A stretch of 64,000 nucleotides of DNA, taken from NCBI RefSeq assembly GCF_024223415.1, contig NZ_CP100501.1; one strand, given 5' to 3'. Below the pieces are notes generated by a model that was given only the letters and a program-made list of their open reading frames with translations, ran no database searches and was not told where the DNA came from. Both the position numbers and the translations under genes were made by a program. This document shows, piece by piece, positions 1 to 64,000 of this stretch; positions within the stretch are counted from its first letter, which is position 1, and each line of letters starts with the position of its first letter. The stretch is from Escherichia coli. GTDB lineage: Bacteria > Pseudomonadota > Gammaproteobacteria > Enterobacterales > Enterobacteriaceae.

Positions 1-9266: not shown

Positions 9267-10365
9267 TGTGATTATCCTCGGTATCTGTGGCTTTCAGGAA
9301 CAGGCTGACGGTAGTGGCGTCTTTCAGGATGCCGGACGGCAGGTGCCAGCCGGTATCGGATAACACCCATGGGGTACCGCCAAAACCGAACTGGCGGAAA
9401 GCCTGGTTATTGACATCGATGGCAGCACGAGCAGCGGTCAGACACTTTTCATCCGGTGCAGCCGGTGCATCGCCGGTGGGTGCCATACCACCGTCTGCGG
9501 AATACAGCTGATGCCATCCGGTCGCCCGTTTTTGTGCGTCCGGTTCACACAGCAGTGGCGCAGTCCGGTTTGTGCTGGCCTCTCCGCCGATTACGGAGAC
9601 CGGATAAATCACCACGCTGAATTCCCGGGCCAGTTGCTTAAGCGCGGGCTCCAGAAGACGGCAGTTGATGCATGCGGGGTCAAGGAAGGCGTAGAGTGTG
9701 CGTTCATGACCAGTGGAGAGATTAATGGTGAACATACCCCGGTCCGCGTTGCGTTTAAGTACAGTGGCCAGATTACGGCGGGCTTCAGCGACCAGAGTAT
9801 TTTTGTCTGCTGTTATCGCCGGGGTAGCGGATGTCTCCTGCATTTCCTGTGATGCCGGGTGAACGATTTCATTTTTCGTCTCTGACGGGGCTACTGACCG
9901 GACAATTTCCTTGTCGATGTGTAATGGTGCTGTTTCTGTTACGGATTCTGTGACAGGTACCCTGAGAGGGGAATCGCTGTCCGGTTTCAGTAAAATATAT
10001 CCGGCTGTTACCGCTGTCAGAAGTGCCAGCACTAATCCTGCACCGTATATCAGCCCTCTCATGAAGCTGGTTTTCCGGGCAGGAAGTTCTGCATATGCCG
10101 CGCTCAGACAGCTGTCAATCGCGGAGAGCATTCTGCCGATGTGATGTCCGGGACGTTCAGTATCAACGGTATCAACAAGCAGTGTTTCGGTTATTTCACG
10201 AAAAGGGGTGCTGAAGGACAGGTGCATCAGCCTGTTATTACGGTTAATCAGTGCGCCCAGTTCTGTAACCGGCAGGATGGCAATAACCTCCTGACCACCG
10301 TCAGGGTACAGGGCGGTCAGGGACAGGTGTTTATTGTTCAGTGTTGCAGTGTAGCGGATGGTCAT
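9247..10365 (-). CDS. trbB: periplasmic thioredoxin-fold protein, DsbC-like disulfide isomerase (TrbB-like)
   Basis: CxxC motif (CINC) within LDPACINCRLLEP; TM/signal-anchor segment; start overlaps trbA stop (ATGA); true start may be internal. Confidence 0.65.
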   Translation of the reverse strand: MTIRYTATLNNKHLSLTALYPDGGQEVIAILPVTELGALINRNNRLMHLSFSTPFREITETLLVDTVDTERPGHHIGRMLSAIDSCLSAAYAELPARKTSFMRGLIYGAGLVLALLTAVTAGYILLKPDSDSPLRVPVTESVTETAPLHIDKEIVRSVAPSETKNEIVHPASQEMQETSATPAITADKNTLVAEARRNLATVLKRNADRGMFTINLSTGHERTLYAFLDPACINCRLLEPALKQLAREFSVVIYPVSVIGGEASTNRTAPLLCEPDAQKRATGWHQLYSADGGMAPTGDAPAAPDEKCLTAARAAIDVNNQAFRQFGFGGTPWVLSDTGWHLPSGILKDATTVSLFLKATDTEDNHNEPASR

Positions 10366-11696
10366 TGTGCTTTTTCCTTGTCGGCGGGATGCTGTTTTTC
10401 GGTGGTTTCGGTGGTTTCGGTGGTTTCGGTGGTTTCGGTGGTTTCGGTGGTTTCGGTGGTTTCGGTGGTTTCGGTGGTTTCACCAGTGTCAGTGTCTTCG
10501 TCGTTATCATGGCGGCGGGGTATCACGTCATCCGTGAGTGACCAGCGGGTCCTGATCTGACGTTTACGATCGCGATCTGGCTGAGGTTCGTCCCATATCA
10601 GGCCCAGCCCCAGCATGTCCCGTCGAAGCCCTTCAATGGCCTCTTCCACACAGGGTTCCGGGCAGGGGAGGCCGAGACGGCTGGCTTCATTTTCTGCCCG
10701 GGCAACGGCCACCACGCCGGCCCCTTCGATGAAGCCTTTTGTGGTGTTTGCCCGGTGAAGGGCATAGAAGAGCGTCCGGTCAACGCCCTTGAGCCACAGC
10801 CAGTTCGGAGGCGTCAGGCGCAAATCATGTGCGTAAAGCCAGACCAGACCGCTGCGAACGTAACGGTGCTGCCTGAGCCACTTTTGTGCGCCTTCTGTTT
10901 TGATGACCCGGATAAAGGCGTTTCTGGCCAGTGAATACACCGGCGTGCTGAAACGCCCCTGGTCCCGTTTACTTTTGAGCCTGCAGGAGAGATTGAGGTT
11001 GTTCATCAGGGCTACCGCTGCTTTCCGGTCACCGAGGAAGAACTGCAGGCCAAAGATGGCAAAGAGCGCTTTTTCATGTGGGGCCATGTCTTTCCAGCTG
11101 GTCAGTGGTTGCCCCAGTTGCGCCATGAAGCACTGGCGTGTGGACGCAACATCGAGCTGCATGTTGCGGATAAGGTTGTTCTGCTCCACAAAGGCTTCGG
11201 GGGTTAGTGCGACACGGCGCTCGGGACGTTTTTGTCCGTGGAAGAGTCTGTTGTTGTCTCCGTCAGCCAGAACGGGGGCGATCGCCGGTGACAGAGCTGA
11301 AAAAATATGGGGCAGTGTGTGGATATTCAGTGGCCTGCGGGTAAAACGGGGCTGGGCCGGATGGTGAAACCACATCCACAGAAAGCCGAATGTCATGGGA
11401 AGCAGAATCAGCCAGAGGATCCCCACTGTCCGGGACATAACATCCAGCCACTGGCTGAAAGTGATGGTTGCCGCGTTGTTAGCAGTGATGGCCAGCAGGT
11501 TGTAACGGGGGACGGCAAAGTTGTGAAAGGGCCCCCAGTCAATCATGCCCCACAGTGTGTGCAGGATCAGGCAGGAGGCGAAGACGATTTCAGGTAAAAA
11601 GCGCCAGATGATAATCGCAAAGAGCAGGCATATGGCACCGACGATATACCATATAGCCATTGGATCTTCGGCGGCAGACGTCTGTTGGTAAGACAC
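10362..11696 (-). CDS. trbA: TrbA-like inner-membrane transfer protein (DotM/IcmP-like partner of the coupling protein) with C-terminal TTE tandem repeat
   Basis: 444-aa product with N-terminal TM helices; gene order trbA-trbB-trbC; C-terminus contains (TTE)x9 encoded by a 9-bp repeat. Confidence 0.6.
   Translation of the reverse strand: MSYQQTSAAEDPMAIWYIVGAICLLFAIIIWRFLPEIVFASCLILHTLWGMIDWGPFHNFAVPRYNLLAITANNAATITFSQWLDVMSRTVGILWLILLPMTFGFLWMWFHHPAQPRFTRRPLNIHTLPHIFSALSPAIAPVLADGDNNRLFHGQKRPERRVALTPEAFVEQNNLIRNMQLDVASTRQCFMAQLGQPLTSWKDMAPHEKALFAIFGLQFFLGDRKAAVALMNNLNLSCRLKSKRDQGRFSTPVYSLARNAFIRVIKTEGAQKWLRQHRYVRSGLVWLYAHDLRLTPPNWLWLKGVDRTLFYALHRANTTKGFIEGAGVVAVARAENEASRLGLPCPEPCVEEAIEGLRRDMLGLGLIWDEPQPDRDRKRQIRTRWSLTDDVIPRRHDNDEDTDTGETTETTETTETTETTETTETTETTETTEKQHPADKEKAQ
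10401..10481. repeat. 9-bp tandem repeat GGTGGTTTC x9 (encodes ETT/TTE repeats at the TrbA C-terminus on the minus strand)
   Basis: Read directly from sequence. Confidence 0.85.
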
Positions 11697-11847
11697 GGGG
11701 ATTCCTCCATAGATGAATGGATAAATTTCGGGATTAAGTCGGGTGGCATGAATGCGAATCAGCGCCGGTAATAACCGGACAGGAATGAATTCAACAGGAC
11801 ATTTTTACAGAGAAGAGCGAACGGCAGAAGGTGGTGGGAGACAGGTA

Positions 11848-11879
11848 CAAAAAAACCGACTGGTGAGGCCGGTTTTTTT
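11848..11879. terminator. possible bidirectional terminator-like hairpin between the nuclease gene and trbA
   Basis: AAAAAACCG ... CGGTTTTTTT inverted repeat with A/T runs on both sides; weak call. Confidence 0.25.
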
Positions 11880-12478
11880 GCGATTCCGGGGTGGAGTTGG
11901 TGGCTCTGACCGGAGGAAGTCTCTTTTCAGCTAACAATGAGAGAGCTGTTGTGACAGGCAATGTAAGAGTAAGCAGCAGTGATTTCCTCCATTGACGGAG
12001 AAACGGATGATTAACCTGTTAATCATCGTTCTCAGGGCGGTTGTTGCTGTGGCTAACGCAGTGATAGCTCTCCGGGAACTGGTTGACTGATAATCCCGGA
12101 AACGTACTTAAGGGCAGAGGGTCACCTCCTTCTGCCCTTTAACAAAATATGCTCAGGTTAAAAATCGAAAACCTTCCTGCACTTCCTGTGCCTGTTCCCG
12201 TGAGCCAAACATGAGCCGGCTTTTACCCGGAACTCCCCAGGAAATATATTCTACATCCACCCACCATTTTCCGTATTCTTCATACGGTCCGGATATCACT
12301 TTAGTGACAAATGCATCAATCAGGTTCATTTTTACACCTTTCTGTTATTCTGCTTATTACGACCAGCAGACAGCAAATATTAAAAATAACGCGGCGGTAA
12401 AAATGGCAATTTTTTTCATGCTGTATTTTTGCCATTTATTTTCTTTGAAATGGTTTTTTTCTTCATATCAGCAAATAA

Positions 12479-12946
12479 TTATTTCTTATTCTGTTTTCTC
12501 CAGGTCCATGGTGGTACCGGATTTTTATCTGCCCATAATCCCCGCTTCAGGGCGCGGGCATCACGCTGGAGCGGCGGGAGAGTATAGTCATTATTGTAGT
12601 CCGGGTACACCCAGGCAGCGCCGTTACGGACCTGCCAGCGATTTGCTTCTGTGCCGTCAGCGGTATAGACCCGGCCGAGAATACGGCCATACCTGTCTGT
12701 CTGCGCGTATTGCACGGTTACGGGCTTTCCGGCCACCAGGTCCTTCAGCTGAGTGGCTGACCAGCGTCCAAAGGGCTGTTTCTTTTCCGGTGCATCAATA
12801 TTAGCCAGACGGACCCTGACAGGCTTTTTGTCCTGTAATATTTCCAGCGTATCACCATCAAGAACGCGGATGACGTGCCCCTGAATCTGTGCGGCACAGA
12901 GAGAAGCGGAAAAAATAATGGTGAGTGAAAAGATATATTTTATCAT
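12479..12946 (-). CDS. secreted thermonuclease (staphylococcal nuclease/SNase-like)
   Basis: Signal peptide MIKYIFSLTIIFSASLCAA; SNase-type motifs LDGDT, NIDAPE, DRYGRILG and C-terminal GLW. Confidence 0.8.
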   Translation of the reverse strand: MIKYIFSLTIIFSASLCAAQIQGHVIRVLDGDTLEILQDKKPVRVRLANIDAPEKKQPFGRWSATQLKDLVAGKPVTVQYAQTDRYGRILGRVYTADGTEANRWQVRNGAAWVYPDYNNDYTLPPLQRDARALKRGLWADKNPVPPWTWRKQNKK

Positions 12947-13048
12947 TTCATCGTCTCCTTTTTATTTATGAAAACAGGTGCAATTAATATTGCGAAATAA
13001 TAACGTTCAGGTGTGTTTTTTTTGGCAGTGTGATACTTCACGCAGGGC

Positions 13049-13729
13049 ATGAATTCCAGTACGCTGATATCCGTGATGATACGGCAACAGATATCCGGTG
13101 ACGGTATGCAGGAACATATTGATTATCAGATTGAGAAATATCAGTTCAGGGCCAGGAATGAGTCACCGCGACTGATGCGCCAGTGGGAAGATGTCATGCG
13201 TGAATGCCGTGATACCGGAGCAGGAGCCAGGGAGCGGCTGCGGATTGCCTTACTTAATGTTGATTATGTGACCAGTTTTGAACTGCCGTTTCGTCTGCTG
13301 TTAACCCGGACACCGCAGATGATTGACAGCGTGCGGCGGGAATGGCAGCTCAGCCAGAAAAAAGTCGTATTCAATGAGCGGCAGCGGGGATGTGTATACA
13401 GTCTGCAGAATGACTTATCCGGCGTGCCGGATAGCTTCAGTTACAGTCTTGCGACGCGAATACGGCGGGTGGACAGCTATGGCATGACGACGCGTTGTTT
13501 CACTGATATAGCCGGGCAGGTTAAAGCCCCGACAGCACGGCTGAAACTGGCGCTGGAAAGCGGGTTAATTGTCACCGCGCTGGATGGTCTGTTCTGGCTT
13601 GGTATTCAGCGTATTGCCGCAGATGTGCAGCGGCTGCGTCAGTCCGGAATGACAATCATCACCCGGGATGTTGAGGTCTCAGACTCGCTGACCGGAACCA
13701 CACGGGTTGTTTCCGGGTACAGACTTTGA
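13049..13729 (+). CDS. hypothetical protein (226 aa), only sizeable plus-strand ORF in this part of the backbone
   Basis: Long ORF with non-repetitive composition; no family recognised; start codon uncertain. Confidence 0.4.
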   Translation: MNSSTLISVMIRQQISGDGMQEHIDYQIEKYQFRARNESPRLMRQWEDVMRECRDTGAGARERLRIALLNVDYVTSFELPFRLLLTRTPQMIDSVRREWQLSQKKVVFNERQRGCVYSLQNDLSGVPDSFSYSLATRIRRVDSYGMTTRCFTDIAGQVKAPTARLKLALESGLIVTALDGLFWLGIQRIAADVQRLRQSGMTIITRDVEVSDSLTGTTRVVSGYRL

Positions 13730-13930
13730 TTTATGCAACAAAGTATCGCAGCGTCGAATATGAGCTATGGCCAGATTTTTGTTAATCGTGGTTGTTGCAA
13801 CATGTAAGGCGAATGACCACACTATTCTGGTACGCTCGTAATCACGCTGAAATTCTGCTTCCTGTCCTGCCGTGATGAGTTCCGACCAGGACATACGGCG
13901 AAGTGTATGTCTGTCAGTAATATCCGTCAT
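13679..13930 (-). CDS. hypothetical protein (83 aa), member of a translationally coupled small-ORF array
   Basis: Start overlaps the stop of the upstream ORF (ATGA at 13927..13930). Confidence 0.4.
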   Translation of the reverse strand: MTDITDRHTLRRMSWSELITAGQEAEFQRDYERTRIVWSFALHVATTTINKNLAIAHIRRCDTLLHKSKSVPGNNPCGSGQRV

Positions 13931-14142
13931 GAGCTCTCAGCCTCCTCCTTCGTATTTCCGTCAGAAACACAAACGCCCCGCAGAGAAAATTCGCCAACAT
14001 TCTCCTTTTTAATGGCGCGCAATGCATCGCGGCAGGCCCGTTCGGTATGAAAGGCCTGGCTGTGCACCGCCAGTGTGGGCTGACGGGCATCACCGGAAGA
14101 GACATTAAAGGGCGATGAAAGCCAGAAAATCAGTAGCCACAT
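13927..14142 (-). CDS. hypothetical small protein (71 aa) with signal-peptide-like N-terminus
   Basis: N-terminus MWLLIFWLSSPFNVSSG; closely spaced with neighbours. Confidence 0.4.
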   Translation of the reverse strand: MWLLIFWLSSPFNVSSGDARQPTLAVHSQAFHTERACRDALRAIKKENVGEFSLRGVCVSDGNTKEEAESS

Positions 14143-14145
14143 GCG

Positions 14146-14529
14146 TCACACCTCGTCCTTTTTATGCGGGTATCTGGACAGAATATTGAGCGCCTGTAAT
14201 GGCGCTTCATGCATTTCACGGATACAACGGGCATCGGTGATATTTTCCCGGTAATGTGTGGTTTCCAGCATCATATGATGCATATGGAGCATCCGGGCCA
14301 GGGCTGCGCGGAGTTCTTCAATATGTTGTTCATGGGAATGCTGGCGGGGCTGTATCCGGCAGAGAGGGATAACCTCCACATCATCCGGGTGCGCGCGAAG
14401 CCACGCGTCAGTGACTGCAATGTCGTCAGTGTAAAACCATGTGCCGGATGTCCCGTTGGCCAGAAAACGCATTTTCCAGGCTTCTGGGGTGGCGGTTGTG
14501 TTGTTATCTTTCATGGTGCCACCACTCAT
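14146..14529 (-). CDS. hypothetical protein (127 aa)
   Basis: ORF with start overlapping the stop of the upstream ORF (14526..14529). Confidence 0.45.
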   Translation of the reverse strand: MSGGTMKDNNTTATPEAWKMRFLANGTSGTWFYTDDIAVTDAWLRAHPDDVEVIPLCRIQPRQHSHEQHIEELRAALARMLHMHHMMLETTHYRENITDARCIREMHEAPLQALNILSRYPHKKDEV

Positions 14530-14717
14530 TCAACAGGCTTAATGCTGTCCAGGCGCAGTCTGCTCAGACTGTCGTGGCTGCCACAGCGGCGTCCAGTGCT
14601 TTTGCTGTAGCACTCCTGCCCCCTGATACACCATGCCGTTGGCGTTTCGTAGAGGCTGACACGTCGGGTTTTATCTTTAATGATGAGAAGCCCGGTGTGA
14701 GTTTTTGTCTTTTTCAT
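14526..14717 (-). CDS. hypothetical small protein (63 aa)
   Basis: First ORF of the coupled array; lysine-rich. Confidence 0.35.
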   Translation of the reverse strand: MKKTKTHTGLLIIKDKTRRVSLYETPTAWCIRGQECYSKSTGRRCGSHDSLSRLRLDSIKPVE

Positions 14718-14971
14718 CGGTGGGGTACAAACGCAGAAATTTTGTTGTCATTACATCATCAGTTTTAGCCTGCAGAGACGCTGAAAAATCAGCGTTTTCA
14801 GACCCTGTTCAGGTTAGTGAATATTCTTGCCTGGCCTTTCGGCAATATCAATCCCCTGATGTGTGCACACGTAGTCACTTTCCGGCTTTATTTCTGTCCC
14901 TGACACAAAATACGTGGTGGCATGAAAAGGATTGTGGCGGACAGGAAAACGATTAGAATAGCGGCGGGCGC

Positions 14972-15265
14972 TTGAGGCTGTATGCCGAAAGCGTTTTGTG
15001 GACGGCATGTAGCAGAAAGCCCCAGGCGATTTTTTTATCAATCAACCCAGGGCCCACTGTAATGCCTAGACAACATTATAGTAGCCCGATGACGGCCGAA
15101 AGGCAATGGAGGGGCTGCGATGCCACAACGAACGTTTTTAATGATGTTAATCGTCGTCTGTGTGACGATACTGTGTTTTGTCTGGATGGTGAGGGATTCG
15201 CTTTGCGGATTTCGTATCGAGCAGGGAAATACGGTGCTTGTGGCAACGTTAGCCTACGAAGTTAA
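14972..15265 (+). CDS. pndC: pndC/mok-like leader reading frame overlapping the Hok-type toxin gene
   Basis: ORF in a different frame that overlaps pndA almost completely, as in hok/mok and pndA/pndC loci; start uncertain. Confidence 0.5.
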   Translation: MRLYAESVLWTACSRKPQAIFLSINPGPTVMPRQHYSSPMTAERQWRGCDATTNVFNDVNRRLCDDTVFCLDGEGFALRISYRAGKYGACGNVSLRS

Positions 15266-15272
15266 ACGTTAA
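15120..15272 (+). CDS. pndA: Hok/Gef-family type I toxin PndA (50 aa)
   Basis: Translated by hand: MPQRTFLMMLIVVCVTILCFVWMVRDSLCGFRIEQGNTVLVATLAYEVKR; not in the ORF track because it is short. Confidence 0.85.
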   Translation: MPQRTFLMMLIVVCVTILCFVWMVRDSLCGFRIEQGNTVLVATLAYEVKR

Positions 15273-15409
15273 CGGGCAACACGGCGGTAGAGAATCTGCC
15301 GCCGGATTGTTGCGAAGGCTGACCTCAATGCGCCTTGTTTGTCTTTTTTACCGGACGACTGCTGGTTGCTGCTGTCCGGCAGCTATTATTTTTTCCGTCC
15401 TGTGCGTCA

Positions 15410-15625
15410 TCAATTATGACAGTCGCTCTCATTTAGTTGTCTCTGGTTAGATGTATTATTATATATTTTCGGGGTAATTCGATAAAAGTTATCCACTTCA
15501 GCACCAGACTGAATGATATATGCAATAAGATCTAAACGATGAATCTCGTATCGTGTACGTAACTCCATTATTTCACGCCATGGAGTACCATGTCGTGCTG
15601 GAAAATTGCTGCGGGATTCAGACAT
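15410..15625 (-). CDS. hypothetical small protein in the AT-rich stretch downstream of excA
   Basis: ORF only; position corresponds to where I would expect an excB-like gene; weak. Confidence 0.25.
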   Translation of the reverse strand: MSESRSNFPARHGTPWREIMELRTRYEIHRLDLIAYIIQSGAEVDNFYRITPKIYNNTSNQRQLNESDCHN

Positions 15626-15898
15626 GATTTTATCTTTATGTTTTCTAGGTACTGCCTTGAGTGTGTGGATATGATAATTATTTATAATGATATTGTTATC
15701 TTTTATAGATAACTGATATGCAGAATTGTATTGATTTTGTCTACAGTGGGCAAGACAGTGCTAAGAATTTGTGGGGAAAACATAGAGACTCCATGCTGCG
15801 TCCTGAGATAGACGGCAGACAGGCATTCTGCCTGAAAAGAAAAAGCCGGTTCAGAGAAAACCGGCTGACGGATTATCGTCTAACAGTTGATAGCTACC

Positions 15899-16546
15899 TC
15901 AAAATACTTCTGCAACAGGAACACCGGCAACTTTTTCCCACTCTTTAACCCGATACCGGATCATCTGTGGGAAACGTTCCTTGTACTCATATCCACGTGC
16001 AGCCATGGTGTGCATGGTGTTGGCCAGCGTCCTTGCTGAGATGCCGGAGATCTCAAGAGGAATCATCGGCAGACTCACATAGGTGGTGTGGATTTCCAGC
16101 TTGCCGTCCTCAGCAACCGTGCGGGTAAAGTTGTGAATATCCAGACCAATCACATCCATCACATTGTTTGGATAAATACGCACATACAGCATGGTGCCGT
16201 TTTTAATGTCGATCCCGAAATAACAACTCTTCGAGAATGACAGTTGCTCATAATCGCTGGTCGGCGCAAAGGGACTGCTTTCTTTTATCTGCTGAACAAC
16301 CTGCTGGACTTTCTTTTTCTTCGCCCTGGTTCTTAGATATAGCCAGAGTAATGGGAGGATAATCAGCGTTGAACATCCATATGTTATCATATAGATATTA
16401 GGGGAGGAGTATCTGGCGTAGCTAATACTTAATGTACCTAATATTGCATATATTAATAGGAATGGTATTCCAATAATAAAATAAGCATTGCGGATCAGGT
16501 AATAATATGCCCACCAGGAAGGATATCTGTTTTTTGTTGTACTCAT
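15899..16546 (-). CDS. excA: entry-exclusion ExcA-like inner-membrane protein
   Basis: 215-aa product with N-terminal TM helices, AT-rich gene immediately downstream of traY as in R64 (recalled). Confidence 0.6.
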   Translation of the reverse strand: MSTTKNRYPSWWAYYYLIRNAYFIIGIPFLLIYAILGTLSISYARYSSPNIYMITYGCSTLIILPLLWLYLRTRAKKKKVQQVVQQIKESSPFAPTSDYEQLSFSKSCYFGIDIKNGTMLYVRIYPNNVMDVIGLDIHNFTRTVAEDGKLEIHTTYVSLPMIPLEISGISARTLANTMHTMAARGYEYKERFPQMIRYRVKEWEKVAGVPVAEVF

Positions 16547-16633
16547 AATAAACCTCCATATTCACCTGAATGTATTTTAATCTCTTCAGGTGAATATGGC
16601 AATGGTATTTTAGTGGTTTTTCGATATTTTCAT

Positions 16634-18793
16634 TTATTGTTTTATTCCGTCTTTATCATCTCTATTAATATTTTTCAGTTTTTCTTCACGAACGCCAGGT
16701 GTTCTGCGCATATTGGTATTACCTCCGGCAATAATATCTTTGACGGATGAAACCATATTCCCCAGCATATTAACACCGTCACGTCCGCCCAGAAAATTAA
16801 TCACATGGTCAGGCAGATAAGCCTGAAGCGCAAAAACGGCCGCAACCAGCGTGGTACAGACTCGGGCATAAATCAGCAAAAATCCTGCCATGCTGAATAG
16901 CCCCGTCAGGGAGTCTGTCTGTACATTGGCCAGTGCAGCTCCAAACAACGAATTTAGAATGGTTCCGGCAGCAATGATAGCGACTGACGCAAAGAAGAAC
17001 CCGAATACCATCAGCAGCGGTCTGATCATGCTGTCTATCAGGTAGATGTAACCGTAAGCGGCCCGGCTTCCCCGGTCCTGGCTTGTTCCCAGGTGGGTGG
17101 CCGCCCAGAGGGGGCCAGCAGCACATCCAATCAGCACGCTGACTATCCAGTTACCAATGCCGGTCATCCAGAAGATAAACGGAATAAACGGCAGGTAAAT
17201 GGATAACGAAAAGCCGGCACAGAACAGCAAAAACAGCAGGAAGTAGAGCGGTGGAGCGGCTGCTTCCATAAAAGCCTTTGCAGCCTCAGGTAAGCCCGTA
17301 ACGGTATTAACCAGCCGACCAAAAATGGAGTTGCTGCCGGCAGTCGAAAGCACCCTGACTGTGGTATAACCCGCCCAGATGCTTTCAGTAATGCCCATAG
17401 TGTAATCACCGATATTTTTCATTTTTATCAGTGGGTTTAGTTGGTCAGTGGTTGTGCCGGTTTTTGTAAAGATTGTTGCTACATTATTTGTAAGTTCTAC
17501 TCCAGGAATTGAACTTAAAATAGCACTTTGCGGATCGTTACTGCCTGCGCTGTTATATTCATTTGCTGATTTTAATGTTCCCAGTGCAGGAGTATACGTT
17601 GAGTTCTGTAGCTGTGCCTGGTAAGCCCCCTTGACTTCCTTCAGGAACTCCGTATCCCCGGCTTCGCCCAGTGACGAGACGCCACTCACAGTAGGAGCGC
17701 GGTTGGCCAGGTCTTCCAGTCGCTGGTTGGCGGTGGCAAAGGTCTGGTACCAGGCGCCCAGGGCAACCCAGCCGTAGGTGGTCAGGTAGGATTTCAGCTG
17801 CTCCCTGCGCTCAGTTTCTGCGTTATCTGCCGGCAACGCCTTCTGCACCGTTTCTTCATACCGGTTGGCAGCCTTCTGAATACGGCTTTCAATATCCGGC
17901 AGGTTGCCGTTACCCGTGTCGCGTCGGGTCCGGTACGCTGACACAAATTCCTGCGCCGCGCTGTCCAGGTCACGGAGCATGGTATCCATGGCGGAGCGCT
18001 GTGCCGTCAGAACCCCCTGATATTCCGTTTCAATGAAGGGATTGAAAAAATGGGCCAGCGCGGACTGCTTGTTACTGCCGTTTCCTTTCACGGAGAGACT
18101 CACACTCCCGCAGGTGGCGCTGCCATTTGAGACGGTGACGGTATATCTGCCATTCTCTGTCCGTGAGGATTCGCTCATGGGCGGCGTTGATGAACGTGCG
18201 GTACGGTTAAAGTCATCGAGGCCCGTATTCATGGCGTGTTTGCACAGTTCCATCTCCAGTATTCCCCGTGCTGCCGTGCGGGTGGAGACATGTACTGGCT
18301 GTACGGTCATTGAATAGCCTTCAGCGATGTTTTCTGCCGCTGTCTGAACCATGATATTGGCGGAACCGATGCCCATGATGGATGCGCCCCACAGCATGAC
18401 CAGTTGTGCCAGACTCCAGCCGGAAGCGGTGGGCACAATCATCATAAAACCGCTCACAATACTGAGCATTCCGACGACGTCCCGTCCGTTGTTAAAGACA
18501 TTGCCCTGGTGTCCCGTGCGGACAGCATGACGGATACCAATAAACAGAAACCAGACTATCCCCATCGTGGCGATAATTGCGTTAAACACCATGAACAGGT
18601 TGCCAATGATGGTGTTGCTGCTGGCTGTCAGGGGATTTGTGACCACATCACCAAAAATGGTGACCAGTGCCTGGCGCGACAGGTCATCCGGATTGGTGGC
18701 GGCACTCACAATGTCCTGATAGGTGACGAAAGCCTGTGCAGGTACGGCAGCCAGCGCCAGACCTGCACTCAGTGCTCTGGGTATGATTTTCAC
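16634..18793 (-). CDS. traY: TraY, polytopic inner-membrane protein (DotA-like) of the type IVB system
   Basis: 719-aa multi-TM product; position between traX and excA; size close to recalled R64 TraY. Confidence 0.7.
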   Translation of the reverse strand: MKIIPRALSAGLALAAVPAQAFVTYQDIVSAATNPDDLSRQALVTIFGDVVTNPLTASSNTIIGNLFMVFNAIIATMGIVWFLFIGIRHAVRTGHQGNVFNNGRDVVGMLSIVSGFMMIVPTASGWSLAQLVMLWGASIMGIGSANIMVQTAAENIAEGYSMTVQPVHVSTRTAARGILEMELCKHAMNTGLDDFNRTARSSTPPMSESSRTENGRYTVTVSNGSATCGSVSLSVKGNGSNKQSALAHFFNPFIETEYQGVLTAQRSAMDTMLRDLDSAAQEFVSAYRTRRDTGNGNLPDIESRIQKAANRYEETVQKALPADNAETERREQLKSYLTTYGWVALGAWYQTFATANQRLEDLANRAPTVSGVSSLGEAGDTEFLKEVKGAYQAQLQNSTYTPALGTLKSANEYNSAGSNDPQSAILSSIPGVELTNNVATIFTKTGTTTDQLNPLIKMKNIGDYTMGITESIWAGYTTVRVLSTAGSNSIFGRLVNTVTGLPEAAKAFMEAAAPPLYFLLFLLFCAGFSLSIYLPFIPFIFWMTGIGNWIVSVLIGCAAGPLWAATHLGTSQDRGSRAAYGYIYLIDSMIRPLLMVFGFFFASVAIIAAGTILNSLFGAALANVQTDSLTGLFSMAGFLLIYARVCTTLVAAVFALQAYLPDHVINFLGGRDGVNMLGNMVSSVKDIIAGGNTNMRRTPGVREEKLKNINRDDKDGIKQ

Positions 18794-18867
18794 GGTAACT
18801 CCGGAACCGAAGGGGATGCCCGGGCATCAGCCCCCGGAATGAGGAAAAGAAATTGCAGACCGGACGG

Positions 18868-19437
18868 TCAGTACTGCCGGTGGGTAATGGCCAGCCATGT
18901 GGCCTGTTTCCAGCCGTGCCGGGCCTGCAGGTAATCGGGGAAGGTGCCCTGTTCGTCCTCGCTGACCCGCCGTTCATTCAGCTGCCAGAGGCGGTATGAC
19001 GCAATCAGGGCTTTTGAGGCACACAGTGCTGCAATGGTGCTCATCAGTAACAGGCAGACCAGGATACGTATCAGGGTGATGACCGGCAGTGCGGTGGCCG
19101 CAAGGGCCATACCACACAGCAGAAGTACCGGTATCATCATCAGCCAGAATCCTGTCCGCCAGAACATCCTGCGACGTCGCAGACGCCGGTCCAGTTCGTC
19201 GACCGTCAGTCCGCTGGCCCTGACCGCTTCCTCCCAGGTCATACAGACCGGACTCTCCGGTTGCCGGTCGGGCATGAGGCGCTTCAGGCGCGTTTTATGC
19301 TGGTCCAGCATATGGCGGCAGCTGCGCAGCATCCAGCGGGTTTCTGCCAGTGGTGCGAACAGATTTATCCCTATATCACCGATGCGGCGGAGACGGGGGG
19401 CCGGTTTTTTTTCGTCGATGCTGTTGTCGTCTTTCAT
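18868..19437 (-). CDS. traX: TraX-like membrane protein
   Basis: 189-aa product with central hydrophobic segments; synteny traW-traX-traY. Confidence 0.6.
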   Translation of the reverse strand: MKDDNSIDEKKPAPRLRRIGDIGINLFAPLAETRWMLRSCRHMLDQHKTRLKRLMPDRQPESPVCMTWEEAVRASGLTVDELDRRLRRRRMFWRTGFWLMMIPVLLLCGMALAATALPVITLIRILVCLLLMSTIAALCASKALIASYRLWQLNERRVSEDEQGTFPDYLQARHGWKQATWLAITHRQY

Positions 19438-20639
19438 CTTACGCTCCCCTGGCTCATGGCCTGTGACAGTTCGCCAAGGCGCTGTCCGTAATACTGCCGT
19501 GCGGCCAGCGCAAGTTGCTGCCCGGCGATAACGTTACCCTGACGAATCTGCTCTTTCAGGTCGTTCATCTGCCAGTTCAGCAGGGCGGTGGTGCGCAGCA
19601 GTTCACGGAGAAGGTTATCGCCTTCCATGCCCTGCAGATCCTGCTGCCAGTCGGTGTTTGCATAGCGTCTGCCGGCTTCAAAGGCCTCAAACTCCCGCTG
19701 GCTCATGTGACCACGGGTGCGGGCCTCTGATGATGCGGTCCGGTCAAAATATGCCGCAGCGGATGGTGACTGCAGGGCTTCAGTCAGCGCTCCACGGGTG
19801 GCCTCATTAGGGGTGCTGTCAGCTATCAGTGACAGTTGCGGATGAGAGGCGGCATCGATGATGCCGTTGTATTCATTCTGCAGGCCCACATACGTGCGCC
19901 CGGTCTGTGTTCCCACTTCACCTTTCCCCGGGGCACGACCCGCTGACGGTCTGGCGGTGTTTTTCATGTAAGCCGTGGCAGCATCAATCTGTTTCTGATC
20001 CCAGGTGAGGGCGGCAGGGGTATCTGCTGTGCCTGCACCCTGATAGAGCGATCGCACCTGGCTGTCTCCGCCCGGCAGCTCGCCCACGGCAGGGCAGACA
20101 TCGGTTCCGCCAAAGCGGGCATATTCAGCTTCCGTGCAGTAACCGGCATGAATGCCTGCACTGTCATATGCCTCGCGGGTTGGTGAGTCTGCTGCCCGGG
20201 AGAGACGTTCACGGATGAGTTTACTGCTGACGCCTCCTCCCTGACTCAGACGTGCAGCCGCAGACGCTGCTGCACGGCGACTTTCAGCTGCAACTCCGGA
20301 GGCGGATTCACTGCAGATGGAGTCCGGCACGCTGAAGCTCTTCCGGGCTTCCTCAAGCCGGCGGGTTTCATTACTGAATATCATCTGCTGACGGGTGGCC
20401 TGCCCATCCTGTGCGATGACAGAGGCCAGCTTCTCTGAACTCTGGTTGATGGCTGTGCCGGTGGCTGTCTGCATACGGACCATCTCTGCCATCACGCCCT
20501 GAATGGCGGCCAGCTCCGGCATGATTTGTGTGGTGACAGGCTGGCTGGCCACTACGGTCACAGAATAGGCGTGGGTGGACGGGATAACCGCACAGCCTAC
20601 CAGGAGTGCAAGCAGTGTGGTTGCTGGTTGTCTTTGCAT
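19434..20639 (-). CDS. traW: TraW-like protein with N-terminal signal sequence (start taken at MQRQPATTLLALLVGCAV...)
   Basis: ORF track extends to 20744 via an upstream alternative start; the internal ATG gives 401 aa with a signal-peptide-like N-terminus. Confidence 0.6.
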   Translation of the reverse strand: MQRQPATTLLALLVGCAVIPSTHAYSVTVVASQPVTTQIMPELAAIQGVMAEMVRMQTATGTAINQSSEKLASVIAQDGQATRQQMIFSNETRRLEEARKSFSVPDSICSESASGVAAESRRAAASAAARLSQGGGVSSKLIRERLSRAADSPTREAYDSAGIHAGYCTEAEYARFGGTDVCPAVGELPGGDSQVRSLYQGAGTADTPAALTWDQKQIDAATAYMKNTARPSAGRAPGKGEVGTQTGRTYVGLQNEYNGIIDAASHPQLSLIADSTPNEATRGALTEALQSPSAAAYFDRTASSEARTRGHMSQREFEAFEAGRRYANTDWQQDLQGMEGDNLLRELLRTTALLNWQMNDLKEQIRQGNVIAGQQLALAARQYYGQRLGELSQAMSQGSVR

Positions 20640-21217
20640 TCTTTTTTCTCCGTTTTCAGGGGATACAGGATGTCTGGTACGCGGTGACTGTGTGATTCCG
20701 GCAGCGGAGCCAGCGGGAAACACTGGAAGCGGCGCGTGATCCATCCCTGACGGTTACGGTTATCGATGAGCGTGAAGGTACGACGCTTCACGCGTTTCAG
20801 TGTCGGGGTGTCGCTTTCCATGACCGGCCAGTCTCCGGCTGTGAGTGCCGGTGTGCCGGGGACATCCGGCCACAGCCAGGTGTTGTCAGACATCAGCGCC
20901 GTGAGAGGCGAGGGCAGAAGCCAGTGAATGACATGCTGTATATCAAAAGGCGGTCGCTCCGGCACGTTAACCTGCCAGGTGGCCGTTGTTATCAGCGTGC
21001 CTGTCTCTCCGGGCAGGGCCAGGCGAATACCACTCATCTCCCCGTCAGCCCGTCTGTCACTGGCAAAAATGACCCGGGGATTGGGGGACGGTCGCAGTGT
21101 GAAGCAGGCGGACGGCAGGGTGAAGCTGAAACTGTCACCGTCCACGCGCAGCGTTTTCAGGAAGACCTGTCCCCGTGCAGGACGCCGGCAGCGGGGAGTG
21201 ATGTGTATGCTGTACAT
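20597..21217 (-). CDS. traV: TraV-like protein
   Basis: 206-aa ORF between traU and traW; start codon uncertain. Confidence 0.5.
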   Translation of the reverse strand: MYSIHITPRCRRPARGQVFLKTLRVDGDSFSFTLPSACFTLRPSPNPRVIFASDRRADGEMSGIRLALPGETGTLITTATWQVNVPERPPFDIQHVIHWLLPSPLTALMSDNTWLWPDVPGTPALTAGDWPVMESDTPTLKRVKRRTFTLIDNRNRQGWITRRFQCFPLAPLPESHSHRVPDILYPLKTEKKECKDNQQPHCLHSW

Positions 21218-24200
21218 CAGAGGTGATATCCCTGCTTACGGATGAGTTCCGCAGCCAGATCATGGATGACGTTTTCACTGTCATGTGTACGGGCGCGGTG
21301 TTCTATCAGTGAGGTGGCTGAACCACGGGGAAAGTTTTCTGCCAGGATCTGGCGTGCCCGCAGTGACCCGAGCTCCTGCGTCAGCGCACGTCTCAGGGCG
21401 CTGTCTTTGGGTGAGGAATTCAGAGCCCACAGCTCCAGTGGACCGAGAGTGAATTTCAGGATCCGGGCCAGCGTACCGTTTTTTACACGGAACACAGCCA
21501 GTACCGGGACACCGCTGCCATCCGGTGCAGCCCCTTCCGGCATTTTCAGAAAGCGCCGCAGGGTGACTTCAGGGACACCAAAATTATCCCGCAGAAACGG
21601 AATTTCGTCAGGGCGGTAACGCAGCAACCAGAGGGTGTTGGCGGATTTGAGAACTGCCGGTGGATAGTCCTGCAGTAGCTGGGTGCTCAGCACTGTGCGT
21701 ATCCCGAACTTACGCTGCTCCAGCTCCTGGGTGTCCAGGGCTTCCCAGATGAAGTTGATCCCTTTTGCATTGTGCAGTTCGTCATAGACTTTGGTCTTGA
21801 CCTCCTGATCAAGCTGTTCAATGCGGCGGAAAATCACCTCATGGTAGCGTGGGTCGAGATTTTTCCGTATTTCCTCCTGATACTGCGGCAGGACAAAATC
21901 CCCGCCGGCGATTTGTCCTGCCAGCAGGTACATGATGCCGGTGCGCAGACGCCCGGCAGGTGTCTTGTCACCGGCCACATTGTTCAGATCAACGGCCACA
22001 ACGCGGGTGTCGGGGCTGAGCATAAACCGGGTACAGCCGGACATCATCGGGTAGTCACTGTGTCCCTGATCGAGGGCACGGCGGATGTAGTCCAGTAACA
22101 ATTCTGCTGAGTTATCGCGCTGAACTGTGCCGAACACATCCCGGATGGATGGCTGTCCCAGCAGGGCGGACATTTCAGCCAGCAGGGGCATGGCCTGGTA
22201 GTGTGCCCGCTGGGCTGCGGGGATATTGCCAGCCATATGCAGCATGTCCCTGATTTCAAACCAGGTGGCAGCATTCCACCATCCAGAGTCATGTTGTTCT
22301 GCGATGCCACTCTCTTCCAGGGCGAGATCCACAAGGGGCTCTGTTCCTGCACGGTACAGTCTGGGGTTGTTTTCGCCATACTCCCTGAAGGCCAGATCCA
22401 CCAGGTTGCTTATGATTTGCCGGGTGTCACCGGGATTACAGGGCTGACCGGTGCCGGTATCCACGCACAGTGCGCAGAGTACAGATACCATGAAGTTCTT
22501 TTCCGGGGTGGCGGGTTTTTTAGCACCGTACATCACATCAAACAGGTTACGGGTGTGTTCCGGATCATTGCTCAGAATGATCCCCACGGCTTCGTCCTTT
22601 CTCTGCTCCGGCAGGCTGTCACGGATAAGCTGTACCAGTCCCTGTGCACTGAATCCCTTGTCGATATAGGCAATGAAAGGCAGGTTCTTCTGGGCTGAGG
22701 CTATCTGGATCTCCGACAGTGCGTTGATGAGTACCGATTTGCCCAGACCGGGTGCGCCGGGCGTCAGTTCCGTGTGCTTGTTCTGTTGTGACGATGCCAG
22801 TGCGACCTCCCATGCAGAGCCGTCCTCGGTGTGCATCATCAGATTTCCCTGTCCCCGCCAGACAGAGCCTGCCCTGTTCAGGGGAAACAGGGAAAGGGCG
22901 TGTGAAAGGGGCGGGTAAAGGGGGATCGGGCCGGAGCTGTGGGAGGCTGCCAGAACCGTGTTCACCCAGGCACGTCTCGGATCACCGAAGGTGGTGGTGG
23001 TGCCGCATACCCCCCAGCCTTCCAGCGCAGATTTCAGGAGAGCCTGGTTACGGGTACAGACTTCCCGGCTGTTTCCCCATGTGGTGGCAACAATGGTCAT
23101 GATACAGACCGGATCATGTTTGTTGATGTCATTCAGCATCATCACCGAGTCATACATGGGCCGGAGAGGGGAAATAAAGCTGCTGTAGGTTAGCAGGGTT
23201 TTCTTGACCCCAAGCGCCTTCATGCCGCCGGGTATCAGATCCATCCGGATACGCCAGGGGATTGCGCGGGGCACATCCCTGACCAGCTGGTTGAATGTCC
23301 GCAGATTCTGGGGTGGCAGGGTAATGGCGACCATACCGTGCCAGAGGTCACCGGCCTTTATCAGGCTGCCGTGTGTTTCAGGCTGTGTGGTGAATAACTG
23401 CAGATTCAGCGACGGTGCGTGGAATACAGAGGTATCCTCGCCCTGTCGCCAGCCGGCAGGACGGGCATCTTCAGGCAGATGAGGCTGCCATACTGCAGGT
23501 GTGCTGTTGCGCTCCAGTTGACGGCGGATTTCCCGTCCCACTTCATGAATATCCATCAGGCGAACCAGCAGACCATCAGAATCATGTGTCAGGGCCTGCT
23601 CCAGCGTGTCCAGAAAGGCGTCATGCCGTATTTTGAGTGCGGAAAGTGTCCAGCGCCATGGATCCTGCGCAAATCGGGCTGGCGGAGCGTGTTCAGCGAG
23701 TTTCCTGATACGGGTCTGGTGGTCCTTGCGATCGGTCCGGCTCAGCAGTTCTTCAGAGCTCCAGACGGTCAGCCAGCAGCGTTCCCGGACAAGCCAGGGG
23801 GTGAGCGTGGTGACTTTTTCATCCAGAACGTCCTGAAGCAGGATCCCCGTACGTGCGATGGATTTTCGCTGGGGTAAGAGCATGGCTTCGATTTCATCCC
23901 TTCCACGCTCCGGATCGCGTTCGAAAACAAAACTGATTTTGTGACCGGTGTTTTTATAGGCAGTGTTCATTCGCTCTGCCAGCGCTGTAATCAGTGATTC
24001 CAGTGTGCCGGGGGCTGTCAGGTCCGGGTTTTCATCCATTTCTTTCAGGGCACCGCTGATTTCAAAGACGGAAAGGTAATACCCCTGTTTTGTGGTGGCA
24101 ATGTAGGGGGCTTTCAGCCAGGGGCGGCGTTCGCGGTCCTGTTGGTCCAGACCGATGACGGTGTGCAGATCACAGTAATCGGGGAAGAATGCGGAAACGG

Positions 24201-24273
24201 AATACCGTGACAGGGTACTGATACAGTCTTCAATGGCAAAAATAATGCGGTTGATATTCATGGCATGGAGCAC
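21217..24273 (-). CDS. traU: TraU, DotO/IcmB-like type IVB ATPase
   Basis: 1018-aa product with Walker A-like GAPGLGKS; size and position match recalled R64 TraU. Confidence 0.8.
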   Translation of the reverse strand: MLHAMNINRIIFAIEDCISTLSRYSVSAFFPDYCDLHTVIGLDQQDRERRPWLKAPYIATTKQGYYLSVFEISGALKEMDENPDLTAPGTLESLITALAERMNTAYKNTGHKISFVFERDPERGRDEIEAMLLPQRKSIARTGILLQDVLDEKVTTLTPWLVRERCWLTVWSSEELLSRTDRKDHQTRIRKLAEHAPPARFAQDPWRWTLSALKIRHDAFLDTLEQALTHDSDGLLVRLMDIHEVGREIRRQLERNSTPAVWQPHLPEDARPAGWRQGEDTSVFHAPSLNLQLFTTQPETHGSLIKAGDLWHGMVAITLPPQNLRTFNQLVRDVPRAIPWRIRMDLIPGGMKALGVKKTLLTYSSFISPLRPMYDSVMMLNDINKHDPVCIMTIVATTWGNSREVCTRNQALLKSALEGWGVCGTTTTFGDPRRAWVNTVLAASHSSGPIPLYPPLSHALSLFPLNRAGSVWRGQGNLMMHTEDGSAWEVALASSQQNKHTELTPGAPGLGKSVLINALSEIQIASAQKNLPFIAYIDKGFSAQGLVQLIRDSLPEQRKDEAVGIILSNDPEHTRNLFDVMYGAKKPATPEKNFMVSVLCALCVDTGTGQPCNPGDTRQIISNLVDLAFREYGENNPRLYRAGTEPLVDLALEESGIAEQHDSGWWNAATWFEIRDMLHMAGNIPAAQRAHYQAMPLLAEMSALLGQPSIRDVFGTVQRDNSAELLLDYIRRALDQGHSDYPMMSGCTRFMLSPDTRVVAVDLNNVAGDKTPAGRLRTGIMYLLAGQIAGGDFVLPQYQEEIRKNLDPRYHEVIFRRIEQLDQEVKTKVYDELHNAKGINFIWEALDTQELEQRKFGIRTVLSTQLLQDYPPAVLKSANTLWLLRYRPDEIPFLRDNFGVPEVTLRRFLKMPEGAAPDGSGVPVLAVFRVKNGTLARILKFTLGPLELWALNSSPKDSALRRALTQELGSLRARQILAENFPRGSATSLIEHRARTHDSENVIHDLAAELIRKQGYHL

Positions 24274-24564
24274 TCCGGTAAGGATGAATCATCACTGTCT
24301 GATATTTTTTGATGCCACAGCAGGGGATGTGGCATGAAAAAACAGCAGAGGAAATAAATAATCTGTTGAGGGACAGGTGCGTATTTCTGTGTGATTACAG
24401 TAAATAATAAAAATGTAATAAGGTGGAAACACGCTGTCAGCTTAGTGAATTTACAGGCGGATAAGTGATTTTATTAATATGTACAACAATAGATTTTCTT
24501 CTTTTATTTTGTATAAATACCGGTGGGACATAAAAGAAACGGAGACTGCAGAGACAGAGATGAA

Positions 24565-24596
24565 GGGGTTCTACGCCGGAACCGCCGAAATTTCCG

Positions 24597-24602
<6 letters not shown>
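24565..24602 (+). repeat. Tn3-family terminal inverted repeat (tnpA-proximal end)
   Basis: Begins GGGG; tnpA stop codon lies inside it. Confidence 0.8.
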
Positions 24603-27027
<2,425 letters not shown>

Positions 27028-27118
27028 TTTTATAATCCGCCTATTTATTAGGCTGACGTTGTCTCATATAACTGGTACGATATCAATCTCTTTTATCCCC
27101 CCTTAAACGTACATTAAT
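27028..27118. promoter_or_regulatory. putative res/divergent promoter region between tnpA and tnpR
   Basis: Position only (intergenic between divergent tnpA and tnpR, as in Tn3/Tn5393-type elements); subsites not resolved by eye. Confidence 0.35.
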
Positions 27119-27694
27119 ATGACTGGAATCAAGATTGGCTATGCTCGTTGCTCCACAGACCAACAAGACCTAACTGCCCAGATAGATGCGCTGATAAATC
27201 TAGGCATTTCCACTGACAGGATCTATACAGACAAAGGACTGACTGGTTCAAACCGACAGAGGCCGGGCCTAGAACAGGCGCTTGCAGCGGTTCGAGAGGG
27301 AGATACGCTAGTTGTTCCAAAACTAGATCGTTTAGCCCGTTCAGTACCTGATGCAAGAGGTATTGCTGATATCCTACAAGCTCGAGGAGCGAAACTCGCT
27401 CTAGGGGACAGTATCTATGATCCAACAGACCCGATGGGGAAAATGTTCTTCAATATTCTTGCTACTTTTGCAGAGTTTGAAGGAGACCTTATTCGACTAC
27501 GAACTAAAGAGGGGATGGCTGTTGCCCGTTCAAAGGGAAAATTGAAAGGAAAACAGCCTAAATTATCTGAAAAACAACAAAAAGAACTATGCCGTATGCG
27601 TGATACTGGCCAGTACTCTATCAGCGATCTAGCGGAACTATTTACCGTCTCGCGTGCAACGGTTTATCGAACACTTTCACGAGGACAAAAATGA
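27119..27694 (+). CDS. tnpR: serine recombinase/resolvase TnpR
   Basis: 191-aa product with N-terminal catalytic region IGYARCSTDQQDL and C-terminal HTH (ATVYRTLS). Confidence 0.85.
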   Translation: MTGIKIGYARCSTDQQDLTAQIDALINLGISTDRIYTDKGLTGSNRQRPGLEQALAAVREGDTLVVPKLDRLARSVPDARGIADILQARGAKLALGDSIYDPTDPMGKMFFNILATFAEFEGDLIRLRTKEGMAVARSKGKLKGKQPKLSEKQQKELCRMRDTGQYSISDLAELFTVSRATVYRTLSRGQK

Positions 27695-27905
27695 CCGATT
27701 TAACTACACAGCAACATCTAGTAAAAATTGTCCATGATTATGCCTGCCCTCAAAAGGGTCATGGACAGTCCATCAAAGGTTCAAATGGATTACATCTGCA
27801 TTCAATACCCAGATTACTTCCGCTTTGCTAAATGGATAGAACGGTTGGCGTAGGGTATTGTTGATGGTGTAATTAAAGTTCCTAAAGATCATTAAAATAT
27901 CAGAT

Positions 27906-27936
27906 CGGAAATTTAGGCGGTTCCGGCGTAGAACCC
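27906..27936 (-). repeat. internal third copy of the Tn3-family terminal repeat (one mismatch), same orientation as the 30024 end
   Basis: CGGAAATTTAGGCGGTTCCGGCGTAGAACCC on the plus strand, followed by a partial AGAACCCC duplication. Confidence 0.7.
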
Positions 27937-27953
27937 AGAACCCCTTATCCGAA

Positions 27954-28817
27954 TTATTGTTCAGTTAACTTCATTTCGACAAGTAAAGGTAAATGATCTG
28001 AGACAGATGCATATGGCTTACTTTCAGGGGTCGCTCTATCTGACGGTTTAGGAATATATACATCTTTAATGTCCCATTTTTGAGCATTTGATGTAAGTAT
28101 ATAATCAATTTTCCTGTCTGGATTCCATGATGGTGCCGTGTACTTCAATTCCTTATCAGTGTCATTGAACCATGCTGTTAAATCCAAGTACTCTGTTGAT
28201 TGAGGTGGTAAATTAAGATCACCCACTATAATTGGAAGTGCATTTTTAAACTGCCAAGAAGAGAATTTTGTTTGAAGAGTTCTTACTTGCTCTGCTCGTA
28301 ATGGCTGCGTAGTGAAGTCCAAATGAGTAGTTACTAACATAACAGGCGCAGGATAATTAGGGACATCAACTTCTACAGCACAGGCCGCTCTTTGCTCCGC
28401 ACCTTTGATGTTAGGTAGTTCCATCCTTTTACTCAATTTCAAATCATACTTAGACAGTACTGCTGTACCATATTCCCCACCATCATGATCTATAGCCTTG
28501 CAGAAGTAATAATTCATTCCCAACTTATTAGCTATATACTCTGCTTGATTGACTGGGTTAGAACCCTCTTTACTAAAGTTCTTACCAGAACGCCTAGTCA
28601 TGTTATCAACTTCTTGCAGTCCAATAATATCAACATTCATTTTACGAATTGCTTCTACAATGGCATCAGTACTCCCCATTCTAGAGGCCATTATGTTATA
28701 TGACCCAACACGAATACTATCGGTATCTGCTGGACCATCCATGAGGCGATCAGAAGCTAAAGTTGAAGAGGAAAGAACTATAAACCCTATAACCGCAGCA
28801 ATGCTTGTTAATTTCAT
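27954..28817 (-). CDS. secreted endonuclease/exonuclease/phosphatase (EEP) family protein, low-GC cargo gene
   Basis: Signal peptide MKLTSIAAVIGFIVLSSSTLA; EEP-like motifs VGSYNIM near the N-terminus and SDHLPL near the C-terminus; composition much more AT-rich than the tra genes. Confidence 0.7.
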   Translation of the reverse strand: MKLTSIAAVIGFIVLSSSTLASDRLMDGPADTDSIRVGSYNIMASRMGSTDAIVEAIRKMNVDIIGLQEVDNMTRRSGKNFSKEGSNPVNQAEYIANKLGMNYYFCKAIDHDGGEYGTAVLSKYDLKLSKRMELPNIKGAEQRAACAVEVDVPNYPAPVMLVTTHLDFTTQPLRAEQVRTLQTKFSSWQFKNALPIIVGDLNLPPQSTEYLDLTAWFNDTDKELKYTAPSWNPDRKIDYILTSNAQKWDIKDVYIPKPSDRATPESKPYASVSDHLPLLVEMKLTEQ

Positions 28818-28818
28818 T

Positions 28819-29149
28819 TGGATTTGCCCCTATATTTCCAGATACCTGTTATCACTTAACCCATTACTGGCTTGCTGCCGTAGATATTCCCGTGGCGAGC
28901 GATAACCCAGTGCACTATGCGGATGCCATTCGTTATAATGCTCGAACGCCTCTGCAAGGTTCTTTGCTGCCGTTAACCCGTCTGGTTTGGGCATGACACT
29001 GATGTAGTCACGCTTTATCGTTTTCACGAAGCTCTCTGCTATGCCGTTACTCTCCGGACTCCGCACCGCCGTGCTCTTCGGTTCAAGCCCCAACATCCGG
29101 GCAAACTGCCGTGTTTCATTAGCCCGGTAGCATGAACCATTATCCGTCA
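28819..29149 (-). mobile_element. IS2 remnant (one end and the 3-prime part of insD), fused to IS1
   Basis: TGGATTTGCCCCTATATTTCCAGA terminal sequence at 28819; interior near-identical to 2294..2620 of the complete copy; ends 1 bp from the EEP gene start codon. Confidence 0.85.
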
Positions 29150-29444
29150 TCCATATCACCACGTCAAAGGGTGACAGCAGGCTCATAAGACGCCCCAGCG
29201 TCGCCATAGTGCGTTCACCGAATACGTGCGCAACAACCGTCTTCCGGAGCCTGTCATACGCGTAAAACAGCCAGCGCTGGCGCGATTTAGCCCCGACATA
29301 GCCCCACTGTTCGTCCATTTCCGCGCAGACGATGACGTCACTGCCCGGCTGTATGCGCGAGGTTACCGACTGCGGCCTGAGTTTTTTAAGTGACGTAAAA
29401 TCGTGTTGAGGCCAACGCCCATAATGCGGGCTGTTGCCCGGCAT
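28830..29444 (-). pseudogene. chimeric reading frame: IS1 InsB N-terminal part fused in frame to IS2 InsD C-terminal part
   Basis: Product begins [21 protein letters not shown]...VVIWMTD (IS1 InsB) and continues [22 protein letters not shown]... (IS2 InsD). Confidence 0.8.
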
Positions 29445-29693
29445 CCAACGCCATTCATGGCCATATCAATGATTTTCTGGTGCGTACCGGGTTGAGAAGC
29501 GGTGTAAGTGAACTGCAGTTGCCATGTTTTACGGCAGTGAGAGCAGAGATAGCGCTGATGTCCGGCGGTGCTTTTGCCGTTACGCACCACCCCGTCAGTA
29601 GCTGAACAGGAGGGACAGCTGATAGAAACAGAAGCCACTGGAGCACCTCAAAAACACCATCATACACTAAATCAGTAAGTTGGCAGCATCACC
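29150..29693 (-). mobile_element. IS1 remnant (left end, insA and the 5-prime part of insB)
   Basis: IS1 terminal repeat GGTGATGCTGCCAACTTACTGATTTAGTGTATGATGGTG (reverse complement) ending at 29693; insA intact; junction with IS2 at a shared CCGTCA. Confidence 0.85.
29363..29638 (-). CDS. insA: IS1 InsA
   Basis: 91-aa product [43 protein letters not shown]... recognised as IS1 InsA. Confidence 0.85.
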
Positions 29694-29985
29694 CGCGAAT
29701 TATTAAATAAATACCATGGGCTCTCTCGTATTAGCCAAAAATTAAGGCAAAAAGGCTCGAGACCTTAGTAATAGAACAAGAGCTTGAAGATACCGATGTC
29801 AATTGGTTTGAGACGTGCCTTAAAGCAAAAGAAAAAAAGTTTGGCAGCAGCTTCCCCCAAAATCAGAGTTAGAAAACAAAGATGATTCGTGACCTTCTAT
29901 ATTAAGGTCACTCGTTATCAATGATATTAGAGTGCATAAGCAAATAGAAAGAACATACCAGTCAATTACTTATACTTTCTTTGAC

Positions 29986-30435
29986 TCAATGTCGGAAATT
30001 TCGGCGGTTCCGGCGTAGAACCCCATGAAGTTGTTTTCTCCGTTTCCTTAATGAAAATTCAGCCAGAGGCGCAGCAGGATGATTATGTAGTGCACTTAAT
30101 GCCCTGTTGAACTGAAGTATTCCGGCAATATCCATCCATGAGAGATATTTATCGACGCTCACTGTGACGGTGATGCAGTCATGGGTACGGGATTTTTCAT
30201 GAATTTCTGCAGCCAGAAAGAGCAGCCAGCCGCCGTTAAATGCCGGGTGGCGGAGAATGAACCGGGCAATCTCTTTTTCAACTCCATCAGGCGGAATATC
30301 GTCCGTCAGTGTCCGGATAATAAAGTGCCGGAATGCATCAGCGGTGAACTGATATGCGGCAGAGAGGGTATCCATTTTTGTTCCTCTGTAAGTTGAGAGG
30401 GCCGGCAGAACGTCACCGGCACCGGTGTGTGTCAC
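29986..30435 (-). pseudogene. transfer-region gene (traS/traT-like position) whose 3-prime end is replaced by the transposon terminus
   Basis: The last 13 codons are encoded by the transposon terminal repeat; start overlaps the upstream ORF stop (ATGA); naming within traS/traT is uncertain. Confidence 0.5.
29987..30024 (-). repeat. Tn3-family terminal inverted repeat (cargo-side end)
   Basis: Exact reverse complement of the repeat at 24565; followed by the ATGAA duplication. Confidence 0.8.
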
Positions 30436-31250
30436 ATGACGTACTTTTTGTCAGGAAACGAATCCGGCAGCAGGATAAGCGCCACACCGTCCATTTTCTC
30501 CCGCAACATTTGACGCTGTGCCGGCGGCCAGCGGCGCAGTGCATCAGCAAAATCCGCCGGACGCCAGGTGCGAAATTTCTCCTCAACGGCCAGGCGGTTC
30601 TGTACCAGGGCATTCAGTACGGCCCGTCCCTGTCTGACTCGCTTACGCTCATCGCTGAAAATTTCCTTCAGTGCCCGTGCATTGAGAGCAACTACCGAGG
30701 CCGGATGCAAATCAGGGAGCCAGACCATCACCCCCTGTGCGGCAGCGTAGCCGTTCAGGCAGTGCCAGGCGTGGCAGAAGGCACAGAGATGAAAGGGCGG
30801 GCCTTCCGGCTGCAGCAGTTCACTTTCATTTTCGCTGAGTGCATCTGTTGTGACGATTTGTGACTTTTCCACATGACGCAGGGCCAGTCGCCTGGCCGAC
30901 AGGCGGGCCTGTGCCAGGGACCGCTCCGCATCCTGCAGGGTTCGGGTGTGTTTCTTTTTTTCGTCAGCGTTTTCCGGTACCGGATGTTTTTTCAGGCGCA
31001 TCACCCGGGTGAGGTTTTTTTCCAGCAGGACGACCGTATCCCGGCAGGTGTCAGCCATCTGCTGTAATGGCCATGAATCCTCCAGAATGAAGCGGTGAGT
31101 GACGGTCCTGCGACAGCAGGGACAGCGTCCGGGTGTTGAGAGCACGGGTGGTGGCAGCAGGGATTCACCGCTGAATACCGTGTCCGGTTGCGGGAGCGGG
31201 AAAAGCCAGCGTTCCCGGGCCGGGGCGATGAGTGGCGGTGTTTTGTTCAT
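30432..31250 (-). CDS. hypothetical transfer-region protein (traS/traT-like position)
   Basis: 272-aa ORF between traR and the disrupted gene; cysteine cluster CPCC and a CxxC-like pair near the N-terminus; start uncertain. Confidence 0.45.
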   Translation of the reverse strand: MNKTPPLIAPARERWLFPLPQPDTVFSGESLLPPPVLSTPGRCPCCRRTVTHRFILEDSWPLQQMADTCRDTVVLLEKNLTRVMRLKKHPVPENADEKKKHTRTLQDAERSLAQARLSARRLALRHVEKSQIVTTDALSENESELLQPEGPPFHLCAFCHAWHCLNGYAAAQGVMVWLPDLHPASVVALNARALKEIFSDERKRVRQGRAVLNALVQNRLAVEEKFRTWRPADFADALRRWPPAQRQMLREKMDGVALILLPDSFPDKKYVM

Positions 31251-31472
31251 ACGTTTTTCTCTCTGTATACAGGGTGACGGCAGCCAGAATCAGTGCTGCG
31301 ATGGCGGTGGAATAACACTCTGCAAACACAAACTCCTGATTATCCCGGTTGTCGCGGGCAATCACGTTGCCGTGCTCTGTTCTGAGCAGGGTGAAAGGGG
31401 GCAGCTCACAGGACATGGTCTGGTCCTCTTCATTGTGTGAAGACGGCACCGGGAAACCGGTGCCGTTGTGGA

Positions 31473-31871
31473 TTAACTGATGGAGACCGGAGAAAGACCG
31501 AGCGTTTTCTGTCCGCTGCTCATCATTTCCGGTACGACGGCAAGACAGGCACCGACCACAATGGACAGTATGCAGGCCAGCCCTGCTCCGGGTTTTTTAC
31601 CGATTTGTTTGAGGCCAAGCAGGCCGGCAATAAAGAGCACCAGGCCAATAACCTGAGCGATGGTCACAAATGAACTGCTGGAGCCTTTTGCACCATCGCC
31701 AACGGTTTTGATCATATCGAATAGGGTGTTTGCCATCGCTGTGTGGGGCAGCAGTATCACGGGAAGCAGAAGTAACAGGCGTATCAGCCGGTCACGGCAG
31801 GCCACCAGGCATAACTGAACATAAATAAATGCAGCGCACAGACGCGCCGCCATGGCACGGAATCGTGACAT
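31473..31871 (-). CDS. traR: TraR-like small inner-membrane protein
   Basis: 132-aa ORF with two hydrophobic segments; synteny after traQ; true start may be an internal Met. Confidence 0.5.
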   Translation of the reverse strand: MSRFRAMAARLCAAFIYVQLCLVACRDRLIRLLLLLPVILLPHTAMANTLFDMIKTVGDGAKGSSSSFVTIAQVIGLVLFIAGLLGLKQIGKKPGAGLACILSIVVGACLAVVPEMMSSGQKTLGLSPVSIS

Positions 31872-31917
31872 ATAGTCTCCTTAACTAACAGACTGAATTA
31901 CTGAAAATGAATGTGGA

Positions 31918-32448
31918 TCAGAAGGCGAGACCAAGACTCGCCAGAGAGGCATCGATGACGCGATCGATAAAAACCAGCAGAACGCCGGCAACAAACTTGA
32001 CGTTTCCTTTGCTGATGGACTCACTGCTGCTCAGGGCGGTATGCCCGTCCAGCAGGGATTTACGCCAGATGGAAATGCCGTTCATGGCAAATCCCACTCC
32101 GGCCAGTTTTACCAGTGAGAGCATGGCATTGGCGGCACCGGCAGCGGCACCAAAGGTGGTTGGTTGTACATAAGCGATAGGGCCGAAGGAATCTGCCCTG
32201 AATCCCATCTGGGTACCCCCGGCATTGATGAAGGATGGCAGGGCGACCAGCATGCCGCAGATGACGATACCGGCGATAAATTTTCCCGGTCCCATACTGT
32301 GACGCCCTTCTGCCCGGGCGCGCATCAGATGACCAATCAGGCCGATAATCCCCAGCAGCTCTCCCCAGGTGAAGAGAAACTCCATGCCTGCACTGAATAT
32401 ACCGCTGGCAAAGTTCTCTATGGCTGTCAGGGCATCAATGCTCATCAT
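31918..32448 (-). CDS. traQ: TraQ-like inner-membrane protein
   Basis: 176-aa hydrophobic product; size and position match recalled R64 TraQ. Confidence 0.6.
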   Translation of the reverse strand: MMSIDALTAIENFASGIFSAGMEFLFTWGELLGIIGLIGHLMRARAEGRHSMGPGKFIAGIVICGMLVALPSFINAGGTQMGFRADSFGPIAYVQPTTFGAAAGAANAMLSLVKLAGVGFAMNGISIWRKSLLDGHTALSSSESISKGNVKFVAGVLLVFIDRVIDASLASLGLAF

Positions 32449-33158
32449 CGTAATGTACCGGCAGAGGTGATGACTGAGCGGCTGGACGGTTCAATCCGGG
32501 TGATGGTGATATTCCCCAGCCTGTCACCTTCCCGTACTGCCCAGGCGCTACCCTGCCAGCGGATCCAGGCCATTCCTTTTTCCACCGACATGATTTGCAT
32601 GCCCTGCAGGCGGGAAGGCGGGGTTTTCGTTGACTGGCCGTTATTCCCGGTCGGGATTTGCAGTGGTCCCTGCATCTGCAGGGCATGCACCTGCTTACGG
32701 GTTTCATCAAGCAACTGACGGGTTTCCTGTGCCCAGGCCTCATCTTTCCGTATGGTGTCGCCAAGGGTTGTGATGCTCTCTTTCAGCATGGTCAGGGTAC
32801 GTCGGATTTCCTCATCCCGCCTGTCCAGCTCTGCTTTCAGGTCACGGGCAAGCTGCTGCATGTCTGCCTGTGGGGTGACAGGAGGCGCGGACATGGTGTT
32901 TCCGCTCCCGGTCTCCGTTATGGGCATGGGCTCTGCCCAGCTTTCGGCTGCGGGCGGTGTGACAGCGAAGCCTGCATCTGCAGGGGGCTCTGAGGGTGTC
33001 CGCAGAAACTTGTACCAGACTGCGGCCAGGATGATGAGGACACAGCCGGCCCAGACTGGCAGGCTGTATCCCATATACTGGCGTTTCAGGAAGGATTTGC
33101 CGGATGCCGGTGTCGTTGTTTCGCCAAAACTGCCGGGATCTTCATGTTCGTTTTTCAT
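32445..33158 (-). CDS. traP: TraP-like protein with N-terminal TM anchor
   Basis: 237-aa product; overlapping stop/start with neighbours; synteny. Confidence 0.6.
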   Translation of the reverse strand: MKNEHEDPGSFGETTTPASGKSFLKRQYMGYSLPVWAGCVLIILAAVWYKFLRTPSEPPADAGFAVTPPAAESWAEPMPITETGSGNTMSAPPVTPQADMQQLARDLKAELDRRDEEIRRTLTMLKESITTLGDTIRKDEAWAQETRQLLDETRKQVHALQMQGPLQIPTGNNGQSTKTPPSRLQGMQIMSVEKGMAWIRWQGSAWAVREGDRLGNITITRIEPSSRSVITSAGTLR

Positions 33159-34486
33159 GGATGACTTTCCTGTTGTATTCCGTAACGTTGCCGCATTTCG
33201 TTCTGTTTACGCATGACAGCTGCCTGGATCCTGTCAGACGCCTGACGCTCTGCTTCTTCCTGGGTGAGCGGGCGTCCGGAGGGCGGTGGCACAGAAGGGG
33301 CAGTGCCGGAGGAGGGGGGACTGATATCGTTGCTCATGACCGGCTCAACAAACAGAATGGAGACAACCTCTCCGCGTGACACTGTCACCTGCCGGTAAGG
33401 TTCGCTCTCCGCCTGGCGGGTCAGCAACTGACTGCCCCGTTCGGCCATGCCGCCTGCAATGACGCCAGCCAGCGCCTCGCCATCAGGCATTCCCACCCTG
33501 CCAGTAATGCTGCCGTAGTTTCCCTGAATGACCTGTGTGTTGGCGTCTTTGTAAAGACTTCCGACACTGCCCACCCCACCGAGCACAGACGGCAGAACGA
33601 TATGCTTAAACCAGCGGTGGTTCACGTCGCTGGCCACGGATGACATGCCGGTATGTTCATTCAGGGCATATGCATTGACTTTCAGAAACATGCCCCGCCA
33701 CATCATCCGGTCAAAGTGGATATCCATTCCCTTGCCGGCGAGTCTGGCGTCCTGGCTGTAGAGGACGGCCCCGGCCCATGGGCCGGCAGGTACGGAGGCC
33801 ACCACGCGGGAGACAGCATTGTCAGAGTCCACTTCCGTATCAATGAAGGCAGGTACGCGGGTCAGTGCCGGTATCAGCTGTATCCCTGTACGAGCTGCCG
33901 GGGTTGCCAGACTGGCCTCCTGCAGACGTGGTTGTGGTGATGTGCCGGTACCGGGTGGTGAGGCGTGTGAGCTTATCCCGGGAGCACCAGTGGCACCCCA
34001 CATTGCAGCCGCCACTACCGGGGGGCGGGCGTCAGGATGCTGTGTGTTGATGCGGGCAAGCAGTTTTTGTAACGCTTCCCGCTGTTTTTCCCGGGCTGTT
34101 TGATCTGCCTGAGGGGGCGTTGATGGTTGACCAGAACCCTCGGCCTGGTCAGCAGGCTGAGTATCCCTACTTTGATTCTTTCCGTGATCAGTATCCAGTC
34201 CCCTGGGCAGACTGGCGATGAACGTCTGGTTATTACGTAATGCTTCTGCGGCCCCGCGCTCATTGTCAGCACGCAGTAAATCCCGGTAGTGCTGTGACTC
34301 CACCACGGTCCGCCCGCTGCCTGTTGTCGTGCTGTTGATATTGACTGACGAGAGCGATGCGCTGTTTTCGGGGGAAAGCCAGGTGAGCAGCAGGTATCCG
34401 CCCCCGATGATAATCACGCTCCCGAGAACCAGCAGGGCTGACAGTTTTTTGCCGGACTTTACGGCTGTGTCCTGTTCTGCGCTCAT
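33155..34486 (-). CDS. traO: TraO-like protein (DotG/IcmE-like core component)
   Basis: 443-aa product with N-terminal TM anchor and a Pro/Gln-rich linker; synteny. Confidence 0.6.
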   Translation of the reverse strand: MSAEQDTAVKSGKKLSALLVLGSVIIIGGGYLLLTWLSPENSASLSSVNINSTTTGSGRTVVESQHYRDLLRADNERGAAEALRNNQTFIASLPRGLDTDHGKNQSRDTQPADQAEGSGQPSTPPQADQTAREKQREALQKLLARINTQHPDARPPVVAAAMWGATGAPGISSHASPPGTGTSPQPRLQEASLATPAARTGIQLIPALTRVPAFIDTEVDSDNAVSRVVASVPAGPWAGAVLYSQDARLAGKGMDIHFDRMMWRGMFLKVNAYALNEHTGMSSVASDVNHRWFKHIVLPSVLGGVGSVGSLYKDANTQVIQGNYGSITGRVGMPDGEALAGVIAGGMAERGSQLLTRQAESEPYRQVTVSRGEVVSILFVEPVMSNDISPPSSGTAPSVPPPSGRPLTQEEAERQASDRIQAAVMRKQNEMRQRYGIQQESHP

Positions 34487-34489
34487 GAT

Positions 34490-35569
34490 TTACTCCAGTT
34501 CAGGGGTGACGTGAATGGACTGACCATTCACGGAGAAGGTGAGTAAGGGAGTCACCGGCAGTTTCCACAGACGCGTACCGTCAGCAGATGCCAGCGTCTG
34601 TTCAAATTCATCCCGCAGCATGGCCCGCGATCGCACGAGCAGATCATCGCCGTGCTGCCAGATGGTGGTGCCCGGAACATTTCCGGAGAATTTCAGCCGA
34701 CGCACGGTGGGATCATCGGGAGGAACACCGTCCAGAAAGGCCTGCAGGGTGGCATCATGCAGGGCAATCTTCTCTGATGGTACGGCTACCACAGGACTGG
34801 CAGGTCCCTGACGGGGAATGCGCAGATCCAGACGGCTGTCGATCTCCTGACTCAGGGTATTGGTGTCGGTTTCACCACTGGTGATATTCAGAATGACCGG
34901 TACAGACAGTCCTTTGAGGTAGACCGTTACATTCCCTGCAGCCCAGGCGCGCAGGGGGGTGACGGAGACCATATTGCCGTTGAACTGCACATCAAAGTGA
35001 CCGGGTGCCGCGTTATAAGGCGGATCCGACTGAGGCCACGGGGAGCCGTTGATGTCCGTGAACGTTACCACGCTGACGTTATGCAGTGCGGTTCGGACAA
35101 GCGGCAGACTGGCCCCGGGTGACAGATTTACCGTGAGGGAGCTGATACGGGGCACCACACTGGTGACAGGTGCGCTGATGGCCCGTTCGTTATCGGCCAT
35201 TCGTCCCCGCAGTTCCCGAATTTCACCTGCATTCAGGGGGGAATCCAGTGATGCGGCTTCCTGAACAAGAGGAGAGGCAGGTGGCGGCAGGGGGCCTGTG
35301 AGTTGTGTGGCTGGCGGGGGGCCGCCTGCGGGGGCGCTCCCGGGAGCCTGTCCTGTCTTTCCGCCAGCCTGTGGGGTTCGTGCGTTCTGCCAGCCCGGGT
35401 TATCTGCAGCCGTGACAGTGCCGCACACAATAAGCAGTGCGCCAAGAAGATGATGTATTTGCATGATATGAGTCTCAGGTTCCTGATGCGGCGTTACGGG
35501 AAACCATCTGGCTGATTTCCATGCCGCCGGGTTTGATTCGTGGGTCAACGCGCCGGACAGTGATTTCAA
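34490..35569 (-). CDS. traN: TraN-like periplasmic/outer-membrane protein (DotH/IcmK-like)
   Basis: 359-aa product with signal peptide; synteny. Confidence 0.6.
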   Translation of the reverse strand: MKSLSGALTHESNPAAWKSARWFPVTPHQEPETHIMQIHHLLGALLIVCGTVTAADNPGWQNARTPQAGGKTGQAPGSAPAGGPPPATQLTGPLPPPASPLVQEAASLDSPLNAGEIRELRGRMADNERAISAPVTSVVPRISSLTVNLSPGASLPLVRTALHNVSVVTFTDINGSPWPQSDPPYNAAPGHFDVQFNGNMVSVTPLRAWAAGNVTVYLKGLSVPVILNITSGETDTNTLSQEIDSRLDLRIPRQGPASPVVAVPSEKIALHDATLQAFLDGVPPDDPTVRRLKFSGNVPGTTIWQHGDDLLVRSRAMLRDEFEQTLASADGTRLWKLPVTPLLTFSVNGQSIHVTPELE

Positions 35570-36170
35570 AGGTGAAGGCCTGCTCGGGGCGGGTGCTGGT
35601 CTGACCGACCAGACGCATCCTGACCGGATACTGGAATTTCCAGAACCAGATGCCGTTTTCCATCTGGCCCTGATTCACCAGCGTGCCGGCCCCGATGGTG
35701 GCTGTGAGGTTAAATTTCTCCTTTTTAATGGTGTCCAGAATGTTGGAGGCCTGAAGAGCATTCACATAGCCGGCAAAACCGGCTTCGGAAAAGCGTGGAG
35801 CCAGTGTCGTGATTTGTTTCCTGTAGTGGACAAAATCCAGATTAAAAGCTTCGCTCAGCGTCATGCTGCCAAACGTCATGACGTCGCTCTGACTCCAGGC
35901 TGGCTGACTGGTGGGGGCCAGGCGGACCAGCCGGCCATTGTCGGTGGCAAAGTATTCGCGCGTCACGTCGGTGGCATGCCAGTACTGTATGATATTGCCG
36001 GTCAGACTGATGACGAGAGCTGCGCTGCTACACAGCAAGGCCCTGACCAGTCCGGGAACCAGTGCGGCCCGTTGTTCTGACTGTGCGATGGTTCTGAGCA
36101 CGGGGTTATAAATATCTCCGCTGTTATCCGCTTCCGGTGAGACAGGGGAGGTGGGTTGTGCTTCGCTCAT
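35475..36170 (-). CDS. traM: TraM-like protein (DotI/IcmL-like)
   Basis: 231-aa product with TM anchor; synteny. Confidence 0.55.
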   Translation of the reverse strand: MSEAQPTSPVSPEADNSGDIYNPVLRTIAQSEQRAALVPGLVRALLCSSAALVISLTGNIIQYWHATDVTREYFATDNGRLVRLAPTSQPAWSQSDVMTFGSMTLSEAFNLDFVHYRKQITTLAPRFSEAGFAGYVNALQASNILDTIKKEKFNLTATIGAGTLVNQGQMENGIWFWKFQYPVRMRLVGQTSTRPEQAFTFEITVRRVDPRIKPGGMEISQMVSRNAASGT

Positions 36171-36181
36171 GGTGCTCCTGT

Positions 36182-36532
36182 TCAGAGGTTATAGTCTTTC
36201 CAGGGGTCGATATTCCCCGGCAGATGTTCATTCACCCGATCCACGACGGCATCACAGACCTGGTTTTCCAGGTCGCGGAGGAGTTTGTCCAGGCTGGGGA
36301 ACTGCGGAAGAGTGATGCTGACGTCCTTGATGCGGGACAGGCAGGACTGCAGGGAAGAGGCGACGTCATTCTCCCGCTGTGACCATGCCTGGCTGGCTGT
36401 GCGCGCCCGCTCCCAGGCGGCTCTGCTGCCGGCTTCGGCAGCGGCCCCCGCCCGGCAGGTGGCGGCACCTGCCACCGGTGATGCCAGGGTGATGCCGGTC
36501 AGTATGACCAGCAGCGTTTTTTTCATGTTCAT
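36182..36532 (-). CDS. traL: TraL-like small secreted protein (start taken at MNMKKTLLVILTGITLASPVAGAA)
   Basis: ORF track extends to 36703 overlapping the sog 3-prime end; the internal Met gives a 116-aa protein with a clear signal peptide. Confidence 0.6.
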   Translation of the reverse strand: MNMKKTLLVILTGITLASPVAGAATCRAGAAAEAGSRAAWERARTASQAWSQRENDVASSLQSCLSRIKDVSITLPQFPSLDKLLRDLENQVCDAVVDRVNEHLPGNIDPWKDYNL

Positions 36533-36548
36533 GGTCGTCCTTACCGGC

Positions 36549-39500
36549 TCATCGGCCGGGGCTGTGAGATTGTGCCTGTTGCAGAGTTTTTTCCTGCCTG
36601 TCCTCCGCCTTTTGGCTGTCAGACCACTCTTTCCAGGTCTGCTCAAAACCCAGAGAGCGGAAAAGCTTGTCCGGCTGCTCTTCCGGTTTGTGGATGGCGG
36701 CAAACAACGGGGAGTCCTGTTGCTTCAGGTGAAACTGCATCAACTGTGGGGCAGGACGCTTAGGGCCGTCCGCATCCCGGTTGATGGCCTCACCGTAACC
36801 GGAAAACTGAAGGCCCCTGTCGGTCATGGCGTTGATGACCAGCTGACGGCTGTCCGCTGTCGGGGTGGCCAGTGCCGGGTAAAGGGTGCCGTTCAGGCGG
36901 ACCACGCCCTGCATGTATTCGTCGGCGCTTTGTAACAGCAGCAGATCCAGACGCTGGCTTTGTTTGTCGACGGAGAAGATGAGCGGCGTCAGTGTGGCGG
37001 GCGGTGTTCCGTTAAGTGGAACCCGCAGTGCCGGGTCTCGCGGTGCAGCGGCTGGCTGGCGGTCCTCCCCCAGATACAGGGTGTCGGGTACTTTGTCGGG
37101 GAGACGTACATCCTGCATGAGCTGTGGCCATCCCTGCTGTAACAGGGTCATCATCTGGCGGAATGTGGCCGCCGGATATTCCCGGATGTACTGGCCTTCA
37201 TGCGGGTTATCATGCGATACGCTGATCCCGTTACAGACCGGTTTCATGGTCCAGATATTTCGCACCCATTCCGGTTTGCCCTGTGATGAAGGTGATCTCT
37301 CCCGGGCCTGCAATGTCAGCGTGACGGGGTCGCCTTTCTGGTGGTTTTTGACCAGTTCTTCCAGGCCTTTTCCCCAGTATTCCCGTTTGCCACTGCGGTT
37401 GGTGAGCTCCACAAAAAAGCAGCGCCCTTTTCCGGGCGCATACTCTTTTTCTCCGTAGTTTGTCAGGACGGCAGTCACACTTTCACCGGGTCTGAGTTTG
37501 CCGGGGGGCTCTTCCTCCGGTGTGTCGGGTTGCTGTGGCTGTGCACTGACAGCGACGTTTCCTGCTGACGATGACGGGGCGGCTGGTTGTTCCGGTGTGT
37601 CGGCCCGGGGGGCTTCAGCTTTTGCCGTGACCGGCGCTTCCGGATGCGGTGTTTCAGCCGTACTGCCTGCAGTTTGCTCTGTTTCTGCTTTCGGTGACAC
37701 AGGGGGGGCCGGTTGTGCCATTGTTGTCTCTTCCGGTGACAGGCGGTTGAGTTCCGGCGTGGGTCTGTGGGTGACGATGGCATCATGCGCCATCCCTTTC
37801 TCCTGGCGGAGTTTTTCCAGCGCAGCCCTCTGGGTCGGGAGTTTCATGCGAACCTTGATGTCGTATTCGACAATCAGTTGCATGGCTTTTTGTTTAAAGG
37901 CATCACTGCCGGTCAGCTCGATAACGCCGCCATAGAAATTGGTGGCCACAGCAAGGGCAGCCAGAACCTTTTTGTCATCCGCGCTGGCGCCATCCACCAT
38001 TTCCAGACGGTTGAGTTTATCCAGGAATGCCGGTTCGCCGTCGACGCGGTAGAGCGCAGTATTGTCGGGTAACTCTTCGTGCTCAAGATTTTTAATAATC
38101 TCGTCCAGGTTGTGCCGCTGCGGACTGTCGGGACGGCGGGGCGCAAAGATAATCGTGTCCGGTTCCGTTGACGATGTGTCTTCCGGGCTGTTTTCCGGTG
38201 GTGATGGTGGTGCGACCTCCTCTGTTGCTGTTTCAGCCTCCGTGGGCTTTTTCTCCTGAATAACGGAAGGTTCTGAGGTGCGTGATTTCCCACCGGTCAG
38301 AAAACGGCGCAGACGGCTGAAAAGCGATGGCGTTTCAGGGTGGGCTGCTTCATTCGCTGTGCTGGTCTCAGTGGCAGACACAGGACGCTCTTCCTGCAGT
38401 TTATCTTCAGCCGTCGGTTCAGCGGTGGCCTGCCGGACTGGCTGAGTTTCTGCAGGTTCAGAAGGTGAGGCTGTTTCTGCTGTGCCGGTGTTGTGAACAG
38501 TGGCAGCAACCGTGGCATCGGCATTGAGCTCCTCAGGCGGTGCGTCACGGTTGTTATCGGGGACGGCAGAGGCACTCTTTTCACTGGTATCCGTTGCAGA
38601 CAGAACATCCTCTTCCTGCGGTTTATTTTCTGCCGTTGCTTCAGGGGTTGCCTGCTGAACAGGCTGAGTCCCGGCAGGTTCAGAAGGTGAGGCTGTTTCT
38701 GTTGTATCGGTGTGGTGAGCCGTGGTCATCACAGTGGCATCAGCGTTGAGGTCTTCCGCAAATGCGCTCCAGTCGTCAGCGCTGGCCATGGAGACCTGCA
38801 GTTGTTCTTCAGTCTGCGTTGTGGTGGTGTGCTGTGTCCCGGTCGCGTCGGAGACGGAGGTTTCCGGTGTGTCGTCACCTGGGGAGAGCTCTTCTGCCTG
38901 TACGCTCTGGTTGTCAGCGGTGGTGGCAGAGGCATTTTTTTCACCGGTATCAGCGGCAGGTATAACGCTCTCCTGAGGTTTGTCTTCTGCTGTTGGTTCA
39001 GGGGAGGACTTCTGAACAGGCTGAATCTCTGCAGGTTCAGGAAGCGTTCCTGTTTCTGCTGTGTTGGTGTTGTGAGCGGTGTCTGTACCTGTGGCGTCTG
39101 TATTGAGGTCTTCCTGGTCGCCAGCGGTAGCCGCAGAGGTATTCTCTGTGCCGGTATCAGCGGCAGACGCAATATTCTCCAGTGGTTTATCCGGGGATAA
39201 CGTCTCCGTAGTTACTGACTGCAGGGATGCATAGGCGGCATAGTCATCTTCATATGCCTGGTTTTCTGTCTCTTCAGTGTGGATGTCATAAGGCGTATCC
39301 GGTGTCGCCAGCACCGTTTCCGGGGCTGTGCTCTGTTTGTTTTCAGGGGACATTTGTGGCTTCTCATCTTTTACCGGTGTGAATATCAGGTTGCCGATCA
39401 CGACAGCTTCACGGTGGTCGGCAGTGTCACTGTTGGGTGTGGGGATACCGATATGTTTTAACTGTGCGTTCATGACATGCTGAAAGTCGTCCCGTCCCCG

Positions 39501-40580
39501 GCTGGCGTCCAGGTCATTGAAATCGGTCAGTCCCTGTGCTTTTTCCTCCTCCGTAAAGGCCGGAATAATGACTTCGCCATTCGTGACTTCTGCGGCTTTT
39601 GTTGCACTAAAAACCCCCTTGTTAATTTCCCGTTGATGATCGTTGTCGGCACAGAAGACAAAGGGGCTGTCAGTCCAGATTTGGCGGGCATTTTCTGCCA
39701 CGGCAATCATATTGCCGGCATCAACTGTCATCAGAACCGGAAGGCCGGTGGCTTCGTGCAGGGAGGCGGCAGTAGCGTAACCTTCCGCAAATAACAGGGG
39801 ACGGCCATTTTCCGGGGTTCCGAAGGTGAACCAGTTGCCGGTTTTCTCGGAGTCTTTCAGAATGCGGGCATCCTTCCCGCCGGTGACCGGAATACGCTGG
39901 TACGAACGTATTTCCCCCCGGCCGTTGCTGAAGGGAATAACCAGCTCATTTTTATTGTTCAGCCGCACGCCAGGCGCGGCCCGGATGCCCTTGCGCGTCA
40001 GGTATTCATGTGCTGTTGCCTGTGGCAACCCGTTAATATAGGAGCGGGCATACCGGGCCTGTTTGTTGTACTGTTGCTGCAGTTTACGTGCGTTATCATC
40101 GCGCTGTTGCTGAGCGAATGCCCGCAGATGCAGTCTGGCCAGAGGATCGTGTTGTTCTCCGCCGGAAAATACCCAGTTTGTGGGACTGTCATCGGCGCTC
40201 CGGTAGTCGCGGTACCAGCCAGCGGGGCGCCCATCAAGATAGGCTTTGTATGCGCCACTTTTGGCCCCTTTTTTGTCATCCCGGGTGGCGACTCTGTGTA
40301 TGGCGCCATCCATCTGTGGCAATCCCTGAATAACCAGCCCGGCGTTTTCCAGGACCTGAGCAAATTCGGTGACCGGATCGCCGGCATCCATCGACAGTTC
40401 CTGCGGCCGGGGTAACCAGCGCTCCAGCAGAGAAAGTTCGGTACCTGCCCGGGCATACCAGAGTTTTTTTTCTGGATCCCATGCGACAGCTTTGCGGCCA
40501 TTTAACGGGGGTACTGCATTTTTTACGGCTTCTGTCTCCTCAGGCGGGACAGCAAGCCAGGTACGATATCTGGACTTCAT
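36549..40580 (-). CDS. sog: Sog-like conjugative DNA primase (N-terminal TOPRIM primase domain, long repetitive acidic linker, C-terminal domain)
   Basis: 1343-aa product; primase-like motifs (LLFAEGYATAASL, FCADNDHQ); position between traK and traL; internal tandem repeats of about 60 aa. Confidence 0.75.
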   Translation of the reverse strand: MKSRYRTWLAVPPEETEAVKNAVPPLNGRKAVAWDPEKKLWYARAGTELSLLERWLPRPQELSMDAGDPVTEFAQVLENAGLVIQGLPQMDGAIHRVATRDDKKGAKSGAYKAYLDGRPAGWYRDYRSADDSPTNWVFSGGEQHDPLARLHLRAFAQQQRDDNARKLQQQYNKQARYARSYINGLPQATAHEYLTRKGIRAAPGVRLNNKNELVIPFSNGRGEIRSYQRIPVTGGKDARILKDSEKTGNWFTFGTPENGRPLLFAEGYATAASLHEATGLPVLMTVDAGNMIAVAENARQIWTDSPFVFCADNDHQREINKGVFSATKAAEVTNGEVIIPAFTEEEKAQGLTDFNDLDASRGRDDFQHVMNAQLKHIGIPTPNSDTADHREAVVIGNLIFTPVKDEKPQMSPENKQSTAPETVLATPDTPYDIHTEETENQAYEDDYAAYASLQSVTTETLSPDKPLENIASAADTGTENTSAATAGDQEDLNTDATGTDTAHNTNTAETGTLPEPAEIQPVQKSSPEPTAEDKPQESVIPAADTGEKNASATTADNQSVQAEELSPGDDTPETSVSDATGTQHTTTTQTEEQLQVSMASADDWSAFAEDLNADATVMTTAHHTDTTETASPSEPAGTQPVQQATPEATAENKPQEEDVLSATDTSEKSASAVPDNNRDAPPEELNADATVAATVHNTGTAETASPSEPAETQPVRQATAEPTAEDKLQEERPVSATETSTANEAAHPETPSLFSRLRRFLTGGKSRTSEPSVIQEKKPTEAETATEEVAPPSPPENSPEDTSSTEPDTIIFAPRRPDSPQRHNLDEIIKNLEHEELPDNTALYRVDGEPAFLDKLNRLEMVDGASADDKKVLAALAVATNFYGGVIELTGSDAFKQKAMQLIVEYDIKVRMKLPTQRAALEKLRQEKGMAHDAIVTHRPTPELNRLSPEETTMAQPAPPVSPKAETEQTAGSTAETPHPEAPVTAKAEAPRADTPEQPAAPSSSAGNVAVSAQPQQPDTPEEEPPGKLRPGESVTAVLTNYGEKEYAPGKGRCFFVELTNRSGKREYWGKGLEELVKNHQKGDPVTLTLQARERSPSSQGKPEWVRNIWTMKPVCNGISVSHDNPHEGQYIREYPAATFRQMMTLLQQGWPQLMQDVRLPDKVPDTLYLGEDRQPAAAPRDPALRVPLNGTPPATLTPLIFSVDKQSQRLDLLLLQSADEYMQGVVRLNGTLYPALATPTADSRQLVINAMTDRGLQFSGYGEAINRDADGPKRPAPQLMQFHLKQQDSPLFAAIHKPEEQPDKLFRSLGFEQTWKEWSDSQKAEDRQEKTLQQAQSHSPGR

Positions 40581-40643
40581 GTCGTTCTCCGGGGATTAAA
40601 GATGAGGGCGTTGTGATACGCCGGGATGATGGACAAAAGAGGG

Positions 40644-40934
40644 CTATTCTGGTCCGTGCCATTCACGGGGTAATTCTGTGCGGTGTCGGTACCACCAGGG
40701 ACGTCCTGATGCCTGCTTACCCTGAAGCAGGCTGTACAGACGTATACAGAGGGTGCGGACTGTCCAGCCGGAATATCCCAGGAGCATAAAAAACAGCAGA
40801 ATGCCGCTGCACACCCAGAATGTCGTTTTTGACGGATACGGAAACAACAGCAGGTAAATCATGGTAAACGGCAGGGGGACACCATAAATGTTGAGCGGTG
40901 GAGTTACATCCCGCCAGAAGCCTTCGCGTTTCAT
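40644..40934 (-). CDS. traK: TraK-like small membrane protein
   Basis: 96-aa hydrophobic product between traJ and sog. Confidence 0.6.
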   Translation of the reverse strand: MKREGFWRDVTPPLNIYGVPLPFTMIYLLLFPYPSKTTFWVCSGILLFFMLLGYSGWTVRTLCIRLYSLLQGKQASGRPWWYRHRTELPREWHGPE

Positions 40935-42142
40935 CGGGGGAACTCTCCGGCCGGGATGAAGAGCGCTGCTTCTGATTTCTCAATGCGGTCGTTCTGATAC
41001 ATGGTCAGAACCTGATCCCTTATCCGCCGTTTTTCCTGACGAATGATTTCGTCAATGTAATGTCCCCATGTTGCATGGGATTGTCCGGAGAGCGTATTGC
41101 GCAGTTCGTCAGTCATGACGATGTATTCCCGGACAGCCTGCCTGCCGCCGTCATTTGTTCTGACCAGTACCTGCACCAGAATGAACTGTACGAGGGAAAG
41201 CGTGGCTGCAGCCATCGAATCCCTGATTTCAGGAGGAAACAATCCCAGCAGGCGGGCAAAGGTTTCTCCGGGTGATTTTGTGTGCATGGTGCCGATACAA
41301 AAGTGTCCGGTATTACCCGCCTGGACTGCGGCATCTGCTGTTTCATAATCCCTGATTTCACCGATACCAATGATGTCCGGATTACGGCGAACGGCAGAGC
41401 GAAGTCCTGCAGCAAAACTTTCCACATCGCGCCCGATTTCGGCCTGATGGGGAGGCAGAAGGTCATTCTCTCCGCCCAGAATGTATTCCACCGGATCTTC
41501 ATAGGTCACTATTTTGCGATCGGGGAAATTTTTCAGAATGTGGCGATACAGTGCCGCCGCCAGTGTGGATTTCCCGGAGCCGGTTTCTCCGCAGATGAAG
41601 CCCAGGCCGGTTTTTCTGAGCATGGCATCCAGCAGATCCGGTTCAATATTCATAGTGAGGATGTCCGGAATATCTGACGGGATCACCCGCATGGTGACGG
41701 AAATGGCTTTTTCTTCTGTTGCCGATGTTCCCTGTATCAGGTGGCAGCGCAGGCGAACACGCTGACCTCGTTGCAGGCCATAGCGACCGGAGGCATCTCC
41801 GCTGACCTGAATGGTACGATCCACGGGATGACCTGACAGAACCCGGGGAAGAACCTCCCGCCCAAACAGCTCATCACTCAGTGCCATCATGATGGAGGAC
41901 GGAAGGGGATTTACGGATGAGCGAACCCGCCGTCCAAAGCGACTGACGGATACCGGTGAACCGCCGGTCAGATCAATATCACTGACGCGGTGGCGGGCAC
42001 ACCAGGCAAAAAAATGGCGAAACTCTTCTGCCGTAAAACGGGAGAAGGGGAAGGTACCGAAGTCATCTGGTGATATCATTTTTCTCTCCTTCGGTGCTGA
42101 CAAGAGGGCGCCAGCGCGATTTCTGCAGCGTAAATTCAGCAT
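40931..42142 (-). CDS. traJ: TraJ, DotB/PilT-like secretion ATPase (start probably internal at MISPDDFG...)
   Basis: Walker A GETGSGKST and PilT/VirB11-type motifs. Confidence 0.75.
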   Translation of the reverse strand: MLNLRCRNRAGALLSAPKERKMISPDDFGTFPFSRFTAEEFRHFFAWCARHRVSDIDLTGGSPVSVSRFGRRVRSSVNPLPSSIMMALSDELFGREVLPRVLSGHPVDRTIQVSGDASGRYGLQRGQRVRLRCHLIQGTSATEEKAISVTMRVIPSDIPDILTMNIEPDLLDAMLRKTGLGFICGETGSGKSTLAAALYRHILKNFPDRKIVTYEDPVEYILGGENDLLPPHQAEIGRDVESFAAGLRSAVRRNPDIIGIGEIRDYETADAAVQAGNTGHFCIGTMHTKSPGETFARLLGLFPPEIRDSMAAATLSLVQFILVQVLVRTNDGGRQAVREYIVMTDELRNTLSGQSHATWGHYIDEIIRQEKRRIRDQVLTMYQNDRIEKSEAALFIPAGEFPR

Positions 42143-42899
42143 GTGTTTTCAGGCGGCGGACGCGATCGCCAGTGATGAGTTTTTGCCCGTTGCCGGTAAC
42201 CGTCTGCATCTGCTCTGTGACATCTGGACGTGTGATCATGCCCTGACGCCACAGAAGGGCGTAAAGCATCATGCCCCGGTAATCACGGGTCAGGCGCTTC
42301 TGATTAGCTTCCAGTGTGAGATCTGCGTTGAGGCGCCCTTCCTGCCATCCCTGACGTAAGGCGTTTTCCCATAGTCTGCGTTGTGCCCGGTCTTCCGGCA
42401 CAACCCGGCCTTCAGTGCCTGGTGTGGCGGTGGTTGAGAGTCCTTTCAGCAGCCAGTCACGCCATCCAGGAGGATTACTGACAAAGCGTTCCGGGCGGAG
42501 GATAGTCCAGACACGGGAGGCTGTTCTTATCTGGTCCGGTCTGATGTGTGCAACATCCTGCGCTTCATCGATAACAGGAGGCAGCCAGCCTTCCTTGCTG
42601 ATGAGAGGCCGGAAATCATACAGGGCATTCAGGGTACTTTCCCGGGCATTCAGTGCCTGAATCAGTTCCCATGAGCGCTGTGCTTTTCCACCACGGAATC
42701 CCAGCGTTCTGCCGGCATCCGTGAGCATCTGACGACGGGTATCTGAAATACCATCATCCTGGTTGCCGGAGGGCGTCAGCCATGCACGGATATCCGGGGG
42801 CGGTGCGTTTTCTGTCATGACGGCAGAAGAACGGTGATGCTGTCCGGCACAGCCTGTAAGCAGGAGAGCAGACAGCAGGAGACACAGGTGTGTTTTCAT
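42063..42899 (-). CDS. traI: TraI-like lipoprotein (DotC-like)
   Basis: Lipobox LLTGC at the N-terminus; 278 aa; synteny. Confidence 0.65.
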   Translation of the reverse strand: MKTHLCLLLSALLLTGCAGQHHRSSAVMTENAPPPDIRAWLTPSGNQDDGISDTRRQMLTDAGRTLGFRGGKAQRSWELIQALNARESTLNALYDFRPLISKEGWLPPVIDEAQDVAHIRPDQIRTASRVWTILRPERFVSNPPGWRDWLLKGLSTTATPGTEGRVVPEDRAQRRLWENALRQGWQEGRLNADLTLEANQKRLTRDYRGMMLYALLWRQGMITRPDVTEQMQTVTGNGQKLITGDRVRRLKTHAEFTLQKSRWRPLVSTEGEKNDITR

Positions 42900-43348
42900 T
42901 TTTTCTCCGGCGTCATAAAAGACAGATGTAAACGCCCGGCTGACTGCGAGAGTGTTGCCCGCCAGGCAGTCTGGGCTTCAGTGAGACGAAGGACATCAGC
43001 AAAGGTCATGTCGCGGACGTGCAGTGAGACGGGTAAGGGGAGACGGACGCCGCTGTAGCTGAACTGCTGGCCGCGCAGACGGGCCAGTTCGTTGAGCAAT
43101 TCCAGGGCATCGCCTTCCCAGTCAAAGGAAACACGGTCGCTGTGAGCCTTCAGACTGCCGCCGGACTGACGCTCCGGAAGGGCTGCAGAGTAAATTCCCT
43201 GCCCCCATAGCTGATACTGCGCATGCCGGGCGACGGCGACATCAGAGGCAGCACCATACTTTCTGGTCGGAGCTGTATTATCCGGGGGGAGATGGCAGCC
43301 GTTCAGGCAGAGTACGGCGAGACATCCCGCAGGTATCATACGGTTCAT
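42896..43348 (-). CDS. traH: TraH-like lipoprotein (DotD-like)
   Basis: Lipobox CLNGC; 150 aa; synteny. Confidence 0.65.
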   Translation of the reverse strand: MNRMIPAGCLAVLCLNGCHLPPDNTAPTRKYGAASDVAVARHAQYQLWGQGIYSAALPERQSGGSLKAHSDRVSFDWEGDALELLNELARLRGQQFSYSGVRLPLPVSLHVRDMTFADVLRLTEAQTAWRATLSQSAGRLHLSFMTPEKK

Positions 43349-43706
43349 GGTGTATTTTTCCTGAGCAGTGAAAGAAGAAAGCGTTGTGGGGAGGATTTAC
43401 TGGTTCGTGTTTTTGCTGAATGGCTGGAACACCTCAGAGGGTGACAGTGCTACCCGGATACAAATATCGTTTGCTATCACGATATTACATTCGTTAGCTG
43501 TCGGATCCCGGAACGGTTCCACCATAAAGGCTTTGTTTTCGATATGCGTTTTATTTTTGTTAAACATGCATTTCCTCATGCGAAAATGATATGTCAGATA
43601 ACAGCCAGATCAGAGGCAGCACTACAGGTCTGGCTGTGTCGTTTGATGGTCGGAAAACGCGAGGATGCAGGTCTGGATACCCCGGTCAGTACCGGGGCAG
43701 AGATGA

Positions 43707-44957
43707 TCAGAATGTGAACTGCAGTTGTGCAACGGCACCGTAGTTGTTGTCTGTGCCTGCTATACCCGCCACATCAATATGGACGACATCAAATGGTGAG
43801 ATACCCAGCCCGGCGGTGAACGCACTGCCATCATTGCTGGCCAGATTCTGGCGGTAGCCTGCACGTAACTGTGCCCATTTCCAGGCATTAAATTCAGCAC
43901 CAATGGCAGCAAACTGACGTTTACTGTCTGATGTGAAGCCACTGGCCGGGGTCAGGTCAACATCCAGTGCTGTAGTGAACATGTCGTTGTGCCAGGAGAC
44001 ACCGGCAGTCACCTGCGGGCGGATCCTGAAAGTTTCAGTGACACCGTTCACTTCTTTTGTCTCAATACTGCGGGGGAGCAGGTTCTGTGCGACCAGACCC
44101 AGTGTCCAGTTGTCATCCAGGTCCATGCTGGCCCCGATATCAGCGTTAATGCCGTTTCTGGTGTTGTGGTAACGGTCGCCTTTGAAAGCGCTGCTGTCGT
44201 AATTTTTAACCAGCACGTTGTAGCTAAACAGGTCAACACGCTGGAATTTTGGTGTGAAGCCCAGAGACCACTTTTGTCCGGCCGTTTCCAGTTCAGTAGC
44301 CAGAGCAATACCCACATCGGTGACCAGTGCGGCACGGGCAAAAGCCTGAGAGGTCAGTCTGTCTTTATCCACATCCTGACCGTTACTGTTTGCAATGCTT
44401 TCCAGATAGTTCAGGTCGGCATCACTGACTTTACCGTCGACACTGACCGTACCGTAGCTTTTCAGCATCAGAGCGGCAGCGAGGGTGTCACCGGGAAGAG
44501 TCGCCACAGCAGATGTTCCCACCTGTGCGTCAGCATGCGTGTGACGGAAGTCCTGAAGTCGCGTCTTCAGACGTGCAGCAGTCTGCGACACGTTGCTCTG
44601 ACTGTCGATGGCACGATCAAAGGCTTTCCAGTCATCACTGATTTTGTCTGCGTTGTCACTGATATTACCCGGATCGGACAATTGCCCACCAACGGACGGA
44701 ATCAGAAGACTGAAGTCATCTTCCGGACCGGCTTTTGTCAGCAGGGCCGGGTTTGCCAGAGGTGCCACACCGTAGTGAGAGGAGGCTACCCCGGTTCCCC
44801 CCATTGCATCATTGCGGGCTTCAAAATATGAAGTTGCGGCTGTTGAATTAAAGGAAAATAAAACAGCAGATGCGATGAGAGTTCGGGTAATGTGCATATT
44901 CATCATCATTTCAGTTTCCTGGTTTGAGGTGTTTTGGGTACAGCAACGGTATGACAC
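43707..44957 (-). CDS. outer-membrane beta-barrel-like transfer protein (traF/traG region); start probably at the internal Met cluster preceding the signal peptide
   Basis: Signal peptide MHITRTLIASAVLFSFNSTAA; C-terminal ...AVAQLQFTF with terminal Phe typical of beta-barrel proteins; letter assignment uncertain. Confidence 0.5.
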   Translation of the reverse strand: MSYRCCTQNTSNQETEMMMNMHITRTLIASAVLFSFNSTAATSYFEARNDAMGGTGVASSHYGVAPLANPALLTKAGPEDDFSLLIPSVGGQLSDPGNISDNADKISDDWKAFDRAIDSQSNVSQTAARLKTRLQDFRHTHADAQVGTSAVATLPGDTLAAALMLKSYGTVSVDGKVSDADLNYLESIANSNGQDVDKDRLTSQAFARAALVTDVGIALATELETAGQKWSLGFTPKFQRVDLFSYNVLVKNYDSSAFKGDRYHNTRNGINADIGASMDLDDNWTLGLVAQNLLPRSIETKEVNGVTETFRIRPQVTAGVSWHNDMFTTALDVDLTPASGFTSDSKRQFAAIGAEFNAWKWAQLRAGYRQNLASNDGSAFTAGLGISPFDVVHIDVAGIAGTDNNYGAVAQLQFTF

Positions 44958-44998
44958 GACTGTGCCATTAAAAATTTACTGGTTTTTTCTCTGCGTTA

Positions 44999-45820
44999 TT
45001 ACCAGGGTAATAACGGTATACTGAATAACTCAGCAGGTAATATTTTTCCTGTCATCAGATATTCTGCCTGTGCCGGACGAAGCGTTACGGTCCGGACGGA
45101 TGTCTTTGCATATAAATTGCGGGCAGTGTGAAACCAGTTTTCTTTTTCCTTATTCATTCTTACAGGTGATAAAGAAAGTACAGGATAAATGATGGCTTTA
45201 TTAATTTCTTTTTTCTTGCGGAACAGTACACCGCAATATTCCTGTGAATGAACACCGGCAAAAGGAAAACTGTGCCAGATAATAATATCCACATTATCGC
45301 TGGCTGAAATAAGCTGGCAGAACGCATCCTGTGTTGCTGGCCACTCACCGGCACGGCTTAAAGGATAACGTACCCTGCCGTTCAGCCATTCCGGGTTGAG
45401 ATAAAACCAGTCAGCCAGAGCAGTCAGAATCTCTCCTGTCAGATAATCTGCGAGTTTGTCCGGGTCACGGAAAACGGCAGGACGGATATTCCAGGGAGCC
45501 AGTAACGTTGTCATCGTTGTTACGCAGACATCATGTGCCTGCATGATGTGTTCTGTCCGGCAGATAAGACGGTGAACGATGTTTTCAGCCGGGAGAAACA
45601 TTTCAGTTAATGCATCTTCGACCAGGATACGCGTCAGGTCGGATACAGAAAGGGAGAGTTGCTCGCTCATTATTCCGAGTGCTTCTCTGACGCCCTGCGG
45701 ATAACGGATCTGCAGGGGAGTGGACTGCAACTGGCGGTTATTGAGCAGAGCTTCACTAATCCGGGCCCTGTCAATGGAGAGCATCATGCGGGCAGCAATG
45801 CCTGTGCTGTTGGGTTTCAT
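44999..45820 (-). CDS. hypothetical transfer-region protein (traE-like position)
   Basis: 273-aa ORF, first gene of the tra block downstream of rci; no motif recognised. Confidence 0.45.
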   Translation of the reverse strand: MKPNSTGIAARMMLSIDRARISEALLNNRQLQSTPLQIRYPQGVREALGIMSEQLSLSVSDLTRILVEDALTEMFLPAENIVHRLICRTEHIMQAHDVCVTTMTTLLAPWNIRPAVFRDPDKLADYLTGEILTALADWFYLNPEWLNGRVRYPLSRAGEWPATQDAFCQLISASDNVDIIIWHSFPFAGVHSQEYCGVLFRKKKEINKAIIYPVLSLSPVRMNKEKENWFHTARNLYAKTSVRTVTLRPAQAEYLMTGKILPAELFSIPLLPW

Positions 45821-46079
45821 TTCACCTCCGTGCGGTTCATATGTTAAGTCTAAAGAGCGTGTTTACTGAACGGAAACGAGTTATTTCGATCGTTATGATC
45901 GAGTGTGTTTCAAGAGTGCTTTTAACTCTGTTTTAAGCGTGAATGAAAAGGATTCGGACAGGACGTGATTTAGTATGCCGCTGGTCTGGCATTATGCTGC
46001 AGAGCAGACGGAGTCAGGAGATTGAAAGTATTTCGTTATATAATCTTTTCCTTTTCGGGATGAAATCAACGAGGTTCGT

Positions 46080-46400
46080 ATGAAAATTAAACAGCATAAA
46101 GAAAAACTGGAGATTATAAGGGATATTATTCGAGAGACGCTGTTGGGTAATGCTGCTCTTATTGTTCTGGCAGCCATGGTTCCGGTTGTACTGGTGAAAC
46201 CATGGGATTCGATGACATTTATTTTTATGGGGGCCGTGTGTGTTTCTTTTGCAGTCATTCTGTTTTGGCTGGTTTATATAGTTTGTTTGTATATAGGAAC
46301 GCTTGTAAAGAATATTTTTATAAGGATTTTTGCTTTTTCTATTTGGGCCCTTTCTGCTGAGGGGGCAATTATTTATAACATGATAAAGATATTATCATAG
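46080..46400 (+). CDS. hypothetical small membrane protein (AT-rich)
   Basis: 106-aa ORF with three hydrophobic segments; opposite strand to the surrounding operons. Confidence 0.35.
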   Translation: MKIKQHKEKLEIIRDIIRETLLGNAALIVLAAMVPVVLVKPWDSMTFIFMGAVCVSFAVILFWLVYIVCLYIGTLVKNIFIRIFAFSIWALSAEGAIIYNMIKILS

Positions 46401-46491
46401 AAAAGTTGTTTATATATTGGCTCTATGTAAAAAGAATGGTACCTCTGCCAGAGTTCCCGGCGTTATTTTTATGTGTTGGGGCCATGAATGT

Positions 46492-46812
46492 TTATTTGGC
46501 ATCCCTTATCTCGCCCATTAGCAGGCGGATACGCAGCCAGGTGTCATGATCCAGAACAGGTGATGGTGTTACCATGCAAGCACAGTGCCCGATGGCGAGC
46601 GTATCAAGGAAGCGTTTTGCATCGCTGGCACTTTCATATTCACCAGTATGGATCAACATCCACCTTTGCCCCAACGCTGATTCGGTGTGAATTGGTTGCG
46701 AGAATGCGATTGTGTAAACGTCTTCAATTGTAACGATACGATTATTATCCGCAGTGGCTGCACGGGAGGATAAGTGTTTCATAAAGGGTCTCATAGCGTT
46801 AATTTTGAACAA
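46492..46812 (-). CDS. hypothetical protein immediately downstream of rci
   Basis: 106-aa ORF; start close to the rci stop. Confidence 0.35.
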   Translation of the reverse strand: MFKINAMRPFMKHLSSRAATADNNRIVTIEDVYTIAFSQPIHTESALGQRWMLIHTGEYESASDAKRFLDTLAIGHCACMVTPSPVLDHDTWLRIRLLMGEIRDAK

Positions 46813-46823
46813 AAATTATTTGT

Positions 46824-47993
46824 TCAGGAGGAGGATATGAAAATACTGTTCGCTTTTGTCATGAACTGGCTGTTTGTTAACGGACAAATCATGACCCGTT
46901 CATCAATGTTTGCGGGTAGCTCGCCTGGTGTGGGGACGCGTTCACCCCGCTGAGCAGCCTGGGCCAGTGCGCGCAGCAACAATACGCTGGCGTGAGATAT
47001 TGCCAGTTCCCGGGTTTCAGCACGGCTTTCAAGGTCGAAATCGTGCAGTGTCACAATGAACACTCCGTTTCTGTTTCTGACAGTTGCAGGGTAGGGAACA
47101 AAATAAGGGGAAATTTTGCTGGTCTGTTTACGCCTTGCATCGAGTTTACTGACCAGGTGATATGCCCGGAGATGTGTGTACCGTTTCAACATGTTCAGGG
47201 AGCGGTGACCGGAAATGGCTGCAATCTCCATAACGTTCAGTGTGCCGAGCTCGAACAGACGGCTGATGGCCTCATGGCGGAGATCGTGAAAATGCAGATT
47301 TTCTATTTTCAGATCCAGAAGAGCGGTACGCCAGGCGCTTTTGAAACCGGACGAGGTGTAATTGAACACATTGCCGTTTATCTGTTGTGGCAGAATTTGC
47401 AGGTAGTTACGTGCTTTCCGGGAGAGTGGTACGTCGCGTGGTGAGCCATTTTTCGTTTCAGGAAGATGCGCCACGCCGTGCTGCAAATCGAGGTGTTCCC
47501 AGCGTAATGAGAGAATTTCTCCCTGGCGCATTGCTGTTTCCAGAGCCAGATGGAAGATAACGTAGAGCTGCGGATTTTTGTCCCTGAAATAGCGGGAAAG
47601 GCGGCGTTCTTCACCAGAAGTCAGTCGGCGGTCGCGGCCATTACTGATTTTCGGTTTTCGGACCAGTTCAACAGGATTCATACGGCATGTTCCCCATTCC
47701 ACACGGGCGATATTGAATAATGATGATAAAAGGGCAAGTTCAAGACGGACGGTATTTCCGGTGATTTGACGCCCTGTTCGTGGGTTAATTTGAGCTAAAC
47801 GCTGATCCCGGTAACCGGCGATATCAATGGTAGTGATTTCATCCATATAGCGCTCGGCCATAGGGTGACGTTTAATCACATTGACGCGATAAAACTCCTG
47901 CAGATGACCTTTTTTATGGACGGAAACGGTTTTCAGGTATTTGTCCAGCGCCCGGTTGAGAGTCATTTTGCGAATTTTGATTTTTCGAAACAT
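46824..47993 (-). CDS. rci: shufflon-specific tyrosine recombinase Rci
   Basis: Start taken at [30 protein letters not shown]...; C-terminal catalytic region with HxxRH and Tyr ([10 protein letters not shown]...LKRYTHL); adjacent to 19-bp sfx repeats. Confidence 0.85.
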
Positions 47994-48055
47994 ATCTGCC
48001 TTCCACGATAAAAACGGGGAAGGTAGGAATAGTGAAACGGAAATGCAATATCGCC

Positions 48056-48074
48056 GTGCCAATCCGGTTTGTGG
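48056..48074 (+). repeat. shufflon sfx 19-bp repeat (GTGCCAATCCGGTTTGTGG)
   Basis: Matches the recalled sfx pattern GTGCCAATCCGG followed by a variable arm. Confidence 0.8.
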
Positions 48075-48281
48075 CTTGGAGGCAATAAAGTGAACTATTC
48101 TGCCTGTAAATGGTATGAAGCGACCTCCGCACATTTTATCGGTGGCAGAAGTGGAGGTTCTATTTATTACAAGCCGATTCAGTGCCCTGCCGGGTACGTC
48201 ATGACAGGTACAAGAATGTACGGCATCGGAGATGGTGTTGATGAAGAGCACGTCGATGCTTACTGTTGCCCTTTTGGTTAG
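48069..48281 (+). other. alternative PilV C-terminal coding segment carried on the invertible shufflon segment (silent in this orientation)
   Basis: Cys-rich ORF on the opposite strand inside the sfx-bounded segment. Confidence 0.6.
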
Positions 48282-49525
48282 ATTCCGGCACCAGGAAGGT
48301 TGAGGCATGTGACTGATATGGTCCCACCAGACTCATAATTTCCCCAAGCATAATTACTCACATACCAAACGTTGTTTTGGTCGGAATATACCTGTTGAAA
48401 ACCACCAAAGGGTGAGCCATTCAGGTAAGTCCATGAGCAATATGCATGGACCCCGAGCCTTAAATTACGAGTGTTTTTAGCTATGTTGTAGGTCTGCGTT
48501 GTGAATTGAATTTTAGGAGCGCCCCAGGTACCGGATTGGCACGAAAGTATTGCCCCTTTACTGTCGCGGCCTACAAGTCCGTCCGGTGAGCAGGAAGTAC
48601 CTGCGGTGGCTGTTTTTTCCAGCTGTAAATACTCACCTGTGGAAAGACGACCGTCAGACCGGATCGTTCCACCGCTGACTTTGCCCCCTTTGATTTCACC
48701 ACCGGTGGTGATCCCTTTGTTATTGACGGCGCGTATCCACTGGCTGTCCGTCATGGTGAAACCGCCTCCGTGCGTCGTGTTCATCCACCCCTTGTTGTTT
48801 CTGGTGATAAGCCAGCCGTCTTCGCTGGTTATATAGCCTTTCACCGTGGCTTTCTGACCATTGAGGTTACCGGCGTTATTGATGTCATTTCCGCCCATGT
48901 TGATAGCTGTGTGCATCTGGTTCAGCTCTGATCTCCCCGGGACCTGGAAACGATACAACCTGTCGCTTTCCTGCAGATCATCACCCGTCATGACGACGGC
49001 AATGTGACCTGCCGAACAGGTGAGTCCGTAATCCCCCGGTTTGTCTGTCCAGGCGCCGAATGCGCCGGTTGCTGTTCCGTTTTTACCAATATAACCACCC
49101 AGCCCGGGAAGCAGTCCTGCCACACTGCGCAGACCATCTTCTTTGATATTCTGCCCCCCTGTTGAGCAGGTCAGGGCTTCAAGACGTCCTGTAGTCTGGT
49201 TACGGCGGATACCCGTGATATAACTCTGCCCAAACGGAGAATGATTAAATCCCTGTTTCAGGTATCCCTTGCGAATCAAATCATCGGCTGTAAAGTTTGC
49301 CGGAAGGCTGCCGTTGTGCAGAGTGGCATTGTTATCGGCAATGTAATTTCTGGCTGCGGTATTGTAGGCATCTGCATGAGAAGCAGCACTCTGGTAAAGC
49401 TGTTCATTCAGCCAGTTTTCTATTTCGGAATAAATCAGCGGCGTGGCGATACCAATCACTATCAGTCCCGCCAGTATTTCAAGCAGAATAAAACCTTTGT
49501 CGTCATCGTGTCTGAACTTTTTCAC
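48278..49525 (-). CDS. pilV: PilV thin-pilus adhesin/minor pilin with shufflon-encoded C-terminus
   Basis: Prepilin-like N-terminus ([17 protein letters not shown]); Gly-rich body; 3-prime 80 codons lie inside the invertible segment. Confidence 0.8.
48524..48542 (-). repeat. shufflon sfx 19-bp repeat in inverted orientation (reverse complement GTGCCAATCCGGTACCTGG)
   Basis: Read directly; lies at the constant/variable junction of pilV. Confidence 0.8.
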
Positions 49526-50229
49526 GTGAATATCTCCGAAGTGCGGAAAACGGAATCAGGGAGGAGGGTTAGTGCATACAGTGATGCGCAGAGAAACGGG
49601 GCGAACGGCAGTGCCTGCTGATGTCTGTGACGGCAGAAGAGGAGGATAAACAGAAATGCCCCGGAAGCTGCGGCGGTGATTAGCAGCGGCGTGTGTTGTG
49701 GCTGTGTCCACATTGCAATTCCTGCTATCAGGAATACATCACCAAGGCCGAGTGCTTCTGTTCCTTTTGCCGTTATGAAAAACTGCCGTAGCAGGTATGT
49801 CATGCCGAACCAGAGTGATGCGTTGAGGAGGCTGTATGTGAGCTCCTCCAGGCTGTACCTGAACGCTGCCCCCAGAACAATCAGTGAAAGCGTGAATATC
49901 CGGGGAAGCCGACAGACGGCGATGTCCGTCAGCGTCATTACAGTTAATAATCCCGTCAGAATGGAAAGGAATAACAGCCCCGTGGCTTCAACACCATATG
50001 CGCCGTTGAGGCTGACACTCACTATGGCCAGAAGGCAACACACGTACACCACCGGCCTGGGCGGCCGGGTGTCGTGTACTGCTGACAGGTAGAGAGCGGC
50101 GGTGATGTATGCAAGATAAAGAATAACCGCCAGGATGATGATTATTATTGTCATGCTCAGTAATGCGCTCACCGTCACCTCGTATTTATTAATATTGTCT
50201 GAAATACCGGTTGTGGATTTTTCGGGCAT
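49522..50229 (-). CDS. pilU: PilU prepilin peptidase
   Basis: Polytopic membrane protein in the expected position between pilT and pilV; start may be internal. Confidence 0.65.
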   Translation of the reverse strand: MPEKSTTGISDNINKYEVTVSALLSMTIIIIILAVILYLAYITAALYLSAVHDTRPPRPVVYVCCLLAIVSVSLNGAYGVEATGLLFLSILTGLLTVMTLTDIAVCRLPRIFTLSLIVLGAAFRYSLEELTYSLLNASLWFGMTYLLRQFFITAKGTEALGLGDVFLIAGIAMWTQPQHTPLLITAAASGAFLFILLFCRHRHQQALPFAPFLCASLYALTLLPDSVFRTSEIFT

Positions 50230-50665
50230 ATATCATGCGCCGGGCTGTGTTATTTTTGCTGAATCCTGCGTTGTAACTGCCAAGGCATTCCCAGTTAACG
50301 CCGCAGCGTTGAAAATGGCGGGCCAGTATCCAGGCACCGGTATGAATATTCAGGCAGGGCTTTTTAAGCAGTTCATCCTTGTTTTTAATGACGCCCAGTT
50401 TTTTCAGTTCAGGAATATGCACTGAATTAATCTGCATTATTCCGTAATCCGTACTGATGATTTTTCCGGATTTGTTTTTATTGTGATTTATCGCAGTGGC
50501 GACCAGGCCGCTTTCCTGCTGTGCAATGGTTTTCAGAAGCTCAGGGGCAATCAGGTAACGTTTTCCGGCCTGAATAAAACAGGAATCGAGATGATTATTA
50601 TTCATCACAGATGCGATTGATGTGTGACTGAATAAAAGCAGGACAGAGAGATATAACCATTTCAT
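50189..50665 (-). CDS. pilT: PilT lytic transglycosylase (SLT domain)
   Basis: Signal peptide; SLT signature IAQQESGL ... DYGIMQIN. Confidence 0.75.
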   Translation of the reverse strand: MKWLYLSVLLLFSHTSIASVMNNNHLDSCFIQAGKRYLIAPELLKTIAQQESGLVATAINHNKNKSGKIISTDYGIMQINSVHIPELKKLGVIKNKDELLKKPCLNIHTGAWILARHFQRCGVNWECLGSYNAGFSKNNTARRMIYARKIHNRYFRQY

Positions 50666-50723
50666 TATGATAATCCCGGCAGTGACAGCATCCTCTGGTA
50701 TTTAAGGATGCTGTCCGGAAACA

Positions 50724-51260
50724 TTAGCTGTTTGTTTCAAGGGTGATGTTATTTTTGTCGTTACTACATACTGTTACGGGATCCACAGTAGCCGGGGCGG
50801 TATTCATGATTTTGGTAAACATGGATGAACTGCGCAGGCTGTTAATGAGTTCCACGCAATTTTCTTTCGGTACATTATTGCTGGTAATCGTATAACCATA
50901 CTTATCTGCCGTTGCCTTAATGGTGACATCACCGCCCCAGGCATTTTTGGCCTTGTTACCACCGGCGATCATATCGGCCGGCAGGGAACCACTCTGCGTC
51001 AGCGTTTTGATATAATCACTGCTGGTATATTGTCCCTGGAACTTGTACTGCTTCATTTTGGTTGCAATGGTCTGCAGGTTTTTCAGTTCGCGCTGGTTAT
51101 CACTGGATGACATGGTACTGGACATCTGACTTATTGCGAGAGCAACCACAATACCGATAATAATCAGTGCGCTGGCAATTTCCAGTAAGGTTAAACCTTT
51201 ATCCTCCTCTTTCTCTTTTTTTAAAGCAAAATAAGAATAAAGACATGATCTGAAGTTCAT
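50724..51260 (-). CDS. pilS: PilS type IVb major prepilin
   Basis: Long leader followed by GLTLLEIASALIIIGIVVALA, typical of type IVb prepilins. Confidence 0.75.
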   Translation of the reverse strand: MNFRSCLYSYFALKKEKEEDKGLTLLEIASALIIIGIVVALAISQMSSTMSSSDNQRELKNLQTIATKMKQYKFQGQYTSSDYIKTLTQSGSLPADMIAGGNKAKNAWGGDVTIKATADKYGYTITSNNVPKENCVELINSLRSSSMFTKIMNTAPATVDPVTVCSNDKNNITLETNS

Positions 51261-51309
51261 ATATCACTCCTGGTTTATGGGATGTTTCAGAAATATTCTG
51301 TATGCGGGA

Positions 51310-52476
51310 TTATTGTTTCAGCATGTCGCTGATACTGTAGATGGCAGATATCATGTTAAGAATAAAAAAGAAGACAAAACCTCCTGATATACCAGTAATA
51401 ATTAATCCAATTCGTTTTACCCGTTTTTTTGCTTCCTCCAGCCACTGATCGGCATAGAGTGCCATGGTTGCCACACTGTCCTCCCTTTCGGAGTTCAGGA
51501 GCAGTTTATTGATGCATATTCTGGACGGAAAATCGTAACCGGAATTTCGCATTGCTGTGGCCAGATTCTGACCGGATAATACATGTTTTCGTATTGCCTG
51601 AATTCTCTCCTTTAACCATTTATTCTTTTCTGCACCTTTTTCCATTCGGAGCAGCGCCTGCGAAAGAGGAATATTAATCTGCAGCATGGATGAAATACTG
51701 AACAGATAATTCACCCCGTGTAAGGTCTGATACAGTGACCAGGGGGGAGCCTTGTCCAGCATCCTCCGGCCGGGGCCGGTATACCGGCTGAATGAAAAAC
51801 GGATCAGAAGCGTCAGGGCGAAAATGGTCCCACAGAGCCAGAATCCGTACCCGATGAAAAATTCCGACATGCCGGCAAGCAATTTCATCTGGAATGACCA
51901 TTTATCTTCTGAAGCAAACGCACTGACGATGGGGATGATACGGGTATGGGCGTTGTACATATTCACCACACAGAGCGAAAGCAGCAGAAGGGGGTAGAGG
52001 CAGACGGCAATGAGGCTGGATGTCATTTCCCGCCGGGCTTTAACGGTTCTGGCCACCTGGAAAAGGGCGTCGGCAATATTCCCGCGCTCTTCCCCGTTTC
52101 TGATTAACGTGGCTTCCTCCGGTGGCACCCAGGTGAACAGGGCACCGGATAACATGCCGCTGGCTTTGATGGACGCGATGCATTCTTTTGCCAGAAAATA
52201 CATGCCGGATGTGCCTTTCTTTTCACCAAAATCGGTTTCGATCTCGCAGAGAAATTCGAGGGCACGCAGGGACGGCGTTCCGTCACGTATCATGCCGCCC
52301 AGGGCTTCGTAGAACTCCACCCGGTTCAGGGCAAAGGTTTTTCTGGCCATCCAGATGGTCAGCGCTGTCAGCTCAATGTCGGTGCTGTTGAGTTTTTCCA
52401 GAAATTTCATATCAGTGCAGCAGCGTATAGCTGTCCTCATCGACGGGAGAGATGTAATGGGCCGCCAGCGGATCAA
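51310..52476 (-). CDS. pilR: PilR inner-membrane platform protein (GspF/PilC-like)
   Basis: 388-aa polytopic membrane protein directly downstream of the ATPase gene. Confidence 0.7.
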   Translation of the reverse strand: MIRWRPITSLPSMRTAIRCCTDMKFLEKLNSTDIELTALTIWMARKTFALNRVEFYEALGGMIRDGTPSLRALEFLCEIETDFGEKKGTSGMYFLAKECIASIKASGMLSGALFTWVPPEEATLIRNGEERGNIADALFQVARTVKARREMTSSLIAVCLYPLLLLSLCVVNMYNAHTRIIPIVSAFASEDKWSFQMKLLAGMSEFFIGYGFWLCGTIFALTLLIRFSFSRYTGPGRRMLDKAPPWSLYQTLHGVNYLFSISSMLQINIPLSQALLRMEKGAEKNKWLKERIQAIRKHVLSGQNLATAMRNSGYDFPSRICINKLLLNSEREDSVATMALYADQWLEEAKKRVKRIGLIITGISGGFVFFFILNMISAIYSISDMLKQ

Positions 52477-53920
52477 CCTGTCCGCTGTTGATTTTTCCCA
52501 GCAGATGCTGATTACGGGTCATTCCGCCCAGTTCCCGGTGCCAGTAGGTTCTGGCCTCGATACGCCCCTTTTCCCGGTACAACTGGAAAAAACGCGCATC
52601 CGGGGAGATAACTTCTGCGATCACCGTTCGCCCCGTCACGCCACGCCAGCAGTGCGGGCAGCCGTCATGGTTTCGCAGATATACCTGGTCCGGGTTACAG
52701 ACGCTTTCCACCAGGCGCCGTTCATCATCCGTGCGCTCGGTAGCCACCTCATGCCAGGGGCGACGGCAGTGCGGACATATCAGCTGAACCAGACGCTGGC
52801 TCAGCAGGCCAATGAACAGTTGCGGGTCGGCAATCATCCTGGCCTGTACCCCCTCCATCTCAAGACGTTCGAGGATGTTAATCGGGTCGTTCGCATGAAT
52901 GGTGGTCAGCATCAGATGGCCGGTCATGGCGGCTTTTATTGCCGTAATGGCGGAATCGTGGTCGCGGATTTCACCGTTCAGGATCCCGTCGGGGTCAAGA
53001 CGCAGTGCCGATTTGATGGAGTCCACCCAGCCCTGCGCGGTATCCATGACGGCGGTCTGAATGGCACCGGGTATACGGCCCTCTGGCGGGGATTCAATGG
53101 TGAACAGCCTGCGACGGGGCAGAAGAATACCGCCGGTATTGTTGAAGCCGTACTGTTCAAGGTACGCCGCAGAGGCGGTTCTCAGCGTGGTGGATTTTCC
53201 TGAGCCGGTGGGGCCTGAGAGCGTGATAATGCCTTCAGGGCGCTGCAGAATGCGGCGAAGAGTGCGCTCCTGGTCAGGGTGATAGCCCAGCATACTGAAG
53301 GTCGGGATTTGCTGACTGTCATCCTTGATCAGACGGAGCACAGCATAGAGGCCGCCCACACAGGGGTAGTGGGAGTAGCGTGCACCAAACAGACCGGCCA
53401 GTTTCAGATACTGCTCTGAAAGACGTGCATCCTGAGGCACCCCGGGATCAAACTGTGTGCCCTTGATAACATCGGTCATGCCGGAATAGGTGGCCCCCAG
53501 TAATTCGAGGCCTTCTTCTTTCCGGAGGATATCGAGCACTTCCAGTTCGCCGTGAACCCGGGCTTCCACATAGGTGAAGTCCGTGTTGTCTCGTCCCGGG
53601 GTCATATGAAGGTCTGAGGCACCAAGAGAGGCAGAATGGCGGATATAGCCGAGCATTTTTTGCTGTACCGGGTTAATGACGCTTTCATCACCGGCGGTTG
53701 TGGTGTCCTGTCTGAGGCGGGCTATCACATCCAGGGTGGTGAATTCAAAGTCTCCCACACGCCCCTGATGACGTGCGCGCAGGCGGGTCAGATATTCCTG
53801 GACGGCACGCAGATGTTTTTTTCCCTCCACGACCCTGACCCGCAGATGACCGGTTTTATCTGTGTCGATAGCCACATAATCCAGAATGTCATCCGGTGGC
53901 AGGTCTGCAGGATCCAACAT
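52412..53920 (-). CDS. pilQ: PilQ type IV pilus assembly ATPase (GspE/PilB family)
   Basis: Walker A SGPTGSGKST; tetra-Cys motif CPHC...CPHC. Confidence 0.8.
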   Translation of the reverse strand: MLDPADLPPDDILDYVAIDTDKTGHLRVRVVEGKKHLRAVQEYLTRLRARHQGRVGDFEFTTLDVIARLRQDTTTAGDESVINPVQQKMLGYIRHSASLGASDLHMTPGRDNTDFTYVEARVHGELEVLDILRKEEGLELLGATYSGMTDVIKGTQFDPGVPQDARLSEQYLKLAGLFGARYSHYPCVGGLYAVLRLIKDDSQQIPTFSMLGYHPDQERTLRRILQRPEGIITLSGPTGSGKSTTLRTASAAYLEQYGFNNTGGILLPRRRLFTIESPPEGRIPGAIQTAVMDTAQGWVDSIKSALRLDPDGILNGEIRDHDSAITAIKAAMTGHLMLTTIHANDPINILERLEMEGVQARMIADPQLFIGLLSQRLVQLICPHCRRPWHEVATERTDDERRLVESVCNPDQVYLRNHDGCPHCWRGVTGRTVIAEVISPDARFFQLYREKGRIEARTYWHRELGGMTRNQHLLGKINSGQVDPLAAHYISPVDEDSYTLLH

Positions 53921-54016
53921 AAGGCCTCCTTACGGGCAGCGGCGCCCGGAAAATATGTTTTCTGTTATTAAGCGAGGGAAATAATCAGTTCTTCTGCGGA
54001 GAGAATCTGGACATTT

Positions 54017-54691
54017 TCAGCACAGGCTTAACAGTGTAAAAATGATTACGCCTCCAAAAGCGAATAACAGGGGAATGTTTTTCTCCGGCTGTGTTGATCT
54101 CAGCGTTAATACCGGTGTGGCGAGAGCGTAAAAAATAATACCTGCGGTATAAATAAAATAAGGTGTGATGCCGGACAGATTACATACACTGGCGAATATC
54201 ATAAGCATGACGGCAACTACCGATAAAATAATGGAAGTATTCTTCCATTCACCAGATGGTGTAAGTGAAATGATATCGCCATCCTGTTTATAGTTCGTGT
54301 TCAGCTTCAGGAAATGACGGATATCTTTCAGCGTGTTCAGTTTCTGCTGGATCTCTTCCACAAGTTCCTGTCTGTCGGTTTTTTCACGGAGCAGCTGGAA
54401 TTTTGTCTCCCTCAGTACAGATATAATACGGTCCACCTGGCCGGGGGAGGGATAGTAATGATGTTCGAGCATCCACCGGATATCGGCGATTAACCGGTCA
54501 GTTACCGGTGTATTACCGTTGTTAATGAGAGGTGTTTCGTGCATCCACTGAAATATGCGGTAGATATGTTGCTTAACAAAAATAAAATCATCGGTGGTTT
54601 TATTCTCCAGCATGAGATATATCCCGTCGAGTGTTAATAATAAAACGTCCCGGGTGTGAGGTGATTTGTGATGTATTGTACGGAATATCAT
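54017..54691 (-). CDS. unassigned ORF between pilP and pilQ: soluble N-terminal domain of about 150 aa followed by two C-terminal TM helices
   Basis: 224-aa ORF, same strand as and close to neighbours; no pil homolog recognised. Confidence 0.45.
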   Translation of the reverse strand: MIFRTIHHKSPHTRDVLLLTLDGIYLMLENKTTDDFIFVKQHIYRIFQWMHETPLINNGNTPVTDRLIADIRWMLEHHYYPSPGQVDRIISVLRETKFQLLREKTDRQELVEEIQQKLNTLKDIRHFLKLNTNYKQDGDIISLTPSGEWKNTSIILSVVAVMLMIFASVCNLSGITPYFIYTAGIIFYALATPVLTLRSTQPEKNIPLLFAFGGVIIFTLLSLC

Positions 54692-54708
54692 TTCTGCACT
54701 GTAATCGT

Positions 54709-55263
54709 TTACGCAGGTGATATATCACACCAGAGTAAATACAGCGGAATGAAGCTGTAGAGTGACCAGAAAAGCCCGACGGGATCTTTTGCCCACAGGC
54801 ATAAGAATGTCAGTCCGGTGCACCATGCGCCGGCAAGTGCCGCGCATAATTCAGCGCCTCCGGAATTGCCGCTCTTCATCATATAACAGAGCGCGATCAG
54901 CAGTGGGATAATGAAGACGAGCGGCAGGACAAAGGATTCGGCTGCGGATATCCATTCCCGGTAACGCCAGCGGTCGTTTAATCTGTCGGCATCATATTTC
55001 AGACAGTTGCTCAGGAACGCCAGATCGTTCATGAGGGGGGCGTCCTGGCCATACTGCGCCGCGAGGCGCATTCTGGCACCCCACAACCGGGCACTCAGGG
55101 CACGGAGTTGTGCCGGGGTGACCTGTTTTCCCCGACAAAGTTGTACCTGTAATTGTGTTGCCTCGTGGACAATATCTGTGTGGTTCACCCCATATTCTGC
55201 AGCGGCTGTTTCCAGGTCACGGATGATCAGGCTGAGCCAGGATATCAGTTCACTGATGTTCAT
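54709..55263 (-). CDS. unassigned ORF between pilP and pilQ: soluble N-terminal domain of about 115 aa followed by C-terminal TM helices
   Basis: 184-aa ORF, 17 bp upstream of the next ORF; no pil homolog recognised. Confidence 0.45.
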   Translation of the reverse strand: MNISELISWLSLIIRDLETAAAEYGVNHTDIVHEATQLQVQLCRGKQVTPAQLRALSARLWGARMRLAAQYGQDAPLMNDLAFLSNCLKYDADRLNDRWRYREWISAAESFVLPLVFIIPLLIALCYMMKSGNSGGAELCAALAGAWCTGLTFLCLWAKDPVGLFWSLYSFIPLYLLWCDISPA

Positions 55264-55311
55264 TGTCGTTCATCCTTTTGTACGGACAGCCGCCTGTACT
55301 GGCGGCCGGTT

Positions 55312-55764
55312 TCATGGTCGCAGGGTTTTTCTGATGCCGGACTGCTCCAGTACCACACTGTCCGGTGTGATTTTCTCCACGAGATAAGGGGTTCCGGGGA
55401 TGTTCTGGCCCGTCTTCACATCGGTGATGTGTCCACCCGAAAGTTCTATCCGGGCGCTCAGCTGAGGCTGTACACCAAATATTTCTGTCAGACGGGGGGA
55501 TGTCGCCGTCGACGGGGCAGTCGGGATGGCGGACGTGCTTTCCTGCGGACGACCGGGCTCTGCGGGAATACCCTGCTCCAGCATGCGCAGTTCATGACGG
55601 ATTTTCTCTCTCGCCAGCATGGCTTCATACAGGGCTGTTTCGTCCTGTATCCGCTCAATCTGCAGTTGCCGGGGACTCTGTTCCTCTGCGTTTCCGGTTG
55701 TGGCCATTGCCGTTGCCGGTAACAGCAGCGCTGAAACCAGAAGGGCTTTTGTTTTAGCGTGCAT
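55312..55764 (-). CDS. pilP: PilP-like periplasmic protein
   Basis: 150-aa product with signal peptide MHAKTKALLVSALLLPATAMA; synteny after pilO. Confidence 0.6.
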   Translation of the reverse strand: MHAKTKALLVSALLLPATAMATTGNAEEQSPRQLQIERIQDETALYEAMLAREKIRHELRMLEQGIPAEPGRPQESTSAIPTAPSTATSPRLTEIFGVQPQLSARIELSGGHITDVKTGQNIPGTPYLVEKITPDSVVLEQSGIRKTLRP

Positions 55765-57049
55765 AATATTTACCTGTAAATTGATAGTGGAAACGACCGT
55801 TCTCCAGTTGTCGTGTGACAGAGATAAAACGGACAGAAGGCGCCTTCAGACGTTCAACCAGCTGGTATGCCGGGAGTAGCGTCTGTATCTGAAGGTCATA
55901 CTCTTTCCACGGAGGCTGGATAATATTTCCGTTTTCATCGGTGACGCTGTTACTGACCTCCTGCCAGTCCAGCGTCAGTGGCATTGACTGAGCAAGCGTG
56001 GTCAGTTGTTCTTGCAGGACAGAGCTTTCCGGCAGAGCATCAACGTCGACGGGATGTTCAGGCAGGCGGAAGCTGACTGGCAGGCCAATGCCGCCGGTCT
56101 TTCCTTCCGGCATCACAATAAAGGGGCGGGTGCCCGTCATATCACTGATGCGCCGGATGAAGTCAGTCACTGTCGCGCCAGCTGTATTAGTGTACGAGGC
56201 GCGAAGATTGCCGCTGCCGCCGTCAGTTGAACATTCAGCCAGCGAATAACGCCATCCGGAGGCAGACAGTGGCAGTGACGTCCATATGTCAGCACATCCC
56301 TGGATAAAGGCGTCGGTTTCGGGGAGTCCGGGCCAGGGGGGACTGATTTGTTCCTCTGTGACCTGTCGGGCAGCTGCTGCCTGCGCGGCTTGTTCAGTCT
56401 TCCACCGTTCATAATACTGCCAGCCGTACCATGCAGCGCCGAGAAGGGCGATGATCAGCGAGACAGTGATGAACTGCGCTCCCCGGGATACCGGATTCAG
56501 GCGCGCGGCAGCCGGATGTTTACCAGAGCCGGTCAGGGTGGACAGCGGCAGGGCCTGATTCTGATCGCCTGCTGAAAATGCCACCGGTTCATAGCGTGTC
56601 CAGTCCTGCTCCGGTTCGGTGTTGATGGAAAGAAAGGTATCCCGGGCTTCACGGACCTCTTCTCCGCTTCCCACCAGGTCACTGACGAGAACACCGTCGA
56701 CAGCGGAAACAAAGCTGTAGCGCGGTGTTTCTCCGGGTAACGTCAGTTCCGTGATGGCATAGCCGCCCTGTTCAAGCAGTGGCAGGATCAGCAGGGCGAG
56801 GGAGAAGCACTGACGGGGTTTTCCGGGCAGTATGCGGCGACTGGCTGTGGCCACCATGGTGTGGGTATCGGCATCTTCATTACTGAGATACTGACAGGCC
56901 AGGAAAAGGTCGGCTTTCTGTGCCCGGGCAAAGTCGCGGGCATGCCGGTACTGTGAGGGCAGTGTTTTCCATTCCAGACCGGCCAGAAACACATTGCGCC
57001 CTGCCGTCAGCGGAAACACCTGCCGCTCTGTCGGTGAAATATCCGTCAC
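55754..57049 (-). CDS. pilO: PilO-like pilus assembly protein
   Basis: 431-aa product with a central TM segment; synteny after pilN. Confidence 0.6.
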   Translation of the reverse strand: MTDISPTERQVFPLTAGRNVFLAGLEWKTLPSQYRHARDFARAQKADLFLACQYLSNEDADTHTMVATASRRILPGKPRQCFSLALLILPLLEQGGYAITELTLPGETPRYSFVSAVDGVLVSDLVGSGEEVREARDTFLSINTEPEQDWTRYEPVAFSAGDQNQALPLSTLTGSGKHPAAARLNPVSRGAQFITVSLIIALLGAAWYGWQYYERWKTEQAAQAAAARQVTEEQISPPWPGLPETDAFIQGCADIWTSLPLSASGWRYSLAECSTDGGSGNLRASYTNTAGATVTDFIRRISDMTGTRPFIVMPEGKTGGIGLPVSFRLPEHPVDVDALPESSVLQEQLTTLAQSMPLTLDWQEVSNSVTDENGNIIQPPWKEYDLQIQTLLPAYQLVERLKAPSVRFISVTRQLENGRFHYQFTGKYYAR

Positions 57050-57069
57050 GATCGTCCTCCTTGTGAAAA

Positions 57070-58689
57070 TCAGATGATATTGGGCGTGATCAGCACCACG
57101 AGAATGGTGTCGTCGTTTTCACTGTTGATCCCACCGCCAAGACCGAAGAATCCCGGCGTGCCTACACCCTGTTTTCCGCTGCGACGTCCTGACTGCTGGA
57201 AGCCACTGATAATGACCGTCTGCCCGGATTTCAGATCCACGGTCTGATTGATGGTTTTCAGATCCACATTCGGCAGCTGGGCTTTACTTCCACCGCTCTC
57301 ATAATTCTCAATAACTGGTTTGTCGGAGAGACTCATGGAATAGAGCAACTGCAGTGTCTGTGAGTCCGGGAGAATGAACGGCAGAAGGGTCATGTTAAAA
57401 CCGGTGGTGATGGTGGCCGCATTCAGGGAGGTGGATGAGCCGACATTGGCAGTGGTATCCGTCGTCACACTCTCGATGTAACTCTGCTGATTGGCGATCT
57501 GCATTGGCACCGGCGTCAGGTTTTTGGTGACGGCAGAGTTCTGGGTCACCACACTGACATCCCCCTGGGAAGACAATGCTTTCAGGAAGGCTTTTGAACC
57601 GGTGAGTTTACCGTCCACAATGGAAACACCACCTGTGATGGCATCACTGGCTGCACTGGTGAATGTGCTGCCGAGACTCAGTCCCAGCGTTCTGTCGCTG
57701 AAGACTGCGTTCCAGTCGATACCGGCCTGCTCATTGCGGGTTTTCCGGATACTCAGAATTTCCACATTCAGCACTACCTGACGTCTCATCTCTTCATTGC
57801 GTTTTTCAATGAATGCCCGGACCGTTTCCAGAACCTGTGGATTATCTGTGACGGTGATAAAGCCCGTGGACATGAACATGCGTCCGATACCCGGGGTCAG
57901 CATTGATGTGACCGCATTTTTCACATCCTGATACAGCGCAGACTTCATATCCACGGTGGTGGTCTGGGTATTGCTGGCATCACCGGAAATGGCATCTGAT
58001 GCACTGCCTCCTGATGAGCCGTTTGAGGACATGGTGCCGCTGACCACAGTGGCGTTATAGGTCACCTGACTGTCCATATAAGTGATGGGGAAGGTCTGTG
58101 TCTCGAGATAATAGAAGATGATATGCGAGCCGTCATAGCGCCAGGATATACCGAGACGGGAGGAGACCGCATTCAGCAGGGTCGTCAGGCCGGAGGCATT
58201 CAGTTCAGACAGTGCTGCGGTATTTCCCGGCAGACGGGATGATGGCGTGTCAGATGCGCCAATGGCGGCAAGGGGAACCATGCCGCTTGCATCCGGTGGG
58301 GGTAACGCGCCCTGGATTTGTTGTGTGCTGCCGGTTGTGGATGTATTCAGGTATGTCAGTACATCAGGTGTGATCCGTACAGGAATATGGCAGCTTTCCG
58401 TGATCCGCTGAACCACCTGCTGAAGGGTGATGCTCTGACGGGTATGAATGACAATGGGACAACCGGGAACGGTTTTGCCGGTGTTTTTATCCATGACCGG
58501 ACGGGGATTGATCCATTGTCGTGATGATTCCTTAACAACCGGCGTCCGGGTTCGCAGATCAGACATCATTTCCCGTGCCCGTTGTTGTTCCGCAACGGCT
58601 TCCTTTCTTGTGCTCTCAAGCTCTCTGTAACTGGCACAGCCCTGTAACAGAGCGGCGGCAATCATAATGGCAAGAATTTTTTTATTCAT
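57070..58689 (-). CDS. pilN: PilN secretin-family outer-membrane lipoprotein
   Basis: Lipobox LLQGC; 539 aa; C-terminal region resembles secretin domains. Confidence 0.7.
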   Translation of the reverse strand: MNKKILAIMIAAALLQGCASYRELESTRKEAVAEQQRAREMMSDLRTRTPVVKESSRQWINPRPVMDKNTGKTVPGCPIVIHTRQSITLQQVVQRITESCHIPVRITPDVLTYLNTSTTGSTQQIQGALPPPDASGMVPLAAIGASDTPSSRLPGNTAALSELNASGLTTLLNAVSSRLGISWRYDGSHIIFYYLETQTFPITYMDSQVTYNATVVSGTMSSNGSSGGSASDAISGDASNTQTTTVDMKSALYQDVKNAVTSMLTPGIGRMFMSTGFITVTDNPQVLETVRAFIEKRNEEMRRQVVLNVEILSIRKTRNEQAGIDWNAVFSDRTLGLSLGSTFTSAASDAITGGVSIVDGKLTGSKAFLKALSSQGDVSVVTQNSAVTKNLTPVPMQIANQQSYIESVTTDTTANVGSSTSLNAATITTGFNMTLLPFILPDSQTLQLLYSMSLSDKPVIENYESGGSKAQLPNVDLKTINQTVDLKSGQTVIISGFQQSGRRSGKQGVGTPGFFGLGGGINSENDDTILVVLITPNII

Positions 58690-58719
58690 GGGAGATCCGT
58701 GATTTATTCAGATTCGTGA

Positions 58720-59157
58720 CTAATTCATCCAGAGGATGACGTGATCGGGGATCACTGACGGAAGTGTGATGGAAAGCGCTCTGCCGGCAGTGTCCAGCAG
58801 TCGGCCGTTTTCCACCCTGCCGAGCAGAGCAGAGTCATGACTCTGTTCCCTGAGGGCGGCCATCAGGCCCGGGGTTTCTGTGGCCCAGACAAAAACATGT
58901 TGCTGGCTGATGATATGACTGACGGTATCCGTCCCGGGAAGCCCGAGCTGAGCGGATGTCAGCCGACCGCCGGCAGTCCGTCGTTCCGGATGCAGGTACA
59001 GGTAATCATTGATGGCGTTCATATAACGAATGAACGTTGCAGCCTGTTGTGAGGTTTCTGCTGCCTGGTGACGGTGTTCGCTGCGGGAGAGCTGACTGCT
59101 GAACCAGAAATTGCCTGTGGTCGTGATGACCATGATGAACACGATGAACCAGCCCAT
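58720..59157 (-). CDS. pilM: PilM-like protein
   Basis: 145-aa product with N-terminal TM anchor; synteny. Confidence 0.55.
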   Translation of the reverse strand: MGWFIVFIMVITTTGNFWFSSQLSRSEHRHQAAETSQQAATFIRYMNAINDYLYLHPERRTAGGRLTSAQLGLPGTDTVSHIISQQHVFVWATETPGLMAALREQSHDSALLGRVENGRLLDTAGRALSITLPSVIPDHVILWMN

Positions 59158-59161
59158 AAGG

Positions 59162-60232
59162 TTATTCCTGCGGACGGTCTGTCACCCGCAGCAGACATTG
59201 TGCTGTACTGGTCCGGGCATACAGCGGTTTTTCTGCCGGGGTGTAGAGTGCGAAGAGCTGCTCCAGCGCCTGGCGGAAACTGCCGGTGAAAACCAGAGGG
59301 GCATCGATGCTGTAGTTGACGGGCGTTTCCCAGCGCAGCGTCCAGGTGCCGTGGGGACATTTTTCGGATGATGTCCAGCGGGCCAGTCCGTCTTTCAGGG
59401 TGGTCCCCTTTTCCATTTTCCACTGCCGTGGCGGTATGACCTTCTGCGGTGGTGGCACTACTGGTTTCGTGGCCACCGGGGCTGGCGTGGTTGTTCTGCT
59501 CTCTGGTGTTCCGGATGTCCCGGTGGTGGTCTGAGCCCGGGAAACGCTGACGGCAGGTGTCCCATGTGTCGGGCCTGCCGGCGTTGCGGTGCTGCCCCTG
59601 AACGGATTACGCGGTGTATCTGCTGCTTTCTGTGAACCCTGCGGTGCCGTGACGTCGACCGGCGGTGTTGCAGTGGTCGTGACAGTCAGTATTTTCCGGC
59701 TCCAGTCCATATGTCCGTAAAGCTGCTGGCCGGCCAGCAGCGCATTCAGTGCCCGGTGCCACTGGTCATTAACGGACCAGACGGGGAGGCGTTTGTTCAG
59801 TGCCGGTGTGGCGGCATTCTGCTGGCGGAACTGCCAGCCGGTTGGCAGCAGCTGGCGTATCCAGTCACTGACGGAGCGCTGACGTGCTTCACGTAAATAA
59901 ACGACGGATGAGGGACCGGGCTTACCGGTCATAACCAGTGCGGGCAGCTGTGTGGCCTGAAGGAGTGGGCGGGGAGGCAGTGCGGTACTCTGGCTGCTGA
60001 CAGTGGTTGAGGGTGTCGCCGTTGTTGTCGGACGGGGCGGTGTCACAGGGCGGGTCACCGGTGGCGGAAGCAGACGTTTTTGCGTATGGGCGATAATGGC
60101 AGCGCTTTCGCGAATTTGTCCGTCGACGAACACCAGAGCCGGAGGCGTGGTGTCAGGAACAGGCGTGGAATTAAATGCCGTACAGCCGCTGAGTAATGAC
60201 GGCAGAAGGAGTGTAAGTGATTTCTTTTGCAT
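59162..60232 (-). CDS. pilL: PilL lipoprotein with Pro/Thr-rich linker
   Basis: Lipobox LLSGC; 356 aa; first gene of the pilL-pilV block. Confidence 0.65.
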   Translation of the reverse strand: MQKKSLTLLLPSLLSGCTAFNSTPVPDTTPPALVFVDGQIRESAAIIAHTQKRLLPPPVTRPVTPPRPTTTATPSTTVSSQSTALPPRPLLQATQLPALVMTGKPGPSSVVYLREARQRSVSDWIRQLLPTGWQFRQQNAATPALNKRLPVWSVNDQWHRALNALLAGQQLYGHMDWSRKILTVTTTATPPVDVTAPQGSQKAADTPRNPFRGSTATPAGPTHGTPAVSVSRAQTTTGTSGTPESRTTTPAPVATKPVVPPPQKVIPPRQWKMEKGTTLKDGLARWTSSEKCPHGTWTLRWETPVNYSIDAPLVFTGSFRQALEQLFALYTPAEKPLYARTSTAQCLLRVTDRPQE

Positions 60233-60353
60233 AGAATATAATCCGGTATATTACGGGTTACGGTATAAGACAGGTGGCGGGTAACTGGCCTTCAGATGAA
60301 TATCATTTCATCGGGTTATTGATGATGAACCTTAAAAATCACAGAGGTGATGC

Positions 60354-60749
60354 ATGATAAAGAAGATGTGGCGTTATTTACGGCAAATTGATAAGTATGA
60401 ATTGCTGCAGCAGGTGATTTCAGTACATGAAGTGGAACTGCTCAGGAAAATGATGACAGATTCATTATTAGGGTGCTCAGTAGGATATGTGTTTTCGAAA
60501 ATACTGAAGATATCCTTTCTGCGTTTTATTCAGTCTGAGGGGGGATGGGATATTATTACTTACTTTTTGTGGATGCTGGGAATACTTATTGTCATGGCCG
60601 CGCTGTTTATCTGGATGTGCGCCGCTGTATGCTATGAGCTTCGGATGTATAAAATAAAAACAGGAAGGGAGAACGATATATTATTCTGGGTGTGGATTCT
60701 TCTTTTTGATGTCGCGGTTGTATTTTCGCTGGGTAATGTTATCTGGTGA
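60354..60749 (+). CDS. hypothetical membrane protein (AT-rich module, plus strand)
   Basis: 131-aa ORF with GAGG Shine-Dalgarno; short soluble N-terminus plus TM helices; convergent with the next ORF. Confidence 0.4.
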   Translation: MIKKMWRYLRQIDKYELLQQVISVHEVELLRKMMTDSLLGCSVGYVFSKILKISFLRFIQSEGGWDIITYFLWMLGILIVMAALFIWMCAAVCYELRMYKIKTGRENDILFWVWILLFDVAVVFSLGNVIW

Positions 60750-61181
60750 TTATGGGTTCAGTGACATATGGAAAAAGATAAGTGCGAACATTGATACTGA
60801 AGAATAATATATCCAGGAATAGAAAAACATGAATTTCGGAGATGGTTTCTTCTGTCTCCTGTTTTTCAGGGGAGTCTGTGGGTCAAATGTTATCAGCGTC
60901 ATTAAAGGATACCCTTTCATAAGAATAAAAATATAGACGCATAAATGAGCGTAAAGAGGTAACCTGTCCTGCCAGAACAGAATCATCATGATGACGGCAA
61001 GATGAAATGTCGTTACATTGATATAATAAAACCAGCTGTATTTACGCAGATACTGTTGGATATTCACGCTGTCAGCATGCGGTTCTGGTGAACAATTTAT
61101 GCAAAAACAGAAGAAAGAAATGATGATGAACACGGTCAGAGTGACCGGTAATACAGTCACAAGCAGAAAGAGTATGGACAT
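60750..61181 (-). CDS. hypothetical polytopic membrane protein (AT-rich module)
   Basis: 143-aa strongly hydrophobic product; GGAG upstream; 3-prime end touches the preceding ORF. Confidence 0.4.
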   Translation of the reverse strand: MSILFLLVTVLPVTLTVFIIISFFCFCINCSPEPHADSVNIQQYLRKYSWFYYINVTTFHLAVIMMILFWQDRLPLYAHLCVYIFILMKGYPLMTLITFDPQTPLKNRRQKKPSPKFMFFYSWIYYSSVSMFALIFFHMSLNP

Positions 61182-61253
61182 AAAAATATCTCCGTCAGGA
61201 TAGTGTGATTATTCCTTTATGGTTCCATAACCCGGCGTAGCTCCGTCGACTGG

Positions 61254-64000: not shown

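Follow-up and report, generated by a model that had tools for sequence, protein, structure and literature searches.

The trbA gene carried by the window (the whole 64-kb stretch of DNA analysed) contains a 9-bp tandem array that is a real and fast-changing length polymorphism, its copy number differing between plasmids with near-identical backbones. The array is probably an in-frame VNTR driven by slippage and situated in an acidic tail, predicted to be disordered, whose length may be tolerated, with most alleles perhaps nearly neutral. The host plasmid is conjugative and IncK2-like, belonging to the B/O/K/Z clade of the I-complex. The relevant features, all on the minus strand, are as follows.

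10362..11696, minus strand: trbA coding sequence (444 aa plus stop), from the ORF; DotM/IcmP-like subunit of an I-complex (IncK2-like) plasmid
10623..11144, minus strand: DotM_C cytoplasmic domain, TrbA residues 185-358, from Pfam; conserved, with the repeat falling outside it
10365..10580, minus strand: C-terminal tail, residues 373-444, with AF2 pLDDT below 50; read as disordered
10397..10481, minus strand: in-frame VNTR, (GAAACCACC)9 plus the partial unit GAAA, with the full units at 10401-10481
10362..10400, minus strand: post-repeat codons, which form the trbB translation-initiation region, from the sequence
9247..10365, minus strand: trbB, DsbC/thioredoxin-like, directly downstream and in translational overlap with trbA
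6993..9266, minus strand: trbC, homologue of the DotL/VirD4-like coupling ATPase, from NCBIfam NF041447 and Pfam TraG-D_C

Direct inspection of the sequence identified nine perfect tandem units of GGTGGTTTC at 10401-10481, in agreement with the preliminary description of this DNA, and Tandem Repeats Finder reported the array at 10397-10481 with a period of 9, 9.4 copies, 100% matches and a score of 170. The runner-up array within the window scored 49. Given that the chance of eight further exact copies of a 9-mer is about 4^-72 per position by direct arithmetic, a chance origin is excluded. The minus strand of the array reads (GAA ACC ACC)9 inside the 444-aa ORF and codes for (Glu-Thr-Thr)9, i.e., TrbA residues 406-432, and the protein ends in ...DTDTG-(ETT)9-EKQHPADKEKAQ followed by the stop. 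The (TTE)9 originally described is the same peptide with its register shifted by one residue. Its location in the C-terminal region also stands, but the repeat does not lie at the very C-terminus, since 11-12 residues come after residue 432. With at least three head-to-tail copies of high identity, a unit that is a multiple of 3 and a position within a real ORF, the array has the properties of a coding VNTR.

The locus was found in 470 PLSDB plasmids and in 380 of 5,426 complete E. coli genomes (7%). Copy number (n) was surveyed in 60 evenly spaced plasmids, in the best 60 of the 470 and with a 6-kb query, and the maximum was sought with a 30-copy bait query. In the 470 plasmids and in 392 E. 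coli RefSeq records, any departure of a match from the query length is a multiple of 9. Among the matches listed, n ranges from 1 to 16, and 16 is the PLSDB maximum obtained with the bait query. The copy number deduced from length equalled the counted number in all 22 loci extracted. The 60 evenly spaced plasmids comprise seven with n = 1, seven with n = 2, three with n = 3, seven with n = 4, five with n = 5, nine with n = 6 and six with n = 7; longer alleles are represented by five plasmids with n = 8, three with n = 9, three with n = 10, one with n = 11, three with n = 12 and one with n = 13.

The variation persists where the surrounding DNA is almost the same. Flank SNPs were counted from the alignment, and the flanks include a 6-bp indel in trbB. 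An IncK2 flank cluster whose members differ by no more than 2 SNPs over 2,200 bp contains n = 4, 9, 9, 10, 11, 12, 13 and 16, a pCT-like flank cluster with at most 1 SNP contains n = 5, 7 and 8, and the plasmids CP035866 and CP022673, with 0 flank SNPs, present n = 5 and n = 2, respectively. Among the matches listed, some 50 plasmids share at least 99.3% identity over 6 kb and present n = 4, 6, 7, 8, 9, 10, 11, 12, 13 and 16. The comparison among related plasmids proposed in the preliminary description thus yielded n = 1-16, differing even where the flanks show 0-2 SNPs, which is far from an identical number everywhere and bears out its suggestion that tail length varies between isolates.

Six plasmids of about 133 kb present n = 10, 10, 10, 10, 9 and 6. 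Their isolate names resemble those of the ST1286 isolates of PMC11047599, a link made by isolate name only; that study describes six ST1286 isolates from one Danish slaughterhouse, 13-90 chromosomal SNPs apart (PMC11047599).

Differences of this kind could also be assembly or consensus errors. In the record CP016548, a terminal overlap of 24.8 kb was left untrimmed (0 mismatches, 35 indels), and one physical locus appears there both as n = 11 and as n = 12, through heteroplasmy or error, and draft assemblies often break exactly at the array, with the partial proteins P0002 and P0056 ending in ...DTDTG(E). Against this, every length difference among the matches listed is an exact multiple of 9, and identical alleles turn up repeatedly in records of independent origin: at least 18 with n = 12, at least nine with n = 13 and, for n = 5, pCT-like plasmids of many different laboratories and years. 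Moreover, most arrays are no longer than 144 bp and fit within a single short read, and the internal unit variants (ACT, ATC) are ordered as a real duplication history predicts. A technical artefact is extremely improbable as the explanation, and accounts for a small part of the variation at most.

The copy-number changes would arise by replication slippage (slipped-strand mispairing), which would add or remove whole 9-bp units. Such changes would always keep the trbA frame and the overlapping trbB start. Consistent with the earlier claim that a 9-bp unit preserves the frame, all 22 alleles inspected are in frame, with an identical downstream tail and stop. Coding-region VNTRs are used in bacterial MLVA typing, and slipped-strand mispairing is the accepted mechanism for them as for other in-frame repeats in bacterial proteins. 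The trbA array resembles them in its perfect short units, its multiple of 3 and a copy number that outpaces point mutation; MLVA VNTRs, however, lie in chromosomal surface protein genes or intergenic regions, whereas the trbA array lies in the gene for an essential cytoplasmic transfer protein of a conjugative resistance plasmid. In single-stranded DNA folding, both strands of the array fold to 0 kcal/mol, which makes misalignment without a hairpin intermediate the simpler reading. Instability driven by hairpins or other structure was rejected on these folds, a test that covers structures other than a two-tetrad G-quadruplex on the GG-rich strand.

Tetranucleotide or homopolymer tracts in Neisseria and Haemophilus switch genes on and off by frameshift or promoter spacing. 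The trbA array shares with these phase-variable contingency loci the hypermutability of simple repeats, which gives heritable variation, but it does not switch: every allele is in frame. An on/off contingency locus was rejected given the 9-bp unit, the frame of all alleles and a trbB ribosome-binding site whose predicted accessibility is constant with n.

This last result also concerns the downstream gene. A Shine-Dalgarno-like AAGGA is located at 10375-10379, and the trbB start codon ATG (10363-10365) overlaps the trbA stop codon TGA (10362-10364) as ATGA. With the array 35 nt upstream of the overlapping start, predicted to be mostly unpaired in the mRNA, and with the trbB Shine-Dalgarno inside the last trbA codons, copy number might affect how the mRNA folds or how ribosomes are handed over, and in this way set the level of the DsbC-like TrbB. 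In mRNA modelling, however, the predicted unpaired probability of the SD-AUG region was 0.75-0.76 throughout the range n = 0-20, the spacing of the trbA stop and the trbB start is constant with n, and the frame is undisturbed in 22 of 22 alleles. An effect on trbB expression is therefore considered very improbable, and one on trbB translation was rejected on the flat modelled accessibility.

An identical motif at a regular 9-bp spacing could also be read as a DNA-level cis element, with iteron-like binding sites or a recombination signal rather than coding repeats. Such an element has practically no probability: the array is part of an essential ORF and keeps the frame in all alleles, functional plasmids exist with one copy only and, in the case of R64, with none, the array has no dyad symmetry or secondary structure, and direct reading excludes a Chi sequence. 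A reading as an RNA element was likewise rejected, since the array is covered by no Rfam family.

Sequence and structural modelling together identify TrbA as the IncI-type homologue of DotM/IcmP, the Legionella protein that forms part of the type IVB coupling complex. TrbA itself belongs to this complex and is not an outside partner of it. It matches Pfam DotM_C (PF23127) over residues 185-358 with E = 1.5e-47 and 162.5 bits against a cutoff of 27. The match to NCBIfam NF033890 (DotM_IcmP_IVB) reaches 70.7 bits, below the equivalog cutoff of 230, hence TrbA is a homologue, and not an equivalog, of Legionella DotM. Chains of DotM/IcmP in the PDB match TrbA by sequence at about 1e-7. When the AF2 model of TrbA was searched with Foldseek, 13 DotM chains were obtained with E of 1e-5 or better and TM(target) of 0.65-0.83 (0.70-0.83 for the DotM cytoplasmic domain), the next match had E = 1.7, and the model presents the all-alpha DotM fold. 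Relatives are annotated as 'IncI1-type conjugal transfer protein TrbA'. The exact TrbA sequence of the window is absent from a collection of 15 billion proteins, given that the window carries private substitutions.

The neighbouring genes agree with this assignment. Two genes downstream of trbA, trbC scores 1008.7 bits against NF041447 (cutoff of 800), which identifies its predicted product as the subunit that partners TrbA in the coupling complex. The trbB product has a weak Thioredoxin_2 match, and its relatives carry the label 'DsbC family protein'. With n = 5, pCT transfers efficiently by conjugation and requires trbA for this (PMC6868128), and the gene is also essential in pMS7163B (PMC10286972).

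In comparison with Legionella pneumophila DotM/IcmP (PDB 6EXB, 5X1U and 6SZ9), TrbA presents a homologous cytoplasmic domain, N-terminal helices and an adjoining gene for a DotL-like ATPase, although the two proteins are only about 25-28% identical. The DotM chain stops about 18 residues past the domain and has no tandem repeat, whereas TrbA carries the tail and the repeat. In the AF2 model, pLDDT is below 50 for residues 373-444, where there is no regular secondary structure except a short low-confidence helix; the tail beyond residue 373 is accordingly read as disordered in the model. By alignment, it is composed of a family-conserved PDRDRKRQIRTRWSLTDD segment, a clade-specific acidic DNDEDTDTG, the repeat and 11 terminal residues, KQHPADKEKAQ. 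Its net charge is -4 at n = 1, -12 at n = 9 and -19 at n = 16. Tails are acidic in nearly all TrbA clades, with a net charge mostly from -1 to -5, which suggests that charge matters. The tail of a DotM-type subunit would then be an evolutionarily plastic but always acidic appendage.

The tail may be a flexible acidic appendage whose exact length is of little importance, and most copy-number alleles may be nearly neutral. Successful, transmissible plasmids are found with tails of 1 to 16 units. The effect of tail length on TrbA function is probably small. Two observations run against near-neutrality. The charge shift from -4 to -19 is large for something without effect, and, as DotM binds Glu-rich peptides, the Glu-rich tail of TrbA could interact with TrbA.

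These observations touch on a different explanation, in which the (Glu-Thr-Thr)n tail has a function in the coupling complex and can be adjusted. As an acidic pseudo-substrate or a competitor, it could occupy the DotM-like acidic-peptide-binding surface of TrbA, either in cis or in trans; as a spacer, it could determine the reach towards TrbC or TrbB. The array would then be a graded contingency locus rather than an on/off one, with slippage supplying plasmid populations with heritable variation in transfer rate or substrate choice. Legionella DotM binds Glu-rich C-terminal signal peptides via basic patches (PMC5802825; PMC7280309), and R314, the single highly conserved residue of the DotM site, is matched in the alignment by TrbA R307, a residue invariant across 21 TrbA sequences. 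The acidity of tails in nearly all TrbA clades also favours adaptive tuning, as does the variable QQP repeat of F-like TraD, which lies beside a partner-binding tail and is a proposed source of plasmid-specific behaviour (PMC3245843). A single nonsynonymous unit (ITE), as opposed to many synonymous variants among the alleles inspected, agrees weakly with protein-level constraint. Yet most of the DotM arginines that bind Glu-rich peptides are not conserved in TrbA: R217 aligns with TrbA D203, and R196/R197 belong to an insert that aligns poorly. Furthermore, the AF2 model shows no confident docking of the tail, the copy-number distribution in the sampled plasmids is broad with no visible optimum, near-identical backbones from one niche (poultry) carry 4 to 16 units, and repeat-free clades conjugate normally (R64). 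Adaptive tuning is therefore considered unlikely. Its most specific form, in which the tail is a slippage-tunable acidic pseudo-substrate occupying a DotM-like acidic-signal site of TrbA or of a neighbouring subunit of the hexameric complex, is improbable. If true, however, tail length would set the admission of DNA and protein substrates (NikB relaxase, Sog primase) and give I-complex plasmids a heritable and rapid control of conjugation rate and fitness cost.

The closest analogue of the repeat in TrbA is the QQP repeat of F-like TraD (F versus R1/R100), likewise a tripeptide repeat of variable length between close conjugative plasmids, and likewise located in a coupling-complex protein, in a C-terminal extension that is unstructured, beside a region of partner or substrate specificity. 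TraD of F has QPQQP, and TraD of R1 has 23 residues (PMC3245843). The two proteins differ, given TraD is a VirD4-type ATPase of MPF_F and TrbA a DotM-type subunit of MPF_I/type IVB, and no homology is implied; in addition, the TraD repeat is Gln/Pro and neutral, whereas that of TrbA is Glu/Thr and strongly acidic.

No description of the trbA repeat was found in the open-access full text searched, and dedicated IncK2 comparative-genomics papers within it mention neither trbA nor a tandem repeat. The VNTR is apparently undescribed before, within the literature covered by this search. Plasmids of the IncK, IncK2 and IncB/O/Z groups rank among the major vehicles of blaCMY-2 and blaCTX-M in poultry, people and Shigella. 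With a rate of change above that of the backbone, the locus could serve as a cheap single-PCR marker for near-identical plasmids in the food chain or in outbreaks, and comparisons of plasmids by SNPs alone miss this variation. The array also explains the breaks of draft assemblies inside trbA, the length heterogeneity of TrbA and the unstable names given to one gene ('TrbA', 'DotM-related subunit' and 'hypothetical protein'). The alleles with 1-16 units form a natural series for probing the role of the tail in type IVB substrate recruitment.

Regarding its origin, the repeat is confined to the TrbA clade of the window, and more distant TrbA proteins do not have it: TrbA of R64 and at least 30 other TrbA clusters are without a repeat. 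The R64 (IncI1; NC_005014) protein is an orthologue with about 76% identity, the same trbA-trbB-trbC order and an essential role in conjugation. It has 402 aa; its short acidic tail, ...PRTPATDNEF, ends in the C-terminal Phe typical of the family, and trbB follows after an 18-nt spacer where the window plasmid has the ATGA overlap. In comparison with this tail, TrbA of the window has lost the terminal Phe and gained the VNTR, while the core and synteny were kept. The one-copy allele, GAA ACC ACC GAA ACC CGG, is already a proto-repeat of 1.7 copies. The lineage of STEC plasmids has GAAACCACT units, such as the eight units in pO104_H21, and the unit sequences show that the synonymous variants ACC and ACT expanded independently.

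The unit GGTGGTTTC occurs nine times without a mismatch at 10401-10481 of the window, and Tandem Repeats Finder delimits the array as 10397-10481, with a period of 9, 9.4 copies, 100% matches and a score of 170. Both results bear out the nine perfect tandem units of the preliminary description, and a chance origin is excluded because 72 further matching bases have p ~4^-72 per position. No second array scoring above 49 was found by Tandem Repeats Finder in the whole 64-kb window. The coding sequence of the array, on the minus strand, is (GAA ACC ACC)9, inside an ORF whose product ends in ...RRHDNDEDTDTG-(ETT)9-EKQHPADKEKAQ*. The (TTE)9 described earlier is this same repeat shifted by one residue; it had been placed at the C-terminal end, and is only near it, since it occupies residues 406-432 of 444. 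The gene, its neighbours and the replicon marker are as follows.

10362..11696, minus strand: trbA, ORF of 444 aa, Pfam DotM_C
9247..10365, minus strand: trbB, DsbC-like protein, downstream of trbA
6993..9266, minus strand: trbC, DotL/VirD4-like ATPase (NF041447, 1008.7 bits; Pfam TraG-D_C)
63838-63988, plus strand: PK-repZ regulatory pseudoknot, full-length, at the window edge (Rfam, 167 bits)

The host protein had been called TrbA-like, which agrees with the DotM_C match (PF23127, residues 185-358, E=1.5e-47) and with the annotation of relatives, 'IncI1-type conjugal transfer protein TrbA'. TrbA also matches Legionella IcmP/DotM PDB chains at sequence level. An AlphaFold2 model built from a 21-sequence alignment has a mean pLDDT of 71, with about 80-90 over most of the N-terminal helices and the DotM-like domain, and Foldseek retrieved DotM structures only (E 5e-7 to 1e-5, target-normalised TM 0.65-0.83), the next match having E=1.7. 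Given a score of 70.7 bits against the NCBIfam DotM equivalog, whose cutoff is 230, TrbA is a DotM homologue and not an equivalog. Two related plasmids, pCT (PMC6868128) and pMS7163B (PMC10286972), both have the gene as an essential factor for conjugation. The pCT gene is termed 'a putative regulation protein' in PMC6868128, which is at odds with DotM homology, and newer RefSeq records name the product 'secretion/conjugation apparatus DotM-related subunit'. The pseudoknot marks an I-complex replicon in the window, and the 6 kb around the repeat are 99.7% identical to plasmids typed IncK2/Z. The exact TrbA sequence of the window was not found in a collection of 15 billion proteins; it carries Val at residue 62 (11511-11513), a position with at least 90% conservation of Ala in the 21 TrbA sequences.

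A 401-bp query with the array at its centre served to survey copy number (n). In PLSDB, 470 plasmids matched (394 Escherichia, 60 Shigella, 8 Klebsiella, 6 Salmonella and 2 others), 463 of which are predicted conjugative by MOB-suite; among complete E. coli genomes, 392 records in 380 of 5,426 genomes matched. The length differences between the query and the full-length matches listed from both sets are all exact multiples of 9, and n deduced from match length equals n counted in the sequence for all 22 fetched loci, which span the whole range. The distribution in an evenly spaced sample of PLSDB plasmids is given below; that of the E. coli genome sample resembles it.

Copy number in 60 of the 470 PLSDB plasmids (number of plasmids)
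n=1: 7; n=2: 7; n=3: 3; n=4: 7
n=5: 5; n=6: 9; n=7: 6; n=8: 5; n=9: 3
n=10: 3; n=11: 1; n=12: 3; n=13: 1

The PLSDB maximum, obtained with a bait query of 30 units, is n=16 (pZPK-H21, LR999864), followed by n=13 (9 records) and n=12 (at least 18 records), the latter recurring in isolates of farm, slaughterhouse, food and clinical origin. Hence, the expectation that tail length varies between isolates is confirmed, with n=1 to 16 across related plasmids, and so is the preservation of frame by a 9-bp unit. A phase-variation (on/off) locus is ruled out because the frame is never lost. Among the fetched loci L001-L017, the RefSeq product name shifts with n, being 'IncI1-type conjugal transfer protein TrbA' at n<=9, 'conjugal transfer protein TrbA' at n=10, 11, 13 and 16, and 'hypothetical protein' at n=12.

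Copy number was then set against backbone divergence over 2,200 bp of aligned flank, with the array removed and loci grouped into haplotype clusters.

Copy number within flank haplotype clusters
IncK2 cluster (seven plasmids and the window), flank SNPs <=2: n=4, 9, 9, 10, 11, 12, 13, 16
pCT-like cluster, flank SNPs <=1: n=5, 7, 8
CP035866 and CP022673, flank SNPs 0: n=5, 2

Copy number is therefore not uniform even among plasmids with at most two flank SNPs, where it runs from 4 to 16. Among the matches listed, about 50 plasmids share at least 99.3% identity with the window over 6 kb, and these have n=4, 6, 7, 8, 9, 10, 11, 12, 13 or 16. Judged from record lengths, MT707656 (119,378 bp, n=12) and MT725450 (119,333 bp, n=7), of the same plasmid type, differ by 45 bp, exactly five units. 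Six plasmids of about 133 kb, from isolates SB17103, SB18001-SB18004 and SB18102, have n=10, 10, 10, 10, 9 and 6; four of these six isolate names, which are the link, are given in PMC11047599 for members of a set of six ST1286 isolates, obtained at one Danish slaughterhouse in 2017-18 and lying 13-90 chromosomal SNPs apart. The alleles are heritable and reproducible. Given that they vary among near-identical backbones and yet recur, the array appears to mutate, per locus, orders of magnitude faster than a nucleotide site, yet too slowly to be scrambled within an outbreak.

A technical artefact cannot account for most of this variation: all length differences are multiples of 9, different laboratories and platforms repeatedly yielded the same alleles, and no array is longer than 144 bp. 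One record does favour it, since NZ_CP016548.1 shows a single physical trbA at n=11 and at n=12. This is an untrimmed circular long-read assembly in which 1-24836 repeats 65986-90835 (24,836 versus 24,850 bp, 0 mismatches, 35 indels), so that the locus is present twice; the discrepancy reflects either genuine heteroplasmy or consensus error. At 90.8 kb, the record overstates the true plasmid size of about 66 kb. In draft genomes, many 'partial' TrbA proteins (cluster P0002, 405 aa, 96 members; cluster P0056, 406 aa) are cut off precisely at ...DTDTG(E), on reaching the array's first residue (window ~10479-10484). The draft contigs thus end at the array, which is evidently a break point for contigs built from short reads. 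The observation in the preliminary description is confirmed and its interpretation supported: the array is almost certainly a genuine hypermutable in-frame VNTR.

Regarding its origin, the one-copy allele, GAA ACC ACC GAA ACC CGG, is already a 1.7-copy proto-repeat. Of two synonymous units, GAAACCACC is expanded in lineages of K1, K2 and B/O/Z type, with a tail that goes on as EKQH, and GAAACCACT in a lineage that occurs chiefly on large STEC plasmids, with a tail that goes on as ETRH. This independent expansion of two marked units at one site indicates an intrinsically slippage-prone sequence, not a single historical insertion. Plasmid pO104_H21 (NZ_CP023542.1) has 8 units, one ACC unit followed by seven of ACT type, one of which is mutated to ATC (GAAATCACT) and gives Ile-Thr-Glu. 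The altered unit is expected to make the array more stable by interrupting it, and might be used as a marker of lineage in STEC plasmids. Slipped-strand misalignment is an established mechanism for short tandem repeats. Since neither strand of the array is predicted to fold (MFE 0 kcal/mol), plain misalignment between identical units at replication would be the simplest explanation.

In the alignment, the conserved core of TrbA stops at about residue 358 and is followed by the family-conserved LGLIWDEPQPDRDRKRxIxxxWSLTDD, beyond which the sequences diverge. Residues 373-444 have pLDDT <50 and no regular structure but a short low-confidence helix at the extreme end, and may be read as intrinsically disordered on this model. 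An acidic tail of 12-16 residues that finishes in Phe, such as ...RPGQEDDEQPF, characterises more than 30 other TrbA clusters, and almost every TrbA outside the B/O/K/Z clade (clusters P0003-P0042) has such a Phe ending (...DDSPF, ...TDNEF, ...DESF). The repeat-carrying clade has lost this motif, which is replaced in the window's clade by DNDEDTDTG-(ETT)n-E[KQ/TR]HPADKEK[A/E]Q. Each unit adds one negative charge, giving the tail a net charge of -4 at n=1, -12 at n=9 and -19 at n=16. In contrast, TrbA of plasmid R64 (NC_005014) ends in ...PRTPATDNEF, and the 9-bp tandem is absent throughout its gene. In the window, the trbB Shine-Dalgarno sequence sits in the last trbA codons and the trbA stop overlaps the trbB ATG (ATGA, 10362-10365), whereas R64 has an 18-nt spacer (1982-2001 of its fetched locus, L018); the trbA frame has thus been extended through sequence that is intergenic in R64. 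An effect of n on trbB translation is not supported, given a predicted RBS accessibility of 0.75-0.76 for n=0-20 and a constant stop-start geometry whatever n.

The repeat lies outside the conserved domain, in a tail of very low AlphaFold2 confidence; plasmids with n=1 to 16 are widespread and predicted conjugative; pCT, with n=5, is highly conjugative (PMC6868128); entire TrbA clades lack the repeat; and n is widely spread without a visible optimum. These results lead us to infer that tail length is largely tolerated and nearly neutral, any functional effect being probably small. The main alternative is adaptive tuning, in which an adjustable Glu-rich tail could act as a competitor or pseudo-substrate: Legionella DotM recruits effectors via acidic Glu-rich C-terminal signals (PMC5802825, PMC7280309), R314, the best-conserved arginine of the DotM site, has its counterpart in TrbA R307, which is invariant, and nearly every TrbA clade has an acidic tail. 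However, conservation does not extend to the remaining DotM binding residues (R217 is aligned with D203), the tail is undocked in the AlphaFold2 model, and n has no lineage-independent optimum. Near-neutrality hence explains the data best, and the mechanistic interest is modest unless tail length tunes the coupling complex.

In-frame coding VNTRs are well known from disordered protein tails. The most similar specific case is a Gln-Gln-Pro repeat of variable length in F-like TraD, where it lies in the unstructured C-terminal extension, with 5 residues in F and 23 in R1 (PMC3245843); TraD, too, belongs to a conjugative coupling complex, but has no homology to TrbA, and its repeat is not acidic. 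The trbA repeat is unmentioned in the open-access full-text literature searched, including comparative genomics devoted to IncK2 plasmids, and is apparently an undescribed case of a known feature type. It is of practical use as a plasmid sub-typing marker, and accounts for assembly breaks and shifting annotation.

Elsewhere in the region, identity between the last ~90 codons of trbC (~6993-7270) and the closest IncK2 relative, CP056076, is only 86%, after which the two sequences are unrelated. In CP056076, trbC is followed by the nikB relaxase; the window beyond the trbC 3' end (positions 421-507, 5256-6188) holds transposase-sized ORFs and two matches to ALIL, an IS3-type frameshift pseudoknot. 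This sequence comparison suggests a recombination or insertion breakpoint. Two further Rfam matches were found.

11847-11934, minus strand: AgrB antisense RNA, adjoining the site of the DinQ-like type I toxin dqlB annotated in relatives, just upstream of trbA
14966-15122, plus strand: sok antitoxin RNA (hok/pnd-type system)

Two type I toxin-antitoxin loci therefore flank the nuc-trbA region.

Follow-up and report, generated by a model that had tools for sequence, protein, structure and literature searches.

The locus analysed here lies in a 64,000-nucleotide stretch of Escherichia coli DNA (the window) and comprises four small open reading frames (ORFs) on the minus strand, hereafter the cassette, which are flanked on one side by a longer ORF on the plus strand. 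The features are as follows.

13049..13729, plus strand: ECs1377-family ORF, the convergent neighbour (226 aa; 207 aa in the PGAP call)
13679..13930, minus strand: orf83, fourth cassette gene (83 aa, 9.5 kDa), predicted to encode an ANR-like three-helix protein
13927..14142, minus strand: orf71, third cassette gene (71 aa)
14146..14529, minus strand: orf122/127, second cassette gene (127 aa as listed; 122 aa, 14.4 kDa, from the ATG at 14514)
14526..14717, minus strand: orf63, first cassette gene in the window (63 aa, 7.2 kDa, pI 10)
14817..14867, minus strand: 3′ remnant of orf80 (WP_001363144) with the junction of a 257-bp deletion, from comparison with L002 and chromosomal loci
14823..14851, minus strand: weakly evidenced promoter-like sequence, TTGATA-17-AAGAAT, upstream of orf63 at a distance of about 105 nt

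The coordinates of all ORFs and overlaps given in the original prediction were reproduced from the ORF list and the sequence. ATGA overlaps are present at 14526-14529 and 13927-13930, and orf122 and orf71 are separated by a gap of 3 nt (14143-14145). The 226-aa ORF had been described as divergent from the array; it is actually convergent, its 3′ end facing that of orf83 and overlapping it by 51 bp (13679-13729). ORFs of at least 60 aa on the same strand cover 99.7% of the 1039 bp of the array. This coverage was reached by none of 2000 dinucleotide shuffles (maximum 96.5%), but since 27 of the 2000 reached 90% the sequence alone is only modestly unusual.

The conserved start of orf122 is probably the ATG at 14514, which would yield a protein of 122 aa. 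This start is the choice of PGAP and the sole one found in the diverged copy L009, and the motif GGTGG is located 4 nt upstream of it. The first junction would therefore be an 11-nt spacer without an ATGA overlap; the stop/start overlap predicted at 14526..14529 thus holds for the 127-aa frame but not for the likely start. An 11-nt spacer between orf63 and orf122 would still be close enough for coupling. Shine-Dalgarno (SD)-like motifs precede orf71 (GAGGTG) and orf83 (GGAGGAGG), and inspection of the sequence upstream of orf63 revealed no such motif. The spacing of the genes and the SD-like motifs of orf71, orf83 and probably orf122 fit a single mRNA that would be translated by coupling or re-initiation.

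Comparison with diverged copies of the cassette provided the evidence on whether these ORFs are genes. At least three diverged lineages have the four genes in this order. In L009, which is about 72% identical to the window at the nucleotide level, the four genes are present in unchanged order, and at a dS of about 1.5 between the two copies the dN/dS values were 0.126 for orf63, 0.137 for orf122 and 0.065 for orf71. Gene orf83 evolves faster than the other three (pN/pS of its core about 0.45), and its frame is intact in every lineage. We judge all four minus-strand ORFs to be genuine protein-coding genes under purifying selection, because this comparative evidence (order and dN/dS in diverged copies) is decisive. 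The check that had been proposed for the array, conservation of the reading frames in related plasmids, thus came out in its favour, and the conserved synteny and purifying selection bear out the earlier view of real ORFs packed in one operon.

The cassette is widespread. It was matched in 1136 of 5426 complete E. coli genomes (about a fifth) and at 800 chromosomal places, and the diverged cassette type was found in 350 genomes. Among plasmid records 579 match the cassette, 366 of them holding the window type (identity of at least 90%) and 213 showing identities of 60-80%, the latter being mostly diverged full-length copies. Chromosomal copies are located in E. coli islands rich in insertion sequences (IS), where they adjoin sat/iha/pap or espP; pathogenicity islands of ST131, for instance, hold the cassette beside sat, iha and pap. 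It is also carried by several hundred IncI-complex resistance plasmids and by virulence plasmids of STEC. The cassette is horizontally mobile cargo common to IncI-type plasmids and E. coli pathogenicity islands. The copy in the window belongs to an IncI-complex plasmid, where it occupies the variable cargo region between trbA and excA, in agreement with the predicted location between exc and trb. A TnSeq analysis of plasmid pESBL scored the plasmid's own, different cargo genes of the trbA-excA region as not required for transfer, with the caveat that for several of them the score was ambiguous or indicated a need in maintenance (PMC4288162). Two other views of the locus were rejected. The cassette is not the leader of a primase/helicase replication module: the AEP/helicase pseudogene fragment found in islands lies past a remnant of the ECs1377 gene and is for this reason considered an unrelated rearrangement. 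Nor is the locus the counterpart of the Hft transfer-control region of pESBL, which is located elsewhere, between traA and repY.

The 226-aa ORF is clearly assigned by its sequence to the ECs1377 family of winged-helix proteins, a family without assigned function. It matches NF052300 over its full length (positions 2-190 of 190) at 300.6 bits (cutoff 190; E 3.4e-90), its C-terminal winged helix-turn-helix matches PF14090 (HTH_39) at 23.8 bits compared with a gathering score of 21.3, and it matches phrog_24243 at 5e-54; a scan of viral contigs for the ECs1377-family protein gave no match. We rejected the idea that this gene works together with the cassette as a single unit. Inserted cargo separates the two in plasmids L012-L016, and the paralogous (type-B) cassette is not adjacent to an ECs1377-family gene but lies across nuc.

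The last cassette gene provided a link to a family of known function. When orf83 and three of its relatives were compared with NCBIfam, NF033650 (ANR_neg_reg) was the only family matched, and all four variants matched it, orf83 itself at 16.2 bits (E 7e-3) and the relatives at 24.6, 28.3 and 30.7 bits (E 1.6e-5, 1.1e-6 and 2.1e-7), so that no member of the orf83 family (16-31 bits) reaches the curated cutoff of 32 bits. An hhalign comparison of 13 orf83-family members with nine annotated ANR proteins gave a probability of 89.7% (E 1.9e-6) over 58 columns; against Aar alone the probability was only 8% (P 0.004). The AF2 model of orf83 contains helices at residues 15-27, 31-44 and 48-70, with pLDDT values of 93-97 over residues 11-65 and a pTM of 0.69. 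Foldseek searches of the PDB with this model returned only generic TPR, MIT and 14-3-3 helices (E >0.3). We know of no ANR structure with which the model could be compared. The conserved core of orf83 consists of residues 1-66 (7.8 kDa). The remaining tail (residues 67-83) is variable and disordered and is the only part that overlaps the ECs1377-family gene; with it the total length in the family varies between 74, 83, 90 and 103-107 aa.

ANR proteins are smaller than 10 kDa (4.4-9.5 kDa; PMC10148876). The mass of orf83 (9.5 kDa) and its three predicted helices agree with this family, and the type-B relatives of 103-107 aa exceed the mass limit because of their longer tails. Among the ANR signature residues A10, E14, A22, W26, A29, W43 and R47 (PMC4983702), the orf83-family consensus keeps A10, E14, A22, W26 and A29, together with C51, in a manual gapless alignment to Aar. 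The signature is incomplete: W43 is replaced by an invariant Leu and R47 by His or Lys, and in orf83 of the window two of the signature Ala residues are replaced as well (G22 and T34). The helix-3 residue W43 corresponds to W45 of Aar, where mutation abolishes activity (PMC4983702). Aar and Rnr exert their effect solely by binding other proteins, namely AraC/XylS activators and H-NS-family silencers, and the two are interchangeable in spite of an identity of only 25% (PMC4983702, PMC5570504, PMC10148876). No AraC-family gene was detected in the 64-kb window by phmmer with two AraC-family queries, and the annotation of the 4-10 kb around each related cassette copy lists none. The distribution of orf83 is essentially limited to E. 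coli and Shigella. Together, the profile matches and the confidently predicted three-helix model place the orf83 product among the remote homologs of the ANR (AraC negative regulator) proteins, which include Aar and Rnr.

The other three genes have relatives of a different kind. The conserved motif of orf63 is KTHTG..I......V.L.ETP..WC....E.Y.K..GRR.G....RL.L.SIKP; its product matches PHROG 1226/7520 at 1e-17, and homologs that are 43-53% identical are present in early-left operons of lambdoid phages. A zinc-binding role of orf63 was discarded as unlikely because its cysteines are not kept in these phage homologs. In the predicted fold of orf122 (AF2 pLDDT 75) a beta-beta-alpha-beta unit forms the N-terminal part and a helical hairpin the C-terminal part. 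Its C-terminal domain of about 50 aa, with the motif AL.RML.MH.LMM.K.N...SFYDA.C.REMNEAP.QA, has remote relatives, some 45 at cluster level with E 1e-8 to 1e-4, in modular proteins of phage type, one setting of which is a Mu-like early region. In these distant relatives the domain is unnamed in Pfam, PHROG and NCBIfam, and orf122 itself had no match in Pfam, NCBIfam, PHROG, PDB or BFVD. The orf71 product matches PHROG 3766 at 2.5e-11, and in Klebsiella phages a homolog with 41% identity is encoded between EaD and Eaa. Searches of Pfam, NCBIfam and PADLOC returned nothing for orf63, orf122 and orf71, and PDB sequence searches gave no useful match. The earlier statement that none of the ORFs matches a recognisable family needs amending for the 226-aa ORF (ECs1377/HTH_39), for orf63 and orf71 (PHROG) and, below threshold, for orf83 (ANR); it stands in the sense that no ORF has a characterised close homolog.

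By analogy with characterised ANR proteins, we tentatively favour the view that the cassette is a phage-derived accessory operon whose last gene encodes an ANR-like protein-binding modulator of a transcription regulator, a plausible proposal if somewhat short of a probable one. The orf83 product would most likely bind and modulate a regulator as Aar and Rnr do, with either a host protein or one of the element's own as the possible target. The operon would in this way adjust how strongly host genes or the incoming element are transcribed or silenced, without being directly involved in conjugation, and the orf63 and orf122 products may be partners or independent early-type effectors. The link to regulation is confined to orf83, none having been found for orf63, orf122 or orf71. 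Of the functions suggested originally, the ANR-like nature of the last gene lends some support to the regulatory one.

Phage early accessory regions hold anti-defence and host-modulation genes, and many small proteins of phage early regions and of plasmids inhibit host defence or housekeeping targets. The cassette encodes small proteins, is highly mobile, and three of its gene families have relatives among the early accessory genes of lambdoid and Mu-like phages. It might on these grounds be a host-takeover or anti-defence cassette, whose products inhibit such targets on entry and in which the ANR-like fold is a mere binding scaffold. We regard this as rather unlikely. The cassette has no match in PADLOC or to Pfam families of the Ard/Klc type, and it shares with the plasmid anti-restriction genes (ArdA, ArdB/KlcA, ArdC and the leading-region islands) neither homology nor location in the leading region. 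According to the established IncI1 map and the gene order of pESBL (PMC4288162), in which the leading-region genes ssb, psiB and ardA are on the opposite side of oriT-nikAB, the locus is outside the leading region, on that side of oriT where trbA lies, and would be the last to enter. In addition, chromosomal island copies are fixed and do not enter new cells. The anti-restriction or immunity role suggested in the original prediction likewise finds no support, there being no PADLOC or Pfam matches and the locus lying outside the leading region.

An envelope or exclusion function exerted through an exported orf71 product (surface exclusion, phage adsorption or autotransporter biogenesis), to which the cytoplasmic proteins would be accessory, appears improbable to us. 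In its favour, constraint within the cassette is strongest on orf71 (84-85% amino acid identity, compared with 52-71% for its neighbours). Its hydrophobic signal-peptide-like N-terminus (MWLLIFWLSSPFNVSSG), which had already been noticed in one of the ORFs, is conserved in all lineages and in the Klebsiella phage homolog, and the rest of the protein contains two conserved Cys. Moreover, the cassette adjoins excA in plasmids, and genes for SPATE proteins (sat, espP and other Peptidase_S6 genes) in islands and STEC plasmids. The orf71 product is probably exported, although this is only a prediction because the N-terminus has neither a positively charged n-region nor a lipobox; no homologous protein was found among known exclusion proteins, and the adjacency to SPATE genes can be explained by a common plasmid-backbone origin combined with IS activity. 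The protein may resemble small proteins of the DUF1482 type, a resemblance not confirmed by Pfam.

It could also be argued that the locus is decaying hitch-hiker DNA that has been silent in the window since the operon promoter was lost. Compared with L002 and chromosomal loci, the window carries a 257-bp deletion that removed the first 63 codons of orf80 (80 aa), including its start, and the AT-rich 67 bp upstream, so that a fifth, upstream gene is missing from the window. The ancestral cassette comprised five genes, in the order orf80-orf63-orf122-orf71-orf83. As orf80 and its proximal upstream DNA are deleted, expression of the cassette may rely on an internal or more distal promoter. Gene orf63 has no SD-like motif and only the weak promoter-like site at 14823..14851 is left, which has 9 of 12 matches and belongs to a class of sites whose count is no higher than in shuffled sequences; this site was kept despite the deletion and is conserved in the ST131 copy. 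Other copies of the cassette show decay. On the other hand, the four ORFs of the window are intact and 99-100% identical to hundreds of plasmid copies, purifying selection across lineages is strong, and several plasmids have kept this deletion allele, which makes decay a quite unlikely explanation. A GWAS on IncK2 plasmids reported a chicken-associated "hypothetical gene next to hok/sok", which may be the chimeric ORF created by the deletion; an exact-sequence look-up did not recover the ORF as that gene.

Finally, a toxin-antitoxin or addiction-type stability module, as could be imagined for small, tightly coupled plasmid genes that adjoin the type I toxin loci pnd (hok/sok) and dqlB, is very improbable: there are four genes and not two, no toxin-antitoxin or defence family was matched in Pfam, NCBIfam or PADLOC, and some natural copies have lost single genes by frameshift or deletion and kept the others (orf122 in L021, fusion proteins, and L017), unlike what an addiction module would show.

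The reading of the cassette as a phage-derived operon ending in an ANR-like modulator can be extended to an unrecognised multi-protein modulator of xenogeneic silencing. A Leu-for-Trp ANR-like adaptor and three co-translated partners, one of them exported, would then retarget H-NS-family or AraC-type regulators to control neighbouring acquired genes (SPATE toxins, adhesins and plasmid functions) in ExPEC islands of the ST131 type and in IncI and STEC plasmids; this extension is speculative and we hold it to be a long shot. If orf83 behaves like Aar or Rnr, a small regulator borne on resistance plasmids could alter the expression of host virulence genes or plasmid genes; if it does not, the family would mark the limits of the ANR fold, and either outcome would bring better annotation rather than surprise. 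The cassette is very common, yet all its genes are annotated as "hypothetical" or carry spurious names such as "neurotensin receptor R8" and "FlgM", and the likeness to ANR proteins makes the role of the last gene experimentally addressable.

The cassette can be compared with three known systems. The early accessory genes of temperate phages (the pL/ea/nin regions of lambda-like phages and the semi-essential early region of Mu; PHROGs 1226, 7520 and 3766) are homologous to orf63, orf71 and the C-terminal domain of orf122, and their layout of small, co-directional and tightly packed ORFs with stop/start overlaps resembles that of the cassette. In the phages examined, however, these homologs, which are uncharacterised, occur singly, whereas the cassette is a fixed four-gene unit on plasmids and islands. 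The ANR family (Aar of EAEC, Cnr of ETEC, and Rnr of EPEC and C. rodentium) consists, like orf83, of small proteins with three consecutive alpha-helices. The pattern A..AE...Y..A...W..A of helices 1-2 is common to both, as is N........C where helix 3 ends, and in enteric pathogens the genes of both are carried by plasmids and pathogenicity islands. Unlike these proteins, orf83 has an additional conserved N-terminal motif (LRRMSW) and a variable C-terminal tail, and its gene is the last of a four-gene operon without a linked AraC/XylS gene, whereas known ANR genes are monocistronic and located beside virulence regulators. The third system is that of the Hha/YmoA- and H-NS-like "stealth" modulators of conjugative plasmids, small plasmid proteins that act on H-NS silencing by protein contact. 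There is no sequence relationship between Hha/YmoA and orf83; the likeness lies in the literature that connects ANR proteins with H-NS and in position, the Hha/YmoA gene of pESBL also occupying the variable trbA-excA region (PMC4288162).

The cassette is a conserved, mobile and polycistronic set of four small phage-early-type genes, the last of which is predicted to encode a three-helix protein resembling the AraC negative regulators (ANR; Aar of EAEC, Rnr of EPEC and C. rodentium). The genes and their neighbor are:

14526..14717, minus strand, orf63 (63 aa)
14146..14529, minus strand, orf122/127 (127 aa as ORF; 122 aa from the likelier start at 14514)
13927..14142, minus strand, orf71 (71 aa)
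13679..13930, minus strand, orf83 (83 aa)
13049..13729, plus strand, ECs1377-family ORF (226 aa)

The ORF list and the raw sequence reproduced the four predicted ORFs, with ATGA overlaps at 14526-14529 and 13927-13930 and a 3-nt gap at 14143-14145. The 226-aa ORF, originally described as divergent, converges with the array and shares 51 bp with orf83. The start of orf122 is most likely ATG 14514, because it is used by PGAP, is the sole start in the diverged copy at locus L009 and has GGTGG 4 nt upstream; the orf63/orf122 junction then becomes an 11-nt spacer. SD-like motifs precede orf71 (GAGGTG) and orf83 (GGAGGAGG), and none was found upstream of orf63. The observed same-strand ORF coverage of the 1039 bp (99.7%) was reached by 0 of 2000 dinucleotide shuffles, and a coverage of 90% by 27 of 2000; by itself, this composition evidence for four genes is only suggestive. 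Genes in the diverged copies do not overlap but are separated by 10, 9 and 27 nt. Close packing is conserved across copies; the exact overlaps are not.

That the ORFs are real, as originally predicted, is borne out by frames and gene order kept in diverged lineages and by dN/dS values between the window and L009 (dS ~1.5) of 0.126 for orf63, 0.137 for orf122 and 0.065 for orf71. The identical four-gene order occurs in at least three lineages: the window type (366 plasmid records at >=90% identity; chromosomal islands 93-95% identical), type B (L009:5799-6906, ~72% nucleotide identity; ~213 plasmid records at 60-80% identity, and also on STEC virulence plasmids) and chromosomal variants (loci L021 and L017). 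The orf83 gene evolves faster (core pN/pS ~0.45), and all lineages retain its frame and the motif LRRMSW..L......DY..A.I.W..A......INKNLA.A.I..C. Its conservation is confined to residues 1-66, total length varying with the tail (74, 83, 90 or 103-107 aa). Since this tail is variable and predicted to be disordered, its overlap with the 226-aa gene is incidental. Among the natural decay variants are proteins P0012 and P0034, in which the N-terminus of orf122 is fused to an ANR-like C-terminus, and frameshifted copies of orf122 and orf71 (L021:524-911, L017).

A 1747-bp block is shared at 93-95% identity with E. coli chromosomal islands, which in ST131 and other ExPEC are located next to sat, iha and pap. 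The block takes in the final 260 bp of the ECs1377 gene, the four cassette ORFs plus a fifth, upstream ORF (orf80) and another 159 bp upstream of these, and ends ~17 nt from the sok element. Matches occur in 1136 of 5426 complete E. coli genomes overall (chromosomal places, n=800). The cassette is abundant, and its carriers include clinically important lineages. The ECs1377 gene survives in the islands as a truncated 3' fragment, indicating that the islands' ancestor already had the plasmid-like convergent arrangement. An AEP-primase/helicase pseudogene fragment was ruled out as part of the module, being located beyond this remnant.

The 226-aa ORF belongs to the NCBIfam ECs1377 family (300.6 bits; cutoff, 190), with further matches to Pfam HTH_39 at its C-terminus and to phrog_24243. 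It is separable from the cassette: at five IncI-type plasmid loci (L012-L016, ~6000-8700) a gene for an EptA-like sulfatase (475-514 aa) and, in four of them, a DUF2569 gene are inserted between the two. The type-B cassette is located on the opposite side of nuc, and in the STEC plasmid pRM10466-1 espP is inserted between it and a nuc pseudogene. In L012-L016, orf122 and orf71 hardly differ from those of the window but the ANR-like allele has only 67% aa identity, which points to recombination with a breakpoint close to where orf71 meets orf83. SPATE autotransporter genes (sat, espP and another Peptidase_S6 gene) repeatedly adjoin cassette copies (L003-L006, L017, L037), which suggests that pieces of IncI-like backbone moved into islands together with them.

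The first three genes represent uncharacterised families of phage-early type. Orf63 matches PHROGs 1226 and 7520 (1e-17) and has homologs with 43-53% identity in the early-left operons of lambdoid phages (Flotzy, Stx2a phages, Yersinia phages); its cysteines are not conserved. Full-length relatives of orf122 are confined to E. coli-type sequences, and the libraries searched gave no family match. In an exhaustive profile search its C-terminal ~50-aa domain alone was common to ~45 remote clusters (E 1e-8 to 1e-4), one relative being encoded in the early region of a Mu-like prophage, flanked by gemA and a dATP/dGTP pyrophosphohydrolase gene (L034:5001-5669). This domain, nameless in Pfam, PHROG and NCBIfam, looks like an undescribed family; it recurs C-terminally in modular proteins with varied N-terminal domains. 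A lone 124-aa homolog (56% identity; L030:6780-7154) in a T3SS/PerC-rich island without other cassette genes indicates that orf122 is able to exist alone. As a reading of the cassette, anti-defence or host takeover seems unlikely.

Orf71 matches phrog_3766; Klebsiella phages encode a homolog with 41% identity, its gene flanked by EaD and Eaa. The hydrophobic N-terminus of orf71 and two of its cysteines are conserved, and the product is probably exported. An envelope or exclusion function with orf71 at its center is quite improbable.

The window is 99.7% identical to the IncK2/Z plasmid pCh101, with the local order trbB - trbA - dqlB - 58-aa ORF - nuc - ECs1377-family gene - cassette - pnd (hok/sok) - excA. 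In typical IncI1 plasmids this region is 257 bp longer (L002:6469-6725); the additional DNA contains the beginning of orf80, a fifth gene (80 aa) situated upstream of orf63. In the window (deletion junction 14858-14867) just the last codons of orf80 remain, the AT-rich DNA upstream of it is lost, and only one weak promoter-like site is left (14851-14823). Expression of this deletion allele is uncertain; that the cassette is silent, decaying cargo in it strikes us as a poor bet. The identical allele was found in IncK2/Z plasmids from chicken. The deletion also creates a chimeric 75-aa ORF overlapping the sok RNA region (window 14814-15041), which may be the chicken-associated 'hypothetical gene adjacent to hok/sok' of an IncK2 GWAS (PMC12987596); an exact-sequence look-up gave no confirmation of this. 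The flanking features are:

14966-15122, plus strand, sok RNA (Rfam RF01794, 125.6 bits)
15120..15272, plus strand, PndA, Hok/Gef toxin, part of an intact pnd (hok/sok-type) locus at 14966-15272
11992/12007..12090, plus strand, dqlB, DinQ-like type I toxin gene
11847-11934, minus strand, AgrB-family RNA near dqlB (RF02891 match)
12153-12329, minus strand, 58-aa ORF between nuc and dqlB (phrog_8110, E 1.3e-18)

Typical IncI1 plasmids have two dqlB copies, and the 58-aa ORF, a phage-type small gene, sits where other plasmids have the type-B cassette. A toxin-antitoxin role for the cassette, which lies among these toxin loci, is highly improbable. In the IncI-type plasmid pESBL other cargo, a Hha/YmoA gene among it, occupies the trbA-excA interval; TnSeq scored this cargo as dispensable for transfer, although several genes were ambiguous or scored as maintenance-required (PMC4288162). 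These TnSeq and GWAS papers came from a literature search on IncI1 backbone genes; searches aimed at the cassette genes turned up no publication characterising them, just incidental mentions of the database names 'ECs1377' and 'neurotensin receptor R8'. The latter name and 'flagellar biosynthesis protein FlgM', under which orf83 homologs are annotated in protein databases, are evidently spurious and propagated.

The sole NCBIfam match of orf83 is ANR_neg_reg, with E-values of 7e-3 (window), 1.6e-5 (90-aa island allele), 1.1e-6 (103-aa type-B allele) and 2.1e-7 (related protein P0073, 30.7 bits); none of these four variants reached the curated 32-bit cutoff. When the orf83 family profile was compared by hhalign with an ANR alignment (the published aar coding sequence and eight annotated ANR genes from plasmids), a probability of 89.7% was obtained (E 1.9e-6). 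The AF2 model comprises three helices (pLDDT 93-97, pTM 0.69); Foldseek with this model returned nothing beyond TPR- and MIT-like bundles, and to our knowledge no ANR structure has been solved. The 64-kb window and the surroundings of related cassette copies lack an AraC-family gene. At the level of sequence profiles, orf83 is remotely homologous to ANR proteins. Membership in the family itself was rejected after three tests: orf83 falls short of the curated score, lacks the Trp of helix 3 and has no linked AraC-family gene.

Aar and Rnr bind AraC/XylS activators and H-NS-family proteins directly, and Rnr is interchangeable with Aar despite 25% identity (PMC4983702, PMC5570504, PMC10148876). 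By analogy, we tentatively favor the possibility that orf83 functions like these proteins: its product would bind a transcription regulator, and the operon would modulate how genes of the element or the host are expressed or silenced. Compared with the ANR signature (PMC4983702), the orf83 family retains A10, E14, A22, W26, A29 and the terminal Cys but has Leu in place of W43 and His or Lys in place of R47, and in the window allele two of the Ala positions are additionally occupied by Gly and Thr.

What the first reader, a model, noticed from the sequence alone, without database searches (positions are those of the whole stretch)
14972..15300. Hok-type pndCA toxin locus inside the transfer region; the 50-aa toxin ORF is absent from the ORF track
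Hand translation from 15120 gives a 50-aa hydrophobic peptide matching the PndA/Hok family, overlapped in another frame by a longer leader ORF, the classic mok/hok arrangement. A Sok-like antisense RNA should be encoded on the opposite strand over the leader (about 14990..15110). This is a plasmid-maintenance module embedded between excA and the small-ORF array.
Basis: partly seen in the sequence, partly recalled or inferred. Interest (0 to 1): 0.35.

Follow-up and report, generated by a model that had tools for sequence, protein, structure and literature searches.

The report
Known pnd (Hok-family) plasmid addiction module
This is the well-known pnd toxin/antisense-RNA "addiction" module of I-complex conjugative plasmids (toxin gene identical to the plasmid R16 allele), which kills cells that lose the plasmid; it is intact and ordinary, not new.

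Summary
A 50-codon ORF at 15120..15272 (+) encodes a Hok/Gef toxin (Pfam PF01848, E 1.3e-12). Its DNA is 100% identical to the published pndA allele of IncB plasmid R16, and it differs from the R483 allele at 10 nt and 4 aa. The leader at 14966..15122 matches Rfam RF01794 (hok/sok leader) at 125.6 bits against a cut-off of 59.

The window is an I-complex (IncI1/B/O/K/Z) plasmid. The locus lies in the transfer region between the trbA-side accessory genes and excA. pnd was described in that region of R64 in 1996.

All parts of the Gerdes hok/sok mechanism can be placed:
- an mRNA promoter;
- a 5' tac element that pairs with a 3' fbi element in the full-length fold;
- an antisense-target hairpin with a YUNR loop;
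- the pndC (mok-like) frame;
- a sequestered pndA Shine-Dalgarno;
- a minus-strand promoter and a PndB RNA of about 63 nt.

- pndC starts at the conserved ATG 15062 (67 codons), not at TTG 14972.
- PndB spans about 15012..15074 (-), with its promoter at 15078..15106.

About 1,890 plasmid records and 22% of complete E. coli genomes carry the locus. It is already known and of low interest.

The parts
14932..14959 (+). Predicted pnd mRNA promoter: -35 TTGTGG (14932-14937), 16-nt spacer, -10 TAGAAT (14954-14959)
   Evidence: Relaxed hexamer scan, 8 of 12 matches. The stricter tool scan missed it. The -10 hexamer is invariant in 7 pnd variants, and sequence similarity between variants starts here. 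Transcription was not tested.
14966..15393 (+). Predicted primary pnd transcript, about 428 nt. By analogy with hok it would be trimmed to a 'full-length' form ending at the fbi element (about 15335), then to an active truncated form ending after the 15283-15303 hairpin
   Evidence: The 5' end is set by Rfam model position 1. The full transcript folds with z = -5.4 against shuffles. hok mRNA isoforms of 441, 398 and 361 nt are described in PMC1635323. The RNA ends are inferred, not mapped.
14966..14977 (+). tac (translational activator) element at the 5' end, GGGCGCTTGAGG
   Evidence: It pairs with the fbi element in the minimum-energy fold of the full-length RNA. It pairs with 15016-15023 in the truncated RNA and in the Rfam consensus structure. 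It is invariant in the pnd variants and conserved in the R1-type hok locus.
15016..15023 (+). AAAGCCCC, the partner of tac in the refolded (active) leader
   Evidence: Rfam consensus structure, fold of the truncated RNA and consensus fold of 8 leaders.
15056..15082 (+). Antisense-target hairpin: a 9-bp stem and the loop CCUAGACAA (15065-15073), which contains CUAG (a YUNR motif). The pndC AUG sits at the top of the 5' arm
   Evidence: and the Rfam consensus structure. The stem is conserved. The loop varies between alleles: CCUAGA, CAUCGA, CUUCGA, CCUCAA.
15062..15265 (+). pndC (mok-like) reading frame: 67 codons, overlapping pndA in another frame and ending 7 nt before the pndA stop
   Evidence: The ATG at -58 is conserved and the frame is open in all 7 pnd variants. 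The other candidate starts are not conserved. There are no family hits, as expected for a frame needed only for translational coupling.
15108..15114 (+). pndA Shine-Dalgarno GGAGGGG, part of which (GGGGCU, about 15110-15115) is paired in the AGCCC/GGGCU helix
   Evidence: Sequence. Consensus structure pairs, columns 141-145 with 172-176, and the Rfam consensus structure.
15120..15272 (+). pndA toxin gene, 50 aa, Hok/Gef family
   Evidence: The DNA is 100% identical to 'PndA_R16'. It is 34% identical to R1-type Hok, E 5e-12.
15078..15106 (-). Predicted PndB promoter: -35 TTGCCT (15106-15101), 17-nt spacer, -10 TACTAT (15083-15078), overlapped by TATAAT (15080-15075)
   Evidence: Relaxed scan. 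Both hexamers are invariant in 7 variants. It aligns with the TTGCGC-17-TATCCT stretch of the R1-type locus, which I recall to be the Sok promoter. Transcription was not tested.
15012..15074 (-). Predicted PndB antisense RNA, about 61-63 nt: an unpaired 5' tail of 13-15 nt complementary to the target loop, a long stem-loop, then CUUUCU
   Evidence: Fold -24.9 kcal/mol, z = -3.5 to -4.0. The IncI1 allele and the R1-type Sok region give the same architecture. It covers the weak Shine-Dalgarno-like stretch upstream of pndC (CAGGGCC, 15048-15054) and the pndC AUG. A target length of 63 nt is inferred from the percentages in PMC3562002. The ends are good to about +/-3 nt and were not mapped.
15283..15303 (+). 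Stable hairpin GGCGGUAGAGAAUCUGCCGCC, the likely road-block for 3' exonucleolytic trimming
   Evidence: It forms in both folds. The stem is conserved and the loop is variable. It aligns with the GGCGGGCGCAGGCCCGCC hairpin of hok. Its role is inferred from the hok model.
15323..15334 (+). fbi (fold-back inhibition) element CCTCAATGCGCC, complementary to tac with one bulged base
   Evidence: It pairs with 14966-14977 in the minimum-energy fold. The paired bases are conserved while the bulged base varies (A, C or T), and L006 has one C-to-T change that keeps a G-U pair. Similarity between alleles stops just after it.
15363..15393 (+). Terminator-like hairpin followed by a T-run. It is specific to this allele, because the downstream sequence differs in the R483-type allele

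Best explanation
The locus is an intact pndBCA type I toxin-antitoxin (post-segregational killing) module of the hok/sok family, R16-type allele, on an I-complex conjugative plasmid. The likely mechanism follows the hok/sok and pnd model. A stable pnd mRNA is made from a weak promoter. Its 5' tac element pairs with the 3' fbi element, which locks it in a form that is neither translated nor bound by the antisense RNA. Slow 3' trimming back to the 15283-15303 hairpin frees the 5' end. The 5' end then re-pairs with 15016-15023, and the leader refolds to present the target hairpin and the pndC start. Ribosomes translating pndC open the helix that holds the pndA Shine-Dalgarno, so PndA, a 50-aa inner-membrane toxin, is made. 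In plasmid-carrying cells the unstable PndB RNA of about 63 nt, made from the opposite strand, binds the target loop through its 5' tail. It covers the pndC start and blocks translation, and RNase III cleaves the duplex. After plasmid loss PndB decays first and the cell is killed. Shown here: sequence identity, family membership, the positions of the elements, alternative folds consistent with the model, and conservation. Inferred from the literature: transcription, processing, coupling and killing.
For: - Toxin: Pfam HOK_GEF E 1.3e-12. UniRef names the exact peptide 'Protein PndA'. The CDS is 100% identical to the published PndA_R16 sequence.
- Leader: Rfam RF01794 at 125.6 bits against a gathering score of 59, full length.
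- Folds: the full-length fold pairs 14966-77 with 15323-34. The truncated fold re-pairs the 5' end with 15016-23 and keeps the target hairpin.
- Consensus fold of 8 leaders: 37 pairs, 5 of them with changes on both sides, and many G-C/G-U/A-U switches in hairpin I.
- pndC: the ATG and frame are conserved in 7 variants.
- PndB: the promoter hexamers are invariant and the fold has Sok-like architecture.
- Context: trbA ... pnd ... excA-traY, on an IncI1/B/O or IncK2/Z plasmid, with PK-repZ in the window.
- Distribution: 1,890 plasmid records, 1,842 of them typed as conjugative, and 1,216 of 5,426 complete E. coli genomes.
- Literature: mechanism in PMC4147584 and PMC1635323. pnd in IncI plasmids and its killing of plasmid-free cells in PMC7602700, PMC5330492 and PMC4083329. 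The R16 allele could not be cloned unmutated, which fits toxicity.
Against: - Nothing in the sequence argues against it.
- Both promoters score only 8 of 12 and were missed by the stricter scan.
- The RNA ends are inferred by homology, not mapped.
- NCBIfam HokA and Hok-family models score below their curated cut-offs (66.7 against 89, and 41.5 against 73). It is therefore a Hok-family member but not the HokA or R1-Hok equivalog.
- The contribution to stability is context-dependent. Deleting pnd alone did not destabilise pCT or pESBL.
Confidence: 0.95

Rival explanations
1. The locus is a decayed, non-functional hok-like remnant, as proposed for many chromosomal hok loci. It would be kept only by hitch-hiking in the transfer region.
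For: Decayed copies do exist. L008, on an IncF plasmid, has an internal deletion that removes most of the toxin ORF, and it lies next to an IS3 element. Deleting pnd alone had no stability phenotype in pCT or pESBL.
Against: Every element is intact here. The ORF is complete and identical to the R16 allele. The promoters, tac, fbi, target hairpin and pndC frame are conserved across alleles that are about 10% divergent. [quoted passage not shown] Attempts to clone PndA_R16 gave no clones or only mutated ones.
Confidence: 0.03
2. The 97-codon ORF from TTG 14972 is a real protein-coding leader gene, as the first reader's 'longer leader ORF' implies, rather than a 67-codon pndC.
For: The frame is open from 14972 in the window. 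Long versions of 94 codons, from another ATG, also exist in L002 and L004 to L007.
Against: TTG 14972 lies 6 nt from the predicted mRNA 5' end, inside the tac stem. The extension uses different starts in different alleles and is absent in L003, where a 1-nt indel leaves only the -58 and -31 starts. There are no protein-family hits. The ATG at 15062 aligns with the ATG in the target hairpin of R1-type hok.
Confidence: 0.03
3. The module's main role here is not vertical stabilisation. It could instead serve competition between related plasmids, or anti-phage or abortive-infection defence, using the same toxin/antisense mechanism.
For: pnd alone is dispensable for stability in pCT and pESBL. The antisense-recognition loop differs between alleles, which could separate specificity groups. 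A second type I pair (dqlB/AgrB) lies 3 kb away.
Against: No evidence for this was obtained here. R64 was rapidly lost when pnd was inactivated (Furuya and Komano 1996, as summarised), and neutralising pndBCA was enough to cure an IncI1 plasmid. Both support post-segregational killing.
Confidence: 0.1

Closest known systems
pnd (pndBCA) of IncB plasmid R16
   Same: The toxin CDS is identical base for base with the sequence listed as PndA_R16. The nearest plasmids are typed IncI1/B/O or IncK2/Z.
   Different: Nothing detectable in the CDS. The full R16 locus was not available to compare the non-coding parts.
pnd of IncI1 plasmids R483 and R64 (Nielsen et al. 1991; Nielsen and Gerdes 1995; Furuya and Komano 1996)
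   Same: Same organisation, and the same position in the transfer region next to trbA and excA. About 90% nucleotide identity from the promoter to the fbi element. The tac element, promoters, target stem and pndC frame are conserved.
   Different: 10 nt and 4 aa differ in PndA: V13I, F31L, I33L, E34Q. In the common allele pnd sits directly beside trbA, whereas here about 3.3 kb of accessory genes intervene. The sequence downstream of the fbi element, including the terminator, is unrelated. In the IncI1 and I-gamma loci sampled here (L004 to L007) the toxin ORF has an extra upstream in-frame ATG; the R483 upstream sequence itself was not examined.
hok/sok/mok (parB) of plasmid R1
   Same: Same mechanism and layout: tac 5' end GGCGCUUGAGG, target hairpin carrying the mok/pndC AUG, antisense promoter at the aligned position, road-block hairpin and fbi element.
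   Different: The toxins are only 34% identical and the leader has indels. It is a different antisense specificity group.
srnB and flm (hok) of plasmid F; chromosomal hokA to hokE
   Same: Same Hok/Gef family and the same type I regulation.
   Different: Not compared by sequence here. The HokA equivalog model scores below its cut-off. Chromosomal loci are reported as inactive for post-segregational killing.

Membership tests
Hok/Sok (Hok/Gef) type I toxin-antitoxin family | Toxin of about 50 aa with an N-terminal hydrophobic helix and the conserved Hok/Gef domain | tested here: met
   PF01848 E 1.3e-12, 47.5 bits against a cut-off of 22, covering residues 7-46. BLASTP against R1-type Hok gives E 5e-12.
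Hok/Sok (Hok/Gef) type I toxin-antitoxin family | Structured mRNA leader matching the family covariance model (tac stem, hairpin I, antisense-target hairpin, helix holding the Shine-Dalgarno) | tested here: met
   RF01794 at 125.6 bits against 59, full model 1-157. The consensus fold of 8 leaders keeps these helices.
Hok/Sok (Hok/Gef) type I toxin-antitoxin family | Overlapping mok-like frame that starts inside the antisense target and ends near the toxin stop | tested here: met
   ATG 15062..15265, 67 codons, conserved in 7 variants.
Hok/Sok (Hok/Gef) type I toxin-antitoxin family | Pairing of the 5' and 3' ends (tac with fbi) in the full-length mRNA, released by 3' trimming | tested here: met
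   The minimum-energy fold pairs 14966-77 with 15323-34. Removing the 3' end re-pairs the 5' end locally. The paired bases are conserved and the bulged base is variable. The processing itself cannot be tested in silico.
Hok/Sok (Hok/Gef) type I toxin-antitoxin family | Cis-encoded antisense RNA of about 60-65 nt with its own promoter, a single-stranded 5' tail and a terminator stem-loop | tested here: met
   Conserved TTGCCT-17-TACTAT on the minus strand. Fold with a 13-15 nt tail plus a stem-loop, z about -3.5 to -4. These are sequence-level tests only.
Hok/Sok (Hok/Gef) type I toxin-antitoxin family | Expression of both RNAs, instability of the antisense, and post-segregational or rifampicin-induced killing | not testable with these tools
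   Known for the pnd loci of R483, R64 and pESBL from the literature.
pnd locus of I-complex plasmids (named gene pndA) | Sequence identity to a characterised pndA allele, and a location in the I-type transfer region | tested here: met
   The CDS equals PndA_R16. UniRef names the peptide 'Protein PndA'. It lies between the trbA side and excA/traY.
NCBIfam HokA equivalog (NF007290) and Hok family subfamily (NF007279) | Score at or above the curated cut-off | tested here: not met
   66.7 bits against 89, and 41.5 bits against 73. It is not HokA or R1-Hok proper. It forms its own PndA branch of the family.

The most novel reading that the evidence does not exclude
The 9-nt antisense-recognition loop, and therefore the PndB 5' tail, exists in at least four versions among otherwise conserved pnd alleles: CCUAGA here, and CAUCGA, CUUCGA and CCUCAA elsewhere. 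These could define PndB specificity groups that do not cross-react. A PndB from one I-complex plasmid would then fail to neutralise the pnd mRNA of another. That would matter for plasmid competition and for curing strategies that supply the antitoxin, and it would qualify the published statement that pndB is identical in all IncI1 plasmids.
Probability: 0.2. Interest if true: 0.3.

Novelty: already known. Interest (0 to 1): 0.08.

Why it matters
It adds no new biology. pnd is a textbook type I toxin-antitoxin module, known since about 1990 and described within the IncI1 transfer region in 1996. The practical value is for annotation. RefSeq records label only a 'Hok/Gef family protein' and omit pndC, PndB and the RNA elements. 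The Rfam 'sok' hit falls on the mRNA strand. This report gives strand-correct coordinates for all the parts. The module matters in practice because it helps resistance plasmids of the I-complex persist, and it is a target for plasmid-curing approaches.

Tried and rejected
- The stock promoter scan found neither promoter, because its threshold is 9 of 12 matches. A relaxed scan plus conservation was used instead.
- Fetching R64 (AP005147) failed because it is not in the plasmid collection.
- Furuya and Komano 1996 (PMC177830) is not held. Its content is cited only through its title and through the summary in PMC4083329.
- I first took ATG 15089 as the pndC start. I rejected it because it is ATA in the common IncI1 allele.
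- I recalled from memory that this peptide was the R483 allele. The supplement of bioRxiv 10.1101/2025.08.07.668861 lists it as the R16 allele, so I rejected that recollection.
- The mechanical 97-codon ORF was rejected as a gene (see the rival explanations).
- A weak Pfam hit of that ORF to Peptidase_C3 (E 0.22) was dismissed as noise.
- The Rfam scan of the whole window found no second hok/sok locus.

Full report
**1. Observation.** There is a 50-codon ORF at 15120..15272 (+), MPQRTFLMMLIVVCVTILCFVWMVRDSLCGFRIEQGNTVLVATLAYEVKR. It is overlapped in another frame by an ORF that is mechanically open from TTG 14972 to 15265. There is no frameshift. The ORF was missing from an "ORF track" only because of a length cut-off: with min_aa 70 only the 97-codon ORF is listed, and the tool's default minimum is 60 aa.

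**2. Identity.**
- The peptide matches Pfam PF01848 (Hok/Gef) at E 1.3e-12, 47.5 bits against a gathering score of 22.
- The exact sequence is in the protein collection, where UniRef names it "Protein PndA" (PNDA1_ECOLX).
- The 153-nt CDS is identical base for base to the sequence listed as "15_1423 PndA_R16" in the supplement of bioRxiv 10.1101/2025.08.07.668861.
- The R483 allele listed there differs at 10 nt and 4 residues: V13I, F31L, I33L, E34Q. I had recalled this peptide as the R483 allele, and the paper's table corrected me.
- Identity to R1-type Hok is 34%, E 5e-12.
- NCBIfam's HokA and Hok-family models hit below their cut-offs. It is a Hok-family toxin on its own PndA branch.

**3. 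RNA leader.** Rfam RF01794 ("sok") matches 14966..15122 on the plus strand over the full model, at 125.6 bits against 59, E about 1e-29. Despite its name and its "antitoxin" type, the model aligns here to the mRNA strand and ends in the toxin's AUG. It therefore describes the refolded leader, not the antisense gene, which must lie on the other strand.

**4. Replicon and context.** The 501-nt region is found in 1,890 plasmid records, 1,842 of which are typed as conjugative. They are mostly from Escherichia, Salmonella and Shigella. It is also found in 1,216 of 5,426 complete E. coli genomes, almost always on plasmids.

Records that are 100% identical across the locus are typed IncI1/B/O (CP032260) and IncK2/Z (pCh101). 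The window also carries the repZ pseudoknot of I-complex replicons.

By synteny and family hits, the gene order in the window is:
- trbC, trbB and trbA (to 11696, minus strand);
- dqlB;
- a thermonuclease gene;
- an ECs1377-family gene;
- small ORFs;
- pnd;
- a remnant ORF;
- excA (15899..16546, minus strand; NF033891, 264 bits);
- traY, traX and traW.

[quoted passage not shown] In the common IncI1 allele pnd lies directly beside trbA.

**5. Anatomy.** I aligned the window with six pnd variants that are 86-95% identical, from IncF, IncK2/Z, IncI1 and IncI-gamma plasmids, and with an R1-type hok locus.

- **Extent.** Similarity begins at the -10 hexamer and stops immediately after a 12-nt element at 15323-15334.
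- **mRNA promoter.** TTGTGG, 16 nt, TAGAAT at 14932-14959.
- **tac and fbi.** The 5' end GGGCGCUUGAGG (14966-14977) is invariant. In the minimum-energy fold of the 430-nt transcript it pairs with CCUCAAUGCGCC (15323-15334). The fold is -169 kcal/mol, z = -5.4. Across variants the paired bases are kept, the single bulged base varies (A, C or T), and one C-to-T change preserves a G-U pair.
- **Refolding.** When the 3' end is removed back to the stable hairpin at 15283-15303, the 5' end re-pairs with AAAGCCCC (15016-15023). This is the pairing in the Rfam consensus.
- **Target hairpin.** The hairpin at 15056-15082 (9-bp stem, loop CCUAGACAA, which contains the YUNR-type CUAG) is predicted in both folds and in the consensus fold of eight leaders. 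That consensus fold has 37 pairs, 5 of them with double-sided changes, and many G-C, G-U and A-U switches in hairpin I.
- **pndA ribosome site.** Part of the Shine-Dalgarno GGAGGGG (15108-15114), the GGGGCU stretch, is paired in an AGCCC/GGGCU helix.

**6. pndC.** Of the candidate starts in the overlapping frame, only ATG 15062 is conserved in all seven variants. From it the frame is open for 67 codons to a stop 7 nt before the pndA stop. ATG 15089 is ATA in the common IncI1 allele. The extension up to TTG 14972 starts inside the tac stem, uses different starts in different alleles, and is lost in L003. ATG 15062 lies at the top of the target hairpin, aligned with the ATG of the R1-type locus. 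pndC is therefore 15062..15265.

**7. PndB.** On the minus strand, TTGCCT, 17 nt, TACTAT (15106-15078, overlapped by a perfect TATAAT) is invariant in all variants. It aligns with TTGCGC-17-TATCCT in the R1-type locus, which I recall to be the Sok promoter.

An RNA running from about 15074 to about 15012 folds as follows: an unpaired 5' tail of 13-15 nt complementary to the target loop, then a long stem-loop, then CUUUCU. The energy is -24.9 kcal/mol and z is -3.5 to -4.0. The IncI1 allele and the R1-type Sok region give the same shape. This matches the published Sok architecture: 64 nt, a stem-loop and an 11-nt tail (PMC1635323). It also matches a pndB target of 63 nt, which is implied by the percentages in PMC3562002. 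The RNA covers the weak Shine-Dalgarno-like stretch upstream of pndC (CAGGGCC, 15048-15054) and the pndC AUG.

**8. Mechanism.** The steps that were shown and those that were inferred are separated in the Best explanation section. The sequence supports every structural requirement of the hok/sok and pnd model:
- an inert full-length mRNA locked by end-pairing;
- slow 3' trimming;
- refolding;
- pndC-coupled translation of PndA;
- blockage by an unstable antisense RNA, with RNase III clearance of the duplex;
- killing after plasmid loss.

Functional literature on pnd:
- R64 was rapidly lost when pnd was inactivated (as summarised).
- Neutralising pndBCA was sufficient to cure an IncI1 plasmid in the mouse gut.
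- Deleting pnd had no effect on pCT stability.
- The R16 allele could not be cloned unmutated in a toxicity screen.

**9. Rivals.** A decayed remnant is unlikely because all elements are intact. A truly decayed copy (L008) looks very different. A real 97-aa protein is unlikely for the reasons given in section 6. A role other than post-segregational killing cannot be excluded, but nothing found here supports it.

**10. Verdict.** The module is already known, intact and extremely common, so interest is low. The only mildly open point is the allelic variation in the recognition loop, described under the novel case.

Noticed in passing
window 11847..12090: A second type I toxin-antitoxin pair lies 3 kb upstream. 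It has a 27-aa DinQ-like toxin DqlB ORF (12007..12090 +, MINLLIVLRAVVAVANAVIALRELVD-type; NF041473, 47 bits against a cut-off of 35) and an Rfam AgrB antisense RNA hit on the opposite strand (11847..11934 -, 51.8 bits against 40)..
   Followed up: partly
window 15410..15625 (-): The 71-aa ORF between pnd and excA is an in-frame internal-deletion remnant of a 528-aa protein with a TnsA endonuclease N-terminal domain, which is present at this spot in CP032260. Residues 1-16 are fused to residues 473-528, at 96-100% identity.
   Followed up: partly
window 14966..15122 (+): Rfam RF01794 is named 'sok antitoxin' but matches the mRNA (sense) strand and ends in the toxin AUG. Read literally, it would put the antitoxin on the wrong strand with the wrong length. 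RefSeq/PGAP records annotate only the Hok/Gef CDS here, with no pndC and no antisense RNA.
   Followed up: yes
window 15065..15073; L002, L005, L007: The antisense-recognition loop differs between pnd alleles (CCUAGA, CAUCGA, CUUCGA, CCUCAA), while the stem and both promoters are invariant. This is at odds with the statement that pndB is identical in all IncI1 plasmids (PMC5330492).
   Followed up: no
window 63838..63988 (+); 421..507 (+); 6072..6188 (-): The repZ regulatory pseudoknot of the I-complex replicon (RF01087, 167 bits) is at the end of the window. There are also two ALIL pseudoknot hits (RF01497), a family I recall as the frameshift signal of IS3-family insertion sequences.
   Followed up: no
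L009 (NZ_CP128973.1 32150-33005), positions about 290-510: This IncFII hok locus has a Hok identical to the 52-aa sequence I recalled as R1 Hok. The ATG in its target hairpin is in frame with hok (57 nt upstream, no stop), so no out-of-frame mok-like ORF was found. RefSeq annotates only a truncated 33-aa Hok CDS (408..509), although the 52-codon ORF from 351 is intact.
   Followed up: partly
L008 (NZ_CP063337.1 56613-57433): A decayed pnd-like copy on an IncFIA/FIC plasmid. The leader is about 78% identical, an internal deletion removes the toxin's transmembrane part, and an IS3-family transposase gene lies immediately downstream. It is unannotated.
   Followed up: partly
window 15336..15400 compared with L004 to L007: Similarity between the R16-type and R483-type alleles stops exactly after the fbi element. 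The terminator-like hairpin at 15363-15385 is present only in the window-type allele, so different alleles must end transcription at unrelated sequences.
   Followed up: no

Follow-up and report, generated by a model that had tools for sequence, protein, structure and literature searches.

Three-repeat and miniature elements of the Tn3 family carry 34-bp, GGGG-tipped repeats, make a 5-bp target duplication and have divergent tnpA and tnpR genes, and the three-repeat elements hold their passenger between an internal and an outer repeat. The insertion sequence IS2 is known for promoters that involve its right end: the minicircle junction promoter Pjunc has an absolute need for a 17-nt spacer between its hexamers, achieved by a 1-bp spacer after the tip of the right inverted repeat (IRR), which is 41 bp in its full form (PMC3299598), and IS2 fusion promoters have been documented for ampC, acrEF and neo (review PMC9330008). 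Among enzymes of the endonuclease/exonuclease/phosphatase (EEP) superfamily, the systems closest to the protein described below are bacterial 'metal-dependent hydrolases' from structural genomics (PDB 4ruw, 3l1w, 3g6s, 3mpr and 3teb), a structural group whose sole characterised relative is the Bacteroides mannosyl-6-phosphatase BT3783 (4c1r). The neutral sphingomyelinases (human SMPD2, 8j2f; Bacillus/Staphylococcus SMase C and beta-toxin) share their fold with this protein, and also its catalytic set of Glu, His, Asp, Asn and Asp-His.

We analyzed a 64,000-nt stretch of Escherichia coli DNA (the window) in which a Tn3-family transposon has as its passenger a single gene for a putatively exported EEP hydrolase rather than a resistance or catabolic module. 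An IS2 remnant ends one base from the start codon of this gene. The minus-strand ORF, with its 287 codons and its ATG (Table 1), is exactly as an earlier note on this DNA had given it, and the low GC content named there was found again. Taken as a whole, the locus is probably best explained by an exported EEP passenger whose upstream region was rebuilt by an IS2 insertion and an IS1/IS2 deletion, with transcription now coming from further upstream.

A single-gene passenger of a Tn3-family transposon

The transposon lies on an IncK2/Z I-complex conjugative plasmid backbone, within a small gene that has traU on one side and the traT side on the other. The same 34-bp repeat, GGGGTTCTACGCCGGAACCGCCGAAATTTCCG.., is found at both of its ends, each flanked by ATGAA, and these terminal repeats and the duplication identify a Tn3-family transposon that was inserted by transposition. 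The hallmarks of the family, GGGG-tipped terminal inverted repeats and a 5-bp target duplication, are thus present, the usual repeat length being ~38 bp. The layout corresponds to that of the three-repeat elements, with the passenger between the internal and an outer repeat, and presumably is of the Tn1721/Tn1722 type with TIME-mediated capture. It differs from them in that a tandem duplication of 7 bp (GGGGTTCT-GGGTTCT-ACGCC) disrupts the tip of its internal repeat and in that tnpA is inactivated: an intact TnpA is absent from the window, where an IS21-family scrap splits the gene into pieces of 80 and 622 aa, and the intact tnpA (3048 bp) is found in Providencia p12100-PER. With tnpA disrupted and tnpR still whole, the transposon has a single intact gene outside the transposition functions, the EEP gene, in agreement with the earlier note. 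The GC content of the EEP gene is ~0.38-0.40, that of the rest of the transposon 0.42-0.50 and that of the flanking plasmid backbone genes 0.55-0.62.

Table 1. Features of the transposon and of the region around the EEP gene, in window coordinates
Feature	Position	Strand	Remarks
Target-site duplication ATGAA, left	24560..24564	.	Same pentamer as right copy
Terminal inverted repeat, left	24565..24598	+	2 mismatches to right repeat; 0 expected by chance
tnpA 3' fragment, last 80 codons	24597..24839	-	'Tn3 family transposase, incomplete' in pGF60-A
IS21-family scrap interrupting tnpA	25059..25229	+	
tnpA 5' part, 622 codons, DUF4158 region	25159..27027	-	
tnpR resolvase, intact, 191 aa	27119..27694	+	
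Internal third copy of terminal repeat	27904..27944	-	Repeat copy at 27904-27937; tip toward EEP stop codon, 9 nt off
EEP-family phosphoesterase gene	27954..28817	-	287 codons + stop; ATG 28817..28815
Putative signal-peptide codons 1-22 (MKLTSIAAVIGFIVLSSSTLAS)	28752..28817	-	Read from sequence; cleavage likely after TLA or TLAS
Single base A between IS2 tip and ATG	28818..28818	-	
IS2 right inverted repeat (IRR), complete, 41 bp	28819..28859	-	2 internal mismatches to published IRR
IS2 remnant, last 323 bp (orfB 3' end + IRR)	28819..29141	-	Aligned to complete IS2
AGGGG, Shine-Dalgarno-like, inside IS2 tip	28827..28831	-	9 nt before ATG; overlaps fusion ORF TAG
Fusion ORF: IS1 InsB N-terminal part + IS2 OrfB C-terminal part	28830..29444	-	Pfam DDE_Tnp_IS1 + rve_3
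Sigma-70-like site TTGACG-17-GATAAT	29139..29167	-	Straddles IS1/IS2 junction; EEP gene 322 bp downstream
8-bp microhomology TGACGGAT, IS1 insB/IS2 orfB deletion junction	29142..29149	-	
IS1 remnant (left end, insA, first part of insB)	29150..29693	-	insA intact, 29363-29638
Non-coding tail of passenger module, IS1 to right repeat	29694..29990	.	
Terminal inverted repeat, right	29991..30024	-	34 bp, GGGGTTCTACGCCGGAACCGCCGAAATTTCCG..
Target-site duplication ATGAA, right	30025..30029	.	

A 2156-bp non-autonomous copy of the element, with the target duplication TAATT and 89-96% nucleotide identity, is located on chromosome 2 of Vibrio europaeus; it contains both outer repeats and 410 bp of the tnpA 3' end, and is devoid of tnpR and IS1. 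Its EEP gene differs from that of the window (864 nt) at 21 nucleotides but at only 4 amino acids, a pattern consistent with purifying selection on the gene. Upstream of the gene and facing it, the V. europaeus copy has an extra repeat remnant, so that the EEP gene and ~190 bp of upstream sequence are enclosed by two Tn3-type repeat tips that point inward. Insertion of a miniature element on one side of a chromosomal gene and of a full transposon on the other would be expected to give this arrangement. The EEP gene together with ~190 bp of its own upstream region would in this way have become the single passenger of a Tn3-family transposon, which would later have reached the plasmids of Providencia and E. 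coli.

Fold, predicted export signal and possible substrates of the EEP protein

The protein matches Pfam Exo_endo_phos (PF03372) with E=1.2e-16 over residues 39-275, covering model positions 2-225 of 225, which bears out its earlier assignment to the EEP type. The catalytic and metal-binding set of the superfamily (Asn, Glu, His, Asp-x-Asn, Asp, Asp-His) is complete; the eight residues concerned, N41, E69, H165, D200, N202, D238, D274 and H275, are invariant in an alignment of 37 sequences, so that no catalytic residue is missing. The AlphaFold model is confident (pLDDT 92.7, lower only at the N-terminal helix 3-18 and the polar insert 77-91) and has the four-layer alpha/beta sandwich fold typical of the superfamily. 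Homologues are 283-300 aa long, mostly 283-287, an N-terminal extension is absent from every relative compared, and the ATG is identical in all transposon copies inspected; the shared ATG and the similar lengths mean that the ORF is not truncated, a point on which the earlier note had allowed for the opposite outcome. The protein is already in databases as an 'endonuclease/exonuclease/phosphatase family protein', and literature searches on its accessions, and on passenger genes of this kind in the Tn3 family, returned nothing. It is an uncharacterised member of a known superfamily.

By inspection, the N-terminus has all the elements of a Sec signal: a basic n-region (K2), a hydrophobic core (residues 5-17) and small residues at -3/-1, with T-L-A ahead of S22/D23. 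A hydrophobic N-terminus is common to all close homologues, two of which have lipoboxes (LAAC and LLGC), and the Cys106/Cys146 pair is kept among homologues and was lost jointly in two of them. This signal architecture, its conservation, the lipoboxes and the co-loss of the Cys pair together support export. The signal peptide described in the earlier note was found again, and its 'secreted' enzyme is more safely read as a protein predicted to be exported by Sec into the periplasm. The gene product would then be a full-length, metal-dependent phosphoesterase that is probably Sec-exported, with a mature form of 265 aa and a computed pI of 5.4.

In structural comparison, the fold is closest to uncharacterised bacterial EEP hydrolases, followed by human neutral sphingomyelinase 1 (24.7) and by nocturnin, PDE12, CNOT6L, TDP2 and ANGEL2 (22-23). 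Exonuclease III-type enzymes (~20) and bacterial SMase C (19.3) are further off, and DNase1L3 (18.4), CdtB (16.9) and the inositol 5-phosphatases (at most 17.1) are the farthest; Foldseek and a profile search were concordant with this ranking. Of the subfamilies that had been proposed from the sequence, neutral sphingomyelinase is thus the nearer one, while DNase I, CdtB and inositol 5-phosphatase are more distant, and the nearest proteins of all are the uncharacterised hydrolases. Even these share only 17-24% identity with the EEP protein, and the polar insert 77-91 and the conserved Cys pair are specific to its clade. Neither DNase I nor CdtB is a nearest structural neighbor, and we rejected both identities; an inositol polyphosphate 5-phosphatase was rejected on the same ground and for want of an IPPc-type profile match. 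An exodeoxyribonuclease III/AP endonuclease was rejected on its NCBIfam scores (TIGR00633, 33.2 bits against a cut-off of 99.05; TIGR00195, 20.8 against 182.55).

Other searches returned little that is characterised. The AFDB50 neighbors of the protein are all uncharacterised or unnamed, and PDB relatives were reachable only with a family profile, the search with the single protein giving only a chance ovalbumin-related match (E=0.52). PHROGs and PADLOC gave no match, so that neither search points to a phage protein of a known family or to part of a defence system. A tblastn search of GenBank phages brought up only relatives at 24-30%, which lie in faecal phage contigs without annotation.

Gene context adds some indications of function. 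Relatives that share 50-80% identity with the protein come from Vibrio, Aliivibrio, Photobacterium, Aeromonas veronii and one Pasteurella (P. atlantica). In A. veronii and Aliivibrio, the EEP homologue lies between two GDPD genes, together with a Ugp-like ABC transporter, a ROK regulator and an unknown 485-aa protein, and GalT is also present in the cluster of Aliivibrio. In a metagenomic gammaproteobacterium (L012), the homologue is within a sugar ABC operon, and in P. atlantica it adjoins the Stealth and LicD genes of a capsule locus. These three contexts point tentatively to a role in the metabolism of phosphodiesters or carbohydrates. In Photobacterium, where the homologue is next to umuDC, and in V. 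fluminensis the contexts carry no metabolic hint. An integrase gene adjoins the GDPD cluster, so that the association of GDPD and EEP genes could reflect co-transfer rather than a functional link. A scan of genome contigs found only 6 close relatives among 100,044 species representatives, and the argument from context accordingly stays anecdotal.

The characterised enzymes are all too distant to fix the substrate, and the data only weakly suggest a phosphodiester in a glycan, a glycerophospho compound or a lipid head group rather than DNA. It is unlikely that the enzyme is a DNase or RNase, periplasmic or extracellular, that serves nucleotide scavenging, degrades biofilm or NETs, or acts on incoming DNA. 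Many exported bacterial EEP proteins are nucleases, some homologues are labelled 'endonuclease' in databases, and NCBIfam gives matches to exonuclease III, MnuA and ExeM/NucH nucleases; these nuclease models are the only ones matched, and all the matches are weak and far below their cut-offs. We regard as less likely still a sphingomyelinase or phospholipase-C-like enzyme that acts on host membranes, that is, a virulence factor. The bacterial sphingomyelinases are Sec-secreted.

IS1 and IS2 junctions upstream of the gene and putative signals for its expression

On the minus strand, the IS2 IRR tip ...GGGGCAAATCCA ends at 28819 and is followed by A (28818) and the ATG, so that the junction reads ...TTAAGTGATAACAGGTATCTGGAAATATAGGGGCAAATCCA-A-ATGAAA. 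The 24-nt IRR tip is exact at 28819..28842; two copies occur in the window against 0 expected from shuffles, the other belonging to a complete IS2 at 2294..3624. In all top PLSDB matches, similarity to the window ends at 28819, where the IS2 tip base matches the native sequence by chance. The native upstream region in the plasmids inspected is AT-rich and ends ...AAAAATAACAAGGTGTAAAA-ATG, with the ribosome site AAGGTG-N5-ATG and with promoter-like sites 45-130 nt upstream; the native region is present in the copies L001, L002 and L017. Since ~60 bp of this region are conserved ahead of a prophage homologue of 80% identity, the region belongs to the EEP gene. From this comparison with near-identical genes on other plasmids, the native promoter and ribosome site are seen to have been replaced by IS2 sequence, as the earlier note had proposed.

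Alignment with complete IS2 and IS1 elements placed IS1 sequence to 29150 and IS2 sequence from 29141, with TGACGGAT at 29142-29149 common to both. In most plasmids, an IS1 oriented as that of the window lies 163 bp upstream of the EEP gene. The simplest history has two successive events in the IncK2/Z lineage. IS2 first landed on the start codon, where duplication of a 5-bp target, inferred to be AATGA, would have restored the ATG. A microhomology deletion between the older upstream IS1 and the new IS2 then joined insB to orfB at TGACGGAT, removing the right part of IS1, the native 160-bp promoter region with the ribosome site and ~1 kb of IS2. The EEP gene now stands last among the cistrons of a unit of IS origin, in the order IS1 left end, insA, insB'-'orfB, IS2 IRR, EEP. 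Such remodelling by mobile elements is ordinary. An assembly artefact was ruled out, as both junctions (IS1/IS2 and IS2/EEP) are identical in 9 independent assemblies, namely 8 draft E. coli assemblies and pGF60-A.

The IS2 end at the start codon had suggested a hybrid promoter driving the gene, and such a promoter now appears highly improbable. The IRR is complete, it presents its outward -35 TGGAAA at 28835-28840 (minus strand), and the right end meets its target across a 1-bp spacer, as in Pjunc. In contrast to ampC and acrEF, however, the flanking hexamer here is the start codon with the next codon: the 17-nt spacing set by the 1-bp spacer puts ATGAAA in the -10 slot, which matches TATAAT at 2/6 positions and lacks both A2 and T6, and an 18-nt spacing gives TGAAAT, again without A2. 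A consensus promoter scan found no site at the IS2 tip or start codon. With the -10 slot on the start codon, transcription would moreover begin within the signal-peptide codons, from which a full-length exported protein is not possible. The strong promoter-like site of this locus, unlike that of the IS2 fusion promoters, is instead a hybrid formed by the IS1/IS2 deletion junction 322 bp upstream.

This junction site takes its -35 from IS1, and its -10 spans the microhomology and IS2-specific sequence, so that it is absent from either parent IS. It is one of only three sites matching 10/12 consensus positions in both strands of the window (128 kb), a count made post hoc; at a threshold of at least 9/12, a 2.5-kb scan found 6 sites against 4.9 expected. 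As a consensus match, the putative junction promoter is suggestive. Another promoter-like site, at 29686..29659 (minus strand), is that of the IS1 left end; the IS1 promoter is a weak one and the gene for its repressor, insA, is intact, which counts against IS1-driven expression. Transcription of the EEP gene would thus come only from upstream, from the junction sigma-70 site, from the weak InsA-repressed IS1 promoter or by read-through from the tra operon. Translation might begin from the AGGGG that the IS2 tip provides; alternatively, ribosomes might re-initiate downstream of the fusion ORF, whose TAG stop (28830-28832) is 12 nt upstream of the ATG and in frame with the EEP gene. Computed on the -18..-1 segment, the duplex with the 16S 3' end is -5.6 kcal/mol for AGGGG and -3.9 for the native AGGU, and the start region is predicted to be at least as open as that of the native mRNA.

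Whether these signals suffice has to be weighed against effective silencing, in which the gene lost its only promoter and the ORF is a recent, undecayed relic that travels with the plasmid. Both the native promoter-like sites and the AAGGTG are indeed gone, the transposon itself is decaying with its broken tnpA, and a single nucleotide separates the window copy from L001 and L002 (G75R, at a variable position), which leaves no time for decay. The IS1 at -163 or the IS66-family element at -55 upstream of the gene in other E. coli plasmids would likewise fit selection against expression. Against silencing, a scan of the minus strand between 30100 and 27600 found nothing resembling a terminator, hence nothing of the kind between the upstream promoters and the gene; the EEP gene shares its direction, on the minus strand, with the IS1 genes and the tra operon; the AGGGG is at a workable spacing before a start region predicted to be accessible; and the 10/12 sigma-70 site lies 322 bp upstream. 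The ~320-nt, poorly translated leader could undergo Rho termination. On balance, we consider silencing somewhat unlikely, and the EEP gene is probably expressed at some level.

Distribution, origin and significance of the locus

The window is 99.93-99.96% identical to the E. coli plasmid pGF60-A (chicken meat, Switzerland), which differs by an extra 1303-bp IS3-family insertion. At 99.5-100% nucleotide identity, the EEP gene is present in 32 of 5426 complete E. coli genomes; all these copies are plasmid-borne, mostly from poultry, and the gene was never found on an E. coli chromosome among the 5426. It also occurs at an identity of at least 99% on ~30 PLSDB plasmids, including p12100-PER of Providencia rettgeri. 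The exact R75 protein is indexed in 100 blocks of the collection, the other copies having G75. The IS1-IS2-EEP arrangement is a fixed trait of an IncK2/Z plasmid lineage that has spread; this spread may reflect hitch-hiking on a successful plasmid and says nothing on selection for the EEP gene.

The EEP protein belongs to a small clade, mainly of Vibrionaceae and Aeromonas. Its nearest homologue, at 80% identity, is located between the portal and holin genes of a P22-like prophage contig (L009), and the 90% protein cluster of this homologue includes proteins of V. tarriae and V. mimicus. Megablast of the contig against phages matched only the terminase segment of Stx-type phages, and its link to Vibrio comes from the members of the 90% cluster.

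The promoter-like site created at the IS1/IS2 microhomology junction and the repeated IS remodelling upstream of the EEP gene are mildly interesting observations in themselves. A far-reaching reading, speculative and rather improbable in our view, would make the clade a mobile exported phosphodiesterase whose targets are lipid head groups or phosphodiester-linked glycans of the cell surface, for example capsule, polymers like teichoic acid or derivatives of host phospholipids. A Tn3-family transposon and the prophage of the contig with the Vibrio protein cluster would have captured it independently; in E. coli plasmids, selection on expression level would have led insertion sequences to remake its upstream region three times or more (IS1 at -163, an IS66-family element at -55 and IS2 at -1), and the IS2 lineage would be driven by the de novo IS1/IS2 junction promoter.

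As an example, the locus illustrates that an IS end beside a start codon does not automatically create a hybrid promoter, and that a near-consensus promoter can arise when two different IS elements are joined by deletion at a microhomology. Neither example alters current understanding, the rearrangements being standard mobile-element events. If the enzyme is active in E. coli, an uncharacterised exported hydrolase would have moved from marine Vibrionaceae to poultry-associated and some human E. coli plasmids, and its carriage by a transposon, together with a close homologue in a prophage, would make it a candidate niche or fitness factor.

Insertion sequences upstream of the passenger gene

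In E. coli plasmids, the short AT-rich stretch 5’ of the EEP gene, which encodes the probably exported phosphoesterase carried by the Tn3-family transposon, exhibits three independent IS arrangements (Table). This repetition could reflect either a preference for AT-rich targets or selection on expression. In pMTY9803_IncBOKZ, two IS1A copies flank the EEP gene, one on each side. The IS2 that struck the start codon of the gene in the window lineage possibly originated from the complete copy within the window; compared with that copy, the remnant has several differing positions close to the right end.

Table: Coordinates of the mobile-element features and of the conserved neighbour
Feature	Location	Remark
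Complete IS2, 1331 bp	window 2294-3624	same orientation as the remnant at the EEP gene
Transposon terminal repeat, internal copy	window 27904-27944	7-bp tandem duplication at the GGGG tip
Non-autonomous version of this Tn3-family transposon, 2156 bp	L017 9423-11578 (Vibrio europaeus PP-638 chromosome 2)	target duplication TAATT
IS1	-163 relative to the EEP gene	majority of copies
IS66-family end	about -55 relative to the EEP gene	IncF plasmids, including one APEC plasmid
IS2	-1 relative to the EEP gene	window lineage
Loci showing upstream IS arrangements	L060 950-1050; L062-L064 around 4120-4215; L065 2088-4997; L001/L002 around 7280-7300	
Conserved 482-485-aa protein	L013 6899-8356 (Aliivibrio); L004 6929-8377 (Aeromonas veronii)	adjoins the EEP gene inside the GDPD/ABC cluster

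Transposon structure and insertion site

The 7-bp duplication would disable the internal terminal repeat, fixing the passenger segment within the larger transposon. The Vibrio europaeus derivative lacks tnpR and most of tnpA, and carries an extra inward-facing repeat remnant (L017, about 9794-9812) that is missing in the enterobacterial copies of the element. In the window, the transposon splits a small hypothetical gene (29986-30435 and 24274-24564), which encodes 126 aa in p1095_scFOS, a relative without the transposon. This gene lies in the IncK2/Z transfer operon, with the traT side on one flank and traU on the other; the ORF left by the insertion now continues into the transposon repeat for about 40 bp, and a polar effect on traU-traY is possible. 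pGF60-A, from E. coli of chicken meat, contains an additional 1303-bp IS3-family element (L003 7352-8654) within the already broken tnpA. Since this element is absent from the window (compared at about 25160), the window represents a sibling plasmid and not pGF60-A itself.

A conserved neighbour of the EEP homologues

The Aliivibrio and Aeromonas veronii neighbour proteins share 71% identity, and neither Pfam nor NCBIfam gave a match for them. This conserved protein may be a functional partner of the EEP protein.

Follow-up and report, generated by a model that had tools for sequence, protein, structure and literature searches.

On the F plasmid TraS acts in entry exclusion and TraT is a surface-exclusion lipoprotein, and Pfam families for the F-type exclusion proteins exist. 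The genes called traS and traT on I-type plasmids have only their names in common with these, the proteins being unrelated in size, location and context; when the 83-aa TraS and 272-aa TraT treated here were compared with Pfam, no family was matched, the F-type exclusion families included, and the sharing of names between F and I systems should not be taken to imply a common function. The closest described relative of our TraS is that of R64, a "putative conjugal transfer protein TraS" of 62 aa, encoded like ours between traR and traT. The two traS genes share the Shine-Dalgarno (SD) spacing, and both overlap traT at their 3′ ends in the same +1 frame relation; they differ in that the 83-aa protein ends at a stop 86 nt after the traT ATG, rather than 17 nt as in R64, and in that its helix has lost the charged E, K and R residues found in the R64 helix. 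As cited in PMC4288162 and PMC6112013, Komano et al. (2000) found traS to be non-essential for R64 transfer; in a TnSeq study of the IncI1 plasmid pESBL, traS was classed as "required for transfer", and its authors call the function unknown.

We analyzed a stretch of 64,000 nucleotides of Escherichia coli DNA (the window, contig NZ_CP100501.1, to which all coordinates refer unless a locus is named), in which a small open reading frame overlaps the start of a traT-like gene. Our reading, to which we assign a probability of about 0.88, is that the small ORF is traS, a known, lineage-restricted conjugation gene of I-complex (MPF_I) plasmids, with its own SD and ATG and overlapping a traT that starts at 31250. 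The gene is already known and annotated, and the finding is in that respect an ordinary one.

Plasmid setting

The genes around the finding make up the minus-strand traP-traQ-traR-traS-traT segment of an I-complex (MPF_I) conjugative plasmid. Over 1.5 kb around the finding, the E. coli plasmid p13KWH46-3 (IncK2/Z) was 100% identical to the window, and about 440 other plasmids, all but 4 of them predicted to be conjugative, were 90–99% identical; the IncK2/Z and MPF_I typing of these relatives refers to those examined. For IncI1 plasmids the only match at the DNA level (blastn) was one of about 69% in the 3′ half of traT. The upstream neighbor of traS is traR (31473..31871, minus strand), which matched Pfam PF20535 (DUF6750) with an E value of 1.2e-27 and is annotated as TraR or DUF6750 in reference records, and adjacent to it is traQ (31918–32448). 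TraR also matched the NCBIfam TraQ model weakly, below threshold (E 5e-5), which suggests that traR and traQ, adjacent genes for small membrane proteins, may be distant paralogues. A scan of 30300–32600 against Rfam gave no relevant match.

Relative to p13KWH46-3, the window has about 5.5 kb of extra DNA (24562–30025), which separates traU from the small ORFs that follow traT. Its cargo consists of a truncated Tn3-family transposase (DUF4158), a resolvase and an endonuclease/exonuclease/phosphatase-family gene, together with IS1 insA and a hybrid IS1/rve ORF. The tra operon is thereby interrupted on the upstream side of traU, with a possible effect on transfer.

Identity of the small ORF and selection on its core

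The small ORF occupies 31449..31165 on the minus strand (94 codons when counted from GTG 31449); its place is in the traH-Y operon of an MPF_I plasmid, with traR (DUF6750) on one side and traT on the other. Counted from ATG 31416 it is a CDS of 252 nt (31165..31416, minus strand), encoding 83 aa and ending with the stop codon TGA at 31167–31165, whose product is a homologue of R64 TraS: BLASTP gave 66% identity over 44 residues (E 8e-20) with an IncI1 TraS of 62 aa (WP_001277255.1), which has the same protein accession in the R64 record NC_005014. RefSeq holds the 83-aa ORF as WP_001277575.1, and reference records label the same CDS "TraS" (GenBank) or a hypothetical protein. The database search returned 32 TraS relatives; those that were intact and outside the IncK/Z clade to which the window belongs came from IncI1-type, other Salmonella and Pectobacterium plasmids and were 59–65 aa long. 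The family alignment has an invariant core, RTE.GNVIA...QEF..AEC, and the window TraS carries the motif (F/I)T.LRTE.GNVIA.D..D.QEF..AEC.S..IA..I...V. The typical length of about 59–65 aa did not hold for the IncK/Z clade, where TraS has 83 aa throughout; this is a difference of length, not of homology. An earlier reading made from the sequence alone (the sequence-only reading) had offered a real traS-like gene as one possibility for the small ORF, and the homology to R64 TraS, the conserved core and the existing annotation all bear this out.

The TraS family is narrow, for a profile made from its alignment and searched against 1.84 billion representative proteins gave just 24 hits, all of which were I-complex TraS variants, frameshift chimeras, or low-complexity and repeat noise; an informative domain fusion was not found among them. 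Searches of TraS against Pfam, NCBIfam and PHROG likewise gave no family match. An Enterobacter plasmid whose TraT is long has no traS, and the same is true of the MPF_I systems of IncL/M-like, Pseudomonas and Serratia plasmids; in all of these traT comes directly after traR, and traS is therefore not a core MPF_I component. Its absence from several MPF_I systems, the missing family matches and its dispensability in R64 would all suit a chance ORF in GC-rich DNA from which no protein is made, traT alone being real; however, the pattern of substitutions makes such an origin hardly credible. The traS ORF was intact in 10 of 10 indel-free sequences of the IncK/Z clade, and the codon positions of changes were compared within these 10 sequences, which have just 7 variable sites in the part that is traS only and 7 in the overlap. 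In the traS-only part, 6 of the 7 were synonymous third positions (binomial p = 0.007), and these included every change (6/6) in codons 1–54 (31255..31416, minus strand), the conserved core, for which three beta-strands and then one helix are predicted; the sole non-synonymous change was in codon 55. Between lineages the core had a pN of 0.19–0.29 against a pS of 0.62–0.84, with synonymous sites near saturation, and comparison with TraT, whose pN was 0.24–0.38, showed the TraS core to be constrained at least as much. We concluded that codons 1–54 of traS are under purifying selection, and that the tail that follows them is without constraint. Also at odds with a chance ORF are the retention of the protein core across lineages whose DNA escapes blastn, pN/pS values of 0.12–0.31, the conservation in four lineages of an SD at 6–7 nt, and a confident and compact AF2 model.

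The start of traS and the hairpin upstream of it

The traS SD, GAGGA (31424..31428, minus strand), is 7 nt before ATG 31416; the sequence-only reading had named this ATG, SD and spacing, and on the minus strand all three were exact. The same arrangement, with an SD 6–7 nt before the ATG, was present in IncI1 (AAGGAGG), Pectobacterium (AGAGG) and a second Salmonella lineage (GGAGG), making four lineages with the window. As the frame is open from 31449, traS could instead begin at GTG 31449 and encode a 94-aa protein, the start used by WP_001353683.1 in RefSeq and given in one Shigella record. This GTG, however, has no SD and is part of the 3′ arm of a stable hairpin of 10 bp, and it is the SD and the position of the ATG that were kept across lineages, not the N-terminal extension; a start there is thus very unlikely, and we place the start of traS at ATG 31416.

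The hairpin itself (31443..31466, minus strand) is GC-rich and follows the traR stop, ahead of the traS SD; the region folds at −31.2 kcal/mol (z = −5.5). Each of the five lineages examined (the window and four others; L005:1471–1497, L016:2462–2485, L006:2018–2045 and L018:2396–2422 in the comparison loci) has a GC-rich hairpin of about 10 bp directly after the stop of traR, with the structure kept and the stem sequences differing among the five (z −1.3 to −5.5). A terminator scan did not call it, and the lack of a T-run sets it apart from classical terminators; it could serve within the operon in RNA stability, processing or attenuation. Its loop (31453–31456) reads TTTC in the window and some relatives and GAAA, the exact reverse complement, in others with the same stems, which looks like an inversion by template switching and not four independent substitutions. 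In the Salmonella lineage of L018 (2350–2470) the traR-traS spacer is expanded, and tandem repeats, TAACCGC three times and GCATAGC/GCATAAC four times, flank the hairpin.

The start of traT and its overlap with traS

The traT CDS (30432..31250, minus strand) encodes 272 aa from ATG 31250; no start codon precedes this ATG in its frame. From residue 12–15 onward, the N-terminus of the window TraT aligned with TraT of IncI1, Pectobacterium, the second Salmonella lineage and Enterobacter, in a pattern W-L-x-P-x-P ... P-L-L-P ... G-R-C-x-C-C common to the five I-complex lineages; the other long TraT proteins start a few residues upstream of the aligned block, each with its own SD. Moreover, the pair C43xxC46 was invariant in all eight TraT homologues aligned, including the short TraT of Klebsiella, Pseudomonas and Serratia MPF_I plasmids. 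Because of this alignment and the invariant cysteines, we place the true start of traT at ATG 31250. PGAP annotates a 627-nt CDS in several relatives, which begins at the internal Met65 (208 aa) and would leave no overlap with traS, and the SD before ATG 31250 (GAGAG, with an 8-nt spacer) is weaker than those in other lineages. A start at Met65, however, would remove residues 12–64, which align with TraT of the four other lineages, and with them a cysteine pair kept even in the short TraT and DotN-like homologues; substitutions in the overlap cluster at third positions of the 272-aa frame, and the Enterobacter plasmid, which has no traS, starts its TraT at the homologous position with a strong AGGAG. 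With so conserved an N-terminal segment at stake, the 208-aa CDS is a mis-start, and we consider it very improbable that traT begins at Met65. The later start codon for the 272-aa ORF that the sequence-only reading had entertained fails for the same reasons, the alignment of residues 12–64 and the invariant CxxC.

With traS read from ATG 31416 and traT from ATG 31250, the two genes overlap by 86 nt (31165..31250, minus strand), as against an original estimate of about 85 bp, and the traT ATG is at position 2 of a traS codon. The same frame relation was found with shorter overlaps in IncI1 (17 nt), Pectobacterium (14 nt) and the Salmonella lineage (17 nt). The sequence-only reading had posed the overlap as an either/or, in which one of the two ORFs was spurious or the 272-aa ORF started later; instead, both genes are real and overlapping. 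It had also named, as grounds for discarding the small gene, homologue alignments that fix the 272-aa ORF at 31250 and show no conservation of the small ORF; the alignments did fix traT at 31250, and the small ORF proved to be conserved.

Within the clade, all 7 variable sites of the overlap were non-synonymous in the traS frame; 5 of the 7 were traT third positions and 4 were synonymous in traT. The overlap, then, evolves in the traT frame. It corresponds closely to the clade-specific TraS tail, codons 55–83 plus the stop (31165..31254, minus strand), a basic segment (pI 10.9) rich in P, G, T and A; these 29 residues are missing from all of the 59–65 aa homologues. Within the clade 12 of the 29 tail residues varied, against 4 of the 54 core residues (Fisher p = 3.5e-4). 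Since the overlap sites are non-synonymous in traS and follow the traT frame, and the tail varies so freely, the tail seems to arise as a by-product of coding for traT, without constraint of its own. In the IncK/Z clade traT is longer by six codons at its N-terminal end and the traS frame has no stop before the TGA at 31165, which accounts for the 29-residue tail and the 86-nt overlap. The tail, with an overlap of 86 nt rather than about 15 nt, is the sole clade-specific feature.

Public annotation and apparent TraS-TraT fusions

The sequence-only reading had called start-site assignment in this part of the operon unsettled, and public records are indeed inconsistent, with TraT at 272 or 208 aa and TraS at 83 or 94 aa; TraS is annotated at 83 aa in most records and at 94 aa (GTG start) in the one Shigella record, and RefSeq records NZ_MN335640, NZ_MT725450 and NZ_CP022458 (loci L003, L009 and L012) have inconsistent traS and traT starts. 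Sequence databases also hold TraS-TraT fusion proteins (P0010 and P0012), which, along with a traS/traT frame relation conserved in all lineages, would fit programmed +1 frameshifting near the A-run GAGAGAAAAACG to make a single fusion protein. The fusion of the P0010 type, however, was reproduced by plasmid pK38 (LC620534, locus L015, 666–1707), an indel-rich assembly in which comparison with all relatives showed 7 single-base deletions over 1,049 nt. These deletions, most likely assembly error, create an apparent TraS-TraT fusion and split-TraT proteins that have entered protein databases (P0010). A conserved slippery site was looked for across lineages and not found; every lineage provides traT with an ATG and SD of its own, and in four lineages the gene occurs without traS. 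Programmed frameshifting is almost certainly not the explanation, and we rejected the database fusions (P0010 and P0012) as biology, having traced their source to assemblies that, like pK38, contain numerous single-base deletions.

Predicted structure of TraS

The sequence-only reading had described a small membrane protein with one hydrophobic helix. A hydrophobic stretch is indeed present in the window TraS (CYSTAIAALILAAVTLYT; 19-residue Kyte-Doolittle maximum, KD19, of 1.98), and it is unusually apolar for the family, but the membrane label is unsupported at the family level. In the AlphaFold2 (AF2) model of the R64 TraS homologue, with a core pLDDT near 80, a three-stranded sheet is followed by a helix that packs against it, and this helix is the "hydrophobic helix" in question. 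In R64-type and other homologues the helix is amphipathic, with E, K and R among its residues (KD19 1.0–1.3, and 1.6 in Pectobacterium), so that a transmembrane role is not a property of the TraS family. For the IncK/Z protein taken by itself, a single-pass or monotopic inner-membrane location has in its favor an 18-residue uncharged stretch, a KD19 above the classical threshold of 1.6, and neighbors, traQ and traR, that encode small membrane proteins. We nevertheless think such a location unlikely, given the charged equivalent helix of the homologues, its packing on the sheet in the R64 model, the lack of a signal peptide-like N-terminus, and the 13 strongly apolar residues of the run, which are short for a transmembrane span. 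TraS codons 1 to about 54 would form a small acidic beta-beta-beta-alpha domain, most likely soluble. A Foldseek search of the TraS model against the PDB gave nothing below E = 0.27; the lambda Int N-terminal domain and chemokine-like beta-beta-beta-alpha folds were set aside as weak, non-significant resemblances.

Predicted resemblance of TraT to DotN

Searches of the 272-aa TraT against Pfam and NCBIfam gave no family match, and phmmer against PDB sequences gave no DotN hit at E ≤ 1. When the AF2 model of TraT (pLDDT 82) was compared with the PDB by Foldseek, the top 8 hits were all Legionella pneumophila DotN (probability 1.00, E 1e-3 to 3e-2). DotN/IcmJ (PDB 5X1H, 5X42 and 6SZ9 chain C) was the best and only consistent structural match of the model, superposing with an rmsd of about 3 Å over about 125 residues and a TM score of 0.49–0.51 on the length of DotN. 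As Foldseek detected the relation and phmmer did not, it is one of fold alone. I-type TraT is thus predicted to have a DotN-like fold, to which, compared with DotN, it adds a helical-hairpin insertion of about 80 residues (residues ~60–123) and an extra N-terminal segment. Cysteine pairs are common to TraT and Legionella DotN, and C43, C46 and C159 were invariant in 8 TraT lineages. DotN binds zinc (bioRxiv 10.1101/2025.01.23.634512), and the conserved TraT cysteines may be candidates for a comparable zinc site. Finally, traT lies between a DotP/IcmD-like gene (traR) and the gene for a DotO/IcmB-like ATPase (traU), a synteny shared with DotN. TraT would then be a DotN-like, cysteine-rich subunit, presumably of the type IV coupling complex.

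Two further groups, Orf38 (IncL/M plasmids pCTX-M3 and pOXA-48) and the short TraT from MPF_I plasmids of Klebsiella, Pseudomonas and Serratia, are likewise encoded between traR and traU and are homologous to the C-terminal half of TraT (30–36% identity); unlike the window TraT, they are about 190–200 aa long and have no traS upstream. In pCTX-M3, orf38 stands in place of traST (PMC6112013), and Orf38 of pOXA-48 has independently been reported to be DotN-like (bioRxiv 10.1101/2025.01.23.634512). The insertion of about 80 residues is missing from the ~190–200-aa TraT/Orf38 proteins of IncL/M-like, Pseudomonas and Serratia plasmids. An Enterobacter plasmid has the insertion without traS, and the two are therefore not strictly linked.

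Discussion

We propose that traS is translated from its own SD (31428–31424) and ATG 31416. In every traS-bearing lineage the 3′ end of the gene runs into the start of traT, whose ATG occupies position 2 of a traS codon. Ribosomes translating traS would cross the traT initiation site, and hence translation of traS may influence initiation at traT. Folding of the mRNA around the traT ribosome binding site gave no sequestering structure (z = +1.1), so obligatory coupling, in which the passage of ribosomes unmasks the site, is unsupported. We infer that TraS may be a cytoplasmic accessory factor, co-expressed with TraT and possibly acting on or with it. Because the genes overlap, a transposon inserted in traS could have a polar effect on traT, and the traS requirement seen with pESBL may reflect such polarity.

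A more specific and speculative proposal, which we hold to be rather improbable as a whole, is that TraS is a lineage-specific partner of TraT in the coupling complex, that the overlap sets the TraS:TraT ratio, and that in IncK/Z the shift of the stop and the loss of charge from the helix rewired the coupling or interaction. If true, this proposal would also explain the disagreement between the R64 deletion and pESBL transposon results.

For annotation, comparative evidence fixes traS at ATG 31416 (83 aa) and traT at ATG 31250 (272 aa), and RefSeq entries in related plasmids with a 208-aa TraT and a 94-aa TraS are mis-started. On TraS, deletion and TnSeq results are in conflict, and the geometry of the overlap can guide the mutation of traS without touching traT.

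Follow-up and report, generated by a model that had tools for sequence, protein, structure and literature searches.

sog, the gene for a conjugative DNA primase, occupies positions 36549–40580 on the minus strand of the window, the 64,000-nucleotide stretch of Escherichia coli DNA analysed here, and encodes a product (SogL) of 1343 aa with a repetitive middle. This locus raises the question of what the repeats are, how their number changes from plasmid to plasmid, and whether that number matters to the protein that carries them.

The sog gene and its repeat array

The plasmid that carries sog is an I-complex plasmid of the IncK2/Z type, and the gene was delimited from its open reading frame, from the annotation of pCh101 and pGF60-A, and by full-length alignment with IncI1 sogL, for which the annotated gene of pN600 stood in for that of R64 (AP005147). 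By blast comparison, colinearity of the window with pGF60-A is confined to 25156–48074. In these two near-identical plasmids sog is annotated between traK and traL, and the order of genes (traJ, a 96-aa ORF, sog, a 116-aa ORF, then DotI/IcmL-like and DotH/IcmK-like genes) is that of an I-type (MPF_I, Dot/Icm-like) transfer operon, the location expected of Sog. The Toprim_3 primase core (aa 264–364; 39489–39791, minus strand, as are all features of sog given below) scores 28.2 bits with Pfam PF13362 (cut-off, 27.2); it was missed when the whole protein was scanned and was seen only with the N-terminal 400 aa scanned alone. It holds the motif EGYATA (aa 266–271; 39768–39785), and AF2 models the surrounding region (aa 250–384) with a pLDDT of 92–98. 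The first folded domain past the linker is LPD7 (aa 842–927; 37800–38057; PF18821, E = 2.1e-11), modelled with a pLDDT of 78–95 over aa 820–930. Between this product and IncI1 SogL, dN is 0.22 for LPD7 and 0.32 for the C-terminal region, with ω of 0.11–0.17. The Toprim core with its EGYATA motif, the location between traK and traL, and the homology of LPD7 and the C-terminal region to R64/ColIb-P9 Sog identify the product as Sog. NCBIfam assigned it no family, and a sequence search of the PDB with the full-length protein returned no match.

A conserved in-frame ATG (M410; 39351–39353) aligns with M412 of IncI1 SogL, the start of the 844-aa SogS (PMC6112013), with which the SogS coordinates listed for pESBL agree (PMC4288162). 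The internal start codon is ATG in ten of 11 alleles and GTG in the other, with a purine-rich stretch 8–9 nt upstream, and we infer that M410 serves as the start of SogS in this plasmid lineage, where the shorter product would be 934 aa long. The ‘sogS’ of pOU7519 was discarded as a comparator, being merely a truncated remnant.

The array encodes aa 466–752 (38325–39185) and consists of four units and a partial fifth, as delineated by five families of direct repeats (D1–D5), a unit HMM scan, unit alignments and shuffle tests. In the standard unit a 21-aa ‘B’ motif is followed by a 49-aa ‘A’ motif, and the units, of 57–74 aa (171–222 nt), are arranged head-to-tail, three of them with a well-preserved A (aa 490–537, 609–657 and 683–731) and one with a degenerate A (aa 564–594). 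Unit 1 (aa 469–537; 38970–39176) is made up of B1 (39114–39176) and A1 (38970–39113). Unit 2 (aa 538–594; 38799–38969) comprises B2 (38907–38969), a spacer (aa 559–563) and the degenerate A2' (38799–38891), where a copy of family D4 is found at 38795–38834. Unit 3 (aa 595–657; 38610–38798) begins with a truncated B (38757–38798) carrying the sequence ADDWSAFAEDL, which is kept in IncI1 Sog and for which AF2 predicts a short helix (aa 601–611), and ends with A3 (38610–38756). Unit 4 (aa 658–731; 38388–38609), which is also delimited by a deletion in a relative, is composed of B3 (38547–38609), a 4-aa spacer and A4 (38388–38534), and the partial unit 5 is B4 only (aa 732–752; 38325–38387). A 28-nt block in A3, CAGAAACAGCCTCACCTTCTGAACCTGC (38674–38701), has an exact second copy in A4 (38452–38479).

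The initial annotation had placed tandem repeats of about 180 bp in 38250–39250, and the direct repeats do lie inside this interval; their period, however, is not uniform, as the ends of successive A units (family D4) are spaced by 177, 180 and 222 nt, and a higher-order repeat of 360 nt is also present (families D3 and D5). It had further counted about three near-identical units of about 60 aa. Three are indeed well preserved, but there are four, and pairs of A units share only 62–73% of their residues (75–80% at the nucleotide level), falling to 58% (69%) for a pair of full 74-aa units. Repetition nonetheless far exceeds what composition would give: at an offset of 74, the top-scoring 40-aa window shows 30 identities, compared to a mean of 12 and a maximum of 15 in shuffles, and self-identity of the whole region lies ∼10 standard deviations over residue and codon shuffles. 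Protein self-comparison revealed periodicity above shuffles, whereas Tandem Repeats Finder (36000–41000, minimum score 30) returned no rows because the units are too diverged; the array was detected instead by direct-repeat search and protein self-comparison. The copies run head-to-tail beyond what composition explains and alleles differ by whole units in register, as in a minisatellite-like VNTR within a coding sequence, but high identity and detectability by Tandem Repeats Finder are lacking. The 69–80% nucleotide identity of the units and the blank result of the finder point to an array that is old and degenerate.

The array also abounds in other reading frames. Outside the sog frame the region holds ten more ORFs of 60 aa or longer, which bears out the earlier remark on many spurious overlapping ORFs, and these, among them a 162-aa antisense ORF (38712–39200), are what might speak for an additional gene, encoded in a different frame or on the opposite strand, or for a function of the DNA or RNA itself (iterons, an internal promoter or terminator, a structured RNA). 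Two alternative frames are depleted of stops at the array (0.7 per 100 codons, compared to 1–4.5 in such frames where the gene encodes the primase and C-terminal parts), but this follows from the bias towards ACN, GCN, GAR and CCN codons. The antisense ORF matched nothing in Pfam or NCBIfam, no promoter-like site was found, terminator-like sites were at background (4, compared to 2.4 ± 1.5 in shuffles), and an Rfam search of 36000–41000 at gathering thresholds was blank. In addition, the units diverge mostly at third positions of sog codons (7, 6 and 16 differences between A3 and A4 at the first, second and third position, respectively), as if sog were the only frame under selection. In light of these results we rejected an overlapping gene and a nucleic acid-level function as very improbable.

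Copy number among related plasmids

The suggestion that the repeats form a variable-number locus held up. Relatives of the IncK, B/O, Z and I-γ groups carry two (products of 1269 and 1281 aa), three (1338–1353 aa) or four (1458 and 1463 aa) A units, with eight product lengths altogether (1269, 1281, 1338, 1341, 1343, 1353, 1458 and 1463 aa). In samples of matches, the span of the linker region differed from that of the window by –222, –186, –15, –9, –6, +12, +30 and +360 nt. All indels seen are multiples of three, and the 11 alleles retrieved as DNA are all intact ORFs. Two of the changes, a deletion and a duplication, are unit-sized and in register. In pCFSAN083829_2 an exact deletion of 222 nt removes unit 4, and its junction (allele L002 relative to L001) falls within the 28-nt block common to A3 and A4. 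P0014 shows a clean tandem duplication of 120 aa (360 nt) within one allele, and the 1463-aa allele is a chimera whose head is of one allele type and whose tail is of another. As a separate observation, the segment-wise pattern of dS hints at a clustering of recombination breakpoints at the array.

The locus is not hypervariable, and its alleles track plasmid lineages. This type of linker, seen exclusively on plasmids, occurs in 443 plasmids of PLSDB and, among 5426 complete E. coli genomes, in 336. In the samples, the +30-nt allele (1353 aa) was more frequent than any other, that of the window included. Of the 120 closest database proteins, 103 have the window's length of 1343 aa, and its exact protein was found on 57 contigs. 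Complete plasmids with conjugative typing carry alleles of two, of three and of four units.

The existence of copy-number variants is the sole support for a contingency (phase-variable) locus, at which frequent slippage would switch sog on and off or quickly alter its length. We rejected this reading, which is already contradicted by the long and diverged units (171–222 nt and only 69–80% identical, and hence poor substrates for slippage, in an array that Tandem Repeats Finder does not detect), by indels that are in frame throughout and leave 11 of 11 alleles open, and by the stability of alleles within lineages; it is extremely improbable. We give just as little credence to the proposition that the repeats or the differences in copy number are artefacts of assembly. 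Short-read assemblies can collapse or expand repeats, but the units here are diverged enough to be assembled uniquely, the same allele turns up in numerous independent records, complete long-read genomes among them, and the junctions of the deletion and the duplication are precise and in frame; on these grounds, artefact was dismissed.

Composition, constraint and function of the acidic linker

The array occupies most of an acidic segment of ∼425 aa that extends from the SogS start to just before LPD7. As the initial annotation had it, the encoded sequence is acidic and rich in Thr, Pro and Glu, and it is rich in Ala too: the 287 aa of the array have a net charge of –48 (T 17%, A 17%, D+E 20%, P 9%, aromatics 0.7%), and aa 410–835 (426 aa) one of –63. 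Disorder is predicted by both approaches taken, as this segment lies on the disordered side in charge-hydropathy analysis and AF2 assigns a pLDDT below 50 to most of aa 387–819 (38124–39422), the low-complexity linker between primase and LPD7, while the same model is confident for Toprim and LPD7. The linker matched no domain in Pfam or NCBIfam, yet it is not featureless, with three short conserved helical islands in the AF2 model. In those comparisons that had enough substitutions for an estimate, ω was 0.46–0.58 in the repeat region, compared to 0.04–0.16 in the primase and LPD7 domains. Judged from sequence, constraint on the linker is relaxed and indels are tolerated relative to the flanking domains. 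Our search of the literature on sog, I-complex plasmids and Sog biology revealed nothing on sog repeats or length variation, and no experiment on linker length.

The two motifs differ in this regard. Among paralogous A units, ω is ∼0.27 at a dS of 0.58–0.75, compared to ∼0.95 for B motifs, and in 23 distinct copies ∼17 of the 49 positions of A reach a conservation of 90% or more. A units are thus under moderate purifying selection, retaining more sequence than expected of a pure spacer, and the particular sequence of the A peptide may matter to its role. One such role would be that of a functional acidic docking motif, with copy number tuning export or activity through multivalency; candidate partners are TrbA, the DotM-like subunit in the I-type (type IVB) coupling complex through which Sog is exported, or else a basic surface of Sog that binds DNA. 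A units have stayed conserved despite an old duplication while B motifs drift neutrally, and each keeps a conserved core followed by an end rich in Glu (...TAEDKPQEE). A receptor of the DotM type is present, as a DotM_C domain (E = 1.4e-47) was identified in TrbA (10362–11678, minus strand), and in Legionella the Glu-rich signals of effectors that do not depend on IcmSW are bound by DotM (PMC8740702). Moreover, Sog is exported in large numbers and independently of the plasmid (PMC8406263).

The resemblance to the E-block signals of Dot/Icm effectors (both are acidic, Glu-rich and unstructured, with TrbA as the DotM-like subunit here) would, however, be at most a functional analogy. E-block signals are defined by a Glu-rich stretch in the last ∼20 residues of Legionella effectors (PMC8740702), whereas the Sog units are internal (aa 466–752 of 1343) and repeated, with 590 residues or more separating them from the C-terminus. 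Export of IncI1 Sog takes place even though it has neither A units nor repeats, and alleles with two, three and four units all occur naturally on plasmids typed as conjugative. AF2 predicts no structure for A units, and compositional constraint together with gene conversion between units could alone lower ω. We thus regard docking modules as unlikely, and the more specific proposal, drawn by analogy, that A units act as multivalent acidic modules read by TrbA or as an intramolecular DNA mimic as a shade more doubtful still. If it were true, a conjugative type IVB substrate would carry a secretion or regulatory signal that is internal and repeated, and the two-, three- and four-unit alleles would tune the amount of Sog exported to recipients or the engagement of the incoming single strand.

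The explanation that we consider probable is that of an old, degenerate in-frame array in a flexible acidic tether, the length of which changes by unequal recombination in a near-neutral manner. Tandem duplication would have created the array, and occasional changes in its length would come from replication slippage or from unequal homologous recombination, involving units both of one allele and of alleles of different plasmids, giving rise to the range of 1269–1463 aa seen among IncK/B/O/Z/I-γ plasmids. In SogL the disordered segment would tether the N-terminal Toprim primase to LPD7 and the C-terminal moiety, and in SogS the same acidic segment would form an N-terminal tail. A change in linker length physically alters the spacing of the domains, as the initial annotation had envisaged. 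Selection would act chiefly on negative charge, scarcity of hydrophobic residues and a long flexible spacer rather than on exact sequence or copy number, so that changes in length would be tolerated and are probably close to neutral, as judged solely from natural variation.

The practical implications are modest and leave the current understanding of conjugation unchanged. Natural length polymorphism of sog in IncK/B/O/Z/I-γ plasmids can confuse annotation and quality checks based on gene length and yields spurious ORF calls, while sog length could act as a simple PCR sizing marker of plasmid sublineages. The two-, three- and four-unit alleles also constitute a ready allelic series for effects of linker length or A-unit number on the export or function of Sog.

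Comparison with known Sog systems

Akin to the window, IncI1 plasmids such as R64 and ColIb-P9 encode SogL and SogS from a traK–sog–traL segment, with a Toprim domain bearing EGYATA, an internal start at the aligned site, an acidic Pro/Ser/Thr/Glu-rich segment between primase and LPD7, LPD7 itself and a homologous C-terminal region; the Sog of ColIb-P9 is a protein transferred to the recipient in conjugation (PMC8406263). R64 SogL is 1255 aa long (PMC6112013), so the product of the window is longer by 88 aa, as the initial annotation had supposed, and this excess sits in the linker (426 aa here, 334 aa in IncI1 Sog). The IncI1 linker is equally acidic (net charge –55 over 334 aa), but it has no internal repeat (12 identities in the best 40-aa window, compared to a shuffle mean of 11.4) and lacks both A and B motifs. 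A colinear alignment with R64 sog, lacking extra units, had been named as an outcome that would refute the repeats; the two linkers are not colinear but essentially too diverged to be aligned (dN ∼1.0), save for DDW..F and YAAY-like motifs. Strict regular expressions for two short linker motifs found matches only in close relatives.

The sog alleles of other IncK2/Z, IncB/O and IncI-γ/K1 plasmids (such as pCh101, pMbl488, pRM10042-1 and pMS7163B) have the same A/B architecture at 82–99% nucleotide identity, and differ from the window in copy number and small indels. More distant Sog/Pri primases (such as the Pri of the IncM plasmid pCTX-M3, which may encode a shorter C-terminal product too (PMC6112013), and metagenomic relatives) share the order of primase, acidic linker and LPD7, whereas their repeat units differ from those of the window in sequence and period, which argues for independent expansions. 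All 42 distant relatives have a linker of net negative charge, 59–752 aa long, and in many it contains unrelated repeats of its own, with periods of 14–78 aa. Such an arrangement is an ordinary feature of this primase family. Across the family, linkers are always acidic, vary more than tenfold in length and have undergone many independent tandem expansions, a pattern which suggests that the selected trait is a long, negatively charged tether of no particular sequence.

Position and anatomy of the sog repeat array

The sog ORF (36549-40580, minus strand) encodes 1343 aa and is flanked by traK and traL within the MPF_I transfer operon. Its product aligns with IncI1 SogL from end to end and matches the Pfam domains DUF5710 (aa 6-57), Toprim_3 (aa 264-364; EGYATA motif at aa 266-271) and LPD7 (aa 842-927). 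The nearest database entries are conjugative plasmids of the IncK2/Z and IncI-gamma/K1 types (pCh101 at 99.1%). pGF60-A shows 100% identity to a 1421-nt query from the linker region, and it runs colinear with the window, at 99.97% identity, over 25156-48074. R64 produces SogL (1255 aa) and, by translational reinitiation, SogS (844 aa), both of which are transported into the recipient (PMC6112013), and the SogS coordinates of the IncI1 plasmid pESBL fit a start near residue 412 (PMC4288162). M410 of the window Sog (ATG, 39351-39353) aligns exactly with the IncI1 SogS start Met, and each of the 11 alleles examined keeps an ATG or a GTG there. With M410 as the probable SogS start, the array begins 56 residues into SogS, whereas in SogL it is placed between the primase and LPD7 domains.

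As to the surroundings, several kb (25163-29639) separate the traU-like ATPase gene from traT and break the transfer region; according to the annotation of pGF60-A, which is colinear here, they comprise fragments of Tn3, IS1 and an integrase, together with genes for a recombinase and an endonuclease/exonuclease/phosphatase. The IS3-family element at 5212-6524 is sited differently from pGF60-A, whose IS21 copy is missing here; the window thus derives from a plasmid closely related to pGF60-A and distinct from it.

The initial annotation had placed near-identical tandem units of about 180 bp in the middle of sog. Tandem Repeats Finder reported no repeats in 36000-41000 down to a score of 30, but another repeat search recovered, within the region indicated, a 222-nt direct pair (38335-38778, 73% identity), a 144-nt family of three copies (38392, 38614 and 38971; 76-79% identity), a 40-nt family of four copies and further families spaced 360 nt. 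Two of the three spacings in the 40-nt family (180 and 177 nt) agree with the proposed period, but the third is 222 nt. The repeats are real, as the protein self-match optimum (30 identities per 40 residues at offset 74) far exceeds that of shuffled linker residues (mean 12, maximum 15) and, at the best offset, whole-region identity surpasses both residue-shuffled and codon-shuffled sequence by ~10 sd. HMMs built from repeat copies resolved a 49-aa A motif (EDLNADAT...H.T.TAET...SEPA..QPVQQAT.EPTAEDKPQEE) and a 21-aa B motif (.V.SA.DT.EK.ASA...DN.), arranged as B1-A1, B2-A2' (degenerate), B'-A3, B3-A4 and B4 over aa 466-752 (38325-39185, minus strand), which gives four units, each 57-74 aa long, and a partial fifth. 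Near-identical they are not: pairs of A units share just 75-80% of nucleotides and 62-73% of residues, and the repeats are thus old and diverged, yet genuine. The earlier observation was essentially right, with unit identity and period in need of correction.

Length variation among related plasmids

The product had also been suspected of exceeding R64 Sog and of being encoded by a variable-number locus, and both hold: it is 88 aa longer than the 1255-aa protein (PMC6112013), the surplus being located in the linker, and in related plasmids the A units number 2, 3 or 4 and the Sog protein is 1269, 1281, 1338, 1341, 1343, 1353, 1458 or 1463 aa long. Individual events could be traced. The pCFSAN083829_2 gene carries an exact 222-nt deletion with its junction inside a 28-nt block common to A3 (38674-38701) and A4 (38452-38479); the Sog protein P0014 shows a clean tandem duplication of B2-A2'-B'-A3 (120 aa, 360 nt); and the pDR19cip_scFOS gene is a chimera that joins a head matching the window-type allele to a tail matching the 1353-type, and so points to inter-allelic unequal crossover. 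The ORF is intact in every allele retrieved as DNA. An assembly artefact is rejected, since complete genomes of independent origin repeatedly show the same alleles and the event junctions are precise.

A linker of this type is present in 443 plasmids of PLSDB and in 336 of the 5426 complete E. coli genomes, without exception plasmid-borne. Among the best 60 complete-genome matches, by our own tally, a +30-nt allele leads (~38), followed by a -6-nt allele (~11) and the window type (~10); of the 120 database proteins nearest to the window's Sog, 103 are 1343 aa long, and the exact window protein is found on 57 contigs. Length differs between lineages and is not hypervariable, and a contingency locus is rejected on the grounds of long, diverged units, indels that are all in frame and alleles that are stable by lineage.

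Compared segment by segment (36549-40580) with four alleles from related plasmids (L005, L008, L009 and L010), sog is also a recombination mosaic, in which dS for one and the same allele pair can leap from close to 0 in one segment to 0.2-0.6 in its neighbour. Several apparent breakpoints fall at the array edges, and the linker may therefore be a preferred crossover site or be swapped as a cassette.

Composition, disorder and constraint of the linker

The linker is acidic and rich in Thr, Pro and Glu, as first described: aa 466-752 carry a net charge of -48, with 17% T, 17% A, 20% D+E, 9% P and 0.7% aromatics, and charge-hydropathy analysis places them among disordered sequences. The segment has no match in Pfam or NCBIfam, nor full-length Sog a relative among PDB sequences. 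An AlphaFold2 model of aa 250-960, made from an alignment of 40 diverse relatives, agrees with disorder, pLDDT being 92-98 in Toprim (aa 250-384), 78-95 in LPD7 (aa 820-930) and mostly below 50 across aa 387-819, a stretch interrupted by three short predicted helices: QAYEDDYAAYASLQ (aa 441-454; 39219-39260), ADDWSAFAEDL (aa 601-611; 38748-38780) and FSRLRRFL (aa 754-761). The first two, short aromatic-containing motifs in an otherwise unalignable acidic linker, are candidate linear interaction motifs; IncI1 Sog has counterparts in reversed order (DKDWREFEAEL, ~aa 522; EDYSAYQEL, ~aa 635), and the DDW motif is present twice in the 120-aa duplication alleles. A second, shorter Pro/Ala/Glu-rich linker between LPD7 and the C-terminal domain (aa 961-1040; 37461-37700) has no aromatic residue and a fixed length among IncK-type alleles, and is ~23 aa shorter in IncI1.

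A second gene or a DNA- or RNA-level element is rejected: scans of the sog region gave no promoter or terminator signal and no Rfam match, the antisense ORF matches no Pfam or NCBIfam family, stop depletion in the alternative frames results from codon bias, and inter-unit differences cluster at sog third codon positions.

The best-supported reading is that the linker acts as a flexible, negatively charged tether (in SogS, as an N-terminal tail), which would have been built by duplication and remodelled via unequal recombination, with selection targeting composition and length class rather than sequence. For allele pairs with enough substitutions, the repeat region has an omega of 0.46-0.58, against 0.04-0.16 for the primase and LPD7 domains. 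However, constraint on the A units does not fit a pure spacer: A paralogues show an omega of ~0.27 (dS 0.58-0.75) versus ~0.95 for B motifs, and in a set of 23 distinct A copies ~17 of the 49 positions reach at least 90% conservation. This conservation keeps alive a minority reading, in which the A units would be sequence-specific acidic docking modules. The window TrbA (10362-11678, minus strand) bears a strong DotM_C domain (E = 1.4e-47), tying the plasmid coupling complex to Legionella DotM, which binds Glu-rich effector signals (PMC8740702); those signals, however, sit at the C-terminus, and IncI1 Sog, which lacks A units, is still exported.

The Sog linker across the family

Among 42 representatives of 50%-identity clusters having primase and LPD7 domains, every linker is net acidic (median -0.12 per residue) and poor in aromatics, with lengths of 59-752 aa. 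The A and B units are confined to the E. coli K/B/O/Z lineage, and at least nine lineages carry unrelated tandem repeats of their own (periods of 14, 15, 17, 30, 33, 35, 60, 64 and 78 aa); expansion by tandem duplication is therefore a recurring family habit. Six distant relatives (P0145, P0162, P0165, P0136, P0178 and P0125) have far younger repeats, with copies identical at up to 30 of 30 residues and periods of 17-64 aa, and would make stronger cases than the array described here for genuinely unstable variable-number loci.

The literature searches yielded no description of repeats or length variation in sog; the Sog proteins are all in public databases already, disordered linkers made of repeats are well known, and the sog repeat linker is an ordinary one. 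Unlike the window's linker, that of IncI1 Sog (aa 412-745) has no internal repeat and neither an A nor a B motif; in character the two are alike, the 334 aa of the IncI1 linker carrying a net charge of -55.
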